A stretch of DNA of 61,475 nucleotides, the filler included. It is 7 parts of 7 records of this genome, joined end to end, with 100 filler letters (N's around TTAATTAATTAA, not from the genome) between each part and the next. Parts side by side here need not be neighbours in the genome. Positions count along the whole stretch, not along the records: positions 6,328 to 16,829 come from SRR31147125_47283; 6 more parts are not named here. The stretch is one strand, 5' to 3'. Both the position numbers and the translations under genes were made by a program. Below, piece after piece: positions 1 to 61,475 of the stretch; the stretch's first letter is position 1; each line of letters opens with the position of its first letter. A model generated the notes under the pieces. That model ran no database searches. It saw only the letters and a list, made by a program, of their open reading frames with translations, and was not told the DNA's origin.

Positions 1-711
1 CCCCAAATAAACTTCAATGACCGTCTTGCTGGAGGCGATCTCTTCCGGCTTGCCCTCGGCAATCTTCGCCCCGTGATGCAGCACGACAATGCGGTCACAT
101 ATGTTCATGATCGCCTTCATGACATGCTCGATCATAATAATCGTTATTCCGGAATCGCGGATCTTGGTGACGAGAGCCATCGCATCGCCAACCTCCGACG
201 GATTGAGGCCTGCCATCACTTCGTCCAGCAGCAGCAGCTTCGGCCGCGTGGCCAGCGCCCGCGCGACCTCAAGGCGTTTTTGATGCGCCAAGGGGATATC
301 GGGCACCATCTTGTCCCGATACTCGGTGAGTCCAACGAAATCAAGCACCTCATCGGTGATTTCAGCAGCGTCCGCAGCCGACCGGCCTTTTTTGCCGAAC
401 AGCGCGCCCATCATGACATTTTGACGTACCGGCAAGCCGCCGAAGTTCTTAGCAGCCTGAAAGGAGCGGCCAATACCGAGACGGCATATCTGATTGGGCT
501 TCATACCGCTGATTTTTTGTCCGTTAAAGGTAATCGTCCCGGCGTCAAGCTGTATCGCGCCGGAGACGAGATTGAAAAGCGTCGTCTTTCCTGCGCCGTT
601 GGGGCCGATGAGTCCGAGAATCTCACCCTCGTTTACGAAAAAGTCTACCTGAGACGTCGCCGTCAGTCCGCCGAAAGATTTATTAAGACCTTTTGCCTCA
701 AGAATTGGCAT
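1..711 (-). CDS. livG: Branched-chain amino acid-type ABC transporter ATP-binding subunit (LivG-like), 3' end runs off the window
   Basis: Manual minus-strand translation from ATG 711 gives MPILEAKGLNKSFGGLTATSQVDF..GLIGPNGAGKT (Walker A)...LLDE...IEHVM..HHGAKIAEG. The start overlaps the stop of the permease gene. Not in the ORF track because it lacks a stop in the window. Confidence 0.9.
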   Translation of the reverse strand, partial: MPILEAKGLNKSFGGLTATSQVDFFVNEGEILGLIGPNGAGKTTLFNLVSGAIQLDAGTITFNGQKISGMKPNQICRLGIGRSFQAAKNFGGLPVRQNVMMGALFGKKGRSAADAAEITDEVLDFVGLTEYRDKMVPDIPLAHQKRLEVARALATRPKLLLLDEVMAGLNPSEVGDAMALVTKIRDSGITIIMIEHVMKAIMNICDRIVVLHHGAKIAEGKPEEIASSKTVIEVYLG

Positions 712-1657
712 TTTCGCGCGCCCCCTTTCTGCGGAATTTTCTCGTCAGGCCGACAAGGCCGTCCGGCAGAAGTAAAATGGCCAGAACCATAATGGCGCCG
801 AAGGCGATCATGTACCACTGCGGGTACAGTGTAATCAGTTTTTCCTGGAGCACCGTGAATATTACAGCGCCGATCACCGGCCCGATAAAGCTGTTGACAC
901 CACCGAAGATAACCATCAGCACCGGCATAAACGACATCAGCACGTTGAAAGCAATCGGCGGATCGACATAAATCATCGTCGTGGCCTTCGCGGCACCGAC
1001 AGCTCCCATGGCAAACGAGGTAATTGCGAATGCGAAGACCTTGTAAAACGTGGTGTTGATACCGGCATGAGCCGCGGCATCTTCGCTCTCGCCGATGGTG
1101 ATTAGCGCCATACCAAACCGCGAGCGCCGAATTATCAGCGACACGATAAGGATCAGCACCAGCACGGCAAACATGCAGTAAAAAACATACACGTAATCGA
1201 CCGTAATGACAGTGCGTCCGCGCGTACCGGAAAATTTGGTCTCATACCATAAAATCAGGCTTTGCAGCAGCAAAACCAGACCGAAGGTGAAAATCGTGAA
1301 GTACACACCGCGCAGGCGCAGTGTGATCGCGCCGATAATCAGCGCCAGAATAAAGCTGGCTGCGCCGCCAACGAGCATGAGAAGCGGCAGCGGCAGGCTG
1401 TAGCCAAACAGCGCCGAGGCGTATACGCCGACGCCGAAAAAGGCCGCCGTCGCCAGAGATTGATAGCCTGTCGGGCCGGAAAAGATATTCCAGCTGACAG
1501 CCATGACGATATACATAATAATCGTATTGAGCAGCACGATCGTATAAGATTCGACATACAGCGGGCTAAGCGCCAGAAGAATCAGCGCCAGCACCACAAC
1601 TCCCGGAGGGGCAATCTTTTTAGGGGTCAGGCGGTTTCCTGACTTAAATATATTCAT
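698..1657 (-). CDS. livM: Branched-chain amino acid ABC transporter permease (LivM-like)
   Basis: Hydrophobic 319 aa with LRLRGVYFTIFT, SRFGMALITIGESEDAA and GGVNSFIGPVIGA motifs. Confidence 0.9.
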   Translation of the reverse strand: MNIFKSGNRLTPKKIAPPGVVVLALILLALSPLYVESYTIVLLNTIIMYIVMAVSWNIFSGPTGYQSLATAAFFGVGVYASALFGYSLPLPLLMLVGGAASFILALIIGAITLRLRGVYFTIFTFGLVLLLQSLILWYETKFSGTRGRTVITVDYVYVFYCMFAVLVLILIVSLIIRRSRFGMALITIGESEDAAAHAGINTTFYKVFAFAITSFAMGAVGAAKATTMIYVDPPIAFNVLMSFMPVLMVIFGGVNSFIGPVIGAVIFTVLQEKLITLYPQWYMIAFGAIMVLAILLLPDGLVGLTRKFRRKGARENANS

Positions 1658-1661
1658 TTCA

Positions 1662-2525
1662 TTACCTCCCCAGTAACCCTTTAGGCCGCACCAGCAGCAG
1701 CGCCAGAATGATCAAATAGTAGGCCACCATCGACAAACTCGGTTCAATATAGCTGAACAAGCTGCCGACAAGCCCGAGGATCAGTCCGCCGATAATACTG
1801 CCGGGAATGCTGCCCATACCGCCTAAAACGACAACAATCAGCGCTATGACGGTATACTGCATACCCATCTTCGTGCTGATTTGATTGTACATACTAATAA
1901 GCGAGCCGGCTACGCCGGCCAAAACAGCACCGATGCCGAAGCTGATGGCCATCGTTTTATTGATTTTCACGCCCATCATGCTGGCTGCCGTGGGGTCCTG
2001 GCTGGCAGCCCGGATAGACTTTCCCATCCGCGAGCGGGACAAAAACAGGTAAAACAGCACGCAGACCACCAGTGCTATCAGCAGTACGAAAAGCTTGTTG
2101 GCGGCTGTTTCTGCGCCAAAAATATTGATGCTGAATTTTAGATAGTCATATCCCTGAAGCTGGGATCCCCATATTTTCTGTCCGACGTTCGACAGGATGA
2201 ACATCAACCCGAAGGACAGCAGCATGGCGTTGCCCTCAAAAACGCCGGGCGACGGCGTGAGGATCTTCAGCCACCTGTAAATAGTGATATGTAAGAGAAA
2301 ACCAATCAGAAACGCCGCCGGTCCGCAGATGACAAGGGCCAGCAGCGGATGCACCCCGGCCATGACAAGCGCCCACGTTAAAAAAGCCGCGAGCATAATG
2401 AATTCGCCGTGTGATACATTAAGAATTCGGGCAACACCATACTGAAGGCTGAGCCCCATAGAGATCAGCGCGTAGATACCGCCCACAATCAAACCGCCGA
2501 TTATGATATTTAATACGGTAGTCAT
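1662..2525 (-). CDS. livH: Branched-chain amino acid ABC transporter permease (LivH-like)
   Basis: GGIYALISMGLSLQYGVARILNVSHGEF, SRMGKSIRAASQDP and VVLGGMGSIPG motifs. Confidence 0.9.
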   Translation of the reverse strand: MTTVLNIIIGGLIVGGIYALISMGLSLQYGVARILNVSHGEFIMLAAFLTWALVMAGVHPLLALVICGPAAFLIGFLLHITIYRWLKILTPSPGVFEGNAMLLSFGLMFILSNVGQKIWGSQLQGYDYLKFSINIFGAETAANKLFVLLIALVVCVLFYLFLSRSRMGKSIRAASQDPTAASMMGVKINKTMAISFGIGAVLAGVAGSLISMYNQISTKMGMQYTVIALIVVVLGGMGSIPGSIIGGLILGLVGSLFSYIEPSLSMVAYYLIILALLLVRPKGLLGR

Positions 2526-2572
2526 GTAAATAAGCTCCTATCTGTGCAAATCGGGAAATGGGTTTGATACAT

Positions 2573-2620
2573 GGCAGGCTGCCTAAAGGTTACCACTTCT
2601 GTGCCCCTAGACAGCCTGCC
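2573..2620 (-). terminator. Intergenic stem-loop after the substrate-binding protein gene (stabiliser or partial terminator)
   Basis: GGCAGGCTG(c)CTA ... TAG(a)CAGCCTGCC inverted repeat between the SBP and first permease genes, a common position for such hairpins in ABC operons. Confidence 0.55.
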
Positions 2621-2686
2621 GATCAACTTTTATTGAAGGTCAGCTATGGAATTTGATGATTGTGCGTTGATATTCTAATCCTGTGC

Positions 2687-4026
2687 TCAGGCAGCAGGCG
2701 GCGCCCATTCCGGTTTCGGATAGATCGGATCGGCCGTCCTGTTGTCGCCCACATCAATAACTTCCGGGAAACCGTTCTGCCACTGGCCGATCTGGCCCAT
2801 GTAGCATTCCGGCGCAAGCTCCTGATCGATAAAGTAGGTGTCGCCAAGGACCGTTGTGAAATGGTTATCCTTAATGTACTGGGAAATAACAGCGTTATCC
2901 AGCGTACCCGTCTTCTCTATGGATTCCTGCAGGACCTCGAGACCGGCATAGTAAACGTTGTGGCCCCACCAGTCCATACCGAAGCCTTCAGCGCCCTCGT
3001 TGAATTTCTGGAGACGCTCTGCGAAATCAGCCGCTTCGGGCGAGCTCTTCGAATTCCAGGCGCCTTCCCACATGATGCCCTCGACGCCTTCGGCGCCGAA
3101 GACGCCCTTGAGCGCGTCAAAGCTGCCGCCCGGGCCGATGAGGAAAACATCCGGGTTGTAGCCAACAGCCTGTGCGATGCCGATGGCCGGGAAAGTCTGG
3201 TCGGGATAGGTAAACATGATAAACGCATCCGCGCCGGATTCTTTTGCCTCGTTGACAATCGGGGTCATATCCGCGATGTCGGGGGGCACGCTCTTGGATT
3301 CGAGAATCTCAATGCCGGCCGCCGGGAATGCCTCGGCTGCGGCACCCGAGTATTCGAGGCCATGCGTATCCTGCACGTAAACGATAAAGGCCGATTTCAC
3401 ACCGAGCTCGTTGAAAATATCAACCATGGCGGGAATCTGTGTTTCGGTGTAGTTAAGCACCGAGAAGAAATCGGGATACTGCGCGAGGGTCTCCTTCAGC
3501 GAAGCGCTGCCGCCTTCCGCGCCGATCATGATGTAACCATACTGCGCCGCAATCGGTACCGCCGCGTTCAGAAACGCCGTGCTGACCGGGGGCAGGAGGA
3601 AATCGACTTTGTCTTCCAGAATCAGCTTCTGGTACAGCTGAGTCATCGTGCCAAGGTCTGACGTATCATCATAGACGATCAGCTTGACGGGCATTTTCTT
3701 TCCGTATTCCTCAACATAAATACCGCCGTCGGCATTGACTTCTTCTTCCCACATCCTGTAGCAGGGGCCGAATGCCGTCTGGTCAAACAGGGCGAAAACG
3801 CCGGTCTTGGACCGGACAGCTCCGATGAGAATTTCATCTTTGTCAGGATCAGCCGGCTTCGCGGATGCCGGCGCAGCCGATTCTGAAGGCGCTGACGATG
3901 ACTGCCCGTTGTCCGTAGCACCGGCTTCGGCTCGGTTTTCCCTGCACAGCCGGCAAACAGGCTCAGCACCAGCATAAGTGCCAGCAGCAGGGCAAAGGTT
4001 GCTTTAGGTAGTGACTTTCTCAACAT
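2687..4026 (-). CDS. ABC substrate-binding lipoprotein (LivJ/K-like), split by a frameshift near 3930
   Basis: ORF 3679-4026 supplies a signal peptide with lipobox FAGC. The other frame continues ATDNGQSSSAPSE..DEILIGAVRSKTG into ORF 2687-3754 (EEVNADGGIYVEEYGKKMPVKLIVYDD). Confidence 0.85.
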
Positions 4027-4194
4027 AGATTATGTACCTCCCTTTTTTAATTGCCTTTCCATCTAAAATTATATAAACTCAAAATAACGCAGGCATTCTC
4101 CTTTCCAAAATTCTTAAACAATAAATACAATTCATTGCCGGTGCACTTCGGATAAAATCCTGCTGTAGGGGCCGGCACCGGCTGATTCCTTTTT

Positions 4195-4234
4195 TAGTCA
4201 TCGGCACACATAGAACTATGTGTGCCGATGACTA
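4195..4234. repeat. Perfect 19-bp inverted repeat with a 2-nt spacer in the divergent intergenic region
   Basis: TAGTCATCGGCACACATAG-AA-CTATGTGTGCCGATGACTA. Confidence 0.9.
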
Positions 4235-4591
4235 CGAAAGGAGAAAATCAAGAAAAGAATCTAATATGCGATATAGCTAATATACCATGCTATAAGGTTG
4301 AAGTCTTTGGCAATAGTAACAAGCAATTTGAGAAATGATGGTCACATCGAAAATAGTATCAGGATTTATACCGATTTTCAGCGCCGAAAGCTGGTAACAA
4401 TATCCATACACTGTTATAATATCAAATATTTTTTATTAATTTTGTAATTTGGAACAATATTTTTGTAATTTTTATACGATTCGCTTTGTTGGCATATCAC
4501 AAAATATGATCCTGACAGCCGGCCAAATTTGACTTTTTTTATGTATTGTGAGATACTTTTTTTGATTTATTGTAAGGTGGGAAGGGGTAAA

Positions 4592-6186
4592 ATGCAGATT
4601 TCGCTCAACATCATTTTAGATGTTCTCCAGTCTTTCAGCCTTGAAAAACACATTGGCGACGATGATCCGGTATCCTTTTCCAAATGCCTTCCCCTGCCGG
4701 ATGAAGCCGGCGAATTTGAGCACGACTGTCTGTATGTCGGCGGTTTGTCCAAAGCCATTGCACTGTGCAAAAGTCATCCCGGGCTATACTGCATCTGTCA
4801 GCGGGACCGGATTAAAGACGGCTTCGAGACAGACGAGTGCCTATCGGGGCTCATCATCGTGAATGAGAACATCACTGTAACAGCACTTTTTACGCTTATC
4901 CAGAACCGTTTTTTTGAAGTTATCAGCTGGATACAGCAGATGCACGAGGCCCTTATTAAAAAGGCGACGATTCAGGAGATCATTGATCTGTGCTATCCCA
5001 TTATCGATAACTATATCGCCATATCCGACTCGTCGCTGATGCTGATGGCCTATTCCCGTCACATCCCGTGTGATGACCCGATTTGCGTCGCGCTCCGAAC
5101 ACACGGTTATTTCCCGGAGGAAACGATCCAGATTTTCCGAAAGTACGACCTGTTCAAGGTTTGGGAGATGGCCAACGAAGCCTATATTGACGACAGCCTG
5201 GAGATTGCCAAATACCCCGTCTATCATAAGCTCTTTAAATTCGGGCGAACGTACTTTTCCCACGTTGTCATGACCTGTAACCGTACGCCAATGACAAAGA
5301 GCTTGATTGATCTTTTCAACATTTTAATCGACGTGCTGTCGGTTTGCATGGAGCGCGCGTGGGAAGAAAAAATGCGTGCAATCACATATACGACACGCTC
5401 CTCACCGATCTCGTCGAGGGCACTATCACCGATGAAGCCATTATTGAGGAGCGCGCGCAATACGTCGGCATCCCGCTGACGGGCAAGTTCTGCCTGTTTC
5501 AGATCGTCCCCAACAATGCGCCGAATATTTCAATCGGGAAAATGCTCATTGAATTTTCAGAGTTCTTTCCGCGCTTCCGATTTATTCGCTACCAGCAGCG
5601 TATTGTGGCCATCAATCACTTTTATACCAAAGATGTTGACGATCAGCTGGGCACCATCAGCCAGGGACTGGAATCCTTTTTGGAAAAATACGACGCGATT
5701 TGCGGCGTCAGCCTTTTTTTCACCAGCCTTGAGGAGATGCAGTTTGCTTTTCAGCAGTCCACTCTGGCACTTAAGTACGCCCATCATATGCGTGGCAGCG
5801 CCATCAGCCGGAGTATCCGCCTGCAGGGCGACAAAGAAAGCCGCATCCATTATTTCAGCCAAAAGTATGTTTTTTGTCTGCTGGGTGAAAATGACGCCAA
5901 CGCAGAGCTCTGGTATCACAGCGACTATCACGAGATGCTTTTAAAGCTGTATCAGCACGACGAACGCCATAAGAGCAACAACCTGCAACTGCTTCATGTT
6001 TATCTGTGCTTTGAACGCAACGCCACGGAATCGGCCAAAGAGCTCAATATGCACCGCAACAATGTTACATACCATATAAACCGCATTCAGGAAATGCTCC
6101 AGGTCAATCTGGACGATCCGCACGTACGCTTTATGATGCTGATGTCTTTCTTCCTGCTGGAGCTGTACGGCTTTTCCGGCACCTGA
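4592..6186 (+). CDS. PucR/CdaR-family transcriptional regulator, frameshifted in an A-run near 5370
   Basis: ATG 4592 follows GGAAGGGG. C-terminal HTH reads LHVYLCFERNATESAKELNMHRNNVTYHINRIQEML. ORFs 4529-5479 and 5344-6186 join at WEEK/NACNH. Confidence 0.85.
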
Positions 6187-6197
6187 AAAACCATAAA

Positions 6198-6225
6198 CGA
6201 AAAAGCCGCGGAAGCGGCTTTTTCG
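6198..6225 (+). terminator. Rho-independent terminator (bidirectional form)
   Basis: CGAAAAAGCCGC-GGAA-GCGGCTTTTTCG immediately after the regulator stop. Confidence 0.85.
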
Positions 6226-6227
6226 AC

Positions 6228-6327
6228 NNNNNNNNNNNNNNNNNNNNNNNNNNNNNNNNNNNNNNNNNNNNTTAATTAATTAANNNNNNNNNNNNNNNNN
6301 NNNNNNNNNNNNNNNNNNNNNNNNNNN
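6228..6327. other. Artificial contig spacer (N44-TTAATTAATTAA-N44)
   Basis: Identical 100-bp spacer with stops in all six frames recurs six times, and composition changes across it. Confidence 0.98.
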
Positions 6328-6341
6328 TCCAACCATCTAAC

Positions 6342-6847
6342 TCACGGAGCGGGAAATTGCTCCAGGTTGTTCATAGCCGTGGCAACGCCCTGGTCGGCCG
6401 CTTTCTTGTACCACTCGCTCGCCTTCTCATAGTTCCGCTCAACAGACCACCCCTGCGCATAAAAATAACCGACTTTGAACTGTGCCTGCCTGAGTCCTTT
6501 CTCAACAGCAGATAGATAGTGCGAAAACGCCTTGTCCAGATCCTTAAACTCCCCCTCATAAATCAAACCCAGGTTTGAGTGGGCATAGCTGTGTCCCTGG
6601 TCCGCAGCCTTCAGGAATAAATCATGAGCCCGCTGATAATCCCTGGCCACTCCCAGCCCCTTGAAATCAAACCAACCCGCCCAGTATTGTCCTTTGGCAC
6701 TGCCCTCATCAGCCGCCTGCAGATAAAGCTCAAGGGCCTGGCCATAATCCTGGTTACTTCCCACGGATATGTCTGGCCTGAACTGGTTGATGGAATCACA
6801 AAGAAAAAGAACAGGAGGACAGGAAGGAATCTGATCAGCAGTATCAT
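6342..6847 (-). CDS. Secreted Sel1-like repeat protein, frameshifted near 6770 and truncated
   Basis: Signal peptide MILLIRFLPVLLFFFFVIPSTSSG in one frame. Sel1 repeats (QDYGQALELYLQAADEG, AQFKVGYFYAQGWSVERNYEKASEWYKKAADQG) in another. Ends mid-repeat. Confidence 0.75.
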
Positions 6848-7297
6848 GGTCGGCTCCTCGAATAGTAAGGTTGACGATTAAACCATACAGTGTTGAAACA
6901 ATTTACCAGTTATTTCAACCTATTTTCAACGCATTCACACAAAGGTATGTTTCTGAATATTGCCGACCACAGGCGCTCAGTTCCTGTATACACTCCCCCC
7001 GCACCGTTTGAGAATGTGGTTATTTGGCGGTCGCTCAGCCATCAATCACGGGGTCGATGCAATCCGGCGGCGCAACTTTGCGTGGCAGAACATCAACCGC
7101 CCTTTTATCACACTCCTGCTGATCGCCGGCTTTGTCTATCCGGTATTTATCGCGATTCAGGGACTTCACTGAGTTCGTGATTATTATCTGCACTACCGAT
7201 TTACCTGAAAAAAACGCTACCGGGTTCCCGCGACGGGGAGCCGACGGGTACAGGAGTTCAACAGAACCAACAGGGGATTACTGATTTGAGTACATCA

Positions 7298-8827
7298 ATG
7301 AGAATCGCTATCCAATATACGTTTGCCGTTTTGTCTCTGACCTTCTACGGGGGGCAGGTCTGACCGTACATGGCCTCCCTGTCCCCCGTGTCCCTGGGGA
7401 CAATGATCTCGATCGGTTTTCTGGCGCTGCTGGTTGTCCGGCAGTTGCTGGTAAAACGCATGGTAGACCAGGCGAGCCGGTATGAGCAGCCCAGACGAAT
7501 TTTCTTCCTCGAATTTTTCATCTGCATCTGTGCCGGCCTCACGATCATGGCCTTCCAGAACCTGGTATATCAGTTTCCCCTGACAAGTACCCTGTCCCTG
7601 CTTATCGGCTGCATCATCGCAGGCTTTTTCATCGGGCTGAACTCTTCGCTCATCAGGGAACGGGAGGTTATTGCCAGCGCCGCCAAATCAGGCGAACACG
7701 ATTACCGCCTCGTACACTATTCGCCCATTACCCTTAAGTTCACCCTGATCGCCGCCACCACCTTCGTGTTCGTGTGCCTCGTCCTCATCATGGTATTCTC
7801 GCGGGATGTCGAATGGCTGGCAAATACAGCCCGGGACGCGGACTCGATACTGAACGCCCAGTTGTCGGTCATCTACGAGATTCTGTTCATCATGGGCGTG
7901 TTGATGATTCTGATCTTCAACCTCATCTTCTCCTACTCCCAGAACCTCAAACAGCTGTTCAACAATCAGACGGTGATCCTCGAGAAGGTGCGGCAGGGCG
8001 ATCTGAGAAGCAAAGTTCCAGTCGCGACCCGGGACGAATTCGGGGTGATCGCGGAACATACCAACCACATGATCGACGGTCTCAGACACCGCTTTGAACT
8101 GATGCACTCCCTCGAACTCGCCGAAGAAGTCCAGCAGAATCTGCTGCCGACCCGCAACCCCTCGGTGCAGGGTTACGATATCAGCGGCATATCAATGTAT
8201 TGCGACCAGACCGGCGGAGACTATTTCGATTACTTCAGCCTGCCCGGCGACAAACTCGGCATCACTATCGCGGACGCGTGCGGCCACGGGGTCGGAGCCG
8301 CCATGCTGATGACCACGGTTCGTGCCTTTCTGATCTCGGCAGTGGAGAACTACCAGGAACCCGCGCGCCTGCTGAACGAAATCAACCGCTGGATCAGCAG
8401 GGACTGCGCGGCCAGTGGGAACTTTACAACGATGTTTTTCCTGGAGCTCGATCCCCACACAACGGAGGTGCGCTGGGTGAGGGCCGGACACGAACCGCCG
8501 CTCCACTTCCACCGCAGTTCGGGACAGATCACGAAACTCGAGGGTAATGGCATCGTGCTCGGTATTGACGATTCATACCGTTTTGAGAACCAGACCAGCA
8601 GTATCGAGCAAGGCGACGTCATTCTCCTCGGAACCGACGGCATATTCGAGACAAGAAACCGGCAAAACACGCTGTTCGGGTACGAGAGGGTCCAGGAAAT
8701 CATCACCCTCCATCAGGATCAGGCAACGGCGGTCATCCAGGAACGCATCGTGTCGGAGGTGAAGACCTTCCGCGGTGATATTGACCAGGAGGACGACATA
8801 ACCCTGGTTGTGATCAAGGCCGATTGA
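7298..8827 (+). CDS. Membrane-bound HAMP plus SpoIIE/PP2C (RsbU-like) phosphatase, probable selenoprotein (Sec at codon 22, TGA 7361-7363), 509 aa
   Basis: ATG 7298 gives MRIAIQYTFAVLSLTFYGGQV*PY in frame with ORF 7370-8827. HAMP motif TRDEFGVIAEHTNHMIDGL. PP2C motifs GGDYFD, ADACGHG, AGHEPP, GTDGIFE, QEDDITLVVI. Phosphatase call about 0.95; Sec extension about 0.8. Confidence 0.85.
7380..7402 (+). promoter_or_regulatory. Putative bacterial SECIS element
   Basis: Perfect 7-bp stem TGTCCCC/GGGGACA with loop CGTGTCCCT (G at loop position 2, followed by U). The stem starts 16 nt after the in-frame TGA. Confidence 0.7.
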
Positions 8828-8938
8828 GGACGGCTGTCTTGAAATCAGAAGCCTGCCAGGAACCGGCGGCAAATTCCCTTCCTATGTGCTATGGTGGTGT
8901 AAGCCGGTAACCGATACACACCAGAGGGGGAAGTCAGC

Positions 8939-9892
8939 GTGAACAAGGCCGGAACTTCAGTATTCCAGGAGCACCTCGAACTTGACCGCAGGCATATCTG
9001 GGCCACGCTGCGCTCCTGGATGGAGGTCAACGCCTTCAAACAGCTGCGCAAGGGGGGCAAGCGCAGGCACAATTGGGATCTGCTGGAGCGTGCTCTCAAG
9101 GTTTTCGCGGTCCTCCTCAAGCTTACCGGCATGTACGAGCGGGGGCAGGCCCATGCGGCTGATATCAGGCTGACCGAGCTGGAAGTCCCCCTCCGGCAGT
9201 TGCCTCCATCGTTTCACGGCTTTACCATTCTCCACATTACGGACCCCCACTTCGACTCCCTGCCCAGGGTCGCCGAAAAAATCCTCTCTCTGACCGACGG
9301 CCTCGAATTCGACATCTGCGTTCTGACCGGAGATTACCGGCTTTCGATCTACGGGAAGTTCAGGCAGGTTCTGCCGTCCCTTGAAGTGCTGGTGAACGGT
9401 ATTGCGTCAAAGGAAGGATTTGTCGCAACTCTGGGCAACCACGACACCGTCTTCATGGTGGACCCGTTCGAGGAACGGGGAGTCCGCATGCTGATCAACG
9501 AGACGATCAGGATCATCCGCGGCGAGGACACCATCTATTTCACCGGTGTCGACGACCCCCACTATTACTACACGCCGATGGCCGACGAGGCGCTGGAAAT
9601 GGCGCCCGACGGTTGTAAAATAGCCCTGATCCACTCGCCCGAGCTCTACGACCTCGCCGAGGAGTTCGGTTATTCGCTCTACCTCGCCGGCCATACGCAC
9701 GGCGGTCAGATCACCCTGCCCGACGGCCGACCGATCATCAAGCACCTCAACAACGGCAAACAGTTCGCCAAAGGACTCTGGCGCCACAACGACATGATCG
9801 GCTATACCAGCAACGGTGCGGGCTCCTCCGGCATCCCGGTGCGGTTCAACACGCGGGGCGAGGTGACCCGCATTACACTGGTACAGGCCTGA
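8939..9892 (+). CDS. Calcineurin-like metallophosphoesterase (YkuE/YaeI-like)
   Basis: Motifs DPH, LTGDY, LGNHD, LIHSPE, LAGHTHGGQI and VRFNTRGE. Confidence 0.9.
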   Translation: MNKAGTSVFQEHLELDRRHIWATLRSWMEVNAFKQLRKGGKRRHNWDLLERALKVFAVLLKLTGMYERGQAHAADIRLTELEVPLRQLPPSFHGFTILHITDPHFDSLPRVAEKILSLTDGLEFDICVLTGDYRLSIYGKFRQVLPSLEVLVNGIASKEGFVATLGNHDTVFMVDPFEERGVRMLINETIRIIRGEDTIYFTGVDDPHYYYTPMADEALEMAPDGCKIALIHSPELYDLAEEFGYSLYLAGHTHGGQITLPDGRPIIKHLNNGKQFAKGLWRHNDMIGYTSNGAGSSGIPVRFNTRGEVTRITLVQA

Positions 9893-9933
9893 CTCTAGGA
9901 GACGCACTCGGGGGATTTTTCATCCTCTCGGTT

Positions 9934-10190
9934 GTGAATATGGCCTTCAACCTTGTGGCCATGTATTACCTTGTGGCCATGTATTTCCTGGACACGATGG
10001 GGCGCCGCAGAATGCTCGCAATCGGCGCCACCGGTGCGATGCTCTGTCTGATCGCCATCAGCACCGGCTACAGTGAAAAAATCACGGAACAATCTGTCGC
10101 CCACCTTGGCGCCCGGGGTCTGATCAACAAACCCATCGTCAAGTCGAAGCTGGCCGAAGTCATCCGCAGGGTCCTGGACGGGGATGACCT
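9934..10190 (+). pseudogene. Chimeric remnant: MFS sugar-porter helix fragment fused to a receiver-domain C-terminus
   Basis: NLVAMYFLDTMGRRRMLAIGATG resembles the sugar-porter D-x-x-GRR loop. ISTGYSEKITEQ..LINKPIVKSKLAEVIRRVLDG resembles the end of a REC domain. End coordinate is approximate. Confidence 0.55.
9950..9985 (+). repeat. 18-bp perfect tandem duplication
   Basis: ACCTTGTGGCCATGTATT twice. Confidence 0.9.
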
Positions 10191-10198
10191 GAAACACC

Positions 10199-10782
<584 letters not shown>

Positions 10783-10819
10783 GCTGCTCTTTTCTGATTC
10801 TCATAGTAATGATCTGTTT

Positions 10820-11722
10820 TCAGAGACAACAAACCTGGTTCCGGCCATTCATTTTTGCCTGATACAATGCACTGTCCGCGGCCTCGACAAGCTGGATTCC
10901 GTTCGTGCCCCTCGCAACCGCCGCAGTCAGGATGCCAATGCTCATACTCACATAGGCAGCCACTTCGGACGCCTCATGGGGGATATTGAGTCGTGTTAAT
11001 TCGCTCTGCATATTTTTCGCAACGCACAGTGCTCCCGCACCATCCGTTTCCGGCAGGATTACCCCGAACTCCTCCCCTCCGTATCGCGCGGTGAAGTCGG
11101 CCGCCCGTTTCGCGTTTTCGGAGATGACTCGAGCCACCCTGCGCAGACAGTCATCCCCGGCGACATGCCCATACAGGTCGTTGTATTTTTTGAAATAATC
11201 GATATCGATCAAAAGCAAGGAAAGGAACGAACCGTTTCTCTCCGAACGCCTGATTTCGCGCTCGAGCGTCTCGTCGAAACAGCGGCGGTTGGGTATTTCG
11301 GTAAGCCCATCGATCGAAGCAAGCCGCTCGAGCAGGTCGGTCTTACGTTTGAGCTGGATATGGGTCTTCACCCGGGCCCTGACGATTACCGGGTTGAACG
11401 GTTTGGTAATGAAGTCCACTGCCCCGAGCTCGAATCCCCTGGCCTCATCGTCGACGTTGTCGAGTGCGGAGATGAAAATAACGGGAATATGGGCGGTCCG
11501 CGAGTTCTCTTTCAGCCGCTTGACAACCTCGTAGCCGCTGATGTCGGGCATCATGATGTCGAGTAGAACCAGGTCCGGCTGTACCGGTCCGCCCGCAGCT
11601 TCCAGTGCCTGCCGGCCCTCTCTGGCGGCCATGATCTTGTAATCGTCGTGCAGATAAGCGGTGAGCAACTTCACATTCAGCTTTTCATCGTCGACAATAA
11701 GTATTCGATTTTCCCGTTCCAC
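10820..11722 (-). CDS. REC-GGDEF diguanylate cyclase
   Basis: REC domain plus DGLTEIPNRR, DIDYFKKYND, RAAD I-site and ARYGGEEF. Confidence 0.92.
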   Translation of the reverse strand: MERENRILIVDDEKLNVKLLTAYLHDDYKIMAAREGRQALEAAGGPVQPDLVLLDIMMPDISGYEVVKRLKENSRTAHIPVIFISALDNVDDEARGFELGAVDFITKPFNPVIVRARVKTHIQLKRKTDLLERLASIDGLTEIPNRRCFDETLEREIRRSERNGSFLSLLLIDIDYFKKYNDLYGHVAGDDCLRRVARVISENAKRAADFTARYGGEEFGVILPETDGAGALCVAKNMQSELTRLNIPHEASEVAAYVSMSIGILTAAVARGTNGIQLVEAADSALYQAKMNGRNQVCCL

Positions 11723-12479
11723 TATTCTGCAGACTCCTTATTACGTTTTTTTCTCCCCTGGTTGCACCACCGCAATCCACCTAGTGTGCCTAATAAAATT
11801 GTGTTCATCAGTCAACCTTCAATACCAGTTTTTTCTACTCTGTCAGGCTCTTCTGCGCCTCAAAGAAATCAAGCTCTGCAGTCTGCTCATAAATCTTCCT
11901 GGACACGGCCAGACAGTTGCTGTGTTCCCGGACTATCTTTTCCGGGTTGAATATGAACTCCTCATGATTCATGTCCTGCGAGAGAATCCCGATCTTTTTC
12001 AGATAGAGGTGCATACTTGCCTGCTGCATCGCACGTGCCGGACCAACAAGGGCGCATCAGGCTGCAGAACAAATAAGTGCAGTAAAGAATATCCCCGGGA
12101 AGGAGAAGGAGCAGACCTGCCCCCGAAAAGACATGAATGAACGTTTCAGCATCAAAACCCCTAGGTAACGGCAAGATTGTACCCGGCTGATCAACGGCTA
12201 TTCTTCAACTGTACCACAACTATCTAGTCAGAAAGTAGTAAATACGGACTATACGACTCACTGTTCTGGGAGAACCCGTTCCTCAGGAGGATTATGGTTG
12301 TCCAAACGGAAACCGCCAGCAGCGAGTACTCCCCGGCGATGTATTCCACCCGTTGACACCGATGCATTTTTTCACTAGGATCAATGTGTTAGTGGGGATT
12401 GACAGGAGTGACGGTGAACGTGCCTCCGCCTTCTTGTTCATAACTTCAGGGAAATACGGATCATGGACGCGGCGACAGA

Positions 12480-14130
12480 ATGAATCCTGCGAATCACAAC
12501 AGCGAAAGTGACCTGCTCAAACGGCGGATCAACAAGCTCGAAGACGCCCTTCAGGCTTCCCGAAAGCGAGAGGAAGCACTCCTTGAAGACGGGATTCGCT
12601 TCAGACAGTTCACTGAAATCATCGACGATGTGTTCCTCCTTACAACCCGCGACCACTTGGAGGTTCTCTCTGTCAGTCCTTCCTATGAAACCGTTTGGCA
12701 GAAACCATGCAGCAACCTCTACGAAGATCCACTCTCCCGCCTGGAATCTGTAGTCGAGGAAGACCGCGTGCGACTGCTGAGCACGATGGGAAGCGAAAGC
12801 ACCGAGACACTCGAGATGGAGTATCGTATCAACGTGCCCACCGGTGAGGAGAAATGGTTGCGAGAACGCAGGGTCCCCATCTACGGCGATACCGGCGAGG
12901 TATACCGGTACGTGTGCATCATTACCGATATCACTGAACAAAAACGTCTCCTCCTCGAATCGGACCGGCGGCTCCAGCAGATCGTCCAGGCCGACCGTCT
13001 CGCCTCTCTGGGAGAGGTGGTCGCAGGCGTCGCCCACGAGATCAACAACCCGAACAGCTTCATCACCTATAATGTCCCGCTGCTCGAAGAAACCTGGAAT
13101 ATCTTCGAACCGCTGGTTAAAGGCAACGAACAGCCCCCGCGTCATCACAAAACGATCTCGGCCTGGAAGAATATATGCAGGACATGCGTGAGATAATCGA
13201 GGCCATCAAGGTCGGGTCCGAGCGGATCAACCGGGTAGTGAGCAATCTCAAGGATTTCGCCAGACTCGATGAAAGTTCACACACCAAGGAAGTCGAGATC
13301 AATGAAGTCATCAACAAAACTCTGACGATCGTGGGTGCCCATCTGCGTAAATCGGCCGAAAAAATATCGCTCTACCTGGCGGAAGACCTGCCGTCGATTC
13401 AAGGGCACGCACAGAAACTCGAGCAGGTTGTCGCAAACCTATTGGTGAATGCCAGCCATGCCGTGGACAGGGCACGGCCCGGCAAAATCGACGTGAGGAC
13501 ACGGTACGTCGAGAACCTGGATACGATACTCATTGAAATCGAAGATAACGGGAGAGGTATTCCGAGCGACCGTCTGTCCCGCGTTATGGAGCCCTTCTAC
13601 ACCACCCGCAGAACCGAGGGGGAACGGGACTGGGATTATCGGTCTCATACGGACTGGTGAAAGAACACGGCGGACGCATCGGCGTGAAGTCCAAGGTCGG
13701 TGCGGGCAGCCGCTTTACGGTTTTTCTTCCGGTTCACCGGGACCGGCCGGTCGAGATAAAGCCAACCATTCTGTGCGTCGACGACGATCCCCGGGTGCTC
13801 AAACTCGTGCAATCCATCCTTTTAAACGTCGAAGACGCCTTCGTGGAAACGACCGCTGACCCTGAAGGAATCGTCGATTACCTGCAGTGCCACCCGGAGG
13901 TCGACGTGGTGCTCTCCGACGTGAACATGGACAAGCTCAACGGCTGGGACCTGATGGAGAGAATCAAACGCATGGACCCGCTGATTTCCGTAATCCTCTA
14001 TTCGGGACACCCGGGAGCGCTCTCCAGCCCCCGCCCCATGGAATTCACGCCGGACGCGACCCTCGAAAAACCGTTTCCGAAAATCGATCTTATCAACACG
14101 ATCCATGCCGTGGGACGACAAAAACTATGA
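12480..14130 (+). CDS. PAS-HisKA-HATPase-REC hybrid sensor kinase, split by two frameshifts (near 13160 and 13620)
   Basis: PAS region [20 protein letters not shown]-box [10 protein letters not shown]-box [23 protein letters not shown], then HGGRIGVKS and REC ILCVDDD, spread over ORFs 12480-13196, 13175-13660 and 13657-14130. Confidence 0.85.
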
Positions 14131-15509
14131 GAATCCTGGCCGTCGATGACGAACCCATAGCACTGAGTTCAATCCGCCGAATCCTGCGTCGACGGAACAT
14201 CACTGACGTTGAAATCTGCGACAACGGTAAGGACGCGATTGATCTGATTCTCACCGGAAACTTCGATATCGTCCTCCTCGACCTCATCATGCCGGGAACC
14301 GGCGGCCTCGATGTCCTCGCTGCAACCAGGGCCCATCTTTCGGATACTGAATTCATCGTGGTTTCCGCGGTTGAAGATGTCGCGACCACCGTTCAGGCCG
14401 TTCGTTCCGGTGCCTACGACTATCTCATCAAACCGGTGGATCCGGACCGGCTGGTGCTCACCATCGAGCACGCATTCGAGCGACGCGGCCTTCGCGCCGG
14501 CATTCTGGGCGCAGCGGCGTCGGGAGCAGCACCCGCAATTCCCGATGAGTTTTCTTCGATTATCACCCGGAACCACCATATGATCGAGCTTATCAACTAC
14601 GCCCACGCAATGGCCCGGGGGGGACTGCCGCTCCTGATCACCGGTGAATCGGGGACCGGCAAGGAATTGTTTGCAAGGGGCATCCATGAAACGGCACGAG
14701 GAAATGAGGCGCCGTTTCTTCCGGTCAACGTCACATCCGTGCCTGAAACACTGTTCGAAAGTCAGTTCTTCGGCCATGCCAGCGGCGCATTTACGGGTGC
14801 CGGCGGTGACCTTCAGGGATATTTTCAAAAAGCCGACGGCGGCACCCTGTACCTCGATGAGATCGGAGACCTGCCTGCCGGTCTGCAGGTCAAGCTCCTC
14901 CGCGTACTTGAAGACCGCTCTTTTTCCCGACTGGGCGAATCGGACGTGCGATGCGTCAATGTGCAGATCGTCTCCTCCACGAACAAAGAACTTCATGAGG
15001 CGTGCCAGTCCGGGGACTTTCGTCTGGATCTATTCTATCGGCTGAATCATGCCCATATCCATATACCGCCGCTGAGAGAGCGACGCGAAGATATCGAGCC
15101 GCTGATCAACCATTTTGCCGCCGCCGCCGGCAAACGGCATAATAAAGAGCCGAAGCAGATCACTCCCGATTACCTGGATACGCTGCAGGGATTGGACTTT
15201 CCCGGGAACGTTCGTGAACTTATCCAGATCGTCGAGCGGGATACCATCCTGTCCGGGCACCCGGGACTGAAACCATCGTGTCCGGTCGAACAAGTGACAG
15301 GCTCCGCCCCATCCCTTGCTCGAACGTTGTGCAGTATGAAGCAGGACAGTGAGGCCCATGTCGCCTTTGTTCTCAATCACACGCGAGGCGACCTCAAGGC
15401 CGCCGCCGGCATTCTCGAACTCTCAGTTCGCCAGATCCAGCGCCGTATCAGTCAGATGAAAGAGCAGGATGAGTGGCGCACCTTCTTCGAACGCCTGAAA
15501 ACGCATTGA
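14127..15509 (+). CDS. Sigma54-dependent response regulator (NtrC-family enhancer-binding protein)
   Basis: ATG 14127 overlaps the kinase stop (ATGA). [12 protein letters not shown], Walker [40 protein letters not shown] and C-terminal HTH. Confidence 0.93.
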
Positions 15510-15539
15510 TCCACCCTGCTCAGCCCTGTGCCCCCAGCA

Positions 15540-15574
15540 TGACATTTTAGACAGGGGGTACGACGGAAGTGTCG
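15540..15574 (+). promoter_or_regulatory. Putative tandem enhancer (UAS) sites
   Basis: TGACATTTTAGACA (15540) and palindromic CGAC-GGAAGT-GTCG (15561), 21 bp apart and about 90-120 bp upstream of a sigma54 motif. Confidence 0.5.
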
Positions 15575-15659
15575 CGGTCGGAGCCACCCTGACCTGACAG
15601 TCTCCCCCCGCTCCTATACATTTCAGTCGCTTAGCGCCTCGCCTTCCCGATTTTCCAAT

Positions 15660-15675
15660 AGGCGCGATTATTGCA
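15660..15675 (+). promoter_or_regulatory. Sigma54 (-24/-12) promoter
   Basis: AGGCGCGATTATTGCA has GG-N10-GC spacing and is close to the consensus TGGCACG-N4-TTGC(A/T). Confidence 0.65.
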
Positions 15676-15809
15676 TAATTTTTGATTAGCGAAACAGCTC
15701 CGGATTCTGCACACATCTACAAGGAAGCATGATCCGGATACCTGGCGCAGCCCGCAAGGCTATTAAGCAGCGGGCCGTCAGCTGTTTCAGGCGGAGGGGG
15801 GAATTTCAG

Positions 15810-15926
15810 ATGAAACGAGAGATGCCAACTATCTTTACACTAGCAATCCTACGGTGCCTCAACGCCTGCGCCCGGCATGAACCGCAGACCTGTAATTTTA
15901 CAGTTCTCAGCGAAGAAAAAGGATGA
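15810..15926 (+). CDS. Short lipoprotein-like ORF (38 aa) or truncated lipoprotein gene
   Basis: RBS GGAGGGGGG. MKREMPTIFTLAILRCLNACARHEPQ... with lipobox-like LNAC, downstream of the sigma54 motif. Confidence 0.35.
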   Translation: MKREMPTIFTLAILRCLNACARHEPQTCNFTVLSEEKG

Positions 15927-16198
15927 TCATTGATTAGCCGCAATGCGCAAACGAGACAGCAGGACGGCTCCGTATATCCAAGCGGGTCGGCGGGAAACAC
16001 GGTTATACTCGAGATAAATTTTCTCGGTCAGCGATGTTGTCGAGGCGATTGTTTCCCACCGGCCCCTCTCCCTCCTCTTAATAGTGAAAGAACAATGAGA
16101 GTGAAACCCAGGCGAACTCCCCCAACAACAGGTTTACGCACCCCTCTCTTCACCAGTGCACCCATCCCCACGGGAACGGGTCAACCAAACACAATAGT

Positions 16199-16829
16199 AT
16201 GAGATTACGGACAATTTTTCTCGTTATCGGCCTGTTGGCCGTCGGCTGTACACTGGCAACCGCAGCATTGAACTACCTCTCCCTTCGTGAACAGGCCTGG
16301 AAACGTCTGGAAATAGAGACAATCAGTCATTCCGAGACGGTCGTTTCCAGGATTGAGATCTTTATCAGCCACTACACGAAGTCCACCGAGGCTATCTCGA
16401 GCTCAAGCCAGCTTATCGCCGCTCTCACGTCACCAGATGATACAACGCTGTCGGAAGCGAACAGCTACCTTGTGCATACGAACCAGGCTATGGACGCCGA
16501 GGTCTGCTACCTGATGGATGCCGGCGGCACGACCGTGGCGTCCAGCAACCATGAAAGCAGTGGAAGCTTCGTTGGCAAGAACTACAGCTTCAGACCTTAT
16601 TTCCAGGAGGCCATCAGCGGGCGGAGAGGGCTCTACCTCGCTCAGGGTGTGACCTCCGGTAAACGAGGCCTCTATCTGGGATCCCCGGTAACCTCAGCTC
16701 CTGGCAGCACTCCAGTGGGAGTCATCGTCATCAAGCTCGACGCAGAAAAAATAGAAAATGACCTGCAGCTTCTCGATCATGACGAGAAACATACGACGAT
16801 GGTGACCGATGCCAGGGGGGTGGTCTTTT
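16199..16829 (+). CDS. dCache-domain sensor protein (DctB-like N-terminus), truncated by contig end
   Basis: N-terminal TM followed by YLMDAGGTTVASSN..SFVGKNYSFRPYFQEA..GVTSGKRGLY. Confidence 0.85.
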
Positions 16830-16929
16830 NNNNNNNNNNNNNNNNNNNNNNNNNNNNNNNNNNNNNNNNNNNNTTAATTAATTAANNNNNNNNNNNNNNN
16901 NNNNNNNNNNNNNNNNNNNNNNNNNNNNN
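16830..16929. other. Artificial contig spacer
   Basis: N44-TTAATTAATTAA-N44. Confidence 0.98.
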
Positions 16930-16943
16930 CACATATAATAAGT

Positions 16944-17020
16944 CGGGGTGTAGCTCAGTTTGGCAGAGCACTACGTTCGGGACGTAGGGGTAGGAGGTTC
17001 AAATCCTCTCACCCCGACCA
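16944..17020 (+). tRNA. tRNA-Pro(CGG)
   Basis: Acceptor stem CGGGGTG/CACCCCG, D arm AGCTCAGTTTGGCAGAGC, anticodon arm CTACG-TTCGGGA-CGTAG, T loop GGTTCAAATCC, encoded CCA; 77 nt. Confidence 0.97.
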
Positions 17021-17057
17021 ACAAAAAAGACCAACAGGTCTTTTTTTGTTGGTCGGG
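17013..17057. terminator. Long hairpin or bidirectional terminator that includes the tRNA 3' end
   Basis: CCCGACCAACAAAAAAGACC-AACA-GGTCTTTTTTTGTTGGTCGGG. Confidence 0.7.
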
Positions 17058-17178
17058 ACTTGCCCGCCGCGCGAAAGATGCTTCCGCAGAAGCATCGAAA
17101 GCGACGACCATAAAACTATTCTGGACATATCAATTTTGCTAATAATAAAGATGATTAGCATGATTATTTTTTATAAAA

Positions 17179-19548
17179 TCAAGATGAAGCTTTTTGTTCT
17201 ATTTTTCCATCTTCAATAAATGTATTTATTTTATCTATTCCTGCAAAAATGGTCGTATTGTCTAAAGAAGAAGCTACTAGCGTAGGTGCGTGGTTAATCC
17301 CAAACTTGACAACTTGATCCTGATGCTCATCGGCATTAAGAGGCTTATACTTAATACCTGCAGAATCTAACATTCTTTTTGCCGCTTTGCAATTGACACA
17401 AGTTGTGGTTGTAAATAAAAGAAATTCTGCATCTATATCTTTACTTTTCTTGATAGCTTTTGCTGATTTCAAAACAGAACGAGCAGGATTATATACCTTA
17501 CGGTCTTTAAATTCTTGTGTCTTACCCTCGTTCCAGTTTCTAACTGGACGATAGTAACCTGTAATCCTACTATACACCTCTGCCTTTTCTCCGCATTTAG
17601 GGCAAGTGAAATGTTTACCATTTATATATCCATGGCTATTGCAAATAGAATATGTGGGAGAAATTGTGTAAGTCGGCAGTCGGTAATTTTCAGAAATTTT
17701 GCGTACTAGTTCAGCAGTCACTTTCCAATCAGAAATACTCTCGCCTAAGAAAGCGTGGAATATTGTTCCTGATGTATATAATGTTTGCAATTCATCTTGC
17801 GCATCCAATGCTTCAAAAACATCATCTGTAGCAGTAACAGGCAGATGAGAACTATTTGTATAGTATGGTGTATCACCTAGCTTCGCAGCAGTTATAATAT
17901 CAGGATAATGTTCAACATCATGCTTTGCTAATCGATAGGTGGTAGACTCTGCTGGAGTTGCCTCTAAATTAAACAGCGCACCATATTTTTCTTGATAACT
18001 AATAAGTCGGTCACGCATATGATTGAGCACATCTAGTGCAAATTTATGTGTTTTATCATTCAGCATATTTGCCTTAAGCCATTTAGCATTTAAACCAACT
18101 TCATTCATGCCAATCATACCAATGGTTGAAAAGTGGTTATTGAATGTTCCTAAATATTGCTTTGTATATGGATAGAGCCCTTCATTCATGAGTTTTGTGA
18201 TTACTGTACGTTTAGTATCCAATGAACGGGCTGCAATATCCATCAAACGATCCAAGCGGTCATAGAAATCTTTCTCATCGTTAGCGAGATAAGCAATACG
18301 TGGCAGATTGATTGTGACAACACCAACTGAACCTGTGCTTTCTCCGCTGCCAAAGAATCCACCGCCTTTTTTGCGCAATTCTCTTAGATCAAGACGGAGA
18401 CGACAACACATACTGCGCACATCACTTGGATCCATATCGCTGTTGATATAGTTAGAAAAATTAGGTGTACCGTATTTTGCGGTCATTTCAAATAGGAGCC
18501 GGTTGTTTTCTGTATCGCTCCAATCAAAGTCCTTTGTAATAGAATAAGTAGGAATAGGATATTGGAAACCGCGGCCGTTGGCATCACCCTCCAACATGAT
18601 TTCGATAAATGCTTTATTAACCATGGCCATTTCTGCATCGCAGTCTTTATATTTAAAATCTCGCTCTTTACCGCCTACAATTGCATTTTGCTCTGCTAAG
18701 TCATGGGGGCATACCCAATCCAGTGTAATATTTGTAAACGGAGACTGTGTACCCCATCTTGAAGGAGTATTAACACCATATACAAAAGATTGAATGCATT
18801 GTTTAACTTCTTTGTATGAAAGGTTATCCACTTTTACAAATGGAGCAAGATATGTATCAAAGGAAGAAAATGCTTGTGCACCTGCCCACTCGTTTTGCAA
18901 GATGCCAAGGAAATTGACCATTTGATTGCAGAGAGTTGATAGATGACTTGCAGGGGAAGAGGTAATCTTTCCAGTAACTCCACCTAGTCCTTCCTGTATA
19001 AGTTGTTTTAGAGACCATCCAGCACAATATCCTGTCAGCATAGATAAGTCATGAATGTGCAATTCTGCACTGCGATGTGCATTAGCAATTTCTTCATCAT
19101 ATACCTCGGAGAGCCAATAGTTTGCTGTTATAGCACCAGAGTTGCTTAAAATCAAACCGCCTACAGAATATATAACAGTAGAATTTTCTTTTACACGCCA
19201 GTCTTCTATTTTTAGATAATCATTGACAAGTTTTTTATAATCAAGCACTGTTGAGTTCATATTGCGTATCTTTTCTCTTTGTTTACGATATAAGATATAA
19301 GACTTTGCTACGTCCGCATATCCTGATTGTACCAATACTCGCTCAACACTGTTTTGGATTTCCTCTACAGAAATTTTGTCATTTATTATTTTGTCCTGAT
19401 AGTCTGCTGTAACTTTTAATGCTAAAAAGTCAATAATATCACGGTTATAGTTTTTTTTCTGTGCGGTAAAAGCTTTTTCAATAGCATCGCCAATTTTGGA
19501 TATTTTAAAATCTGCACTAGTCCCGTCCCTTTTTATAACTTTATACAT
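17179..19548 (-). CDS. nrdD: Class III anaerobic ribonucleoside-triphosphate reductase with an N-terminal ATP cone and a C-terminal glutaredoxin-like domain
   Basis: MYKVIKRDG ATP cone, RSMCCRL, NLEATPAEST, CNSH..CPKC zinc site, YSRITGYYRPV glycyl-radical loop and C-terminal LFTTTTCVNCKAAK. Confidence 0.95.
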   Translation of the reverse strand: MYKVIKRDGTSADFKISKIGDAIEKAFTAQKKNYNRDIIDFLALKVTADYQDKIINDKISVEEIQNSVERVLVQSGYADVAKSYILYRKQREKIRNMNSTVLDYKKLVNDYLKIEDWRVKENSTVIYSVGGLILSNSGAITANYWLSEVYDEEIANAHRSAELHIHDLSMLTGYCAGWSLKQLIQEGLGGVTGKITSSPASHLSTLCNQMVNFLGILQNEWAGAQAFSSFDTYLAPFVKVDNLSYKEVKQCIQSFVYGVNTPSRWGTQSPFTNITLDWVCPHDLAEQNAIVGGKERDFKYKDCDAEMAMVNKAFIEIMLEGDANGRGFQYPIPTYSITKDFDWSDTENNRLLFEMTAKYGTPNFSNYINSDMDPSDVRSMCCRLRLDLRELRKKGGGFFGSGESTGSVGVVTINLPRIAYLANDEKDFYDRLDRLMDIAARSLDTKRTVITKLMNEGLYPYTKQYLGTFNNHFSTIGMIGMNEVGLNAKWLKANMLNDKTHKFALDVLNHMRDRLISYQEKYGALFNLEATPAESTTYRLAKHDVEHYPDIITAAKLGDTPYYTNSSHLPVTATDDVFEALDAQDELQTLYTSGTIFHAFLGESISDWKVTAELVRKISENYRLPTYTISPTYSICNSHGYINGKHFTCPKCGEKAEVYSRITGYYRPVRNWNEGKTQEFKDRKVYNPARSVLKSAKAIKKSKDIDAEFLLFTTTTCVNCKAAKRMLDSAGIKYKPLNADEHQDQVVKFGINHAPTLVASSLDNTTIFAGIDKINTFIEDGKIEQKASS

Positions 19549-19627
19549 AATCCTAATCTCCTTTGTTAGTTTATATTTTCAGAGTGTTTCAATTATAACT
19601 AATATTCTATTCTTTAGCAAGAGAAAA

Positions 19628-19674
19628 ATACTATATATTGATTATATTTTTTGTTCAAGTACAATATGTAGGGC
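19628..19674. promoter_or_regulatory. Tandem NrdR boxes
   Basis: ATACTATATATTGATT (19628) and GTACAATATGTAGGGC (19659) match acaCwAtATaTwGtg, 31 bp apart, directly upstream of nrdD. Confidence 0.8.
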
Positions 19675-19897
19675 ATTATCGCGAAATTATACTATTTAGA
19701 ATGTAGGGTAAATGTTAAAATTTAGGTCTTTAAAAGTAATGTTAGTAATATGCAGCGAAATATGTATAAAGATTTAATAAGATATAAAAACATATGTTTA
19801 TATGCAAAAATTAACAGCTTTATCTAGGCTATTATTTTAAATAGTCAAAACTGCAATTAGATAATTATTTAAGTTATTATATCATTATCTGTACATA

Positions 19898-21082
19898 TCA
19901 AGTCCTATAATCTGCATTAATATGAATATACTCGACAGACATATCACATGTCCACATATGATAGTTATGCTCACCTTGATTCAAATTGATTGTATATGAT
20001 ATTTCATCTTGCTTTAAGATTTCAAGAGCAGCTTCTTCATCAAATATAATTGCATTCCCACTTTTGCATGTTATCAAACCCCCAATATACACATCACATA
20101 AATCAGGATCAAACTGCGCACCTGAATAGCCGGCAGCTGTTAATAACCTACCCCAGTTGGCATCTTCACCAAAGGCAGCAGTTTTGCAAAGTGGAGATTT
20201 TGCGATAGAATGAGCTATTAATTTAGCATCTTCATGTGTTTTTGCTCCTTTAATATTAATAGTAATTAGCTTAGTAGCACCTTCACCGTCATGAGCAAGC
20301 ATTTTCGACAATTGAGTGCAAACATCCAGCAATGTTTTTTTAAACTCATCTTTACATTTATCATATGATACATTTGATTTTCCGTTAGCAAGTAATAGTA
20401 CTTTATCACACACAGATGTATCGCCATCTACACATACTCGATTGTATGTTAAGTCTGCAACTTCTTTTAGCAATTCCTTTGCTTGATGTTTCTTTATTTT
20501 TATATCTGTAGTGATTACGGATATCATTGTAGCCATATTAGGGTAAATCATACCTGAACCCTTTGACATAGCGCCTATTCTGACCGGCTTATTAGCAACT
20601 AATATTTCTGCTTCAGCTTCCTTTTTATATGTATCCGTAGTCATAATTGCTTCCGCAGCATTACTTCCGCCATCTTCTTTCAGGCTGTCTAAAGCCTTGT
20701 TTATGCCTCTTGCTATTTTGCCCATAGGTAATGGTACACCTATCACTCCTGTTGACCCAATCAATACTAGTTCTTTTTTGCAATTGATTCCTTTTGAAAT
20801 CATTTCACAAATAGCTATAGCATCATAATGCCCTTGGTTACCGATACATGCATTAGCATTGCCAGAGTTAATAAAAACAGCCTTTGCCGAACCTTGTTGT
20901 ACGTATTCTTGACATAGTTTTAAGGAGTGACCTTTAACTACATTTTTAGTAAATACACCAGCGCATGTGCACAACGATGGACTATATACTAAAGCAACAT
21001 CTTTTGCATTATTTTTCTTTATGCCACAGCTCACCCCTGATGCAAAAAATCCTTTGGGATATGTTACTCCTATGTTTTTCAT
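19898..21082 (-). CDS. argJ: Ornithine acetyltransferase / N-acetylglutamate synthase
   Basis: NSGNANAC, AIMTTDT, KGSGMIYPNMATM autoproteolysis motif, DGEGATK, DANWGR and INADYRT. Confidence 0.96.
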   Translation of the reverse strand: MKNIGVTYPKGFFASGVSCGIKKNNAKDVALVYSPSLCTCAGVFTKNVVKGHSLKLCQEYVQQGSAKAVFINSGNANACIGNQGHYDAIAICEMISKGINCKKELVLIGSTGVIGVPLPMGKIARGINKALDSLKEDGGSNAAEAIMTTDTYKKEAEAEILVANKPVRIGAMSKGSGMIYPNMATMISVITTDIKIKKHQAKELLKEVADLTYNRVCVDGDTSVCDKVLLLANGKSNVSYDKCKDEFKKTLLDVCTQLSKMLAHDGEGATKLITINIKGAKTHEDAKLIAHSIAKSPLCKTAAFGEDANWGRLLTAAGYSGAQFDPDLCDVYIGGLITCKSGNAIIFDEEAALEILKQDEISYTINLNQGEHNYHMWTCDMSVEYIHINADYRT

Positions 21083-21291
21083 TCAGTACTCCTTGTAATC
21101 ATGTAATATTTTATACTAATGCTATTATATAAAATAATCTCTAAATTTACAATTAAGATAAAATATGATATCATCTCATTAAAAAAAAGATTGTTTAAAA
21201 TCAATAAAAATCGCTTAATTAGTAAATATAAACACATATACATAATATAGTATATTTACATAAGTGAAACTATATTTGGGAAGGGGAAAAT

Positions 21292-21918
21292 ATGAATATT
21301 TATACAATTGAAGGAGGTATGCTGGGCACTAATTCGTATTTGCTTGTTGCAGAAGAGGGATTATCTGCAGTGCTGATTGATGCAGGATGCTCAATTTCAG
21401 CATTAAACAAGGAAGTAGAAAAACATGCTAGTGGAATATCTGTAGTTTTACTAACACATGGACATTTTGACCATATAACAATATTGGAAAAAGTAAAAGA
21501 GAAATATAACCCCAAAATTTATATACATAAAGATGATGCAGAAATGCTAAAGGATCCGAAAGAAAACATGTCGGATAGATTTATGAGAAAGATTATAGCT
21601 TTAGATAGTGCTGACATTCTATTAAATGATGGAGATAAGCTTTCAATAGAAGGTATAGATATTGAAGTAATTCATACACCTGGACATACAATGGGAAGTT
21701 GTATTTTTATGATAGAAGATAATTGTTTTTCTGGGGATACATTGTTTAAAGGGAGTGTAGGTAGATTCGACTTTCCTCATTCTGATTTTGAATTATTGTT
21801 TGCATCATTAGCAAAGATTAAAAAGATCATACCAAAGAATACTGCGATACATCCAGGACATGGGAAAAATACTACTCTCGCAGAAGAATTAATGAATAAT
21901 CCGCATTTACAATTTTAA
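21292..21918 (+). CDS. MBL-fold metallo-hydrolase (glyoxalase II-like)
   Basis: THGHFDH, HTPGHT, FSGDTLF and PGHG motifs. Confidence 0.9.
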   Translation: MNIYTIEGGMLGTNSYLLVAEEGLSAVLIDAGCSISALNKEVEKHASGISVVLLTHGHFDHITILEKVKEKYNPKIYIHKDDAEMLKDPKENMSDRFMRKIIALDSADILLNDGDKLSIEGIDIEVIHTPGHTMGSCIFMIEDNCFSGDTLFKGSVGRFDFPHSDFELLFASLAKIKKIIPKNTAIHPGHGKNTTLAEELMNNPHLQF

Positions 21919-21952
21919 AATTAAGAATTAAAATATTACAAAGGAGAGATCA

Positions 21953-23071
21953 ATGAAAGATAAAAGATTACAAACACTTGCACACAATCTAGTAAATTAT
22001 TCGTGTAAGCTAAAAAAGGGAGAGAAAGTTTTAATACAAATAAGCGGAGAACATTTTGAATTTGGTACGCTTTTGGTTAAAGAGGCATATGTAGCAGGTG
22101 CCCTGCCTTTTGTAAAGACAAGTAATTCACAGATGCAGAGGGCATTGTTAATGGATATTTCAGAGGAAGCATTGAAAATAATTACAGAAAATGATGCTGC
22201 GCTGATGAAACAAATGGATGCTTATATAGGGGTACGCGGAGGAGATAATACTGCAGAGTTAAGTGACATTCCAAGCGATAAGATGGGAATGTATATGAGC
22301 ATATATGGCAAAAAAGTTCATTCTGAAATAAGAGTAAATGAAACTAGATGGGTTGTACTAAGATATCCTTCATCATCAATGGCACAGGCCGCAAATATGA
22401 GTACAGAGGCATTTGAAGACTACTATTTTAATGTATGTAATTTAGATTATAAGAGTATGTTTGAGGCAATGAAGCCGTTGAAAGCTTTAATGGAAAAGAC
22501 AGATAAAGTCCGATTAGTTGCTGAAAACACGGACTTGACTTTTTCTATAAAAGATATTCCAGTAGTACCATGCGCAGGAGAATATAATATACCGGATGGA
22601 GAGGTATTTACAGCACCAGTAAAAAATAGTGTTAATGGTAAAATCACATTTAATACACCTGCTCTATATCAAGGTTTTACTTACGAAAATATATGCTTTG
22701 AGTTTGAAAATGGCAAAATTATAAAAGCAACGTGTAATGCAACAGATAAAATAAATGTTGTGCTAGATAGTGATGAAGGATCAAGATATGTTGGTGAATT
22801 TGCTATCGGTGTAAATCCATATATAACAACTCCCATGAAGGATATCTTATTTGATGAGAAAATTGCTGGTTCTATCCATTTTACTCCTGGACAATGTTAT
22901 GAAGAGGCACCAAACGGGAATGACTCAGCTATACATTGGGATTTAGTTCTAATACAAACTCCTGAATTTGGCGGAGGGGAAATATACTTTGATGATGTAT
23001 TAATTAGAAAAGATGGCTTATTTATACTAGATGAGCTAAAAGTATTAAACCCTGACGTACTAAAAGGATAA
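21953..23071 (+). CDS. Aminopeptidase, family M29 (AmpS/AmpT-like)
   Basis: NIPDGEVFTAP, GEFAIGVN, LFDEKIAGSIHFTPG and SAIHWDLV. Confidence 0.92.
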   Translation: MKDKRLQTLAHNLVNYSCKLKKGEKVLIQISGEHFEFGTLLVKEAYVAGALPFVKTSNSQMQRALLMDISEEALKIITENDAALMKQMDAYIGVRGGDNTAELSDIPSDKMGMYMSIYGKKVHSEIRVNETRWVVLRYPSSSMAQAANMSTEAFEDYYFNVCNLDYKSMFEAMKPLKALMEKTDKVRLVAENTDLTFSIKDIPVVPCAGEYNIPDGEVFTAPVKNSVNGKITFNTPALYQGFTYENICFEFENGKIIKATCNATDKINVVLDSDEGSRYVGEFAIGVNPYITTPMKDILFDEKIAGSIHFTPGQCYEEAPNGNDSAIHWDLVLIQTPEFGGGEIYFDDVLIRKDGLFILDELKVLNPDVLKG

Positions 23072-23092
23072 ACTGTGTAGAATATACCTTAT

Positions 23093-23125
23093 AAAAGGAA
23101 CTGCCTTGAAAAACAGTTCCTTTTT
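23093..23125. terminator. Bidirectional intrinsic terminator
   Basis: AAAAGGAACTG..CAGTTCCTTTTT between convergent genes. Confidence 0.8.
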
Positions 23126-23899
23126 CTATTGTTCTGAAAGCTCTATTATTATATTATCGAAATAAATAGAAGAAATATTAGGTATGCTTGTTTCAACAGC
23201 GATTAGCACACAGATTAGTCCATCATCATTAGTAGATATATTAAACGATTGTGTAAAGTGCCTGTATTGATATGAATCATCGTCACTATTTACTTTTTCT
23301 GCTGTTCCTAGCGTTCTGCCATCAGATCCGCTGTTTATCAAACTTCCTATGTTCCAATTGCTTCTTACAATGTCATTGTCATCAATTATAGTTAAAAAAG
23401 GCACGCTGGATACTCCAGCTTTAACATACATAGCTTCATAGGATGTAGTATCATCTGTTGGGCTTTTTATATTTGTTGCAATATCAAAATCCACTTGCAC
23501 GCTGTATTGAGCATTAGTAAGAGCTACAATATCTTTAGTTAAGTACATAATCAAACTCTCGGACTCATTATTCCCAGACATAAACAAACCTTTTGAAGAG
23601 GAATTTGGGATATCCTTTATTTCTGCGGTTAACTGATAGATTGTTTCTTTATTTTCTGGATAGTTTGCAAAACCATATGTATATGCATTGTTGCCAGATT
23701 CAAAATCTGTAATATCGGCAAAAACAGGTTTGTTTGTTGTTTCATTTTCAGATGCTATTGTAGGAGTTGGAGTGGGTGTAGATCTTGCAGGGGGTATAGG
23801 AGTTTGCGTTGGAGCTTCCTCTTGCTTTCTGCACGATACTAAAATAGCTAAAAGGGCAAATATAATTAAGAATACACATTTTTTTTTCATAGATATCAT
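23126..23899 (-). CDS. Hypothetical lipoprotein
   Basis: MKKKCVFLIIFALLAILVSC lipobox, Pro/Thr linker and a beta-rich domain. Confidence 0.75.
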   Translation of the reverse strand: MISMKKKCVFLIIFALLAILVSCRKQEEAPTQTPIPPARSTPTPTPTIASENETTNKPVFADITDFESGNNAYTYGFANYPENKETIYQLTAEIKDIPNSSSKGLFMSGNNESESLIMYLTKDIVALTNAQYSVQVDFDIATNIKSPTDDTTSYEAMYVKAGVSSVPFLTIIDDNDIVRSNWNIGSLINSGSDGRTLGTAEKVNSDDDSYQYRHFTQSFNISTNDDGLICVLIAVETSIPNISSIYFDNIIIELSEQ

Positions 23900-23989
23900 T
23901 TCCTTTAATACTTTAAAAATAATAGTTAAATATATTCTGCCCCGAAAGAAAAATAGTATTTATGGGACTGTTGAAAAATAGAAATTTTT

Positions 23990-24089
23990 NNNNNNNNNNN
24001 NNNNNNNNNNNNNNNNNNNNNNNNNNNNNNNNNTTAATTAATTAANNNNNNNNNNNNNNNNNNNNNNNNNNNNNNNNNNNNNNNNNNNN
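23990..24089. other. Artificial contig spacer
   Basis: N44-TTAATTAATTAA-N44. Confidence 0.98.
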
Positions 24090-24482
24090 TTTTTCGGAAT
24101 GACATTCGGCACATTTCTCATGAGACAAAACTATTTAAGCGTCCCAGATGACTTGATTGACGCGGCAAAGATTGATGGGTGTTCCTATTTCAGAATTTAT
24201 TGGCAGATCATGATTCCGTTATCACAAAGTGCTTTGACAACACTCTCTTTTCTCTACTTCACCTGGACTTGGAATGATTATGAAAAACCACTGCTGTATT
24301 TGCGGACTACGAGTAAATTTACATTACCCCTGGCCTTGAAATATTTTTCAGATGAATTTTTTACAAACTATTCAGCTATTATGGCTGCTGCGGTGAGTTC
24401 AACTATCCCGCTTATTATTTTATATATATTTGCCCAAAAATACCTGGTAGCAGGAATAGCTTCCACAGGTATAAAGGGATAA
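24090..24482 (+). CDS. Carbohydrate ABC transporter permease (MalG-like), 5' truncated
   Basis: EAA loop PDDLIDAAKIDGCS, WNDY and C-terminal GIASTGIKG. Confidence 0.9.
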   Translation, partial: FFGMTFGTFLMRQNYLSVPDDLIDAAKIDGCSYFRIYWQIMIPLSQSALTTLSFLYFTWTWNDYEKPLLYLRTTSKFTLPLALKYFSDEFFTNYSAIMAAAVSSTIPLIILYIFAQKYLVAGIASTGIKG

Positions 24483-24555
24483 ATACATAATTAATTGAAT
24501 CTGCTGTTCGGTACCAACATCAGAACAATTAACAAACGAGTAAAGGAGTTAATCT

Positions 24556-25947
24556 ATGACAAAAACTAAACGAAGTGTAATTTTAATTTTTGCTGTATTG
24601 ATAATGTGTGCGGCAATGGTTTGGGCAGGAGGTCAGGAAGATGCTGATTCCACAGCTTCCGGGGAAAGTAATGTAACATTAAAATGGTATGGCGCAGGCT
24701 TTCAGCAAAATAATAAAGCAGAAAAACTTATTGAGCGGTATCAGGTAATTAATCCCGATGTAGATATTGAGTATGTTGAACTTGGTTCCCTTCTAAACGA
24801 GGAGTTTTTCTCAAAGTATGATGTGCTTATTGCTTCTGGAGAGCAAGCTGACGTTGTGTATATGGGGTTAGGAGATATTCTCAAACGTGCCCTGAATGGG
24901 GCAATGCTGCCAGTTAATGATTATATCGAAGCTTCTGGAGATGATTTTACTGCTGATTATGGTGAAGATTTTAAAATGCTGGAAATAGATAAAGATATCT
25001 ATGGAGTTCCGTATTCAATTAATGCTTTCAGAGTATTTTATAATAAAGATTGGTTAGATTCAGAAGGCATCACAATTCCGGAAAATTGGACATTTGATCA
25101 ATTTCTTGAAATAATAAGAGAAATTTCTGACCCTGAAAACAACATATATGGGTCATTCCTACCTCTTACCTGGACAGGATTAACGTATGCTCCGGCTGAA
25201 GTTGCCGGATGGACGATGGTCAAGGAAGTAAATGGCAGTATAGAACCAAATTTTGATGATCCAAGATTTATAAAGAATATGGAATATCTCTATCAGATGA
25301 CAGTATCTGAAATGCTGAATCCAGATTTACCGACAACAAAAGCAGAACGACTGAACAGGCGATTATTTTTAGCTGAAAAAAATACTCCAATTATCGTTGA
25401 CAGCTGGTACTCTTTGATCTGGTTAAACAAATATCGATTTGATTCAGAACAGGTGAAAGAGTTGGATTTCGAGATCGGTGTAACCGAATTTCCAAGATTG
25501 GATGCATCAGTTCCTGAAGATGTAAATTATTCGGCTCTTGTTGGAGCATGGGCAATTCCTAAAACTGCAAAGTATCCGGAAGTAGCTTATGACTTTGCAA
25601 GATTTGTATCAAATGATAATCCGGATACGGTGTTAGGTATCCCAGCATACAAGAAGATTGATTTGGCTGACACAATCGTAACATTCACGGAATATGAAGA
25701 TGCTGATGGAGTCCAATATACCCAGGTTTATCCAGATTCATTAATCTATGACACTTTGACAGTAACTGATAAAAGTCACTTTGGATATAATGGATTTGAT
25801 CCATTGCTTGTAGCAAAATATAATTCCGTACTTGAACAATTATATGCCCAGGAATTGGAAATGTACCTTATTGGTGAGTCTACATTAGATGAGTTTATCG
25901 ATACTATGCAGGAACGTGGAGCGGAAGAAATAGCTAAACTCGATTAA
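24556..25947 (+). CDS. Carbohydrate ABC substrate-binding protein
   Basis: RBS AAGGAG, spirochaete-style signal ..MVWAGGQED, and IYGVPY..VFYNKD family 1 SBP motif. Confidence 0.88.
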   Translation: MTKTKRSVILIFAVLIMCAAMVWAGGQEDADSTASGESNVTLKWYGAGFQQNNKAEKLIERYQVINPDVDIEYVELGSLLNEEFFSKYDVLIASGEQADVVYMGLGDILKRALNGAMLPVNDYIEASGDDFTADYGEDFKMLEIDKDIYGVPYSINAFRVFYNKDWLDSEGITIPENWTFDQFLEIIREISDPENNIYGSFLPLTWTGLTYAPAEVAGWTMVKEVNGSIEPNFDDPRFIKNMEYLYQMTVSEMLNPDLPTTKAERLNRRLFLAEKNTPIIVDSWYSLIWLNKYRFDSEQVKELDFEIGVTEFPRLDASVPEDVNYSALVGAWAIPKTAKYPEVAYDFARFVSNDNPDTVLGIPAYKKIDLADTIVTFTEYEDADGVQYTQVYPDSLIYDTLTVTDKSHFGYNGFDPLLVAKYNSVLEQLYAQELEMYLIGESTLDEFIDTMQERGAEEIAKLD

Positions 25948-25969
25948 TAGAAACAGTATCAAAACATTT

Positions 25970-26000
25970 TAGGGGAGAGTGGTAATACTACTTTCCCCTA
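25970..26000. terminator. Intrinsic terminator hairpin between convergent genes
   Basis: TAGGGGAGAGTGGT-AAT-ACTACTTTCCCCTA. Confidence 0.7.
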
Positions 26001-26019
26001 ATTTATTTGCTTATATGCT

Positions 26020-27570
26020 CTAAAAAATGGGCAGCTTATTTCGGTATTCAGAAGGAGTTTCATAGGACACTTTTTTAAATACTCGGCTAAAATATTTCAC
26101 ATCTGAAAAACCGGATAAACAAGATATTTCCTGAAAGTTTTTTGATGGATATTTACGGATTAATTCTCGGGCAAAGGAAATACGACAGGTTGCTATTTCT
26201 TCGGTGACGGTTTTGCCGGTTTTTTGCTTGAAAATCCTACTGATGTAATCAGTACTGAGTTTGAATTCTTTAGAGAGCACATCCAGGGAAATAGGCTGTG
26301 TACAATGTTCCTGTATGTATGATCGAATATGGTGTACAACTCGTTCTGCTTTTCCTGCATTGAAGTTTTTCTTTAGTAAAGTTTGAATAGAGGTCAAGTA
26401 TTCAGTTAGATGATTATAAAGCACAAATAATGAGGATTCTTTATGACAAATTTCGTATGGATTACAATTTGCTGTTAATATTGAGGATTCGGCAAGTGAC
26501 CATTCATCTAGAGCAATTGACACGCGACGCAGCATATCAAGCATTGATGAAAAAATAGAATGGACGGATGGTAAATGTCTGGGGATATACTGCTGAAATA
26601 GAAAATCTGTTAATTCAATTGCTTCATTGAAATCATTGATTAGAATCAGATCCAGTACATCATCTCTGTATGTTTTTAACTGCTCTAACTGTTCAGATGG
26701 GTTGATTTTGTCTTTTCGTATATTCGATTTTTGCAGTAATTCTGCATATAAACAAGAATTATAGCATTCAAGGATAGATGCTTTAAGTTCGGTTGTGCTG
26801 GATATTCCAATATATACTTTATTTTCCTGTAGAAAATTGCGGGCTTTACCTTTTATATGCTGAGCTGTTTTTAATAATTCAGATTGCAGATTGGCAAATT
26901 CGTCTGAATTATCTGCCCATGCAATAAATAAATAATCTGTATTGAAACGTTTAACAGTTAACTTCTTTGTTTTTTTTCCGAATTCATCAGTAATAAATTC
27001 TTCAAGTGCAGCTGCATTATTTATTATGCGAATATATATTGCAACAAAAAAAGCAGCTTGGTTATCAATAACTTCAGGAATATTGTCACAAACATCCTCA
27101 GGCTTATGCAGAATAATTTGATCAGCCCAGTCAGAATAATTGAGTAAGTCTGCTTTTTGCTGCTCAAGCTGAAGATGCTGACTCGTTAATCGTTTTTTTG
27201 CTTCAGCCAACGCCTTTTCCAGGTCGGTAATGTTAGTTGGCTTCAATATATAATCAATAACATCATAAGCAAGTGCTTTTTTTGCATAGGAAAATTCATC
27301 GAACCCGCTAAGGATCAGTATTTGCATATTAGGACAGTTCTGCCTCACCTTTTCAATGAGTTCTAAACCCGACATGCCTGGCATTTTAATATCCGTTAAC
27401 AATAAATCAACTTGATTTTTTTTGATAAACTGGAGGGCATCATTCCCGTTATCAAAAATACCAGAGATATTGAAACCAAGATCTTTCCATAAAACGATAT
27501 TTTGCAGACCGTCACGGATAGTCTTTTCATCATCGACAATAACGGCTGAATGATATCTATTGCTCATCAT
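26020..27570 (-). CDS. YesN-like response regulator (REC plus AraC HTH)
   Basis: IVDDE, LTDIKMPGMSGLE, YILKP and YISRIFKQKTG..GFSDVKYFSRVFKK. Confidence 0.92.
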   Translation of the reverse strand: MMSNRYHSAVIVDDEKTIRDGLQNIVLWKDLGFNISGIFDNGNDALQFIKKNQVDLLLTDIKMPGMSGLELIEKVRQNCPNMQILILSGFDEFSYAKKALAYDVIDYILKPTNITDLEKALAEAKKRLTSQHLQLEQQKADLLNYSDWADQIILHKPEDVCDNIPEVIDNQAAFFVAIYIRIINNAAALEEFITDEFGKKTKKLTVKRFNTDYLFIAWADNSDEFANLQSELLKTAQHIKGKARNFLQENKVYIGISSTTELKASILECYNSCLYAELLQKSNIRKDKINPSEQLEQLKTYRDDVLDLILINDFNEAIELTDFLFQQYIPRHLPSVHSIFSSMLDMLRRVSIALDEWSLAESSILTANCNPYEICHKESSLFVLYNHLTEYLTSIQTLLKKNFNAGKAERVVHHIRSYIQEHCTQPISLDVLSKEFKLSTDYISRIFKQKTGKTVTEEIATCRISFARELIRKYPSKNFQEISCLSGFSDVKYFSRVFKKVSYETPSEYRNKLPIF

Positions 27571-30441
27571 CTTCTTTACCTATCTGATTTTTATATTCTA
27601 TTGCGGGGAAAACTAGGGTAATAGCTGTGCCGCAGCCAGGAGTGCTGTCTAAAGTTATACCATATTTCCCCCCAAAGATTGAGGCAATACGTTGGTTGGT
27701 ATTGTACAACCCAATACTTTGCAACTCTGAATTATACTGCCTGTTTTTGATTTTGTTTCTGAGCAGTTCTAATTTTTCCGGATTAATTCCAGGACCTGTA
27801 TCCTCAACTTTCAATTCAATATCATTATTGAAAATGGAACCGGAAATTCGTACTGTACCGCCGGTTTCAACTTTACTGATGCCGTGATTAATAGCATTTT
27901 CCACTATTGGCTGCAGCAATAAAGGGATAGTTGCATAATCAAGGATCTGAGAATCAATATTCCACTCCACGCACAAAGCATCACCATATCGTATGTTCTG
28001 TATAGAGAGATATTCCTCTACTAATTCAATCTGCTTTCTGATTGGAATTAAGTGTGTTTTACTGTGTGAAAGGCTTTCTCTCAAAATCTTTGCCAGAGAC
28101 GTAACAATCGTGCTTATTTCATTGTTGCGCCCCAATTGACTTAGAGCTTTCCAGTTTACTGTATCTAGTGTGTTGTATAAAAAATGAGGATTTATCTGTG
28201 TTTGCAGGGATATTATCTGGGCTTCTTTTTGATGGATTTCCGCTTCCCGTTTTTTTCCTGGGCGGTAATCATATTCTTTATTGATTGTTGTAAACGTTGT
28301 GTCATTTCAAAAAAGTTATATGCCATCTGCTGTATTTCTATTGGGGCTTTTTTGTATGGGTCCAAATTATGGGATGTAGAAAAAGCCTGCATTTCAGACA
28401 TGGATTTACTCAATTGCAGAAGCGGTTGTGTGATTCTTTTTGATATACTGATTATGATAATAATACTTCCAATAATTATCACTATCAGTATCGATGTAGT
28501 AAAAATAATCATTGGAGTAGTAATCCCTTCTGAAACAGGTTGAGTATATTCACCAATTAGTACTAAATTAAAATCTGATTTCCCAAGCAAGGTGAATTTC
28601 CGGTCATTTTCAATTTGGGATATAGGTTCATCAAAGGGTAATATGAAATCACCCTGGTTGAAATTTCTATCTTTGTCTTTTCTGTACAGTAAAATACCAT
28701 TATTATTATGAGCCAATACAATTTGTTCCCATGTTGTGGTATCAAGACGTTGCATGATGTATTCAAAATAGCTGATATCCAATGCAAAAGTTATGTATCC
28801 AATATGTGCCCCTATTTTTTTATTGTTTTGCAGTATGCAGAATAATTTATTTCCCATAAGCAGATATGAATCACCTGAGTTGTCATGGATAGAAAACTGC
28901 CCATTTTTTTCCATCCAATCTAGTTCAAATGTGGCAGGAAGTTTTTCACTTAGACCTTTAGCAGTGAGGGATGAGCTGGTCAGTAGCTTTCCCGATTCAT
29001 CATAAACGGAAATATTGTGCAAATAACGTTGGTTAAGAAGTTCGGCAGTCAGTACAGCATTGATTATCTCTATAGAAGTTTTTTCTGATTCTTCGGATTG
29101 AAAATGTATATTTGTCAGAGCTTGCTGGAAGTCCATATTTGTCCATATTCTTTCACTGATGTTTTCAAAAGAATGGTGTGACAAGTTTAACGTATTAAGC
29201 ATCTGTGTTATTTCATTTCGATGAGACTGCTGAACATGCTTATTATGGGAAACCGCAAAAGCTGTGAAATTTACTATAACAAAAAGTAGTAAAGGAAGAA
29301 TGGTTATGAAAATATAATACTTTGTTATTCGTTGCCTGAATGAAATTGGAAAGGTAGAAATTTTTGTTTCTGAATGTTTTGATGTATTGTTTTCAAAGTT
29401 CTCTATATTTTTGGAAAAAAGTTGTGTCTGCTCTGAAAGATTTCTGAGAGGAATAGTTAACTGATCGGACAGCTTGATTGCAACATAAACTGCAAGCACA
29501 ACACAAAAAATGAATGAAATGAATAATATCCCGAGATAGGGTTTTAGTTTTGTAAGAATGGTATTAACAGATATAATTGAAACAATTTTCCACTCGGGAA
29601 CAATAGAACTATGAATTGTTGTACTATATGGCCAAGTAAAAGAATTAATTTCTTTAACCTTTTCCAGATTGTTTGGAAAGTTCCCCTTTTTTATCAGTGT
29701 TGTCATTTGATTTTCATTAAATAATGATTGATATTCATCGGGAGAAAAATATATTGCGGCGGTATCTACTGACAAGTTAGAATCGAAAGATACTAGCGCT
29801 TGTCCCAACACAGCTTTATTCACACCAACTATAAGCATTCCAATTTCATTATTCCCTTCAATAGATTGATCACTGTAAACACGACGAATTAAATAGATGT
29901 AGTTATCATGAAGAACCCCCTGCAAGTTATCTATTGAATCCGTCCAGGCTAATAACTGATCTTCTGAGCTGAAAAAATGCGAGAAATCAAGACTAATAGA
30001 ATCGGTTGTATTGTTTCCATAATCATTGTTGCCTTCAATTTTTGTATAATCAAATCGATCTGTTAATACAATATACTGAAAATCATTTCTTAAAATGTTG
30101 ATGTACTCAATTTCTTGCCTGGATCCAAAAAAGTTAAAAAACACCGAATCAAGTTGAGTATGCAAGATATACCTGTCAATTTCATTTTCACCAATTTCAG
30201 GCTTTTTAAAAATTTCCTGAATTAAAGAGTTTGATGCCAGGTTATTAGTGGCGTGTTCGATTTCATTTAAAATGGAATCGAAATTTTCCCGTAAAGCTTC
30301 ATTGGTAGTTATTTGATCTTCTACTGCAGAATCGAATAGTGATTTAGAAATTATTATGATGTGAACTATTGAAAACAGAAATATTGGAACTAGAATTATA
30401 ATAATCCCTTTTGAAAGAATTTCAGATTTAATAGTTTTCAT
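27557..30441 (-). CDS. YesM-like sensor histidine kinase with two periplasmic/HAMP modules, frameshifted near 28250
   Basis: ORF 28213-30441 has four TM segments. A frame change in an A-run restores LQTQINPHFLYNTLDTVNW leading into ORF 27557-28135 (LQPIVENAINHG, DTGPGI, IGLYN). Confidence 0.85.
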
Positions 30442-30550
30442 GATGGTTCCAAGGGCAAAATCTTAATAATTATAGGAGATAGTTTATAAGTTCATCATAA
30501 CATAATTTCAGTCTCTTTTGGGATCATTTTCTGATGAGTAGAGTAATAAA

Positions 30551-30583
30551 AATAAAACCTGCCGGTATTCGACAGGTTTTATT
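30551..30583 (-). terminator. Intrinsic terminator of the etf/acyl-CoA dehydrogenase operon
   Basis: AATAAAACCTG..CAGGTTTTATT. Confidence 0.7.
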
Positions 30584-30632
30584 ATATGAGCTTTAATAGA
30601 AATTTTTTAACCAATCACATCCGAATAATTTT

Positions 30633-32315
30633 TCAGGAACGTCGTCCACCATCATAGATATAGTGCATGTTCATATGCACCCTGGTCGACATCTTTTCAA
30701 TAAAAATCTCGGCTATGCGAAGTTTGCGTTCCGAATGTGCGGCATCCCGCAGCAGCAGGTAGGACTGCACAAGATCGGTCGCCATCTCCACGCAGCGTCG
30801 TGCATGGAAGGTGGTAAACTGCTGCTCATCGGTCTCTTTCACACAGATGAGAGCCTTGTCAAAATCGAGTCGGGCCTTTCTGATCTTCTTCAGCAGCTCG
30901 GGTGCATAGGAGTAGTCTTCTCCATCATATTCATCCATGATTGATGTCGCTGTACCTGAAGTAACTCCGCCTATAGCCGCAACAACCTGCAGCTGGGTGG
31001 TTCCTTCATAGATATTGGTAATACGGGCATCACGATAGTGACGTTCAACGTTGAACTCCTGCATATATCCGGTACCGCCGTGAATCTGTATAGCATCGTA
31101 AGCCGTCTTATTGGCCATCTCGGTATTGTAGGCCTTAATCATCGGCGTATAAAGATTGGCCAGACGTGAATACTTTTTCAGATCGGTTCTGAACTCGGCT
31201 TTTCTCTCCGGGTACTTTTCAGCCATATGTTCAAGACCCTCTTTCAGGTCCACAATCTTGGCCGTTTCATAGAGAAGTGCTCTTCCGGCTTCAATAGCAA
31301 CCCGCATTTCGGTCAGCATCTCAAATACAGGAGGAAGTTCCCGCACCGGAGCATTGAACTGAATACGTTCTCCGGCATATTTATCGGCTTCACGATAAGC
31401 AGCCTCGGCAATACCCAGAGCCTGAGAAGCTATGCCAAGTCGGGCACTGTTCATCAGCCACATGGTGTACTTGGTAAGACCGCGCCTTCTCTCTCCAACC
31501 AGAGTAGCCGGAGCGTTGTTGAACTGCAGCTCGCAGGTCGGTGAACCGTGAATTCCCAGTTTATGTTCAAGGCGGCGAATCTTCATATGTTCATCACGCG
31601 TATAGAGAAAAAATGAAAGTCCGCGAGCGCCTGTCTGACCCTCTTCGCTTCGAGCAAGTACCAGACCGACTTTACCGTTTCCGTTTGTAATGAAACGCTT
31701 AACACCGTTCAGTACCCAGTTTCCGTTTTCGTCCTGGGTAGCCCGCAGGTTTACGGCCTGGAGGTCGCTTCCGGCATCCGGTTCGGTCAGAATCATGGAA
31801 GAACCATATTCACCCGAGGCGAGCTTAGGAAGAATCTCCTGCTTCTGCTCCTCGGAACCGAACTTGTTCAGGGTCTCCCCGATATCCTGCTGCAGGCCGA
31901 AGTTGAGGAACGATGCATCGGCTCTGGACACGATTTCACCGGCAATGGTCAGCATAATTATCGGAAAGTTAAGGCCGCCGTACTTGCGCGGCAGGCAGAA
32001 TCCCATGAGATCCGCCTGGGCAAACATATCCTGCACTTCTTTAGTTCCCTTGGCATACACTACCTCGCCATCAACCAGCTGAACTCCCTCTTCATCAATA
32101 TCAGCTGCCACGGGAGCTAGTGTTTCTCCACTAATCTCACCGATGATCGACAAAACCTGCTTGTATGAATCCATGGCATCGGCCGCGTCTTCCGGTGCGT
32201 AAGGAAACTGGACAGCTTCCTTGAAATGGTCCTCTTTATACGTTATGACCCGTTCGAGGTCCAGATGTTCCAGCTGAAACAGAATGTCTTCATTATCTAA
32301 AAAGAAATTTTCCAT
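30633..32315 (-). CDS. Acyl-CoA dehydrogenase (long type associated with EtfBA)
   Basis: LTEPDAGSDL, NGVKRFITNG, KLGIHGSPTCEL, IQIHGGTGY and IYEGTTQLQ. A late frameshift may move the true stop to 30607. Confidence 0.93.
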   Translation of the reverse strand: MENFFLDNEDILFQLEHLDLERVITYKEDHFKEAVQFPYAPEDAADAMDSYKQVLSIIGEISGETLAPVAADIDEEGVQLVDGEVVYAKGTKEVQDMFAQADLMGFCLPRKYGGLNFPIIMLTIAGEIVSRADASFLNFGLQQDIGETLNKFGSEEQKQEILPKLASGEYGSSMILTEPDAGSDLQAVNLRATQDENGNWVLNGVKRFITNGNGKVGLVLARSEEGQTGARGLSFFLYTRDEHMKIRRLEHKLGIHGSPTCELQFNNAPATLVGERRRGLTKYTMWLMNSARLGIASQALGIAEAAYREADKYAGERIQFNAPVRELPPVFEMLTEMRVAIEAGRALLYETAKIVDLKEGLEHMAEKYPERKAEFRTDLKKYSRLANLYTPMIKAYNTEMANKTAYDAIQIHGGTGYMQEFNVERHYRDARITNIYEGTTQLQVVAAIGGVTSGTATSIMDEYDGEDYSYAPELLKKIRKARLDFDKALICVKETDEQQFTTFHARRCVEMATDLVQSYLLLRDAAHSERKLRIAEIFIEKMSTRVHMNMHYIYDGGRRS

Positions 32316-32329
32316 CTTGTACCCCTTGT

Positions 32330-33343
32330 TTAGTTCTTGGCCTTGAAGGCTTTGATAAATTTCGGAATGACATCTTTCAGGTCACCGATAATACCGTAAT
32401 GCGCGATCTGGAAAATCGGTGCTTCAGGATCGGTGTTGATGGCAATGATCCTGGCCGATTCATCCATTCCCGCCCGGTGCTGTACAGAACCGGATATTCC
32501 GCAGGCAATATAAAGTTTTGGTCGAACGGTGGTTCCCGTCTGACCAACCTGATGATCTTTAGGGATCAATCCGGCATCTACCGCCGCGCGGGAAGCGCCA
32601 ACCTCGGCTCCCAGCGTATGGGCAAGATCATAAATCAACTGAAAGTTCTCTTTAGTCTCCACCCCGATACCGCCTGATACGATTACCTGAGCTCCTTTCA
32701 AGTTAACGCTTTTCTCTTCATTTATACGTTCCAGAATTACCGAAGGAAAGAGGGCATCATCAAGCTGTGGTGTAATGGCCGTAACTTTACCCTTGTAGGC
32801 GGGATCTGGTTCTGTCATTTTCATGACCCCTTCCCGCACAGTTGCCATTTGGGGCTTCTCCTCGGGAGAGACGATGGTGGCAATAATATTTCCGCCGAAT
32901 GCCGGTCGGATTTGGTAGAGAATATCTGTGTATTCAACACCGCGCAGAGTGTGGTCGCCAATCTGCAGATCGGTACAGTCAGCCGTCAATCCAACCTTCA
33001 GCTGGGACGCGATTCTGGGCCCCAGGTCTCTTCCGGTAGTTGTAGCACCATACAGCACGATCTGGGGCTGATTTTTCATAATCACATCAGCTACAACCTT
33101 TGTGTAGGGCAGTGGTGTATAGTGTTCAAGCCGATCATCTTCTACGATGTACAGCTCATCGATTCCGTACGGTATCAATTCCTTGGATTTTGCCTGGACA
33201 TCTCTGCCCACCAGCACTCCGGTAACAGAAGCTTTTACTCTGTCTGCCAGCTCGCGGGCTTTGCAGACTAGTTCGATACTTACTTCGGCTATGTGGCCGT
33301 CATCCTGCTGGATAAAGACCATAACGCTGTTTTTTGTACTCAC
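32330..33343 (-). CDS. etfA: Electron transfer flavoprotein alpha subunit
   Basis: GLTADCTDL, RPAFGGN, GASRAAVDAG, QVGQTG and GISGSVQH. Confidence 0.95.
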   Translation of the reverse strand: MSTKNSVMVFIQQDDGHIAEVSIELVCKARELADRVKASVTGVLVGRDVQAKSKELIPYGIDELYIVEDDRLEHYTPLPYTKVVADVIMKNQPQIVLYGATTTGRDLGPRIASQLKVGLTADCTDLQIGDHTLRGVEYTDILYQIRPAFGGNIIATIVSPEEKPQMATVREGVMKMTEPDPAYKGKVTAITPQLDDALFPSVILERINEEKSVNLKGAQVIVSGGIGVETKENFQLIYDLAHTLGAEVGASRAAVDAGLIPKDHQVGQTGTTVRPKLYIACGISGSVQHRAGMDESARIIAINTDPEAPIFQIAHYGIIGDLKDVIPKFIKAFKAKN

Positions 33344-33355
33344 GGTAAACTCCTT

Positions 33356-34237
33356 TTATCCAAGCGTGTGATCTACGATCAGGTCGTGCACCATACCCGA
33401 AATCGCGTTGTCTGTATTGTCTATCATACGGATATCACCGGATACCAGTACCACCGATTCAATATGTTTAACCTTTGTCGGAGAGCCTGCTAAACCACAG
33501 CTGTCCGGATCGGCCCCGATTGCGTTGATATCCCACAGGTTGATGGGCTGGTTCGTTTTTCGTTCAATGCCGGAATCGATATAGGATTCGTCATATTTTT
33601 CTTCGCTCATTTCCGCTGAAGCATTCTTATAGGTCATCACTTTAATGACTGATGGCGGCCGCGGATGATAACCTTCATCCGTAATGGTCAGCAGGACAGG
33701 GAAGGGAGCCTTTACCAGCTCAAATCCGCCCTCGATAGACCGTCTGGCAACCAGACTGCCTTTATCAGCATCAACATCCTCTATATTCGATACACACGTG
33801 ATCTGGTTTACTCCCAGCTTTTCAGCCGTCTGGGGTCCAACCTGCGCCGTATCACCATCAATCGCCTGACGTCCGCAGAACACGATATCGTAACTGCCGA
33901 TTTTTTCGATAGCACACTTCAGGGCATATGATGTCGCGAGTGTATCTGCTCCGGCAAACTTGCGGTCTGAAATAAGTGCAACGGAATCTGCTCCACGATA
34001 GAGCGACTCTTTCAGTACCTGAACGGCCGAAGGCGGTCCCATAGTGATAACGTGCACTTTAGTTCCTGGATGCGTGTCCTTCAGCCTGAGTGCGGCTTCA
34101 AGGGCATGCAGGTCTTCAGGATTGAAAATTGCCGGAAGGGCACCGCGGTTTACGGTCCCGTCTTCCTTCATGGCATCACCGGTAATATTCTGGGTATCGG
34201 GTACCTGTTTTACCAGCACTATAAGGGTAAGTCCCAT
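33356..34237 (-). CDS. etfB: Electron transfer flavoprotein beta subunit
   Basis: VKQVPDT, FAGADTLATS, GRQAIDGDTAQVGPQ and GLAGSPT. Confidence 0.95.
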   Translation of the reverse strand: MGLTLIVLVKQVPDTQNITGDAMKEDGTVNRGALPAIFNPEDLHALEAALRLKDTHPGTKVHVITMGPPSAVQVLKESLYRGADSVALISDRKFAGADTLATSYALKCAIEKIGSYDIVFCGRQAIDGDTAQVGPQTAEKLGVNQITCVSNIEDVDADKGSLVARRSIEGGFELVKAPFPVLLTITDEGYHPRPPSVIKVMTYKNASAEMSEEKYDESYIDSGIERKTNQPINLWDINAIGADPDSCGLAGSPTKVKHIESVVLVSGDIRMIDNTDNAISGMVHDLIVDHTLG

Positions 34238-34636
34238 CTGCTCCTCCTAAGATTACTACTGTTTCAATTTGTGTTGCGATGTCTGCCGCAGGTCTCTCCA
34301 TCCGGCATATATACCAATGATTTACTGCTGGATAGGGTGGACAAGGGCCATTCACCGCTTCAATGTATCACAAGATGGAAAGTTCATCAATTTTTTATGG
34401 ACAAAATCTGACTAATTTGTCAAGAAAAATCCGTGGAAAGAAAAATTTATAAATGAATTGTCAAAAATCATGCATTATACCCGCTTCAGATGGGTTAGGA
34501 AGGTGTTTCGGCAATGCTGTATTGAACCAGTCCGCCAAGCTGTTTCTGCTTTTCACAGAGCAGTGCGGACGAACCTGCCTTTCAACAGTAGGCCGCGAAG
34601 ACCAAGCCAGCTACTCCATCGTCGGCGAAGATCACA

Positions 34637-34974
34637 TCATATTTCATCTTCCAGACCTGTCAGTTCCAGGCTTTTCTGCCAAACCACCTTGCCTACGCTC
34701 CTGTCCAGAGCATGCGGCGCTGGTTTTTCCGGATAGGTGAGGTTAAAGAACAACCCGCTAGTCGTCTCCATTTGCGGCTCAGCCGCCAGGTAGAAAGTGA
34801 TTTCCCCGAAACTTCCGCCTCTTTCAGGGTTGGCCAGACCACGGTATGCAGATACCAGTTGTAGAGCCGACCGTTATTGCTGCCAATATTGGACTTTACT
34901 GCTCCGGGGTGCATGGCGTTGATAGTGATGCCGGAACCCATCAACTTGTCGGCAAATTCCCAGACTGTCAGCAG
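34637..34974 (-). CDS. SDR-family oxidoreductase C-terminal fragment (contig end, internal frameshift)
   Basis: GITINAMHPGAVKSNIG, then in a shifted frame YLAAEPQMETTSGLFF..VWQKSLELTGL. Confidence 0.7.
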
Positions 34975-35074
34975 NNNNNNNNNNNNNNNNNNNNNNNNNN
35001 NNNNNNNNNNNNNNNNNNTTAATTAATTAANNNNNNNNNNNNNNNNNNNNNNNNNNNNNNNNNNNNNNNNNNNN
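34975..35074. other. Artificial contig spacer
   Basis: N44-TTAATTAATTAA-N44. Confidence 0.98.
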
Positions 35075-35817
35075 CCCTTAGGTTAAAACGAACTGCGATC
35101 TGAAAGTAGGTCTTTATGCTACCCAATTTAATTTTGCAAGCGCTTTTCGCAATCAAATGAAAAGAAAATTTTCAGAATGGATTTGGTAACGTTGTTACTT
35201 TTTCTGCAAGTACAAAATATTTCCCGCTTCCCTCTTTTTGCAAGAGAAAAGGGTGGAAAGTAAAGGCTAAAAAAACATATAAAAACATATCCTTAAGGTA
35301 CTTTCGTTGTTGGTATCGGACTTGCTGAACATCTTCGATAGTTCGTATTTCTTTTTAGCACACCTGGCCGGAGGAATCTGTGAGACAGATATCGATTTTG
35401 TTCTTTTTTGCACGGTTTGCCTTGATATAGGCCTATGGGGCGGAGAAGATGGGGAGACGGTAACCTCTCCAATAGGAAGATTCGGGTAGCAGCGCCGACG
35501 GCCAGGCCAATCCGGTGTGCATGGATGCTGAGGCAAATGAGCTGTGGCGCTACAATTTCACCCCTGACAAGTCGATCATGTTCGCTTCGGAGGTTTTGGC
35601 AGCCGATGGCGTCCCGCTGTAAGATATCCCTCTGCCCAATCCGGGCCACAAAGGCAACTGAAGCTCAATAATCCCCTCTCCTGTGGTAGTATTCAGCTAC
35701 CATCAAACCGGCATCCGACCCTCATTGCACTCCAGTCAATCGTTCCTAACTTACATGTCAAGAACGGAGCGAAACACCAAATTAAAACCATAAATGATAA
35801 AATTTAGGAGGTTCATC

Positions 35818-35958
35818 ATGGCTGACCATACACAAGATTACTTTGAGACAGAGAACGAACGTGAAGAAGGACATGTAGATACCCGCAGCGACAATTTCGA
35901 GTGTGAGAACAAAGATCCTAACCTGGGCTGCAACCTCGGTATCGATGTAGCCGGTTAA
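35818..35958 (+). CDS. Unannotated 46-aa acidic peptide with two Cys
   Basis: AGGAGG RBS 6 nt before ATG. Sequence MADHTQDYFETENEREEGHVDTRSDNFECENKDPNLGCNLGIDVAG*. A terminator follows. Confidence 0.75.
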   Translation: MADHTQDYFETENEREEGHVDTRSDNFECENKDPNLGCNLGIDVAG

Positions 35959-36012
35959 TGTAAATGGCAGGACTTCGATGATACGAGGCGAAAAAAATAG
36001 TGAGTCTCATTC

Positions 36013-36048
36013 AAAAGGCAGGGCCTCTAACGAGGTCCTGCCTTTTTT
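36013..36048 (+). terminator. Rho-independent terminator
   Basis: AAAAGGCAGGGCCTC-TAAC-GAGGTCCTGCCTTTTTT. Confidence 0.88.
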
Positions 36049-36360
36049 GTTTTTTTCAAACGGCCTCTCGGTCATGCGGAATCTCAGCCAAACAGGGCCG
36101 CAGATAGATCTCGCCGTTGAAACATTCCGCTCAAGGGGTCAACACCAATGTACTGACACTGAAAGGGGGCATGGCGTATTGGAATGCGTTGGTTAAAAGG
36201 ATATCGTTCCGGCCGGCCGATTGGGGTGAGGAGGTGGTATCGGTCAGGACGCACAAAAGCATTCTGCTATTTTGAAGAAATTTCTTTCGCAGCATCTCAA
36301 TTTCGACGCTGCTGTTTCGACGGCCGATCGCTCTCTTCTTTCTCATCTTTGCGTTCATTT

Positions 36361-37501
36361 CTATTCCGTGTGTTCGAAGGCGCCGATGTCGGAGATTGAA
36401 TCGGCCGATCTGTCTTCGTGTTGCAGGTGCCTGACATACTGATACTCGACCGGATAGTTCTCCACTGCGGTCGGCAGCGCTCCCGCTTCGCCATCCGCAT
36501 CGGAACCCGCTGCCAGGTGATAATCCTGCCCGCCCGTATCGACAAAGCCGGGATCATCTCCTTCGACATTACCCAGGTCGTTGACCGACGCGCCGGGGTC
36601 AAGGTTGGACTCATGGGTGTTTCGCCATCCGGTTGGCAGCCAGTTGTCCGTCAGATAAGTTTGGCCACGGCCGCTGGTGATTGCCAGGCTGGTGCCCCCG
36701 GCCGTCGCGAAGATGATATTGTTGAACACCTCGGCCCGGACAGGGTTGGTGGCCAGCCGCATGAGGGTGGTGCTGTCGGTCCGTGTCGACACCACGGTGT
36801 TGTGATAGAAGTATAGGGTGCCCTCGCGGTAAAGCTCGTCATCATTTGGATCGTCGCCGCCATAGTGCAGGATCTGGCTGTTGCCGGTGCCGTCGTGCTC
36901 CACCAGAACGTTACCGTAAACAAAGGTCTCGTCGTATCCCGGATCGCTTGCGATGGTGTCATAATCGGTCTCGACCAGGTCGAGCTGCCGGTTCCCCGAT
37001 TCGATCCAGTTGTAGCGGATGACGGTGCCCGACGATTTTGATAATCGATCTCACCTCGTTCCAGTAATCCAACGCCTGGCGTGTGGTGGCCTGGTCGCCG
37101 CTGATGATCGGACGGTTGCCACTGCCGGCCACACCCAGAACGACGACCGGATCATCTGCCGTGGCAGCCACATTGATCACCCATTTGGTGCGATAGGGGG
37201 TGTCTCGGTGGTAAATCATTACCAGGGATGACGGCTGCAGGTCCTCCCAGGGAACCTCATTGGGGTCGGCATAAGTGCGTCCGGGCCCCACCTCGTATAC
37301 ATGGTCGAAATCGGCCGGGTCCCACTCGTAGATCGGTGCCGATGGCGTTCCAGCGGCAGGTGTTTCTCCCGTACCGCCAGCCGGGGTCTCTTCACCCTGA
37401 TCACTTTCCGGGTCGGTGCCACTCCCCCCGCAGGCCGTCAGCAGGAAAACTGCCAGTACCGCAATGCAGATCAAACCGTAGATTGAGCCGAATCGTTTCA
37501 T
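36361..37501 (-). pseudogene. Right-handed beta-helix (pectate-lyase-like fold) lipoprotein, disrupted near 37030
   Basis: ATG 37501 gives MKRFGSIYGLICIAVLAVFLLTAC (lipobox) and YEVGPG. The frame changes from RSIIKI to GTVIRYNWIESGNRQLDLV..YGNVL..YHNTVV..FNNII, ending with DYHL..DIGAFE. Confidence 0.7.
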
Positions 37502-37834
37502 TTTGCAGATGCCTGCCGGAATCATCGCCATTCTCCCTCTGTTGTGGTCGCGTCGGTTGACCAGCTGCATCACCCAAGAGGTGCACAACGGGTTCAATTC
37601 CTGTTCACTCAATGGATTGGGGGTGAGATATCACTGCATCGCTGTTGAACAGCAAGATGAATGCCATTCGGGGGAGGTGAGTCGGCGCGGATCGGAGAGG
37701 TTGTGGATGTGTTTTTAACTATCAGAATTAATTATGTTTAACTGTTTCTGGTGGGCAAAGGGGATGCCCCGGAGCGTCGGATGCATACAACGAATGGCGA
37801 AGGGCTGTTACCAATACTGCACACGGGGCCGCTC

Positions 37835-38044
37835 TTATCGCACCTCGATCTCGTGTCCTTCAAACGATACGACTTGGCCGCTCCTGATTTTGCAGCGTTT
37901 GCGAAGCTCCGTGCGGCCATCGACCTGGACCAGTCCATCGCTGGTGACATTTTTGGCCATTCCGCCGGTATCGCAGAGACCGGTGACCTTAAGGAGTTTG
38001 ATCAGCTCGATATATTCATGTTGAAGCTCAAAGGTGGTTTTCAT
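37835..38044 (-). CDS. Stand-alone S4-domain RNA-binding protein (YbcJ/YaaA-like)
   Basis: YIELIKLLKVTGLCDTGGMAK..GLVQVDGRTELRKRCKIRSGQVV. Confidence 0.9.
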   Translation of the reverse strand: MKTTFELQHEYIELIKLLKVTGLCDTGGMAKNVTSDGLVQVDGRTELRKRCKIRSGQVVSFEGHEIEVR

Positions 38045-38052
38045 GACGCGTC

Positions 38053-39006
38053 CTAATGGTCCTTCCCGGGCCTGAATCTCTGTTGCTCAACGGTTTCGCA
38101 GATAAAGCGATCCCAGAAATCTCTCTCCGGTCTGTCGGGCAGGTCGCTCTTTTCTATCAGCAGCGCCACTTCATCCATCAACTGTTCCAGGACCTGCGCC
38201 ACCTCATTAATGTAATCAAGTCGTCCCTGCTTTACTTCCATTAAAAAGGGGGCATCGCGCAGGGGATAGGTGATCGTCCCCTCGATCAACATCTCCCGGG
38301 TCTGGATGGCCGCCCGCAGGGCGTGAGACACGGCTTTCCAGTCGATCTCCCTGTTTTCCGCGGCCAGCTTGGCCCGTTGGCCGTACGCATCGTAGAACTT
38401 CTGTAAAATGGGCACCACCTGGCCGATAGCCACCGACTCCTGGAACGCTTTGCCGCACACCTGGTATTGTTTTATGTCGCCGGGGGCCGAATCGATTACG
38501 CCGCAATGCACCATGTGCGGCAGTTCGTTCCAGATATCTCTCAGTTTCTGTTTCGGGTTCTTCTCCTCGAGCAGCTTAATCACTTTGGCGGCGGCATGCA
38601 GCCTCGACCCCTTTATGCCGTATTTGCTCGTCTGGCGCCTGGCGTAGATCAGGAAAGTGTCCAGCCTTTTGGAGTAGAAACGATGACGTTGTCGTATAAT
38701 TTTACGCCAGATGTCGGACGAATCCGTCCATGCATCCGGTGGGGCGTGCAGCATGTCCATGGCCGCTATCTCTCCCCGGCAGGCCAGATCGATGAAGTGG
38801 TGCAGGCTGTATATCTCTTCGTCCACGTCCCGGGCCGTGTTCTTCGAGACGTTGTCACCGGTGGTGTGGCTCCGGCATTTGGGGATATCCCCCAGTAGGA
38901 TCTCCTCCCTGGAGGGCAGAAAAACGCCCCGGTAGTCGATATCCGACCGGTCGTTGGCTGTCCCGTAGAGATGGGCGCCGAATTTCATCCTTACAACCAG
39001 ATCCAT
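38053..39006 (-). CDS. DNA pol beta-superfamily nucleotidyltransferase (RlaP/PF10127-like, phage T4 NrdC.11-type)
   Basis: FGAHLYGT..SDIDYRGVFLP catalytic motif, plus SKYGIKGSRL, IDWKAVSHA and YPLRDAPF, recalled as shared with T4 NrdC.11. Confidence 0.85.
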   Translation of the reverse strand: MDLVVRMKFGAHLYGTANDRSDIDYRGVFLPSREEILLGDIPKCRSHTTGDNVSKNTARDVDEEIYSLHHFIDLACRGEIAAMDMLHAPPDAWTDSSDIWRKIIRQRHRFYSKRLDTFLIYARRQTSKYGIKGSRLHAAAKVIKLLEEKNPKQKLRDIWNELPHMVHCGVIDSAPGDIKQYQVCGKAFQESVAIGQVVPILQKFYDAYGQRAKLAAENREIDWKAVSHALRAAIQTREMLIEGTITYPLRDAPFLMEVKQGRLDYINEVAQVLEQLMDEVALLIEKSDLPDRPERDFWDRFICETVEQQRFRPGKDH

Positions 39007-39139
39007 CTTTTATCCAGTTCGTTTAAAAGGTCGCCAAAGAGCCATGATGCGCCATATGCCGGCCAAGGCATATTGTTGAGATAGATTCTTACGCAACAAA
39101 TCGGATGATATCAAGTTGTACATCCGCTTTCATATCGAT

Positions 39140-40207
39140 TCATACCCTGTCTCGGAATTCGGATTTTGGCTTGAGATGGCCATCGGTGATCTGTTTGTAA
39201 GCATGAAGAAAGCTTTGGACAGCCTCATGAGGTGTGGCCCACGAGGTCACCAGACGAACGGCTGAGTGTTTTTTATCCACTTTGGCCCAGGTGTAGAATT
39301 GAAACTGACCCGACAACACCTCGATGACGTCGTTTTTCATTATGGGAAAAATCTGATTCGTTGGAGAGTCGATCCAGAAGGCGCAGCCCTCTTTTTTAAG
39401 CGTCTGGGCCAGAAACTGCGCGGTGTCATTCGCATGCCGGGCGAGATCGAAATAGAGGTCGTCTCTGAACAGCTCTTCAAACTGGATGCCCAATATCCGG
39501 CCTTTTGCCAGCAGGCCTCCCCTCTGTTTGATGAGATAGCGGTACTCTTGCTTTAAGTCGACATCGCTGAGCACCAACGCTTCGCCGAGCAGTGCGCCGA
39601 TTTTCGTGCCGCCGATGAAGAAGGCATCTGTCAGCGCATACATGTCCCTGAGCGTCACATCGGCATTTGTTGCGACAAGGGCGGATCCAAGGCGGGCACC
39701 ATCGGCATAAAGCAACAGATCTTTATTGCGGCAGTAATCATGCAGTGCTTTTAGCTCGATTTTAGAATATATGGTTCCCAACTCAGTGGGATTGGAGATG
39801 TAAACCAGTTTGGGCTTCACCATGTGTTCAAAATGGTGCTCCACCAGGACCGGCTCTATGAGCGCAGGGGTTAGCTTGCCGCCACGGGCTTCTACATTGA
39901 GCAATTTGTGTCCTGTGGCTTCGATGGCACCCGCCTCATGGGTTGAAACGTGGCCGGTGCCTGCTGCAATGCAGGCTTCGTGCGGTCTTAAAAAGGCACT
40001 GATGGCGATCAGATTGGTTTGAGTCCCTCCTGAAAGCAGGTGCACTTCGGCTTCGGGTGCTTCCATGAGGTTTCTGATGATGGTGACCGCGTTGAGGGTA
40101 TGCCGGTCCAGGCCATAGCCCTCCGCCTGCTGCAGGTTGTATTTTGACAACGCTTTCAGAATGTTTGGATGTGCACCTTCGCTATAATCATTTTGGAAAC
40201 TATACAT
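39140..40207 (-). CDS. Low-specificity L-threonine aldolase family PLP enzyme
   Basis: FQNDYSEGAHP, GGTQTN, HEAGAIE, DGARLG, GGTK and RLVTSWAT. Confidence 0.92.
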   Translation of the reverse strand: MYSFQNDYSEGAHPNILKALSKYNLQQAEGYGLDRHTLNAVTIIRNLMEAPEAEVHLLSGGTQTNLIAISAFLRPHEACIAAGTGHVSTHEAGAIEATGHKLLNVEARGGKLTPALIEPVLVEHHFEHMVKPKLVYISNPTELGTIYSKIELKALHDYCRNKDLLLYADGARLGSALVATNADVTLRDMYALTDAFFIGGTKIGALLGEALVLSDVDLKQEYRYLIKQRGGLLAKGRILGIQFEELFRDDLYFDLARHANDTAQFLAQTLKKEGCAFWIDSPTNQIFPIMKNDVIEVLSGQFQFYTWAKVDKKHSAVRLVTSWATPHEAVQSFLHAYKQITDGHLKPKSEFRDRV

Positions 40208-40414
40208 CTCTCACCCTTTCGGCAAAGGCCTTGGCTTTTAGGAAGAACTTATCTCAAAAAAGGCTTTTGGCCAATACTCCAGTCTCAGGCGGGAATGAAA
40301 CGGAAACCCGCCGCGATCCTGGACCAGAGTTCGTTTTTGGGGACCGGGTCCATGTAAGGTAGAAAGGGGGAAGTGCTATCGCTTAAGTCTCGTACAAAGG
40401 GACGGCTCAGCTTT

Positions 40415-41242
40415 TTACAGATCATCATTTATTCGTTCCAGGAATTCAGCGATGTCTTTCCAGTACGTTTCCCATACCGGCGGCCCGTCACTGTGCCCAC
40501 ATTCGTAAAGAATCAACTGAGCCTCCGGAATCTGTTTTTTCATCTCGAGGGCATGACGGACGGGAACCACATCGTCCCTGGTGCCGTGGATGATGAGAAT
40601 CGGACCTTCGTAGTCTGACAAAGCGGAAAGGGTATCGTAGTTGTCCGACAGCAGTATATCCGGTGCGCCATGGGCCATCGCCTTGATCGATAGAAATGTC
40701 GATTCCACAATGATGGCGGCCGGTGGCCGCTGCCGGGCAAGCTCACTCAATACAGCACCCCCCAATGAGCGTCCATGAAACACAATGCGAGCGGGATCTA
40801 CGATCGGCAGTGAAAATAATTGATCATAGAATTTTTTAAAATCAGATGCGATCCGTTCACGGCTGGGGGAACCGGCGCTTCGCCCGTATCCACGATACTC
40901 GCCCAACAGTACTGTGAACCCCATCTGCTGGTAGCCGCTGGCCCGGTTCAGATAGAAATCGATCAATTCACGATTCCCATGGGCCATCAACACCGCCGGC
41001 CCGGGGTGGGCAGGATCATCCCCGTTACCCTCCAACAGCCACCCCTCCACATCACCCTGCTCCGTTTTCAGCCAGAACCGTTTCAGATCGGTTGCACCTT
41101 CAGGGAAAACGGGGATCGATTCAATTTTGTGCGGTTGAAACACCAAGCGGCGGACGGGATGCGTACAAGCGCCCAAGATGCAAATAGAGATCAGCAGCAG
41201 GATTGGCAATCGTCTCTGGATGTTGTTCTTGAATTCAGCCAT
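40415..41242 (-). CDS. Alpha/beta hydrolase (ABHD13/Bem46-like), probable lipoprotein
   Basis: LGAC lipobox, HGNRE, EYRGYGRS, GRSLGG nucleophile and HGTRDDVVP. Confidence 0.88.
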   Translation of the reverse strand: MAEFKNNIQRRLPILLLISICILGACTHPVRRLVFQPHKIESIPVFPEGATDLKRFWLKTEQGDVEGWLLEGNGDDPAHPGPAVLMAHGNRELIDFYLNRASGYQQMGFTVLLGEYRGYGRSAGSPSRERIASDFKKFYDQLFSLPIVDPARIVFHGRSLGGAVLSELARQRPPAAIIVESTFLSIKAMAHGAPDILLSDNYDTLSALSDYEGPILIIHGTRDDVVPVRHALEMKKQIPEAQLILYECGHSDGPPVWETYWKDIAEFLERINDDL

Positions 41243-41434
41243 CGATCGTTTCCTTCAAGATAACCAAACGTACACAAGCTCCGGTTTGGATTGCAACTGC
41301 CCCTTCGTGAAAATCCCGTGATTGATGTGCCCCTCCTGGTATGATAGCAATTAACTCAGCTCTACGGATTCTTCTTTGCTGCGCTCTTGCACCGTAATCA
41401 TTTTGGCCCATCTACCAAATCAAGGTAGACATGT

Positions 41435-41534
41435 NNNNNNNNNNNNNNNNNNNNNNNNNNNNNNNNNNNNNNNNNNNNTTAATTAATTAANNNNNNNNNN
41501 NNNNNNNNNNNNNNNNNNNNNNNNNNNNNNNNNN
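41435..41534. other. Artificial contig spacer
   Basis: N44-TTAATTAATTAA-N44. Confidence 0.98.
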
Positions 41535-41581
41535 TCCCAAATTGAAATTTGGGACGCAACTAGCACGAGAAGCTGTGCTTC
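41535..41581. repeat. REP-like palindromic element (partial) at the contig start
   Basis: TCCCAAATT-GA-AATTTGGGA followed by GAAGC-TGT-GCTTC. Confidence 0.55.
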
Positions 41582-41747
41582 ATTTGTCAACGAAAGAAGA
41601 TAACCACTCGCATAATATCCTGTACCTGTATGAAAAAATCGATTTTATGTGTATGTCTATCATGACAAAGCAAAGCTATTATTACTAGTTCCAGGCGATT
41701 AATAAAAGCCAAGTCAGAATATTAAGGATAGCGGAAAGGAGTCCTGA

Positions 41748-42611
41748 ATGGACCTGTTTGTAAATGGGGAAAAAATTGAACAAGATGATATTACCGCAGA
41801 GGTTGAGCGCTTAAAACCGGATTATCAGGCCTGTTTTACTGATCAGACACCGGAAGAGCAGGAAATCCAGCTTTTGCAATGGTCAAAAGAAAATGTGTTA
41901 GAACGTGTGTTATTGAGTCAGGCTGCTAAAAAAGATCCCCGAACAGTGGCAGCTGACAAAATAGACCAGGCTTTTCAGGCATTACTGGAAAGCTATGGAG
42001 GAGAAGAAGAGTTTTACAAAAACACCCATACAAAACCAGAAGATCAGGAGCAAATCAAAGCGGATCTGGAATTACAGATGCGTATTGAAAGACTTGTTGA
42101 AGAACAGTGCAAAGACCTGCCTACTCCTGATGAAGAACAGGCACGAACATTTTACCAGCAAAACAAAGACCAGTTCATTACTCCGGAACAGGTTCGGGCA
42201 GCTCATATTGTCAAACATGTCGACGAGGCTACTAGTCCGGAAGAGGCACACAAGGCCATATTAAAGGTCCAGAAGGATTTAAAAGCCGGCAAAAGTTTTG
42301 AACAATTGGCGGATGAAAATTCCGATTGTCCCGGTAATGGTGGTGATTTAGGCTTCTTCCCCAGAGGCGAAATGGTACAGGAATTTGAAGATGTCGTCTT
42401 TTCCATGGAAAAGGGCCAGATCAGCGATATCATTGAAACAAATTTCGGCTACCACATCGCCAAACTCTACGACAAACTCCCGGTCAGAGCCGTTCCTTTT
42501 GACAAGGTCAAAGAAAAAATAATAGAACGGCTTGTCGAAGAACAGAAAACAAAGAAAATTGAAGATTACCTCGATGCGTTGAAGGAAAAGGCGGTTATTG
42601 AGGAAAAGTAG
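41748..42611 (+). CDS. Parvulin (PpiC-type) peptidyl-prolyl isomerase with a helical SurA/PrsA-like N-terminal domain
   Basis: VRAAHIV, FEQLADENSD, GGDLGFFPRGEMVQEFE and ETNFGYHI; RBS AAGGAG. Confidence 0.92.
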   Translation: MDLFVNGEKIEQDDITAEVERLKPDYQACFTDQTPEEQEIQLLQWSKENVLERVLLSQAAKKDPRTVAADKIDQAFQALLESYGGEEEFYKNTHTKPEDQEQIKADLELQMRIERLVEEQCKDLPTPDEEQARTFYQQNKDQFITPEQVRAAHIVKHVDEATSPEEAHKAILKVQKDLKAGKSFEQLADENSDCPGNGGDLGFFPRGEMVQEFEDVVFSMEKGQISDIIETNFGYHIAKLYDKLPVRAVPFDKVKEKIIERLVEEQKTKKIEDYLDALKEKAVIEEK

Positions 42612-42925
42612 GGGTTCTCTTTCTTTTTATCCACATATTTTTTCCAGGGGTTATTAGAGACGGCCCCTGGATATTTTCCTGCCATTTTTAAAGAATCTAA
42701 TTTGTTTATTCTATCAGCGTTATTGTTTGTATTATTGCTAATTATTGTTATTTTTACAATTAAGATAATTGACAACGGGCTATGATTTATATATTATTCA
42801 TATGAGGGATCAGTTGCTTCAATCGTCTTAGTTGGGCAATCAAACGTAAAATATTATCAAGGATTTCACTATGCGAAAAGAATATATCGCATTGGGACAT
42901 CTCACATAAATCACTGAGCAAGGGA

Positions 42926-45149
42926 ATGGAGGTTGCGGCTATGATATTTAAACCACAAAACCTGTTGTTGGCGTTGGCTTTTCTGATTTGTAGCTATGAG
43001 GCTTTTAGTGAGGATTTATCAAAAAGTGTAAATCAGGTTGAAACTTACAGAGTTCCCTGGTGGGGAACGGAAGGCTCTGAAAGAACCCGACCTGACTTTG
43101 AGATTATTCACATCGACAATGGGGCTCTGGAGGTTCGCTATGTCAATGTAGCCGGAAGAAAGCTCGGTGAAATGACCATGCCTTACTGGCATATAAGTAG
43201 TTTCCTCTCCATTTTAAACAAACCCGCTGAATTGGCCCATCAAGGTTTCGCTACTTTTACCATAAATGGCGAGCATGTCGAAATTCCCTTTATTCCACAG
43301 TCAGGCGCGGCATTCGCTTCGATGGGCAATACCGACGTTATCAAACTTGGAAATCGTATAGCGGATAAAGTAGGACGTGACAAAAACATAATTAATCCTT
43401 TGCTTATGGAACTATACCTGATCGTTTCCAAAGAAAGCAAAAATATCCAGGTCCTGGCACGCTTTACCAATACAGGTGACAAGACACTTTATGACGTCTC
43501 CCCTACTGTCATATATGAACAACAATTCAATTGGAGTGATTTTGGAAGTGCTGATGCCAGCCCATACCAGCAAATTTACGCCCCAAAAGAGAATAGTACC
43601 CGGGCATTCTATGCATTTTCTTCCGGTATGAAGCGTGGTTATGAAATTGTTGCCGAAACCAATTGTTCGATCTTTTATGAATTATCTAAAGAAATGAATT
43701 TATGGCGTGCAAAAGTGAAATGCGATGCCTTCGATCTTGAACCAAATAAATCCAATGAGTTTAATTATGTGATTAGCAGCCTGGATGAGATGCCGGAAAA
43801 ACCTGATCACATGAAAACAACACCCTCAACAAAGTTGAAACGCCTGACCTATTATGATGTCAAGTCCACGGAGCATAGATCCGCTCCTGTCAAGACCAAT
43901 GGACGCGTTATGCTACCGCAGGTTTTGGCCAACATTGAAAAACAAAAGATCCGTGGATTGAACCTGCGGGGGAGTTTTCCTCAAACGCTTCAGGATCTGG
44001 ATACACTTAAAGACTGGGGAGGGAACCTGATCATTTTAGACCTCGGAGATCCGGAAGAAGTAAAACAAACAATCGAAAAGGGACACGAACTTGGTATGGA
44101 GATGTTGCTAGCCGGTCAGGGCGGATATAAACAAGGCTCTCCAAGTTTTGAAACATTTTACTCCCAACCAGTTCCAAAGACACAACAACCTGATTCTCAC
44201 GGTCAGGATGAGGATCATTACTACTGGCACTCAATCAGGCCAATTCGGGATTTCGAGGCTGATTTCGGTAAGCCAATCGCACAGGCTACCCAGGAAGAAA
44301 AGGTTATTTACTGGGGGCGATGCTTTCACGATAAATGGCAGAATGTAGCAAAAGATGTTAAACCACATGCGCCTGATAGCGGTATTTGGTTCTACATGCC
44401 TACTCCTGGCATAGCCAATGTAGATCCATTGGATTATTATGACATTTTCCTGAAAGAGATAAGCAAATTAGGGGATCAGCTTACCGTCTTCCCGTTCTAT
44501 TACGGGATTAAATACAATCAGGCGGAGTATATGGTCCGGAGCTGGAAGGATGCTGGCGTGCATCGGGCTGTTTTTCTGCCCATGTCCACTTTTTATGTCA
44601 AACCCAGTCAATTTATTAGAAACATTACAGCAGCCCGTCGTGGCCAGGCAGATGGAGCGTGCGGATTCTATTTTTTTCGTGGGACAAGCGAAACCCGGAA
44701 CAGAATGGGAGTGGAAATCCGTTATGCTGGCCTCCTGGGCGAATTTTCCCACACCTGATCTGGATGCTTTCTGCTTTATTGAGGAGCCGGCAGAATTGGT
44801 GGAAGCCTTGGCTGTGTCAGATGTGATCATGACTATTAACAGCAATACCGGGGAAGAGTTTGCCCGTCGTTTGGATGATTCTATCCCTGGACAAGTGCGG
44901 TCCGGAGCAGCAACAGGCGATAAAAATGAAAACGCTACGCTTTTAATAGAGACAATAAAACCAACCGATTTGCAAAACGAAGAATGGATAAAGCTATTGC
45001 CCGTTTCCTGCCGCAAACCTGGAAAGGGATTTCTACAGATGACCAATACACACATTCGTTTGTCAGGAGTGGATGAGCAAGGAATAGCCAATGCGCAAAA
45101 GCTTTTACTGCGATTCGCTGAACTGGCCAAAACCGAGCGAGGAAAATAG
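42926..45149 (+). CDS. Large secreted hypothetical protein (possible glycoside hydrolase), frameshifted in a T-run near 44675
   Basis: Signal peptide. ORFs 42926-44758 and 44550-45149 join at GACGFYF/FVGQAKP. First gene of a co-oriented glycan-enzyme cluster. Confidence 0.65.
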
Positions 45150-45211
45150 AAATTTTCAAAAATCAAAAGTTTAATGAAAATAAAAAGCCATCGAGCCGGA
45201 AAGGTGAATCA

Positions 45212-46207
45212 ATGAACAGACGACAGTTTTTAAAAACAATGGGTAAAACAGGTGCACTTGGGCTGATCAGTACTGTGATCGGGTGTTCCCAAAAACAACA
45301 AATTGAAACGGTGCATTCGTTTTCAGATTACGAAGCAACAGTGGCCATAAAAGGTCTTAAAAAAACAACTACGGTCCTGCATATCGCTGATTCTCATATA
45401 AGCGTTATTGATGCGAGCGAAAAAGAGTATCACTCGTATAGCGCCCGGATGGACAAAGCTTACAATCCTGTGCCACATTATAAAACAGGAAAAGAGACAA
45501 CACCCATCGACTCTTTTTTAGAGTTAATGGACCTGGCACAGAAGCAGAATGTGGATATGATGGTTTTGACCGGTGATATTGTTAATAATCCTTCAAAATC
45601 CAGTGTCCGATTTGTTTCCGGGGCTGTGCAAAAAACCGGTACTCCAAGCATTTACGTTGCTGGTAATCATGACTGGCATTATGAAGGCATGGAAGGTTCC
45701 AGGGACGAGCTGCGACAAACATGGATACAAAACAGCCTGTTGCCGTTATATGACGGGAAAAATCCGCTCTATTCATCAACTATTATTAACGGGATAAATT
45801 TTGTCACTATAGACAATTCCACATACCAGGTAAATGAAGAACAACTGAGATTTTTTAAGGAACAAAGCCAACGTGCCATTCCTGTTGTGCTTCTCATGCA
45901 CATTCCGCTATATTTACCTAAAGATGCCGAAAGGGATCACGTGGGCACATTCGGTGATCCGCGTTGGGGCTGGGATATAGATCATAGTTACGAGCTTGAA
46001 CGTCGGGAACGTTGGTCCAAAAGTGGCAATTCACCCTCTACCATCCAGTTTCTGGATGTGGTTAAAAAGAGCACAAATTTAGCGGCTGTGCTCGTTGGGC
46101 ATACGCATAGAGCAAAAGCAGATAAAATTTCTGAAACTGCCGTCCAGTACGTTACAAGGAAATCTGCAGACGGAGGACATCGACTTTTCACTTTCAAGGC
46201 GTTATAG
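45212..46207 (+). CDS. Tat-exported metallophosphoesterase lipoprotein
   Basis: MNRRQFLK Tat motif, VIGC lipobox, and ADSH, LTGD, AGNHD, LMHIP, VGHTH motifs. Confidence 0.88.
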   Translation: MNRRQFLKTMGKTGALGLISTVIGCSQKQQIETVHSFSDYEATVAIKGLKKTTTVLHIADSHISVIDASEKEYHSYSARMDKAYNPVPHYKTGKETTPIDSFLELMDLAQKQNVDMMVLTGDIVNNPSKSSVRFVSGAVQKTGTPSIYVAGNHDWHYEGMEGSRDELRQTWIQNSLLPLYDGKNPLYSSTIINGINFVTIDNSTYQVNEEQLRFFKEQSQRAIPVVLLMHIPLYLPKDAERDHVGTFGDPRWGWDIDHSYELERRERWSKSGNSPSTIQFLDVVKKSTNLAAVLVGHTHRAKADKISETAVQYVTRKSADGGHRLFTFKAL

Positions 46208-46209
46208 CA

Positions 46210-47391
46210 ATGGAATTCATTAAACAAAAATTACTTTATTTTCTCATATTAACCTTTCTGTCATTAAACGGAACGATGTGTTCACAGACCGGGCCAGCGC
46301 CCTTTCAGCTAAAACCGGATTTATTTGATTTTTCTTTACCCAACACCCTGGGGCTGTCAATCGCACCAGGTACTGAAACGATCACCATCTTTCGCCCTGA
46401 TGAGAATACCGATAAATTCAGTAATGGTGTCGTATTAATGCCTTTTAAGGGTTATCTCTATGCCCAATGGCAAAGTTCCTTCAGGGATGAAGATGCTGAG
46501 GATACCTGGGTCGCCTACTGTCGCAGTAAGGATGGCAAGAACTGGAGTAAGCCAATTGTACTCGCTCCAAAATGGCAAGGTGGTATCTATACCAGCGGTG
46601 GCTGGTGGATAGATGGGGAGATTTTGGTAACTTTTATAAATGTCTGGCCGAATCAACCTGACAAGCCCCGGGGCGGCTATGTGGAATATAAAACTAGTAC
46701 GGACGGTATAAACTGGTCGGATGCAAAACCTCTCCTCAACAACAAAGGAAAACCAGTCAATGGCATTTTTGAACAGGATCCCCATGCTCTGCCGGATGGC
46801 AGGATTATTTGTGCTGTTCATGAGCAGCCCGGACTTGTGGTTTCACCGTATTTTACCGATGATCCAACAGGACTAACCGGCTGGACAAAAGGCCGTATGC
46901 AAAACCTGCCATTCACTGGTACGGTCAGCCGGGAGTTGGAACCCAGCTGGTTTTATCGTGCTGACGGAGCCGCCGTGATGGTTTTTCGTGATATGGATGG
47001 TTCCTTTCGAAAACTGGCTTCAATGAGCACGGATAGAGGTGAAACCTGGTCGACGCCGGTTTTGACAGATATGCCGGATTCCCGGTCCAAACAAAGTGCC
47101 GGTAATTTAACGGATGGTACGGCTTTCCAGGTAAATAATCCCAGTGGCACCAAGAGTCGTATTCCGCTTGTTATAACATTAAGTAAAGACGGGCAACTAT
47201 TTGACAAGGCCTACCTGCTTCGCAGCGGTGGAACAGATTTACAGCCTCTCAGTTATAAAGGCCGTTATAAAAACACGGGTTTCAGCTATCCGAAAAGTGT
47301 TATCTGGAACAATTATCTGTATGTATCCTATGCTACCAATAAAGAGGATGTTGAACTCACCAGAGTGCCTTTGGAAAGCCTTTCCTATTAG
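46210..47391 (+). CDS. BNR/Asp-box beta-propeller protein (sialidase-like)
   Basis: Asp boxes SKDGKNW, STDGINW, STDRGETW, SKDGQLF, and a C-terminal FSYP motif. Confidence 0.85.
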   Translation: MEFIKQKLLYFLILTFLSLNGTMCSQTGPAPFQLKPDLFDFSLPNTLGLSIAPGTETITIFRPDENTDKFSNGVVLMPFKGYLYAQWQSSFRDEDAEDTWVAYCRSKDGKNWSKPIVLAPKWQGGIYTSGGWWIDGEILVTFINVWPNQPDKPRGGYVEYKTSTDGINWSDAKPLLNNKGKPVNGIFEQDPHALPDGRIICAVHEQPGLVVSPYFTDDPTGLTGWTKGRMQNLPFTGTVSRELEPSWFYRADGAAVMVFRDMDGSFRKLASMSTDRGETWSTPVLTDMPDSRSKQSAGNLTDGTAFQVNNPSGTKSRIPLVITLSKDGQLFDKAYLLRSGGTDLQPLSYKGRYKNTGFSYPKSVIWNNYLYVSYATNKEDVELTRVPLESLSY

Positions 47392-47615
47392 GCTTAATAT
47401 GGAATAATCATATCTTGTATAAACAAAGGCCCGGCTGATCAGTTTTAGAGCTTTATTATTTGTCTGACTTTTCAAAGTTACCCATTTTAATGGAAGAAGA
47501 GCAAACCAGGTAATAAATGTGTGGCTTGAACTCGCACATTCCGTCTTTTGCTTTATTTTGGGAATCCAAAAGCGGGCAGAGTCTTTAATCTGAAACTATT
47601 TCCTTATTCAAACAC

Positions 47616-50600
47616 GTGAAAGGAATTTCAATGATTCGGATGCTAAAACCAAAATTTGTTTTTCCAGCTCTGTTTTTATTTTTATTAACCGCCGGACTAG
47701 TAGCACAGCAGCGGGATGGAAAGTTGTTGCGCAGTGAATTGTGGCAGCCTTTTGATGTGCAACAGGTACAGGGAGATTTTTACGTTTCACCCACAGGCAA
47801 TGATAGCTGGTCTGGTACCCTGCCTGAGCCCAATGTCACCGGTTCTGATGGACCTTTTGCCACGATTGAGCGCGCTAAAAGCGCAGTGCGTGAACTCAAA
47901 GCCAGGGTGTATAAACCGAAAGGAAAACCGATTGATGCTCTCTATATCGGAACATCCTACCCATATGGAAAAGGTAAGGACATCGTTGTGTTTATCCGCG
48001 AGGGATTTTATAGTCTTGAAGAACCTCTGGTTTTCACTCCTGAGGATGGTGGTGAACGTGTTGAAACAAACCTGCCATCAGGCGCGTTTGAGTGGCACCA
48101 TTTACGAGACAACTATGTAACGTATTCTGCTTATCCGGGCGAAAAACCGGTTATTTCGGGTGCTGTTTCGGTGACTGATTGGAAAAAAACAGGTGATACA
48201 TGGGTGGCCCCATTCAATCACGGGGATGTATCCTTTCTGATAGCGGATGGCAAAAAGCAAACCCTGGCACGAACTCCCAATAAGGGTTATTTCACACTCT
48301 TAAATACACCTGCATCGACTTCCGAAATGCCTTTCAAACCGGGAGATATTAAAAAATGGAAAAATATGCAGGATAATCGCATAGCCATTCTTCTCCGCTG
48401 GCGAACAGCCTATAACTCTATTGCCAGGATAGATGAGAAAAAACAAATTGCTTACCTTAAAACACCTGAAGATGGCCCAAATGGCTTTAACGGTCTACTG
48501 GTCGTGCCGCCCCGTTATTATATTGAAAATGTGGAAGAATTATTAGATGCACCGGGCGAGTGGTTTTTTGATAAAAATAAAAAGGAGATCAACTACATCC
48601 CCATGGATGGTATTTCTGATCCCAATAAAATAAATATATCCGTACCACAAATAACAAATTTAATCCGGATAAAGGGAAATGAGGAAAAACCGGTTCGAAA
48701 TTTAAGGTTTTATGGATTAACAATTGAAGGAGCAAAAGAAAACTTTAGAGACTTTCCCCACTATTATGATCCCACACCGGGCTGCATTGCCGTAACATAC
48801 GAATACGCACATGATTGTGAATTTGCCAACTCTGAGTTGCGCGCGTGCGGAGGCGTTGGTATGAACATCGGTTTGGGATGCTTTCAGACGCGTATTTTCG
48901 GAAACAGGTTTGACGGATTAGAGCAGGGAGCGATAGGTGTCAGCGGTACCCGTGACATGGTCAATGGAAAGCTTGTACAGATAACCAGAGAAACGGACAT
49001 CTCTCATAATATATTTTCAGAATGTGGACTTGGGGGAGGTATAACCCTGGTTGTTAGCAATACACTTCACACCACCATTTCCCGCAATTACTTTACAAAA
49101 TCAGGAAGACCTTATACCGTTAACTGCGGTGGAGGTGGTCTGGAAGGAAATATAAACGGAGATCTTGTCATAGAGTACAATCATTTTAATGATGTTCAAC
49201 ATGATGCCGATGATGCCGGAGTTATCGTGGTTAATGGAATGACATTTAACTCGATTGTCAGGAACAATCTTATTCATCGGGTGCATCGAGGATTTTTCAG
49301 TGACAATGTCGCTTTCTGGTTTGATAATATGTCCAGCAACTGGACAGTAAAGAACAACATTTACTATGACCTTGAGCAGGCAGCAATGAAGACCTGTGGT
49401 ACATATTTGATAAATAATAATTACGCTGATAATTTTCACATTGAACTGCCCCAAAATGCTCCCGAGCAATTTATAGAGGGTCATCCTGAATTTACCTGCT
49501 CAAATTTACGCATTATGTTTGAAGAGAAACCAGTCAAAGAAAAGCTGGTGGCAGGATCCGTGGTCAAAATAATGGCAGATGTCTATAATGCCGGTAGTTC
49601 GGGTGTCGCACCGATTGCACTGTATATCAATAGAAAAATAGCAGAAAGACAGCCTTTCCCGGTCATCAGAAACAACACGCGCACAATTGAATTTCATGTG
49701 CGGCTAAGCGATGCGGGTAACCAGGAAATTTCTATTGGCGAAACAAAACCGCAGACCATTTCTGTACAGGGAGAAAAACCAACAATTGTATATGAGAAAA
49801 TTCATGTGTCAGAAGAAAGGCTGCTCTCAGGTCAACGTGTTCGTGTATCAGCCCTGGCAACAAACATGCAATCCGGAACGATTCAATCCACTGCCACATT
49901 GTATGCCAATGGCAAGGAAGAAAAAAGTCAGCCCATAAAGTTGAAAAGTAAAGAATCAAAAGAAATATCCTTTGATATAATGCCAACAGTTGGAAATTAC
50001 CTGATAGGAATAGGAAATAGCGATGTGGTGTCCCTGGTGGTGCTCAAATCTAAAGAGTTAAATATTAAGGTGCAAAAACTGAGCACATATATTTCACCAA
50101 AATCTAAACCTGCAGATGTGGCAGTCGCTCAGGATCAGAATCGATATACGATAAAAGCAAGCGGTTGGGATTTTTACCATGCTGAGGATGCATACGCTAC
50201 TGTTTATCTAAAACAACTTGAGGGTGATTTTGTGTCAACAGCCAAGATCGTGTCATTCACACACCGCACAAACCAATGGTTCAGAGCAGGACTTTTTGTT
50301 CGTAACGATATCAGTGAGAGTTTCGATGTTGACAGGGGTAGTCAGGGTTCTGTACTCATGTTCAGCACCCCGGGTCGGGCAGGCATCAATTATGATGAAT
50401 TTGGAGATGGCTGTATGCACAAAGCAAACAGCGAAAACCTTCCGGAAGATACACCTACCCCGATCTGGGTCCGTCTGGAGCGCCATGGTAATCGTTTTAC
50501 GGGTTATGTAAGTTTAGACGGGAAAAACTGGAAAATAAAACGACAAACCAGTGACATACCAGGTATTCAAAACGCCATCAACCTGGGTCTTGCTGCGGGT

Positions 50601-50666
50601 TCCTCCGATAACGTACAATATACTGTTCAGTTTGCGGAATGGAAGGTTATGGTGGAGGATAAATAG
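47616..50666 (+). CDS. Secreted right-handed beta-helix protein (GH141-like) with Ig-like repeats and a C-terminal beta-sandwich
   Basis: FYVSPTGNDSWSG..DGPFATIERA, YPGEKPVISG, YYIENVEELLDAPGEW, repeated NN motifs and WVRLERHGNRFTGYVSLDG. The true start may be a few codons downstream. Confidence 0.8.
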   Translation: MKGISMIRMLKPKFVFPALFLFLLTAGLVAQQRDGKLLRSELWQPFDVQQVQGDFYVSPTGNDSWSGTLPEPNVTGSDGPFATIERAKSAVRELKARVYKPKGKPIDALYIGTSYPYGKGKDIVVFIREGFYSLEEPLVFTPEDGGERVETNLPSGAFEWHHLRDNYVTYSAYPGEKPVISGAVSVTDWKKTGDTWVAPFNHGDVSFLIADGKKQTLARTPNKGYFTLLNTPASTSEMPFKPGDIKKWKNMQDNRIAILLRWRTAYNSIARIDEKKQIAYLKTPEDGPNGFNGLLVVPPRYYIENVEELLDAPGEWFFDKNKKEINYIPMDGISDPNKINISVPQITNLIRIKGNEEKPVRNLRFYGLTIEGAKENFRDFPHYYDPTPGCIAVTYEYAHDCEFANSELRACGGVGMNIGLGCFQTRIFGNRFDGLEQGAIGVSGTRDMVNGKLVQITRETDISHNIFSECGLGGGITLVVSNTLHTTISRNYFTKSGRPYTVNCGGGGLEGNINGDLVIEYNHFNDVQHDADDAGVIVVNGMTFNSIVRNNLIHRVHRGFFSDNVAFWFDNMSSNWTVKNNIYYDLEQAAMKTCGTYLINNNYADNFHIELPQNAPEQFIEGHPEFTCSNLRIMFEEKPVKEKLVAGSVVKIMADVYNAGSSGVAPIALYINRKIAERQPFPVIRNNTRTIEFHVRLSDAGNQEISIGETKPQTISVQGEKPTIVYEKIHVSEERLLSGQRVRVSALATNMQSGTIQSTATLYANGKEEKSQPIKLKSKESKEISFDIMPTVGNYLIGIGNSDVVSLVVLKSKELNIKVQKLSTYISPKSKPADVAVAQDQNRYTIKASGWDFYHAEDAYATVYLKQLEGDFVSTAKIVSFTHRTNQWFRAGLFVRNDISESFDVDRGSQGSVLMFSTPGRAGINYDEFGDGCMHKANSENLPEDTPTPIWVRLERHGNRFTGYVSLDGKNWKIKRQTSDIPGIQNAINLGLAAGSSDNVQYTVQFAEWKVMVEDK

Positions 50667-50830
50667 GTATAGTAAAGATGATTTTGACAGAGCTGACCTT
50701 GGTTTTTTGTTATTTCTAAAGATTGAACTGTTTTTTTAATTATTTACCAGTTCGACAATCTTAATGGAAATAGTAAACATAAAGTGACGTCTGTCAAGTA
50801 ACATATTATGTATTTATTGAAAAAAATATT

Positions 50831-51349
50831 ATGATACAAATTAGATGTACAAAAAAAGTATTGGATCTGTTAGATATCAAGAAAAACGATTTGTCTGAAT
50901 ACCAGGAAACCGATGCCGTTCTGGGTAGCTGGTACGCAAATATCTTTATTCTTGAAAGAAGAAAAACACTCATCTTTATGAATGAGAACACGTATCTTTC
51001 TTTTATATTAACAGGAGTCAGAAAAGAACATATTAAAAAATTTCCTGAAATTTTCTACAGGGGATTAGAACAGGTATTAACATACGAAAATATTGATACC
51101 AGGAAAATAAACCGGGTTTTAGATGATTGTTTGTCCATAGAATTAACCAAGACATATAGTCGTAGCGTGCTTGGTAATTTAAAGGGTCTGGTTGATTTGT
51201 ATACACATTTTATATATTCATCTGGTGGCCTGAAATCCTGCGACGTGACAAAAGTAATGCAGCAAATTAATAGAACTCCACAAAGAAATTTGAACTGGAG
51301 CAAATCCATTAGCAGAACATGGGAAATACTGGATAAAATATCTGTATAA
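50831..51349 (+). CDS. DUF6933-like hypothetical protein
   Basis: MIQIRCTKKVLD..LGSWYAN..KTYSRSVLG..INRTP pattern. Family label from recall. Confidence 0.65.
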   Translation: MIQIRCTKKVLDLLDIKKNDLSEYQETDAVLGSWYANIFILERRKTLIFMNENTYLSFILTGVRKEHIKKFPEIFYRGLEQVLTYENIDTRKINRVLDDCLSIELTKTYSRSVLGNLKGLVDLYTHFIYSSGGLKSCDVTKVMQQINRTPQRNLNWSKSISRTWEILDKISV

Positions 51350-51468
51350 ACTAAGGTGCATAAAAAATTCTTGATATTACCCGTTCTGAAATTTTGAAAC
51401 GTGCGAAATAAGATAAAAACCAAATAAATCGTTCAACAAATCCTTACTATTAAGGAAAATAATCTGTT

Positions 51469-52356
51469 ATGACAACAAAAGATATCCTGGAAAAACTGAA
51501 ATATAATAATGGCGTTTTCCCTCGAGATGTTTTAGCTGAAGCCATAGAGAATCGTGAAGCAATAACGCCCGAATTACTGGAAATAATTGAATTTGCAATA
51601 GAGAATATTGAATCACTGAATGAGAAAGAAGACTATTTTGCTCACATTTATGCCATGTATTTACTGGCTCAATTCAGGGAAAAGCGAGCCTATAAATTAT
51701 TAATCAACTTTTTCTCTATTCCCGGTAGGATAACCCTGGATTTTACCGGAGATGTTGTCACTCAGGATCTTGGCAGAATATTAGCCTCTGTTTATGACGG
51801 GGATGTCAGCCTGCTGAAAAAATTGATAGAAAATGAGAAAGCCAATGAATATGTGCGAACAGCGGCCATCGAAACGCTTACCAGTCTTGTCGTTACCGGA
51901 GAAAAGACTCGTGAAGAAATAATAAAATATTTTAAAGAATTGTTTAACGGAAAACTGGAAAATAAATTTTCAAATGTCTGGAATGCTCTTGTCTCTGAAA
52001 GCACAGATCTGTATCCTGAAGAGGTCTTTGAGGATATAAAAAGAGCGTTTGAGGATGATCTGGTAGAACCGTTTTATACAAGTTTTAAAAACGTGGAAGA
52101 TACCCTAAAGAGAGGTAAGGAAAAGTGCCTCAATGAATTGAAAAATAATGATAGATATAGCTTGATTGAAAATACGATCCGTGAAATGGAATACTGGGCC
52201 TGTTTTGAACAATCACCACCTAAAAGGAAAAACAAAAATTCACTCAATTTCCCAATTATTACCCCTGTCAGAAACACCGAAAAAATAGGGAGAAATGATC
52301 CGTGTCCCTGCGGCAGTGGGAAGAAATATAAGAAATGTTGTATGGGGAAGATGTAG
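51469..52356 (+). CDS. DUF1186 domain protein with a C-terminal SEC-C motif
   Basis: [14 protein letters not shown] and C-terminal [20 protein letters not shown]. Confidence 0.88.
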
Positions 52357-52453
52357 ATGGTAATTTATCCTTTGCCGGTAATGATTTTTGACAAAGATAG
52401 GTGCCCATTAACTTATTTTAATAATAAAGATTTGGGATAGTATAAAATAAAAG

Positions 52454-52509
52454 AGTTAACTCGGCGTTGCACACAGACACACAGGATTCCGGTGAGTTTG
52501 GCATTATGA
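52454..52509 (+). mobile_element. Degenerate integron attC-like site
   Basis: TAAC..GTTGCAC..GTGAGT..GC-ATTATG follows the R''-L''-L'-R' layout with an extrahelical G. The GTT core is changed to ATT. Confidence 0.6.
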
Positions 52510-52524
52510 GGTAATAAGATAACT

Positions 52525-52977
52525 ATGATTCGTGATTTTCAACAGTCAGATATTAATCAGGTCTTGAGCATTTGGCTCGATGCTTCAATAAGGGCCCATG
52601 ATTTTATTGAAAAAGAGTTCTGGGAATCTAAAGTCACTGACATGCGTGACATTTATCTACCAGCATCAGAAACCTATGTATATGATGAAGAGGGCATAAT
52701 TAAAGGGTTTGTATCTCTATACGGTGACACATTAGCAGCCATCTTTGTTGCTCCGGGTTTCCAGGGTAGAGGTGTTGGGAAGCAACTTGTGGATAAATCC
52801 AAAAAAGTTCGTGATAAATTGAATCTTACAGTTTACAAAGAAAACAAAAAGAGCATAGAGTTTTACAAAAAATGCGGATTTAAAATTGAGAGAGTGCAAG
52901 TTGATGAACACACCGGACATCCTGAATTGCTAATGGTATACCATCCATACAATACTCATACTGAAAATGATATTTAA
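52525..52977 (+). CDS. GNAT N-acetyltransferase (YiaC-like)
   Basis: AHDFIEKEFW, IFVAPGFQGRGVGKQL and NKKSIEFYKKCGF. Confidence 0.92.
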   Translation: MIRDFQQSDINQVLSIWLDASIRAHDFIEKEFWESKVTDMRDIYLPASETYVYDEEGIIKGFVSLYGDTLAAIFVAPGFQGRGVGKQLVDKSKKVRDKLNLTVYKENKKSIEFYKKCGFKIERVQVDEHTGHPELLMVYHPYNTHTENDI

Positions 52978-53232
52978 CTTTAGTTGTCGTGGATCTACCC
53001 AATTATGTTGGTCAAATGAAAGCCCGATTTTTTTCAAATATGCAATAACCGTCTGTGAATCTTTGGACTCGTTATTTCAATTTACGCCCCTTTTTCCTAT
53101 TGAATTTTCCCCCAGAACCCTTACTATATAACCACTCACACCCCGGTCATGCTTTTCTCTATGGATTTAAAAATAATATATTCAGGTCTTCATTTCTTTA
53201 CGATAAAAGGAGAAAAGAAATGCTGAAAAAGT

Positions 53233-53332
53233 NNNNNNNNNNNNNNNNNNNNNNNNNNNNNNNNNNNNNNNNNNNNTTAATTAATTAANNNNNNNNNNNN
53301 NNNNNNNNNNNNNNNNNNNNNNNNNNNNNNNN
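53233..53332. other. Artificial contig spacer
   Basis: N44-TTAATTAATTAA-N44. Confidence 0.98.
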
Positions 53333-56284
53333 AAAAAAGAAAAACTGCTATCGTATGGCACAGTGGGAGCACTGTTTCTTTTTCTTTTATTTAGCGCACT
53401 GTTCCGAACTGAATTAAAAGAGGTCATTTCCGATATCCATTTTTCACTGGATCCGAAAACTCACATTGGACAAAACCTGGTACACATTTCACCCGGAGAT
53501 ATACAAGTTGAAAAAGGTGAATCTCTGGAAATCCTGGCGGAACTCAAAAAAGAAACAGAAAATGATTTTATTATCCATTATAAATCCGGTAAGACGATGT
53601 GGCAAAATTCACTGATGGAGCCCGGACTGGATAAAAAAACATTTCTGTATCAGCTTTTGGATATTCAGGAACCGGGACACTATTACATTGAACACAACAG
53701 TTTCCGTTCGCCCGAATTTGCCATTTCCATTTATGAATTTCCGAGCGTCCTTCAAATAGATTTAAAGTACACCTATCCGAAATATACACAGTTGCCGGCA
53801 AAACATGAAGAGAACACCGGCAATATACGCGGATTACAGGGGTCGGAGGTAACCCTTTCCGTTACGACGTCCGGTTCTGCTAAATCCGGAGAAATTGCTT
53901 TTAATAATGGTTCCACCATAAAGTTGGCATCTCAGGGAGATGGTCTATTTCAGGGACAATTCACCATTCAGGATCCGGGGACATACCACATAAAACTCAC
54001 AGATCAGGAAAATAAAAACAATAAATTCCCGCAAGAATATCAGATAATAGCTGTTAAGGATGAACTCCCATTGATTACTATTACAGATCCACAAAGAAAT
54101 ATCCGAGTTAACGCGGTTGAAGAAGTCCTGCTGGCTGTTTCTGTCTCTGATGATTACGGCATTAACAGCAGCAACGTGATCTATTCAGTAAATGGCCTGG
54201 ATGAAAAATCCATAAACCTGCTTGAGAAAAATATAAAGGGTAAGAAAGAAACATCTTCTTCGCATATATTTTACCTGGAAGATTTTGAATTAGAGCCAGG
54301 GGATGTGATCTCGTATTACATTGAAGCGAACGACTATTTGCACAAAGATCCGGCATTGACAGACATGTATTTTATCGAGGTCACTCCTTTTGATGCTGAT
54401 TACAGGCAAGCAAATAATCAGGGTGGTGGCGCTGCCGGAATGAATGCGGGTGGCAGTCAAACAGTACTAAATCAACAAACCATCATTAACGCAACCTGGA
54501 ATCTCATCCGCAAGCGCAATCATATGTCAAATACAGAATTTAAACAAGCCAGCCAATCCCTTGAACAGGCACAAACAAATTTGAAAAACAATATTAAAGA
54601 GCGTATTCAATCTACAGCATTTGCCCTGGAGATGGTGACAGATGATGAAAACAAGGCGATAGTTGAATTACTACGCCAGGCAGTGGAACAGATGGAAGCG
54701 GCTGTTAAGAAACTGCACGATAGAAAATTCCGTGAAGCTTTGACACCGGAACGCAGAGCACTCAATTACCTGTTGAAAGCAGATGCAAAAAACAAAGAAA
54801 AAATGGTACAACGAGGTCAAATGGCAGCAGCCGGTGGAGCGGGTAGTTCACAAATGGAAGAACGTATGACAGAATTGATGGACCTGGAACTGGATATTTC
54901 CAAGGATAAATACGAGATACAACAGCAAAATGCTCAACAACAAAACCAGGAAATGGATAAAGCCATGCAGAAATTAAAAGAGCTTGCTCAAAAACAGGAA
55001 CGACTGACCCGTGACAGCAGGGAGACGCTCCGGCAGGAAACACCGGAGAGAAGAGAACTTGATCGATTGAAACGGGATCAGGAGCGCCTTCGTCAGGAAA
55101 CAGAAAATCTGGCACAACAGATTCGCAATATGTCTCGAAACAACGAACAAATTTCCCGGCAATTGCAGGAGCGTATCGATAAAATTACAGAAAATATGCG
55201 TGAATCTGAACAGGAAATGAACTCGGGAAATATGCAAAAGTCCATGTCGAAACAAAGACAGGCCATGAATGAGCTCAACAGATTGCAGCAGAGCCTGGGA
55301 TCAAATCTGACCGATAATGCCCGGGAGATGCTGGATCAGTTTGTGGAGGATTTTAAAGAGCTCAAACAAAAAGAGCGTCAGCATGCGCAGGAAATCCAGA
55401 ATTTTTCCAGAGAAATTGAGAATAATCAGGGGGAGATCAAAGATTTCGAAAAGCTGAAAGAATTAACAGAAAAACGACAAGAATTGATTGATGAATTGAA
55501 CGACCTTGAATCACAGGCTCTTGCTGTTGAGGAGCAATCACAACAACAAAATCCGACTTTATCAACTCAACTCAAAAACATACAAAACAGAATTCAGCGT
55601 GAAGATATCGAAAGAAACATGACGATCTCAAAAGCCTTTGTCGAAAAGGGTTGGCTACACTATGCGAAAATCGTTGAGGATGAAATAAAAAAAGGTTTTG
55701 ATGGTGTGGAAAATGAGATCGACAAGTTAAAAGCCGGAATTCCGTTGACTGAAGAAGAAAATTTAAACAGAACTCTGGAAGATACCAGAGAGATGCTGCA
55801 ACGATTTCAGGACGCGTTTGCACAGGTACATAATAACCAGCCTGATGAAAATGAACCAGGTCAATTACAGGAACAGAAAAAAAACCAGGGCCAACAGGAA
55901 GCACAAAATCAGGATGGACAAAACACGAGTAAAAATAACAGGAACCGACATAATGAAAAACAGATGAACAGGCTACTGGAGCAAACCCGGGAAATGCTGG
56001 AAAGAATAGAAAGAGATTTTCAGGATAATGGCAGCATTCAGGATGCCGCGGAATCAGCCAGACGTTCATACACGCCCCGAATCCGTGGCGAACTATTAGG
56101 AGAGAACGCTCGGGAATATTTTGACAAAAAAATATACGATCCCCTCTCCCAATTGGAAATACATCTGCTTAAACGCCTGGACGAGATCGAATCAATAAAA
56201 AAGCTCTATAGTATGCGTAAAGAAGACGTACCACAGGAATACCGTAAAATGGTAAACAAGTATTTCGAGTCTATTTCAAAATAG
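53333..56284 (+). CDS. DUF4175-like membrane-anchored protein with Ig-like domains and long coiled coils, 5' truncated
   Basis: TM, YTYPKYT, VSDDYG, LEPGDVISYYIEA, Q/E-rich coiled coils and VPQEYRKMVNKYFESI. Confidence 0.75.
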   Translation, partial: KKEKLLSYGTVGALFLFLLFSALFRTELKEVISDIHFSLDPKTHIGQNLVHISPGDIQVEKGESLEILAELKKETENDFIIHYKSGKTMWQNSLMEPGLDKKTFLYQLLDIQEPGHYYIEHNSFRSPEFAISIYEFPSVLQIDLKYTYPKYTQLPAKHEENTGNIRGLQGSEVTLSVTTSGSAKSGEIAFNNGSTIKLASQGDGLFQGQFTIQDPGTYHIKLTDQENKNNKFPQEYQIIAVKDELPLITITDPQRNIRVNAVEEVLLAVSVSDDYGINSSNVIYSVNGLDEKSINLLEKNIKGKKETSSSHIFYLEDFELEPGDVISYYIEANDYLHKDPALTDMYFIEVTPFDADYRQANNQGGGAAGMNAGGSQTVLNQQTIINATWNLIRKRNHMSNTEFKQASQSLEQAQTNLKNNIKERIQSTAFALEMVTDDENKAIVELLRQAVEQMEAAVKKLHDRKFREALTPERRALNYLLKADAKNKEKMVQRGQMAAAGGAGSSQMEERMTELMDLELDISKDKYEIQQQNAQQQNQEMDKAMQKLKELAQKQERLTRDSRETLRQETPERRELDRLKRDQERLRQETENLAQQIRNMSRNNEQISRQLQERIDKITENMRESEQEMNSGNMQKSMSKQRQAMNELNRLQQSLGSNLTDNAREMLDQFVEDFKELKQKERQHAQEIQNFSREIENNQGEIKDFEKLKELTEKRQELIDELNDLESQALAVEEQSQQQNPTLSTQLKNIQNRIQREDIERNMTISKAFVEKGWLHYAKIVEDEIKKGFDGVENEIDKLKAGIPLTEEENLNRTLEDTREMLQRFQDAFAQVHNNQPDENEPGQLQEQKKNQGQQEAQNQDGQNTSKNNRNRHNEKQMNRLLEQTREMLERIERDFQDNGSIQDAAESARRSYTPRIRGELLGENAREYFDKKIYDPLSQLEIHLLKRLDEIESIKKLYSMRKEDVPQEYRKMVNKYFESISK

Positions 56285-56376
56285 AATTTTTCAATCAATT
56301 GGATTATTATAAACATGGTTTTTCAATTTAACACCAATAGACAGGACAATCCATAATTTCCGTTACAGGAATTAAC

Positions 56377-58688
56377 GTGTTTAAATCAATATCAGAATTT
56401 TTGCTCAATTTCAAACCCGGCCAGTTTGAAGAAGTCAACATTGTTTTTCAGGCAGCAAAAAACCCGCTTGTGTGGATTTTATTATTGCTTATTGTATCAG
56501 CTATTCTGAAGATCTATTCTTCAACAAACAGGTATACATCAAACAAAATAAGATATGTGTCACTGGCTTTGAAGGCATGTGCTTTATTATTACTATGTAT
56601 TCCCATTCTGGAACCGGTTCTTCTTATCCCCAATGTGATTCCAAATGAGAACTTTGTTGTGATTTTGGCTGACAACTCGGCCAGCATGGGTATACAAGAT
56701 GGCTATTTCGGAGACACACGTTATTCTGATATTCGCACATTGATTTCCGACGATCAAAAAGGCATTCTAAAAGAGCTGAAAAAAGATTTTATGGTTCGAA
56801 TGTATCATTTCAACAATAACGCATCACGAATTGATACATTATCAAATTTTGATATAAAAGGATGGCAAACAAATCTTTCGGCCTCTTTGCAGCAAGTTTT
56901 GTCTGATTTTAAAGGTCTTCCTCTTTCCGGTATTATCCTGCTTTCCGATGGCGGGGATAACAGTACCGGGGATCTGAAAAGTAACACCAGTAAATTGTTA
57001 AATTCGTCGTTTCCATTACATATCGTCGGTCTGGGCAGGGAATATTTGGAAAAAGATTACGAACTTTTAAATGTGAAAACCAACAAGGGATTACAGGAAG
57101 GCACCGGAGCCGAGATTGAGATCAAAGCGAGAAGCTGGCAAAAAGACAACAGCATAGCTAACCTGAATATTTATGAAGGAGAAAAACTCGTATACTCAAA
57201 AAAAGTGAATTTAAAGGGCAAAGGGAAAACAGATCAGTTTTCATTCTTTTTCAATCATGATAAAAAAATAAAAGTAGAATATACGGTCCATCTCTCCCCG
57301 CTACCAGAAGAAACCAATTTGGAAAATAATTCTCTCAACATTCTGGTAGATCCTAAAAAGGATTCCATCAGAGTGCTCTATTTTCAGGGGCATCCCCTCA
57401 CAGAGTTTAAATTCATAAAACGAGCACTGGAAAAAGATCAGGTCGTGGATTTTACATCCATATCCAGAACAGGTACCGGGAAATTTTACAGACAGGGCAT
57501 TCGCACGTCAGATGAATTGAAAGGGGGTTCCCAACATCTGAGGAAGAATTGTATCAATTTAAGGGAATCATTCTAGGGGATGTCGAAGCAGGTTACTTTT
57601 CACTTGATCAGTTGAAAAAAATCGAGAAATTTGTCAGCAAAAGAGGTGGCGGATTTTTAATGCTGGGTGGTAAAAATTCCTTTTCTGAGGGAGATTACTG
57701 GAATACACCGATTGAAGATATGCTTCCGGTAGAGCTTGATCCGTCAAGAAGAATGATCCTTCAACCTGATTTTAAAAATTCAAACATCCCCAAGGAAGAA
57801 CAGGGATTTAAATTTACCCCCACACGAGAAGGGCTGGAACATTCTGTTTTAAAACTTTCAACAGATGTACTACAAAACAAGGTTTTTTGGGACGAATTAC
57901 CTACGCTTTTCAGTCTGAACCTTTTCGGGCCGGTAAAACCAGGGGCTGTTGTTTTGGCTGAAAAACCAAAAGACCATTTTGGTGCTCCCGAACCTATTCT
58001 GGTCATTGAACGCTATGGCAGCGGCCGAACTGCAGCTCTGGCAACAGCCAGTACATGGCGTTGGAAAATGTTGCAGGATGCGCAAGACACCAGACACGAA
58101 CATTTTTGGCGGCAATTGATACGCTGGTTGAGCAAAAATGCTCCGGATCCTGTCAATCTGGATTTAACTCAGGACCGTTTTGTGACCGACACAGAGATCC
58201 CTCTACGGGTAACCGTATATGATAAAAATTATGATCCATTAAATTTTGCCAAGGTTTCCGGAACGATTACGGATCCTTCAGGAGCAATACATAAAACGAC
58301 CTTTTTACCGGAATTGAGTAACGAGGGTGAATATATTGCCACGTTTTTCCCAAAACAGTCGGGAATTTACAGCATAAATGTTGAAGCAAAAATTGAGGAT
58401 CAGTTGGTAGGCAAATTAGGCAAGAATTTTCTGAGCCGCCACTCAAAACAGGAATACTATAATGCAACATTAAAGAAAAACTTTTTACAGAATCTTGCGC
58501 AAATAAGCGGCGGCAGGTATTATAATCCGGAGCAGGCAGCAGACATTCCATCCCACCTAAAATCCCGCCAAACAAACAGGTCTATACTAACTTCCGAATA
58601 TGCCTGGGACATGCCATTGCTTTTTTTAATGATCATTTCAATTCTTTCAGCAGAATGGATCTACCGGAGACAAAAAGGGCTGCCTTAA
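56377..58688 (+). CDS. Membrane protein with vWA-like and GATase1-like (DUF1355-type) domains, frameshifted near 57527
   Basis: ADNSASM, LLSDGGDN, GGGFLMLGG, YGSGR..TWRW..FWRQLIRWL and EWIYRRQKGLP. The two ORFs join at a G-run. Confidence 0.78.
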
Positions 58689-58702
58689 TTAAAAAAAAAC
58701 AG

Positions 58703-59757
58703 ATGATGGATAATAATTTCACAAAAAAAGAAAACGAAACAGATCCTGGCCACAGTGGCTTTTTCTTTTCATTTTTTTAATGACACCCGCCACCTCATTA
58801 GCAGAAAATGGGGAAAATAAATTTGTTTTACTCATTGGTGGCCTGGGGGGTACAGAGGAACATCGGGAGAAATTCACACAATATCTCTATAATACTAGAA
58901 ATGTGTTCTTAAACCGGTTTCATGTTCAGGAAGATCATGTTATTGTATTGGCAGAAGCCCATTCATCTACATCACCATTTGTCCATGATATTTCCAGGGC
59001 TGAAAATATTCAGAAAGCATTTTCCGATCTCTCAACCAGAGTCACGGATAAGGATGAGGTATACATTGTTCTTTTTGGTCACGGCAGCTATGATGGAAAA
59101 AACGCGAAACTCAACATCCCACGACGGGATTTATCTGATATGGATTATGCCAGTCTCGTAAACAAACTCACAGCGGGCCATATTGTTTTTATCAATACTT
59201 CAAGCTGTAGCGGGCCATTTATTCAGGCGTTGAGTGCGCCCAACAGAACGATTATCACCGCAACCCGAAGCGGTGGGGAACGAAATGAGACGCAGTTTCC
59301 TGAATTTTTCATATCCTCCTTGCAGGATATCGCTTCAGATATCGATAAAAACGGTGACCTGTCTTTATTAGAGGTATTCGTGTATGCCTCCCAATCTACG
59401 ATAAAATGGTTTGCAGATAAAGATCTGCTTGCAACAGAGCACGCTCTTTTGGAAGATACAGGAGATAAACGTGCCTTTGGCGCCGAAGAATTATCCAACA
59501 ATCCGGAAGGGAATGTGGCAAGTAATATCTTTTTACTTCGTCCTGTACGGGCATTGGCAGCTGCAAACATGGATAATGAAGCATTAAATTTGTTAAGTGA
59601 AAAAGAAAAAATTGAAGAAAAAATTCAGCAAGTAAGATCCAATAAAAACAATATGAAGGAAGATATCTATTTTATGGTACTTGAGCCTTTGTTTGTTCGT
59701 TTAGCCAGGATAAATGATCAGTTGGAACAGGCCGGGAATTCTGCTCAGAAAAATTAA
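58703..59757 (+). CDS. Secreted caspase/legumain (C13)-fold protein; the signal peptide start is separated by an apparent frameshift
   Basis: LFGHG and INTSSCSG match the clan CD His/Cys positions, plus ITATRSG. The hydrophobic WLFLFIFL lies in frame upstream of ATG 58780, while ATG 58703 is out of frame across an A-run. Confidence 0.65.
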
Positions 59758-59764
59758 AATGGCT

Positions 59765-61475
59765 TTATTTAATATACAAAACCTTACTATTATAAATCCC
59801 TTCATGGGCTTTCAGGGTAATAAAATATAATCCGGATGGTAAAGCCTGTCCCCTCTCATCTGTGGCATCCCAGATGAGAGAATGTCCGTCTGATAGTTCT
59901 TGTGGATTATCAAAATGCCGCACGCACTGACCATTTATATTAAAAATTCTAATCACAATATCTTGTTTACTGTCTGATTGATATGGGATAACAATCCTGC
60001 TGTTAAACGGATTCGGGAAAGGTTTTAAATTTAATAACGTTTCGCCAGACATATCCTCAGAGATGAAAACATGGGTTAAATCATCATAAATATTTTTAAT
60101 TTCATCAGCTGACAGAATCCGATTGTATATTTTCAGATTATCGATAGTTCCTTTAAAATTATATTGTTGATCACCTGGTAACATTTGTGCAATAAGAAAA
60201 TCCAGAGAAGTTGTGGCAATTAATCCGGACCATGATTTGGAGGCATCCAGTTTCCCGTTCAGATAAATGTCCGCTTTATTCACGCCATAAAGCACACAAA
60301 TATTATACCACACGTCAGGTGACAGGATCGATTCGGAATCAAGATCGAGGACACCAGTACTGGTTTTAATAGTCCAGCGAATTTTTTGATTTGCCAAAAT
60401 GGAGATTTTCAAACGATTCTGCCAGCTACCGTGAGATAAGACATATTCCTCTTTTACAGCTGTCTCTTCCCTTTTGATCCACAAATTTAGTGAAATTGCC
60501 TTTTGACTATTCAATGTAGGATGGCCAGGTATTGAAATGACATCATTGCTTCCATCAAAATAAAAGGCTTTATTGATATCACCCAAACGATTGGAATCTG
60601 GTAAGGCTCCGAACACACGTCCATGATTTCCAAATCCGCTCATATCATCAGCATTGCCATTCAGGGGGTAATCCCCAACCAGATGTCCAACGACAACAGC
60701 GATACTATCCCTTGTGACAGAACCGTGCTCGTCTGTTACCAGACAATAAACAATATAATATCCCCTTGTATCCGGTGCAGTCCACAGAATTTCAGATTCG
60801 TCTTCAGAGATTACGCCATACTCAGATTGCCACGTAAAAGACAAACTATCCAGATCTGGATCACTGGCCTGACAAATCAAAGTTGTCTGTTCATTTATGT
60901 CGATGATATCCGGGTCGGCTGTCAGGTTTGCAATCTGAGGTGGTTGATTGTCAATAACACGAATAGAAACAGAACTCGTATCGCTGCCACCATTCGCATC
61001 AGTAACAATACATATCACATTAAAAAGTCCGGTTTGAGAGGACGCCCAATTTAAAGTAGATGTATTTCCGAGGAATTGTCCGTCAGAAGTGTTCCACGTA
61101 TATTGTACATCATCACCATCCCGATCTTCTGCTGTACAATAAATCGGGACTGGAGAATCAATATTGGTATTTTCAGTAAGAGCGGCCACACTTTTTATCC
61201 GCGGTGGATAATTTCCGCTAAAGTGACCACTATTAAAATCTATGACCACATTATTAACCAGTAATTGGTCATGAGAATAGCTTATAGTACCACCAGCCGG
61301 AACAAAAACCAAAAGTACGGCCTGATCAGAAGGAATGTGAATTGGAATTTGTCCACTCACATTTTGATTTACAAATTGATTTGATAGTGCGTCATAGACA
61401 TCGACCTGTCCCATCTCAACCGGAGAATCGAGAACAACAGTATGATCAATTTCATAGGGATTATAGAGAAGAAAA
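59765..61475 (-). CDS. Secreted protein with two PKD/Ig-like domains, a LamG domain and a C-terminal FlgD-Ig/T9SS-type domain, 5' truncated
   Basis: AEDRDGDDVQYTW, ASDPDLDSLSFTW, YPLNGNADDMSG..FDGSND..FKGTIDNLKIYNRILS and PNPFN..WDATDERGQALPSGLYF. Confidence 0.85.
   Translation of the reverse strand, partial: FLLYNPYEIDHTVVLDSPVEMGQVDVYDALSNQFVNQNVSGQIPIHIPSDQAVLLVFVPAGGTISYSHDQLLVNNVVIDFNSGHFSGNYPPRIKSVAALTENTNIDSPVPIYCTAEDRDGDDVQYTWNTSDGQFLGNTSTLNWASSQTGLFNVICIVTDANGGSDTSSVSIRVIDNQPPQIANLTADPDIIDINEQTTLICQASDPDLDSLSFTWQSEYGVISEDESEILWTAPDTRGYYIVYCLVTDEHGSVTRDSIAVVVGHLVGDYPLNGNADDMSGFGNHGRVFGALPDSNRLGDINKAFYFDGSNDVISIPGHPTLNSQKAISLNLWIKREETAVKEEYVLSHGSWQNRLKISILANQKIRWTIKTSTGVLDLDSESILSPDVWYNICVLYGVNKADIYLNGKLDASKSWSGLIATTSLDFLIAQMLPGDQQYNFKGTIDNLKIYNRILSADEIKNIYDDLTHVFISEDMSGETLLNLKPFPNPFNSRIVIPYQSDSKQDIVIRIFNINGQCVRHFDNPQELSDGHSLIWDATDERGQALPSGLYFITLKAHEGIYNSKVLYIK

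What the first reader, a model, noticed from the sequence alone, without database searches (positions are those of the whole stretch)
7298..8827. Probable selenocysteine-containing membrane sensor phosphatase (in-frame UGA plus SECIS-like hairpin) hidden by the ORF caller
Seen in sequence: ATG 7298 opens a hydrophobic 21-codon segment (MRIAIQYTFAVLSLTFYGGQV). It is followed by TGA 7361-7363 and CCG TAC, then runs without a frame change into the annotated 485-aa HAMP-SpoIIE ORF. Sixteen nt after the TGA lies a perfect 7-bp stem (TGTCCCC/GGGGACA) with a 9-nt loop that has G at position 2. Established: bacterial SECIS elements sit directly 3' of the Sec UGA with a G near the start of the apical loop, and sulfate-reducing deltaproteobacteria are selenoprotein-rich. 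Inference: the protein is 509 aa with Sec22 at the end of TM1, in a GGQV-U-P motif that I recall as GGQVCP in homologues. That would make it a redox- or metal-sensing membrane input wired through HAMP to a PP2C partner-switching output. Most known bacterial selenoproteins are oxidoreductases, so a Sec sensor in signal transduction would be unusual. I cannot confirm whether this family is already catalogued.
Basis: partly seen in the sequence, partly recalled or inferred. Interest (0 to 1): 0.88.

Follow-up and report, generated by a model that had tools for sequence, protein, structure and literature searches.

The report
Selenocysteine in a membrane sensor phosphatase
The apparent stop codon near the start of this membrane sensor-phosphatase gene is almost certainly read as selenocysteine, at the one cysteine position that the whole sensor family keeps, so databases cut off the protein's first membrane helix and miss a likely selenium-containing signalling receptor.

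Summary
ATG 7298, in-frame TGA 7361-7363, a 7-bp/9-nt-loop hairpin 16 nt downstream and the called 485-aa ORF (7370-8827) are all there.

Reading through the TGA restores the missing first helix of a Pfam MASE10 sensor domain: 95.8 rises to 125.7 bits, and the profile match extends from 20-186 to 2-186.

Of 53 orthologous loci from other genomes, 52 have TGA (never TAA or TAG) at this column in Y-G-G-Q-V-*-P. One has TGT (Cys).

Among 113 family representatives that cover the column, 111 have Cys. It is one of five invariant positions of the domain.

The hairpin is conserved, shows compensatory changes and has frozen synonymous sites. It meets the published bacterial SECIS criteria.

Only 26 of 53 sequences have a start codon where callers begin the ORF, so a split gene is unlikely.

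selA, selB and tRNA-Sec are present in relatives. The window's own genome is not held.

MASE10-cyclase genes also carry the TGA, so selenocysteine belongs to the sensor domain.

The family is absent from a 2026 catalogue of 119 prokaryotic selenoprotein families, and RefSeq truncates it.

No selenium incorporation has been shown. The sensing role (redox or soft metal) is inference.

The parts
7298..8827 (+). Full gene: 509 codons with one in-frame UGA (Sec22), plus terminal TGA 8825-8827. Encodes MASE10-HAMP-PP2C.
   Evidence: tblastn matches query residues 1-509 or 1-507 in related loci.
7298..7360 (+). Start codon and 21 codons for transmembrane helix 1, which the called ORF omits.
   Evidence: The Pfam MASE10 match extends from profile 20-186 to 2-186, gaining 30 bits. 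Mean pairwise difference by codon position is 0.32/0.18/0.58 here, against 0.72/0.72/0.73 in the 60 nt before the ATG. AlphaFold2 predicts a helix at residues 2-21.
7361..7363 (+). In-frame UGA, read as selenocysteine 22 in the motif Y-G-G-Q-V-U-P.
   Evidence: TGA in 53 of 54 aligned sequences and TGT in one. Cys in 111 of 113 family representatives that cover the column. One of five invariant columns of alignment A3.
7370..7372 (+). ATG taken as the start by ORF callers. It encodes an internal Met25.
   Evidence: This codon is ATG in only 24 of 53 orthologues, and ATG, GTG or TTG in 26 of 53.
7380..7402 (+). SECIS-like hairpin: arms 7380-7386 and 7396-7402, apical loop 7387-7395 (CGUGUCCCU).
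   Evidence: Folds at -11.9 kcal/mol. 92.7% of cells are paired across 53 sequences, against 40-61% when the partner is slid. Compensatory GC/AU and UA/CG changes occur at two pairs. Synonymous sites are frozen: TCC 39/39, CCC 51/51, GTG 45/45, GGG 51/51.
7316..7888 (+). MASE10 six-helix membrane sensor domain (residues 7-197).
   Evidence: PF20970 scores 125.7 bits against a cut-off of 27. The AlphaFold2 model has six helices, mean pLDDT 83.8 and pTM 0.80. K+R counts in the loops place the TM1-TM2 loop on the outside.
7982..8086 (+). HAMP-like linker (residues 229-263).
   Evidence: PF00672 scores 22.5 bits, E 1.4e-4, below the 25-bit cut-off. MASE10 is reported to be always followed by HAMP (preprint 10.1101/2021.11.05.467447, passages read).
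8243..8821 (+). PP2C/SpoIIE-type serine phosphatase domain (residues 316-508).
   Evidence: PF07228 scores 160.3 bits against a cut-off of 25, profile 1-191 of 192.

Best explanation
The gene at 7298-8827 encodes one 509-residue inner-membrane signalling protein. It has a six-helix MASE10 sensor domain, a HAMP-like linker and a cytoplasmic PP2C (SpoIIE-type) serine phosphatase.

Codon 22 (UGA 7361-7363) is decoded as selenocysteine by SelB and tRNA-Sec. The hairpin at 7380-7402, inside the coding sequence, directs this. Sec22 sits at the outer (periplasmic) end of helix 1, in the motif Y-x-x-x-V-[U/C]-P. That motif is the most conserved feature of the whole MASE10 family, and most members have cysteine there.

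Shown here:
- the codon, its conservation and its Cys counterparts;
- the conserved, covarying hairpin;
- coding constraint upstream of the UGA;
- Sec machinery in relatives.

Inferred:
- The selenol is the reactive or ligand-contacting group of the sensor. It would be oxidised, persulfidated or bound by a soft metal at the membrane surface.
- That change would alter helix packing and be passed through helix 6 and HAMP to switch the phosphatase.
- The phosphatase would then dephosphorylate a phospho-serine partner protein encoded elsewhere in the genome.
For: (1) The upstream segment is part of the protein.
- Pfam MASE10 rises from 95.8 bits (profile 20-186) to 125.7 bits (profile 2-186) on read-through, and to 120.9 bits with X at the codon.
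- Codon-position divergence is 0.32/0.18/0.58 in the 21 upstream codons, against 0.72/0.72/0.73 in the 60 nt before the ATG.

(2) The codon is conserved. It is TGA in the window and in 52 of 53 loci from other genomes, and never TAA or TAG. The loci share 35-79% identity (best tblastn segment) and include six cultured isolates. One locus has TGT.

(3) Cys homologues exist.
- 111 of 113 representatives that cover the column have Cys.
- Alignment A3 (52 domains, three output types) has only five invariant columns: Y17, V21, U/C22, P23 and L118.

(4) The hairpin is under RNA-level constraint.
- 92.7% of cells are paired, against 40-61% for slid partners, and 0 of 500 shuffles reach this. GC/AU changes occur in 15 sequences and UA/CG in 12.
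- Synonymous sites in the hairpin are frozen. The Pro codon directly after the TGA uses all four codons (21/14/12/6).
- It meets all four bSECIS constraints quoted in PMC13188914, section 5: 9-nt loop with 7-bp stem; G at loop position 2 followed by U; 23 nt from UGA to loop; -11.9 kcal/mol.

(5) It is not a split gene.
- The codon where callers start is ATG, GTG or TTG in only 26 of 53 sequences.
- Database orthologues are all truncated: 37 of 38 hits are 480-489 aa, 36 begin at M-[A/E]-x-L-S-P-V and one begins later.

(6) Sec machinery is present in TGA-bearing genomes.
- selB scores over its cut-off in 11 of 12.
- selA in 9 of 9.
- tRNA-Sec in 5 of 5.

(7) The same TGA occurs in MASE10-cyclase genes (3 loci), which have a different hairpin.

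(8) The U/C state needs at least 5 changes on a 125-row tree. That is the Sec/Cys interchange typical of selenoprotein families (FastTree, weak support).
Against: - No direct evidence of selenium insertion exists: no mass spectrometry, labelling or ribosome data.
- The window's own genome is not held, so its sel genes could not be checked. The window contains no tRNA-Sec and no other candidate selenoprotein gene.
- The 66 nt after the TGA fold no better than shuffles.
- The covariation is entangled with amino-acid changes (Ser/Pro with Thr, Ile/Ala) and with phylogeny.
- selB was not found over its cut-off in MAG G005, which holds L001, one of the two loci tied for the highest identity (79%).
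- Sec machinery is also present in all Cys-type genomes tested: selB in 6 of 6 and selA in 1 of 1. Its presence therefore does not discriminate.
- An ATG two codons after the TGA in 24 of 53 sequences would allow re-initiation in those.
- Two MAG orthologues (L006, L036) carry a further stop or a frameshift.
- The sensing mechanism has no test behind it. There is no conserved gene neighbourhood and no structural relative.
Confidence: 0.88

Rival explanations
1. Split gene. The TGA is a true stop. A 21-residue hydrophobic micropeptide and a separate five-helix, 485-aa sensor phosphatase are made, by translational coupling at ATG 7370. They may reassemble in the membrane.
For: ATG 7370 lies six nt after the TGA. 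24 of 53 orthologues have ATG there. Gene callers and RefSeq annotate it this way.
Against: - 27 of 53 orthologues have no ATG, GTG or TTG at that codon. They have TTA, CTC, CTT, CTG, CTA, ATC or ATA.
- The stop is always TGA and never TAA or TAG.
- One orthologue and 111 of 113 family representatives have a Cys codon and a continuous protein.
- A hairpin with frozen synonymous sites follows the TGA.
Confidence: 0.03
2. Stop-codon read-through without selenium. The UGA-C context and the hairpin promote insertion of Trp, Cys or Arg by a near-cognate tRNA, or a mix of termination and read-through that tunes the level of the full-length protein.
For: The base after the TGA is an invariant C, which I recall as a leaky context. 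Nothing here shows which residue is inserted.
Against: - The column is Cys in nearly all relatives, which is the signature of Sec/Cys pairs.
- The hairpin fits the bSECIS model in spacing, loop size and loop G.
- selA, selB and tRNA-Sec are present in carriers.
Confidence: 0.06
3. Assembly or sequencing error, or a decaying pseudogene in this one bin.
For: The window comes from an assembly with masked stretches. Two related MAG loci have additional defects.
Against: The same TGA is found in 52 other loci, including a complete chromosome and five other isolate genomes. It is also found in contigs of three other public runs. The rest of the frame is intact, with strong domain scores.
Confidence: 0.01

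Closest known systems
MASE10 membrane sensor domain (Pfam PF20970; defined on Vibrio cholerae VC1295 in preprint 10.1101/2021.11.05.467447, passages read)
   Same: Six-helix N-terminal domain followed by HAMP. Outputs are HD-GYP, nucleotide cyclase or PP2C. The preprint notes a conserved Cys in a periplasmic loop. The window's protein scores 125.7 bits against a cut-off of 27.
   Different: The conserved Cys is replaced by a UGA codon here. The preprint's text has no occurrence of 'selenocysteine'. I also saw histidine-kinase outputs among Cys-type representatives, judged by motif only.
Bacterial selenoprotein genes with an in-ORF SECIS read by SelB (prototype E. coli fdhF; consensus model as quoted in PMC13188914, section 5)
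   Same: In-frame UGA, a hairpin immediately downstream with a loop G, Cys-containing homologues, and Sec machinery in carrier genomes.
   Different: The protein is a transmembrane signalling receptor and not an oxidoreductase. There is no UxxC or CxxU redox motif, only a single chalcogen in V-U-P at a membrane surface. The family is not in Table 1 of that review, which lists 119 families or subfamilies.
Sec-peroxiredoxin fused to a PP2C-like phosphatase, predicted from ocean metagenomes (PMC2398784, passage read)
   Same: A selenium-containing input domain on the same polypeptide as a PP2C-type phosphatase output.
   Different: In that case Sec lies in a soluble peroxiredoxin domain with a known peroxidase chemistry. 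Here it lies in a membrane sensor of unknown ligand, and the phosphatase is an ordinary SpoIIE-family domain.
SiaA of Pseudomonas aeruginosa (NCBIfam NF038263), a membrane HAMP-PP2C phosphatase that acts on a partner-switch protein
   Same: Membrane anchor, HAMP, then PP2C. It is the best NCBIfam hit.
   Different: The score is 64 bits against a cut-off of 700, so this is not an orthologue. The sensor domain differs, and no sia-like neighbours are present in the window.

Membership tests
Bacterial selenoprotein gene (Sec-UGA plus bSECIS) | In-frame UGA conserved among orthologues, with coding sequence conserved on both sides | tested here: met
   TGA in the window and in 52 of 53 loci. Coding periodicity upstream of the UGA. 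Pfam gains 30 bits on read-through.
Bacterial selenoprotein gene (Sec-UGA plus bSECIS) | Homologues with Cys at the same column | tested here: met
   L052 has TGT. HD-GYP relatives read YGGQVCP. 111 of 113 representatives that cover the column have Cys.
Bacterial selenoprotein gene (Sec-UGA plus bSECIS) | bSECIS model: 3-9 nt apical loop, 4-16 bp stem, G in the first two loop positions, 16-37 nt from UGA to loop, MFE at or below -7.5 kcal/mol (PMC13188914, Fig. 2 legend) | tested here: met
   9-nt loop CGUGUCCCU, 7-bp stem and 23-nt spacing. MFE -11.9 kcal/mol. The hairpin is conserved with compensatory changes. bSECISearch itself was not run.
Bacterial selenoprotein gene (Sec-UGA plus bSECIS) | selA, selB, selC and selD in the same genome | tested here: inconclusive
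   No genome is held for the window, and no tRNA-Sec lies in the window. In related TGA-bearing genomes: selB in 11 of 12, selA in 9 of 9, tRNA-Sec in 5 of 5. selD was not searched.
Bacterial selenoprotein gene (Sec-UGA plus bSECIS) | Selenium actually incorporated at the UGA | not testable with these tools
   Needs 75Se labelling or mass spectrometry.
MASE10 (PF20970) | Score over Pfam's gathering cut-off across the whole six-helix profile | tested here: met
   125.7 bits against 27, profile 2-186 of 186. Six helices in the AlphaFold2 model.
MASE10 (PF20970) | Followed by a HAMP domain | tested here: inconclusive
   PF00672 scores 22.5 bits, E 1.4e-4, below the 25-bit cut-off. Its position after helix 6 is as expected.
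PP2C / SpoIIE phosphatase (PF07228) | Score over the cut-off across the full domain; metal-binding Asp motifs | tested here: met
   160.3 bits against 25, profile 1-191 of 192. GGDYFD, DACGHG, GTDG and EDD are visible in the translation. That these are the metal-binding motifs is recalled and was not tested.
SiaA (NF038263) | Score over NCBIfam's equivalog cut-off | tested here: not met
   64 bits against 700.

The most novel reading that the evidence does not exclude
MASE10 is a chalcogen-based receptor. Its single invariant Cys/Sec at the outer membrane face is the residue that reacts with the signal, which could be an oxidant, a reactive sulfur species or a soft metal.

Sulfate-reducer lineages have upgraded this residue to selenocysteine in at least two output classes (PP2C phosphatase and nucleotide cyclase). 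That would make this the first selenoprotein family among bacterial transmembrane signal receptors.

A bolder corollary follows from the UGA lying at codon 22. Selenium supply would decide whether the full six-helix receptor is made, or only a helix-1-less form from the nearby ATG. The gene would then also report selenium status.
Probability: 0.4. Interest if true: 0.8.

Novelty: new member of a known kind. Interest (0 to 1): 0.66.

Why it matters
- Annotation. Every database copy I saw is cut short, including RefSeq entries of cultured strains. Each loses a transmembrane helix and the family's most conserved residue. Topology predictions and models built on those entries are therefore wrong.
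- Selenium biology. Almost all of the 119 catalogued prokaryotic selenoprotein families are redox enzymes, metal-handling proteins or transporters. A selenocysteine in the input domain of a signalling receptor, shared by phosphatase and cyclase outputs, extends selenium use into signal perception.
- MASE10 function. No member of this domain family has a known ligand. Selection for Sec over Cys at one position points to that residue as the reactive centre and suggests what to test: oxidants, polysulfide or sulfide, and thiophilic metals.
- Tractability. Cultured carriers exist, so the question can be tested directly.

Tried and rejected
- Own-genome search: no genome is held for the window.
- Gene neighbourhood. 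None of eight window neighbours recurs beside the orthologues within 3-kb flanks, apart from weak response-regulator similarity in 4 loci. Clustering of flanking ORFs gave only lineage-specific neighbours, in at most 16 of 53 loci. No STAS or RsbW-like gene lies next to the gene.
- Structure search with the MASE10 model. Foldseek against PDB gave no match with E <= 0.001 (best 0.056, TM 0.29-0.36). VIA-align wide gave a best Z of 7.4, all generic helical bundles. No fold assignment follows.
- Rfam on 7200-7520: only two chance-level hits (E 6-8).
- NCBIfam: no family-specific or selenoprotein model was hit.
- Expression: no RNA holder is listed for this stretch. The runs laid were contigs only.
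Whether Sec22 lies at a dimer interface stays open.
- Other candidate in-frame TGA genes in the window: 27 mechanical candidates, of which only 7361 looks real.
- Earlier scan notes: none for this family.
- Correlation between Sec machinery and TGA versus Cys forms: none. All Cys-type genomes tested also have selB or selA.
- Literature searches that found no report of this family as a selenoprotein:
  - 'MASE10';
  - 'selenoprotein' + 'SpoIIE';
  - six-term search (top 25 of 744 seen);
  - 'selenocysteine' + 'sensor domain' + 'transmembrane';
  - 'SECIS' + 'PP2C';
  - term look-ups in the main text of PMC13188914, PMC12013277 and PMC13326102.
  Supplementary tables of these papers were not seen and could list it.
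Full report
**1. What is in the sequence**

One search shows ATG at 7298 followed by 21 sense codons (MRIAIQYTFAVLSLTFYGGQV). Then come TGA at 7361-7363, CCG TAC, and ATG at 7370. From there the mechanically listed 485-aa ORF runs to 8827.

Reading TGA as a residue gives one 509-codon frame. That frame itself ends in TGA at 8825-8827, so TGA is an ordinary stop in this organism.

Sixteen nt after the in-frame TGA lies a perfect 7-bp stem (7380-7386 with 7396-7402). Its 9-nt loop is CGUGUCCCU.

**2. The upstream 21 codons belong to the protein**

- The 485-aa ORF matches Pfam MASE10 (PF20970) only from profile position 20 (95.8 bits).
- The read-through protein matches positions 2-186 at 125.7 bits, and 120.9 bits with X at the codon.
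- The rest is a HAMP-like segment (22.5 bits, just under the 25-bit cut-off) and a full SpoIIE/PP2C phosphatase domain (160.3 bits).
- Across 54 aligned sequences, divergence in the 21 codons before the TGA is 0.32/0.18/0.58 by codon position. In the 60 nt before the ATG it is flat at 0.72/0.72/0.73.
- Contigs of three other public runs are 90-95% identical to the window. All 10 of their differences between 7298 and 7411 fall on third codon positions, and none falls on the TGA. A fourth run is identical and may be the source of this DNA, so it is not independent.

**3. The TGA is conserved and has Cys counterparts**

- A protein search found 38 hits among 1104 candidates. Of these, 37 are 480-489 aa. 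Thirty-six begin at M-[A/E]-x-L-S-P-V, one begins later still, and the last hit is a 345-aa fragment. Every database copy is therefore truncated. This includes a RefSeq protein of Desulfopila sp. IMCC35008.
- Scanning one genome per species gave 473 confirmed relatives, of which 80 were kept. Fifty-three of those match the query from its N-terminus.
- In 52 of the 53 the aligned codon is TGA, never TAA or TAG. In one (L052, an uncultured Desulfovibrio) it is TGT.
- By their record titles, the carriers are Desulfocapsaceae, Desulfobulbaceae, Desulfobacteraceae, Desulfovibrionales and one Acidobacteriota MAG. Six are isolates.
- An exhaustive profile search of 1.84 billion representatives found 477 family members at E <= 0.001. 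Of the best 150, 113 cover the column: 111 have Cys, one Asp, one Ser. The other 37 start just after it.
- Of the 95 representatives of at least 400 aa, 21 lack the column, and all 21 are PP2C-type by motif. That these 37 are TGA forms is inferred. I saw their DNA only where they coincide with my loci.
- In an alignment of 52 domains with three output types, the only invariant columns are Y17, V21, U/C22, P23 and L118.
- The preprint that defined MASE10 noted a conserved periplasmic Cys and does not mention selenocysteine (passages read).

**4. The hairpin**

- On 53 TGA-bearing sequences the seven pairs are formed in 92.7% of cells, against 40-61% with the 3' partner slid by 1-3 columns. No shuffle of 500 reaches this.
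- Two pairs show compensatory changes: GC to AU in 15 sequences and UA to CG in 12.
- These changes go with amino-acid changes (Ser/Pro; Thr, Ile/Ala) and with phylogeny, so they are not independent events.
- A cleaner sign comes from synonymous sites. Inside the hairpin, Ser is TCC in 39 of 39, Pro CCC in 51 of 51, Val GTG in 45 of 45 and Gly GGG in 51 of 51. The Pro codon directly after the TGA uses CCG, CCT, CCC and CCA (21/14/12/6). A Gly six codons beyond the hairpin uses all four codons.
- The element meets the four constraints of the bacterial SECIS model as quoted in PMC13188914 (section 5 read). The loop is 9 nt and the stem 7 bp. G stands at loop position 2, followed by U. There are 23 nt between UGA and loop. 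The MFE is -11.9 kcal/mol.
- Against this, the wider 66-nt stretch folds no better than shuffles.
- Two Desulfovibrionales orthologues (L051, L053) have a different hairpin at the same place. The Cys-type L052 has only a 4-bp one. With one Cys-type locus, this is only a hint.

**5. Rivals**

- *Split gene.* This requires a start codon after the TGA. The codon that callers use is ATG in 24 and TTG in 2 of 53 sequences. In the other 27 it is TTA, CTC, CTT, CTG, CTA, ATC or ATA.
- *Error or pseudogene.* This is excluded.
- *Read-through by a near-cognate tRNA.* This cannot be excluded without protein data, but the Cys counterparts and the SECIS-like element favour Sec.

**6. Sec machinery**

- No genome is held for the window. 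The window contains only a tRNA-Pro and no other plausible in-frame-TGA gene.
- In TGA-bearing relatives, selB is over its cut-off in 11 of 12 genomes. The miss is MAG G005.
- selA is present in 9 of 9 and tRNA-Sec in 5 of 5, including G005. selD was not searched.
- Cys-type genomes have the machinery too: selB in 6 of 6 and selA in 1 of 1. Presence is therefore a necessary condition that is met, but it does not discriminate.

**7. Selenocysteine belongs to the sensor domain, not the output**

- In a sample of 121 genomes of the order, 6 have MASE10. Two are PP2C genes with one TGA, and four are HD-GYP genes with Cys.
- In a sample of 401 genomes of the phylum, 11 genomes have 12 matches, and 8 of the 12 have one TGA.
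- Five of those eight are PP2C genes. Three are MASE10-HAMP-class III cyclase genes (YGAQVUPFLEGLG) with a different downstream hairpin.
- The four matches without a stop have Cys. Two are HD-GYP, one is a cyclase (L090), and one loses frame (L091).
- On a FastTree of 125 MASE10 domains, the cyclase-Sec trio is a separate clade (support 99). Sec and Cys forms are sisters within the Desulfovibrionales PP2C group. The U/C state needs at least 5 changes.
- Caveats on this tree: many forks are weakly supported. Representatives that lack the column were left out. I mislabelled L090 and L091 as HD-GYP in that tree, which does not affect the U/C count.

**8. Where the residue sits, and how it may work**

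- AlphaFold2 on the 52-row alignment gives six helices (2-21, 30-56, 64-91, 95-130, 144-177, 181-204), with mean pLDDT 83.8 and pTM 0.80.
- Loops 48-67 and 120-147 hold 6 and 5 Lys+Arg. Loops 87-100 and 168-188 hold 0 and 2.
- By the positive-inside rule (established knowledge), the N-terminus and HAMP are cytoplasmic. Sec22 then lies at the outer end of helix 1, in the short TM1-TM2 loop.
- Other near-invariant residues on that face are P94, D170 and, within the PP2C orthologues, W173.
- There is no second invariant Cys. C105 is invariant only among PP2C orthologues. A CxxU-type redox pair is therefore not the model.
- My best inference is that a single selenol or thiol at the membrane surface is the reactive centre. 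It could be oxidised, persulfidated, metal-bound or cross-linked between subunits. That event would be transmitted through helix 6 and HAMP to the phosphatase. I put this at about 0.4-0.5, and nothing here tests it.
- The substrate of the phosphatase is unknown. Neighbours in the window are a Sel1-repeat protein, a metallophosphoesterase, a response regulator and a response-regulator-GGDEF protein. None of these is conserved beside the orthologues.

**9. Comparison with what is known**

- The decoding mechanism is the ordinary bacterial one. The domain family is known.
- What I did not find described is the combination. Table 1 of a 2026 review lists 119 prokaryotic selenoprotein families or subfamilies. 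It has no MASE10, PP2C, HAMP or cyclase entry (table read in full).
- The main texts of deep-Sep and BSepDB do not contain 'phosphatase', 'sensor' or 'signal transduction'.
- NCBIfam has no matching selenoprotein model.
- Five literature searches found nothing.
- The nearest precedent is a predicted Sec-peroxiredoxin fused to a PP2C-like domain in ocean metagenomes (PMC2398784, passage read).

**10. Verdict**

I file this as a new member of a known kind: a new selenoprotein family, the Sec form of MASE10 sensors.

- Confidence that the UGA encodes selenocysteine: about 0.88.
- Interest: 0.66. A specialist in selenoproteins would find it a solid and unusual addition, being a receptor and not an enzyme. 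For signal transduction, it singles out the residue to test in a sensor family with no known ligand.

Noticed in passing
L092:252-866, L093:245-859, L094:261-875: MASE10-HAMP-class III nucleotide cyclase genes of three Desulfobacterota genomes also carry TGA at the invariant Cys column (YGAQVUPFLEGLG). They have a different downstream hairpin (GGCCU/AGGCC arms, loop starting CGGG). This looks like a second uncatalogued Sec form of the same sensor.
   Followed up: partly
L006:3001-3615 and L036:3001-3615: Two MAG orthologues have a further in-frame stop (L006) or a frameshift (L036) within the first 205 codons. These may be assembly errors or decaying copies. Both were dropped from alignment A3.
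   Followed up: no
L013, L017, L018, L020, L045, L050 (about 100 nt to 2.5 kb upstream of the gene): In six Desulfopila/Desulforhopalus-like loci the gene lies directly downstream of a 274-aa 4Fe-4S protein, an NrfD-like membrane protein and a multihaem cytochrome c. That arrangement looks like a quinone-linked membrane redox complex. It is lineage-specific and not present in the window.
   Followed up: no
window 6228-6327, 16830-16929, 23990-24089, 34975-35074, 41435-41534, 53233-53332: Six pairs of 44-base runs of N, each pair separated by 12 bases. They are regularly built masked stretches, and what they hide is unknown.
   Followed up: no
window 9895-11722 (- strand): Two adjacent response-regulator genes lie convergent with the sensor gene. 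One has a receiver domain plus an unassigned C-terminus, and one has receiver-GGDEF. They are not conserved beside the orthologues.
   Followed up: partly
P0046, P0080, P0086, P0148 (representatives): Some Cys-type MASE10 proteins appear to end in histidine-kinase domains (H-box-like motif seen by eye). The passages I read of the defining preprint do not list this output type.
   Followed up: no
L091:245-859 onward: The second MASE10 copy of genome G164 keeps Cys but loses its reading frame after about residue 225. It may be a frameshifted or decayed paralogue.
   Followed up: no
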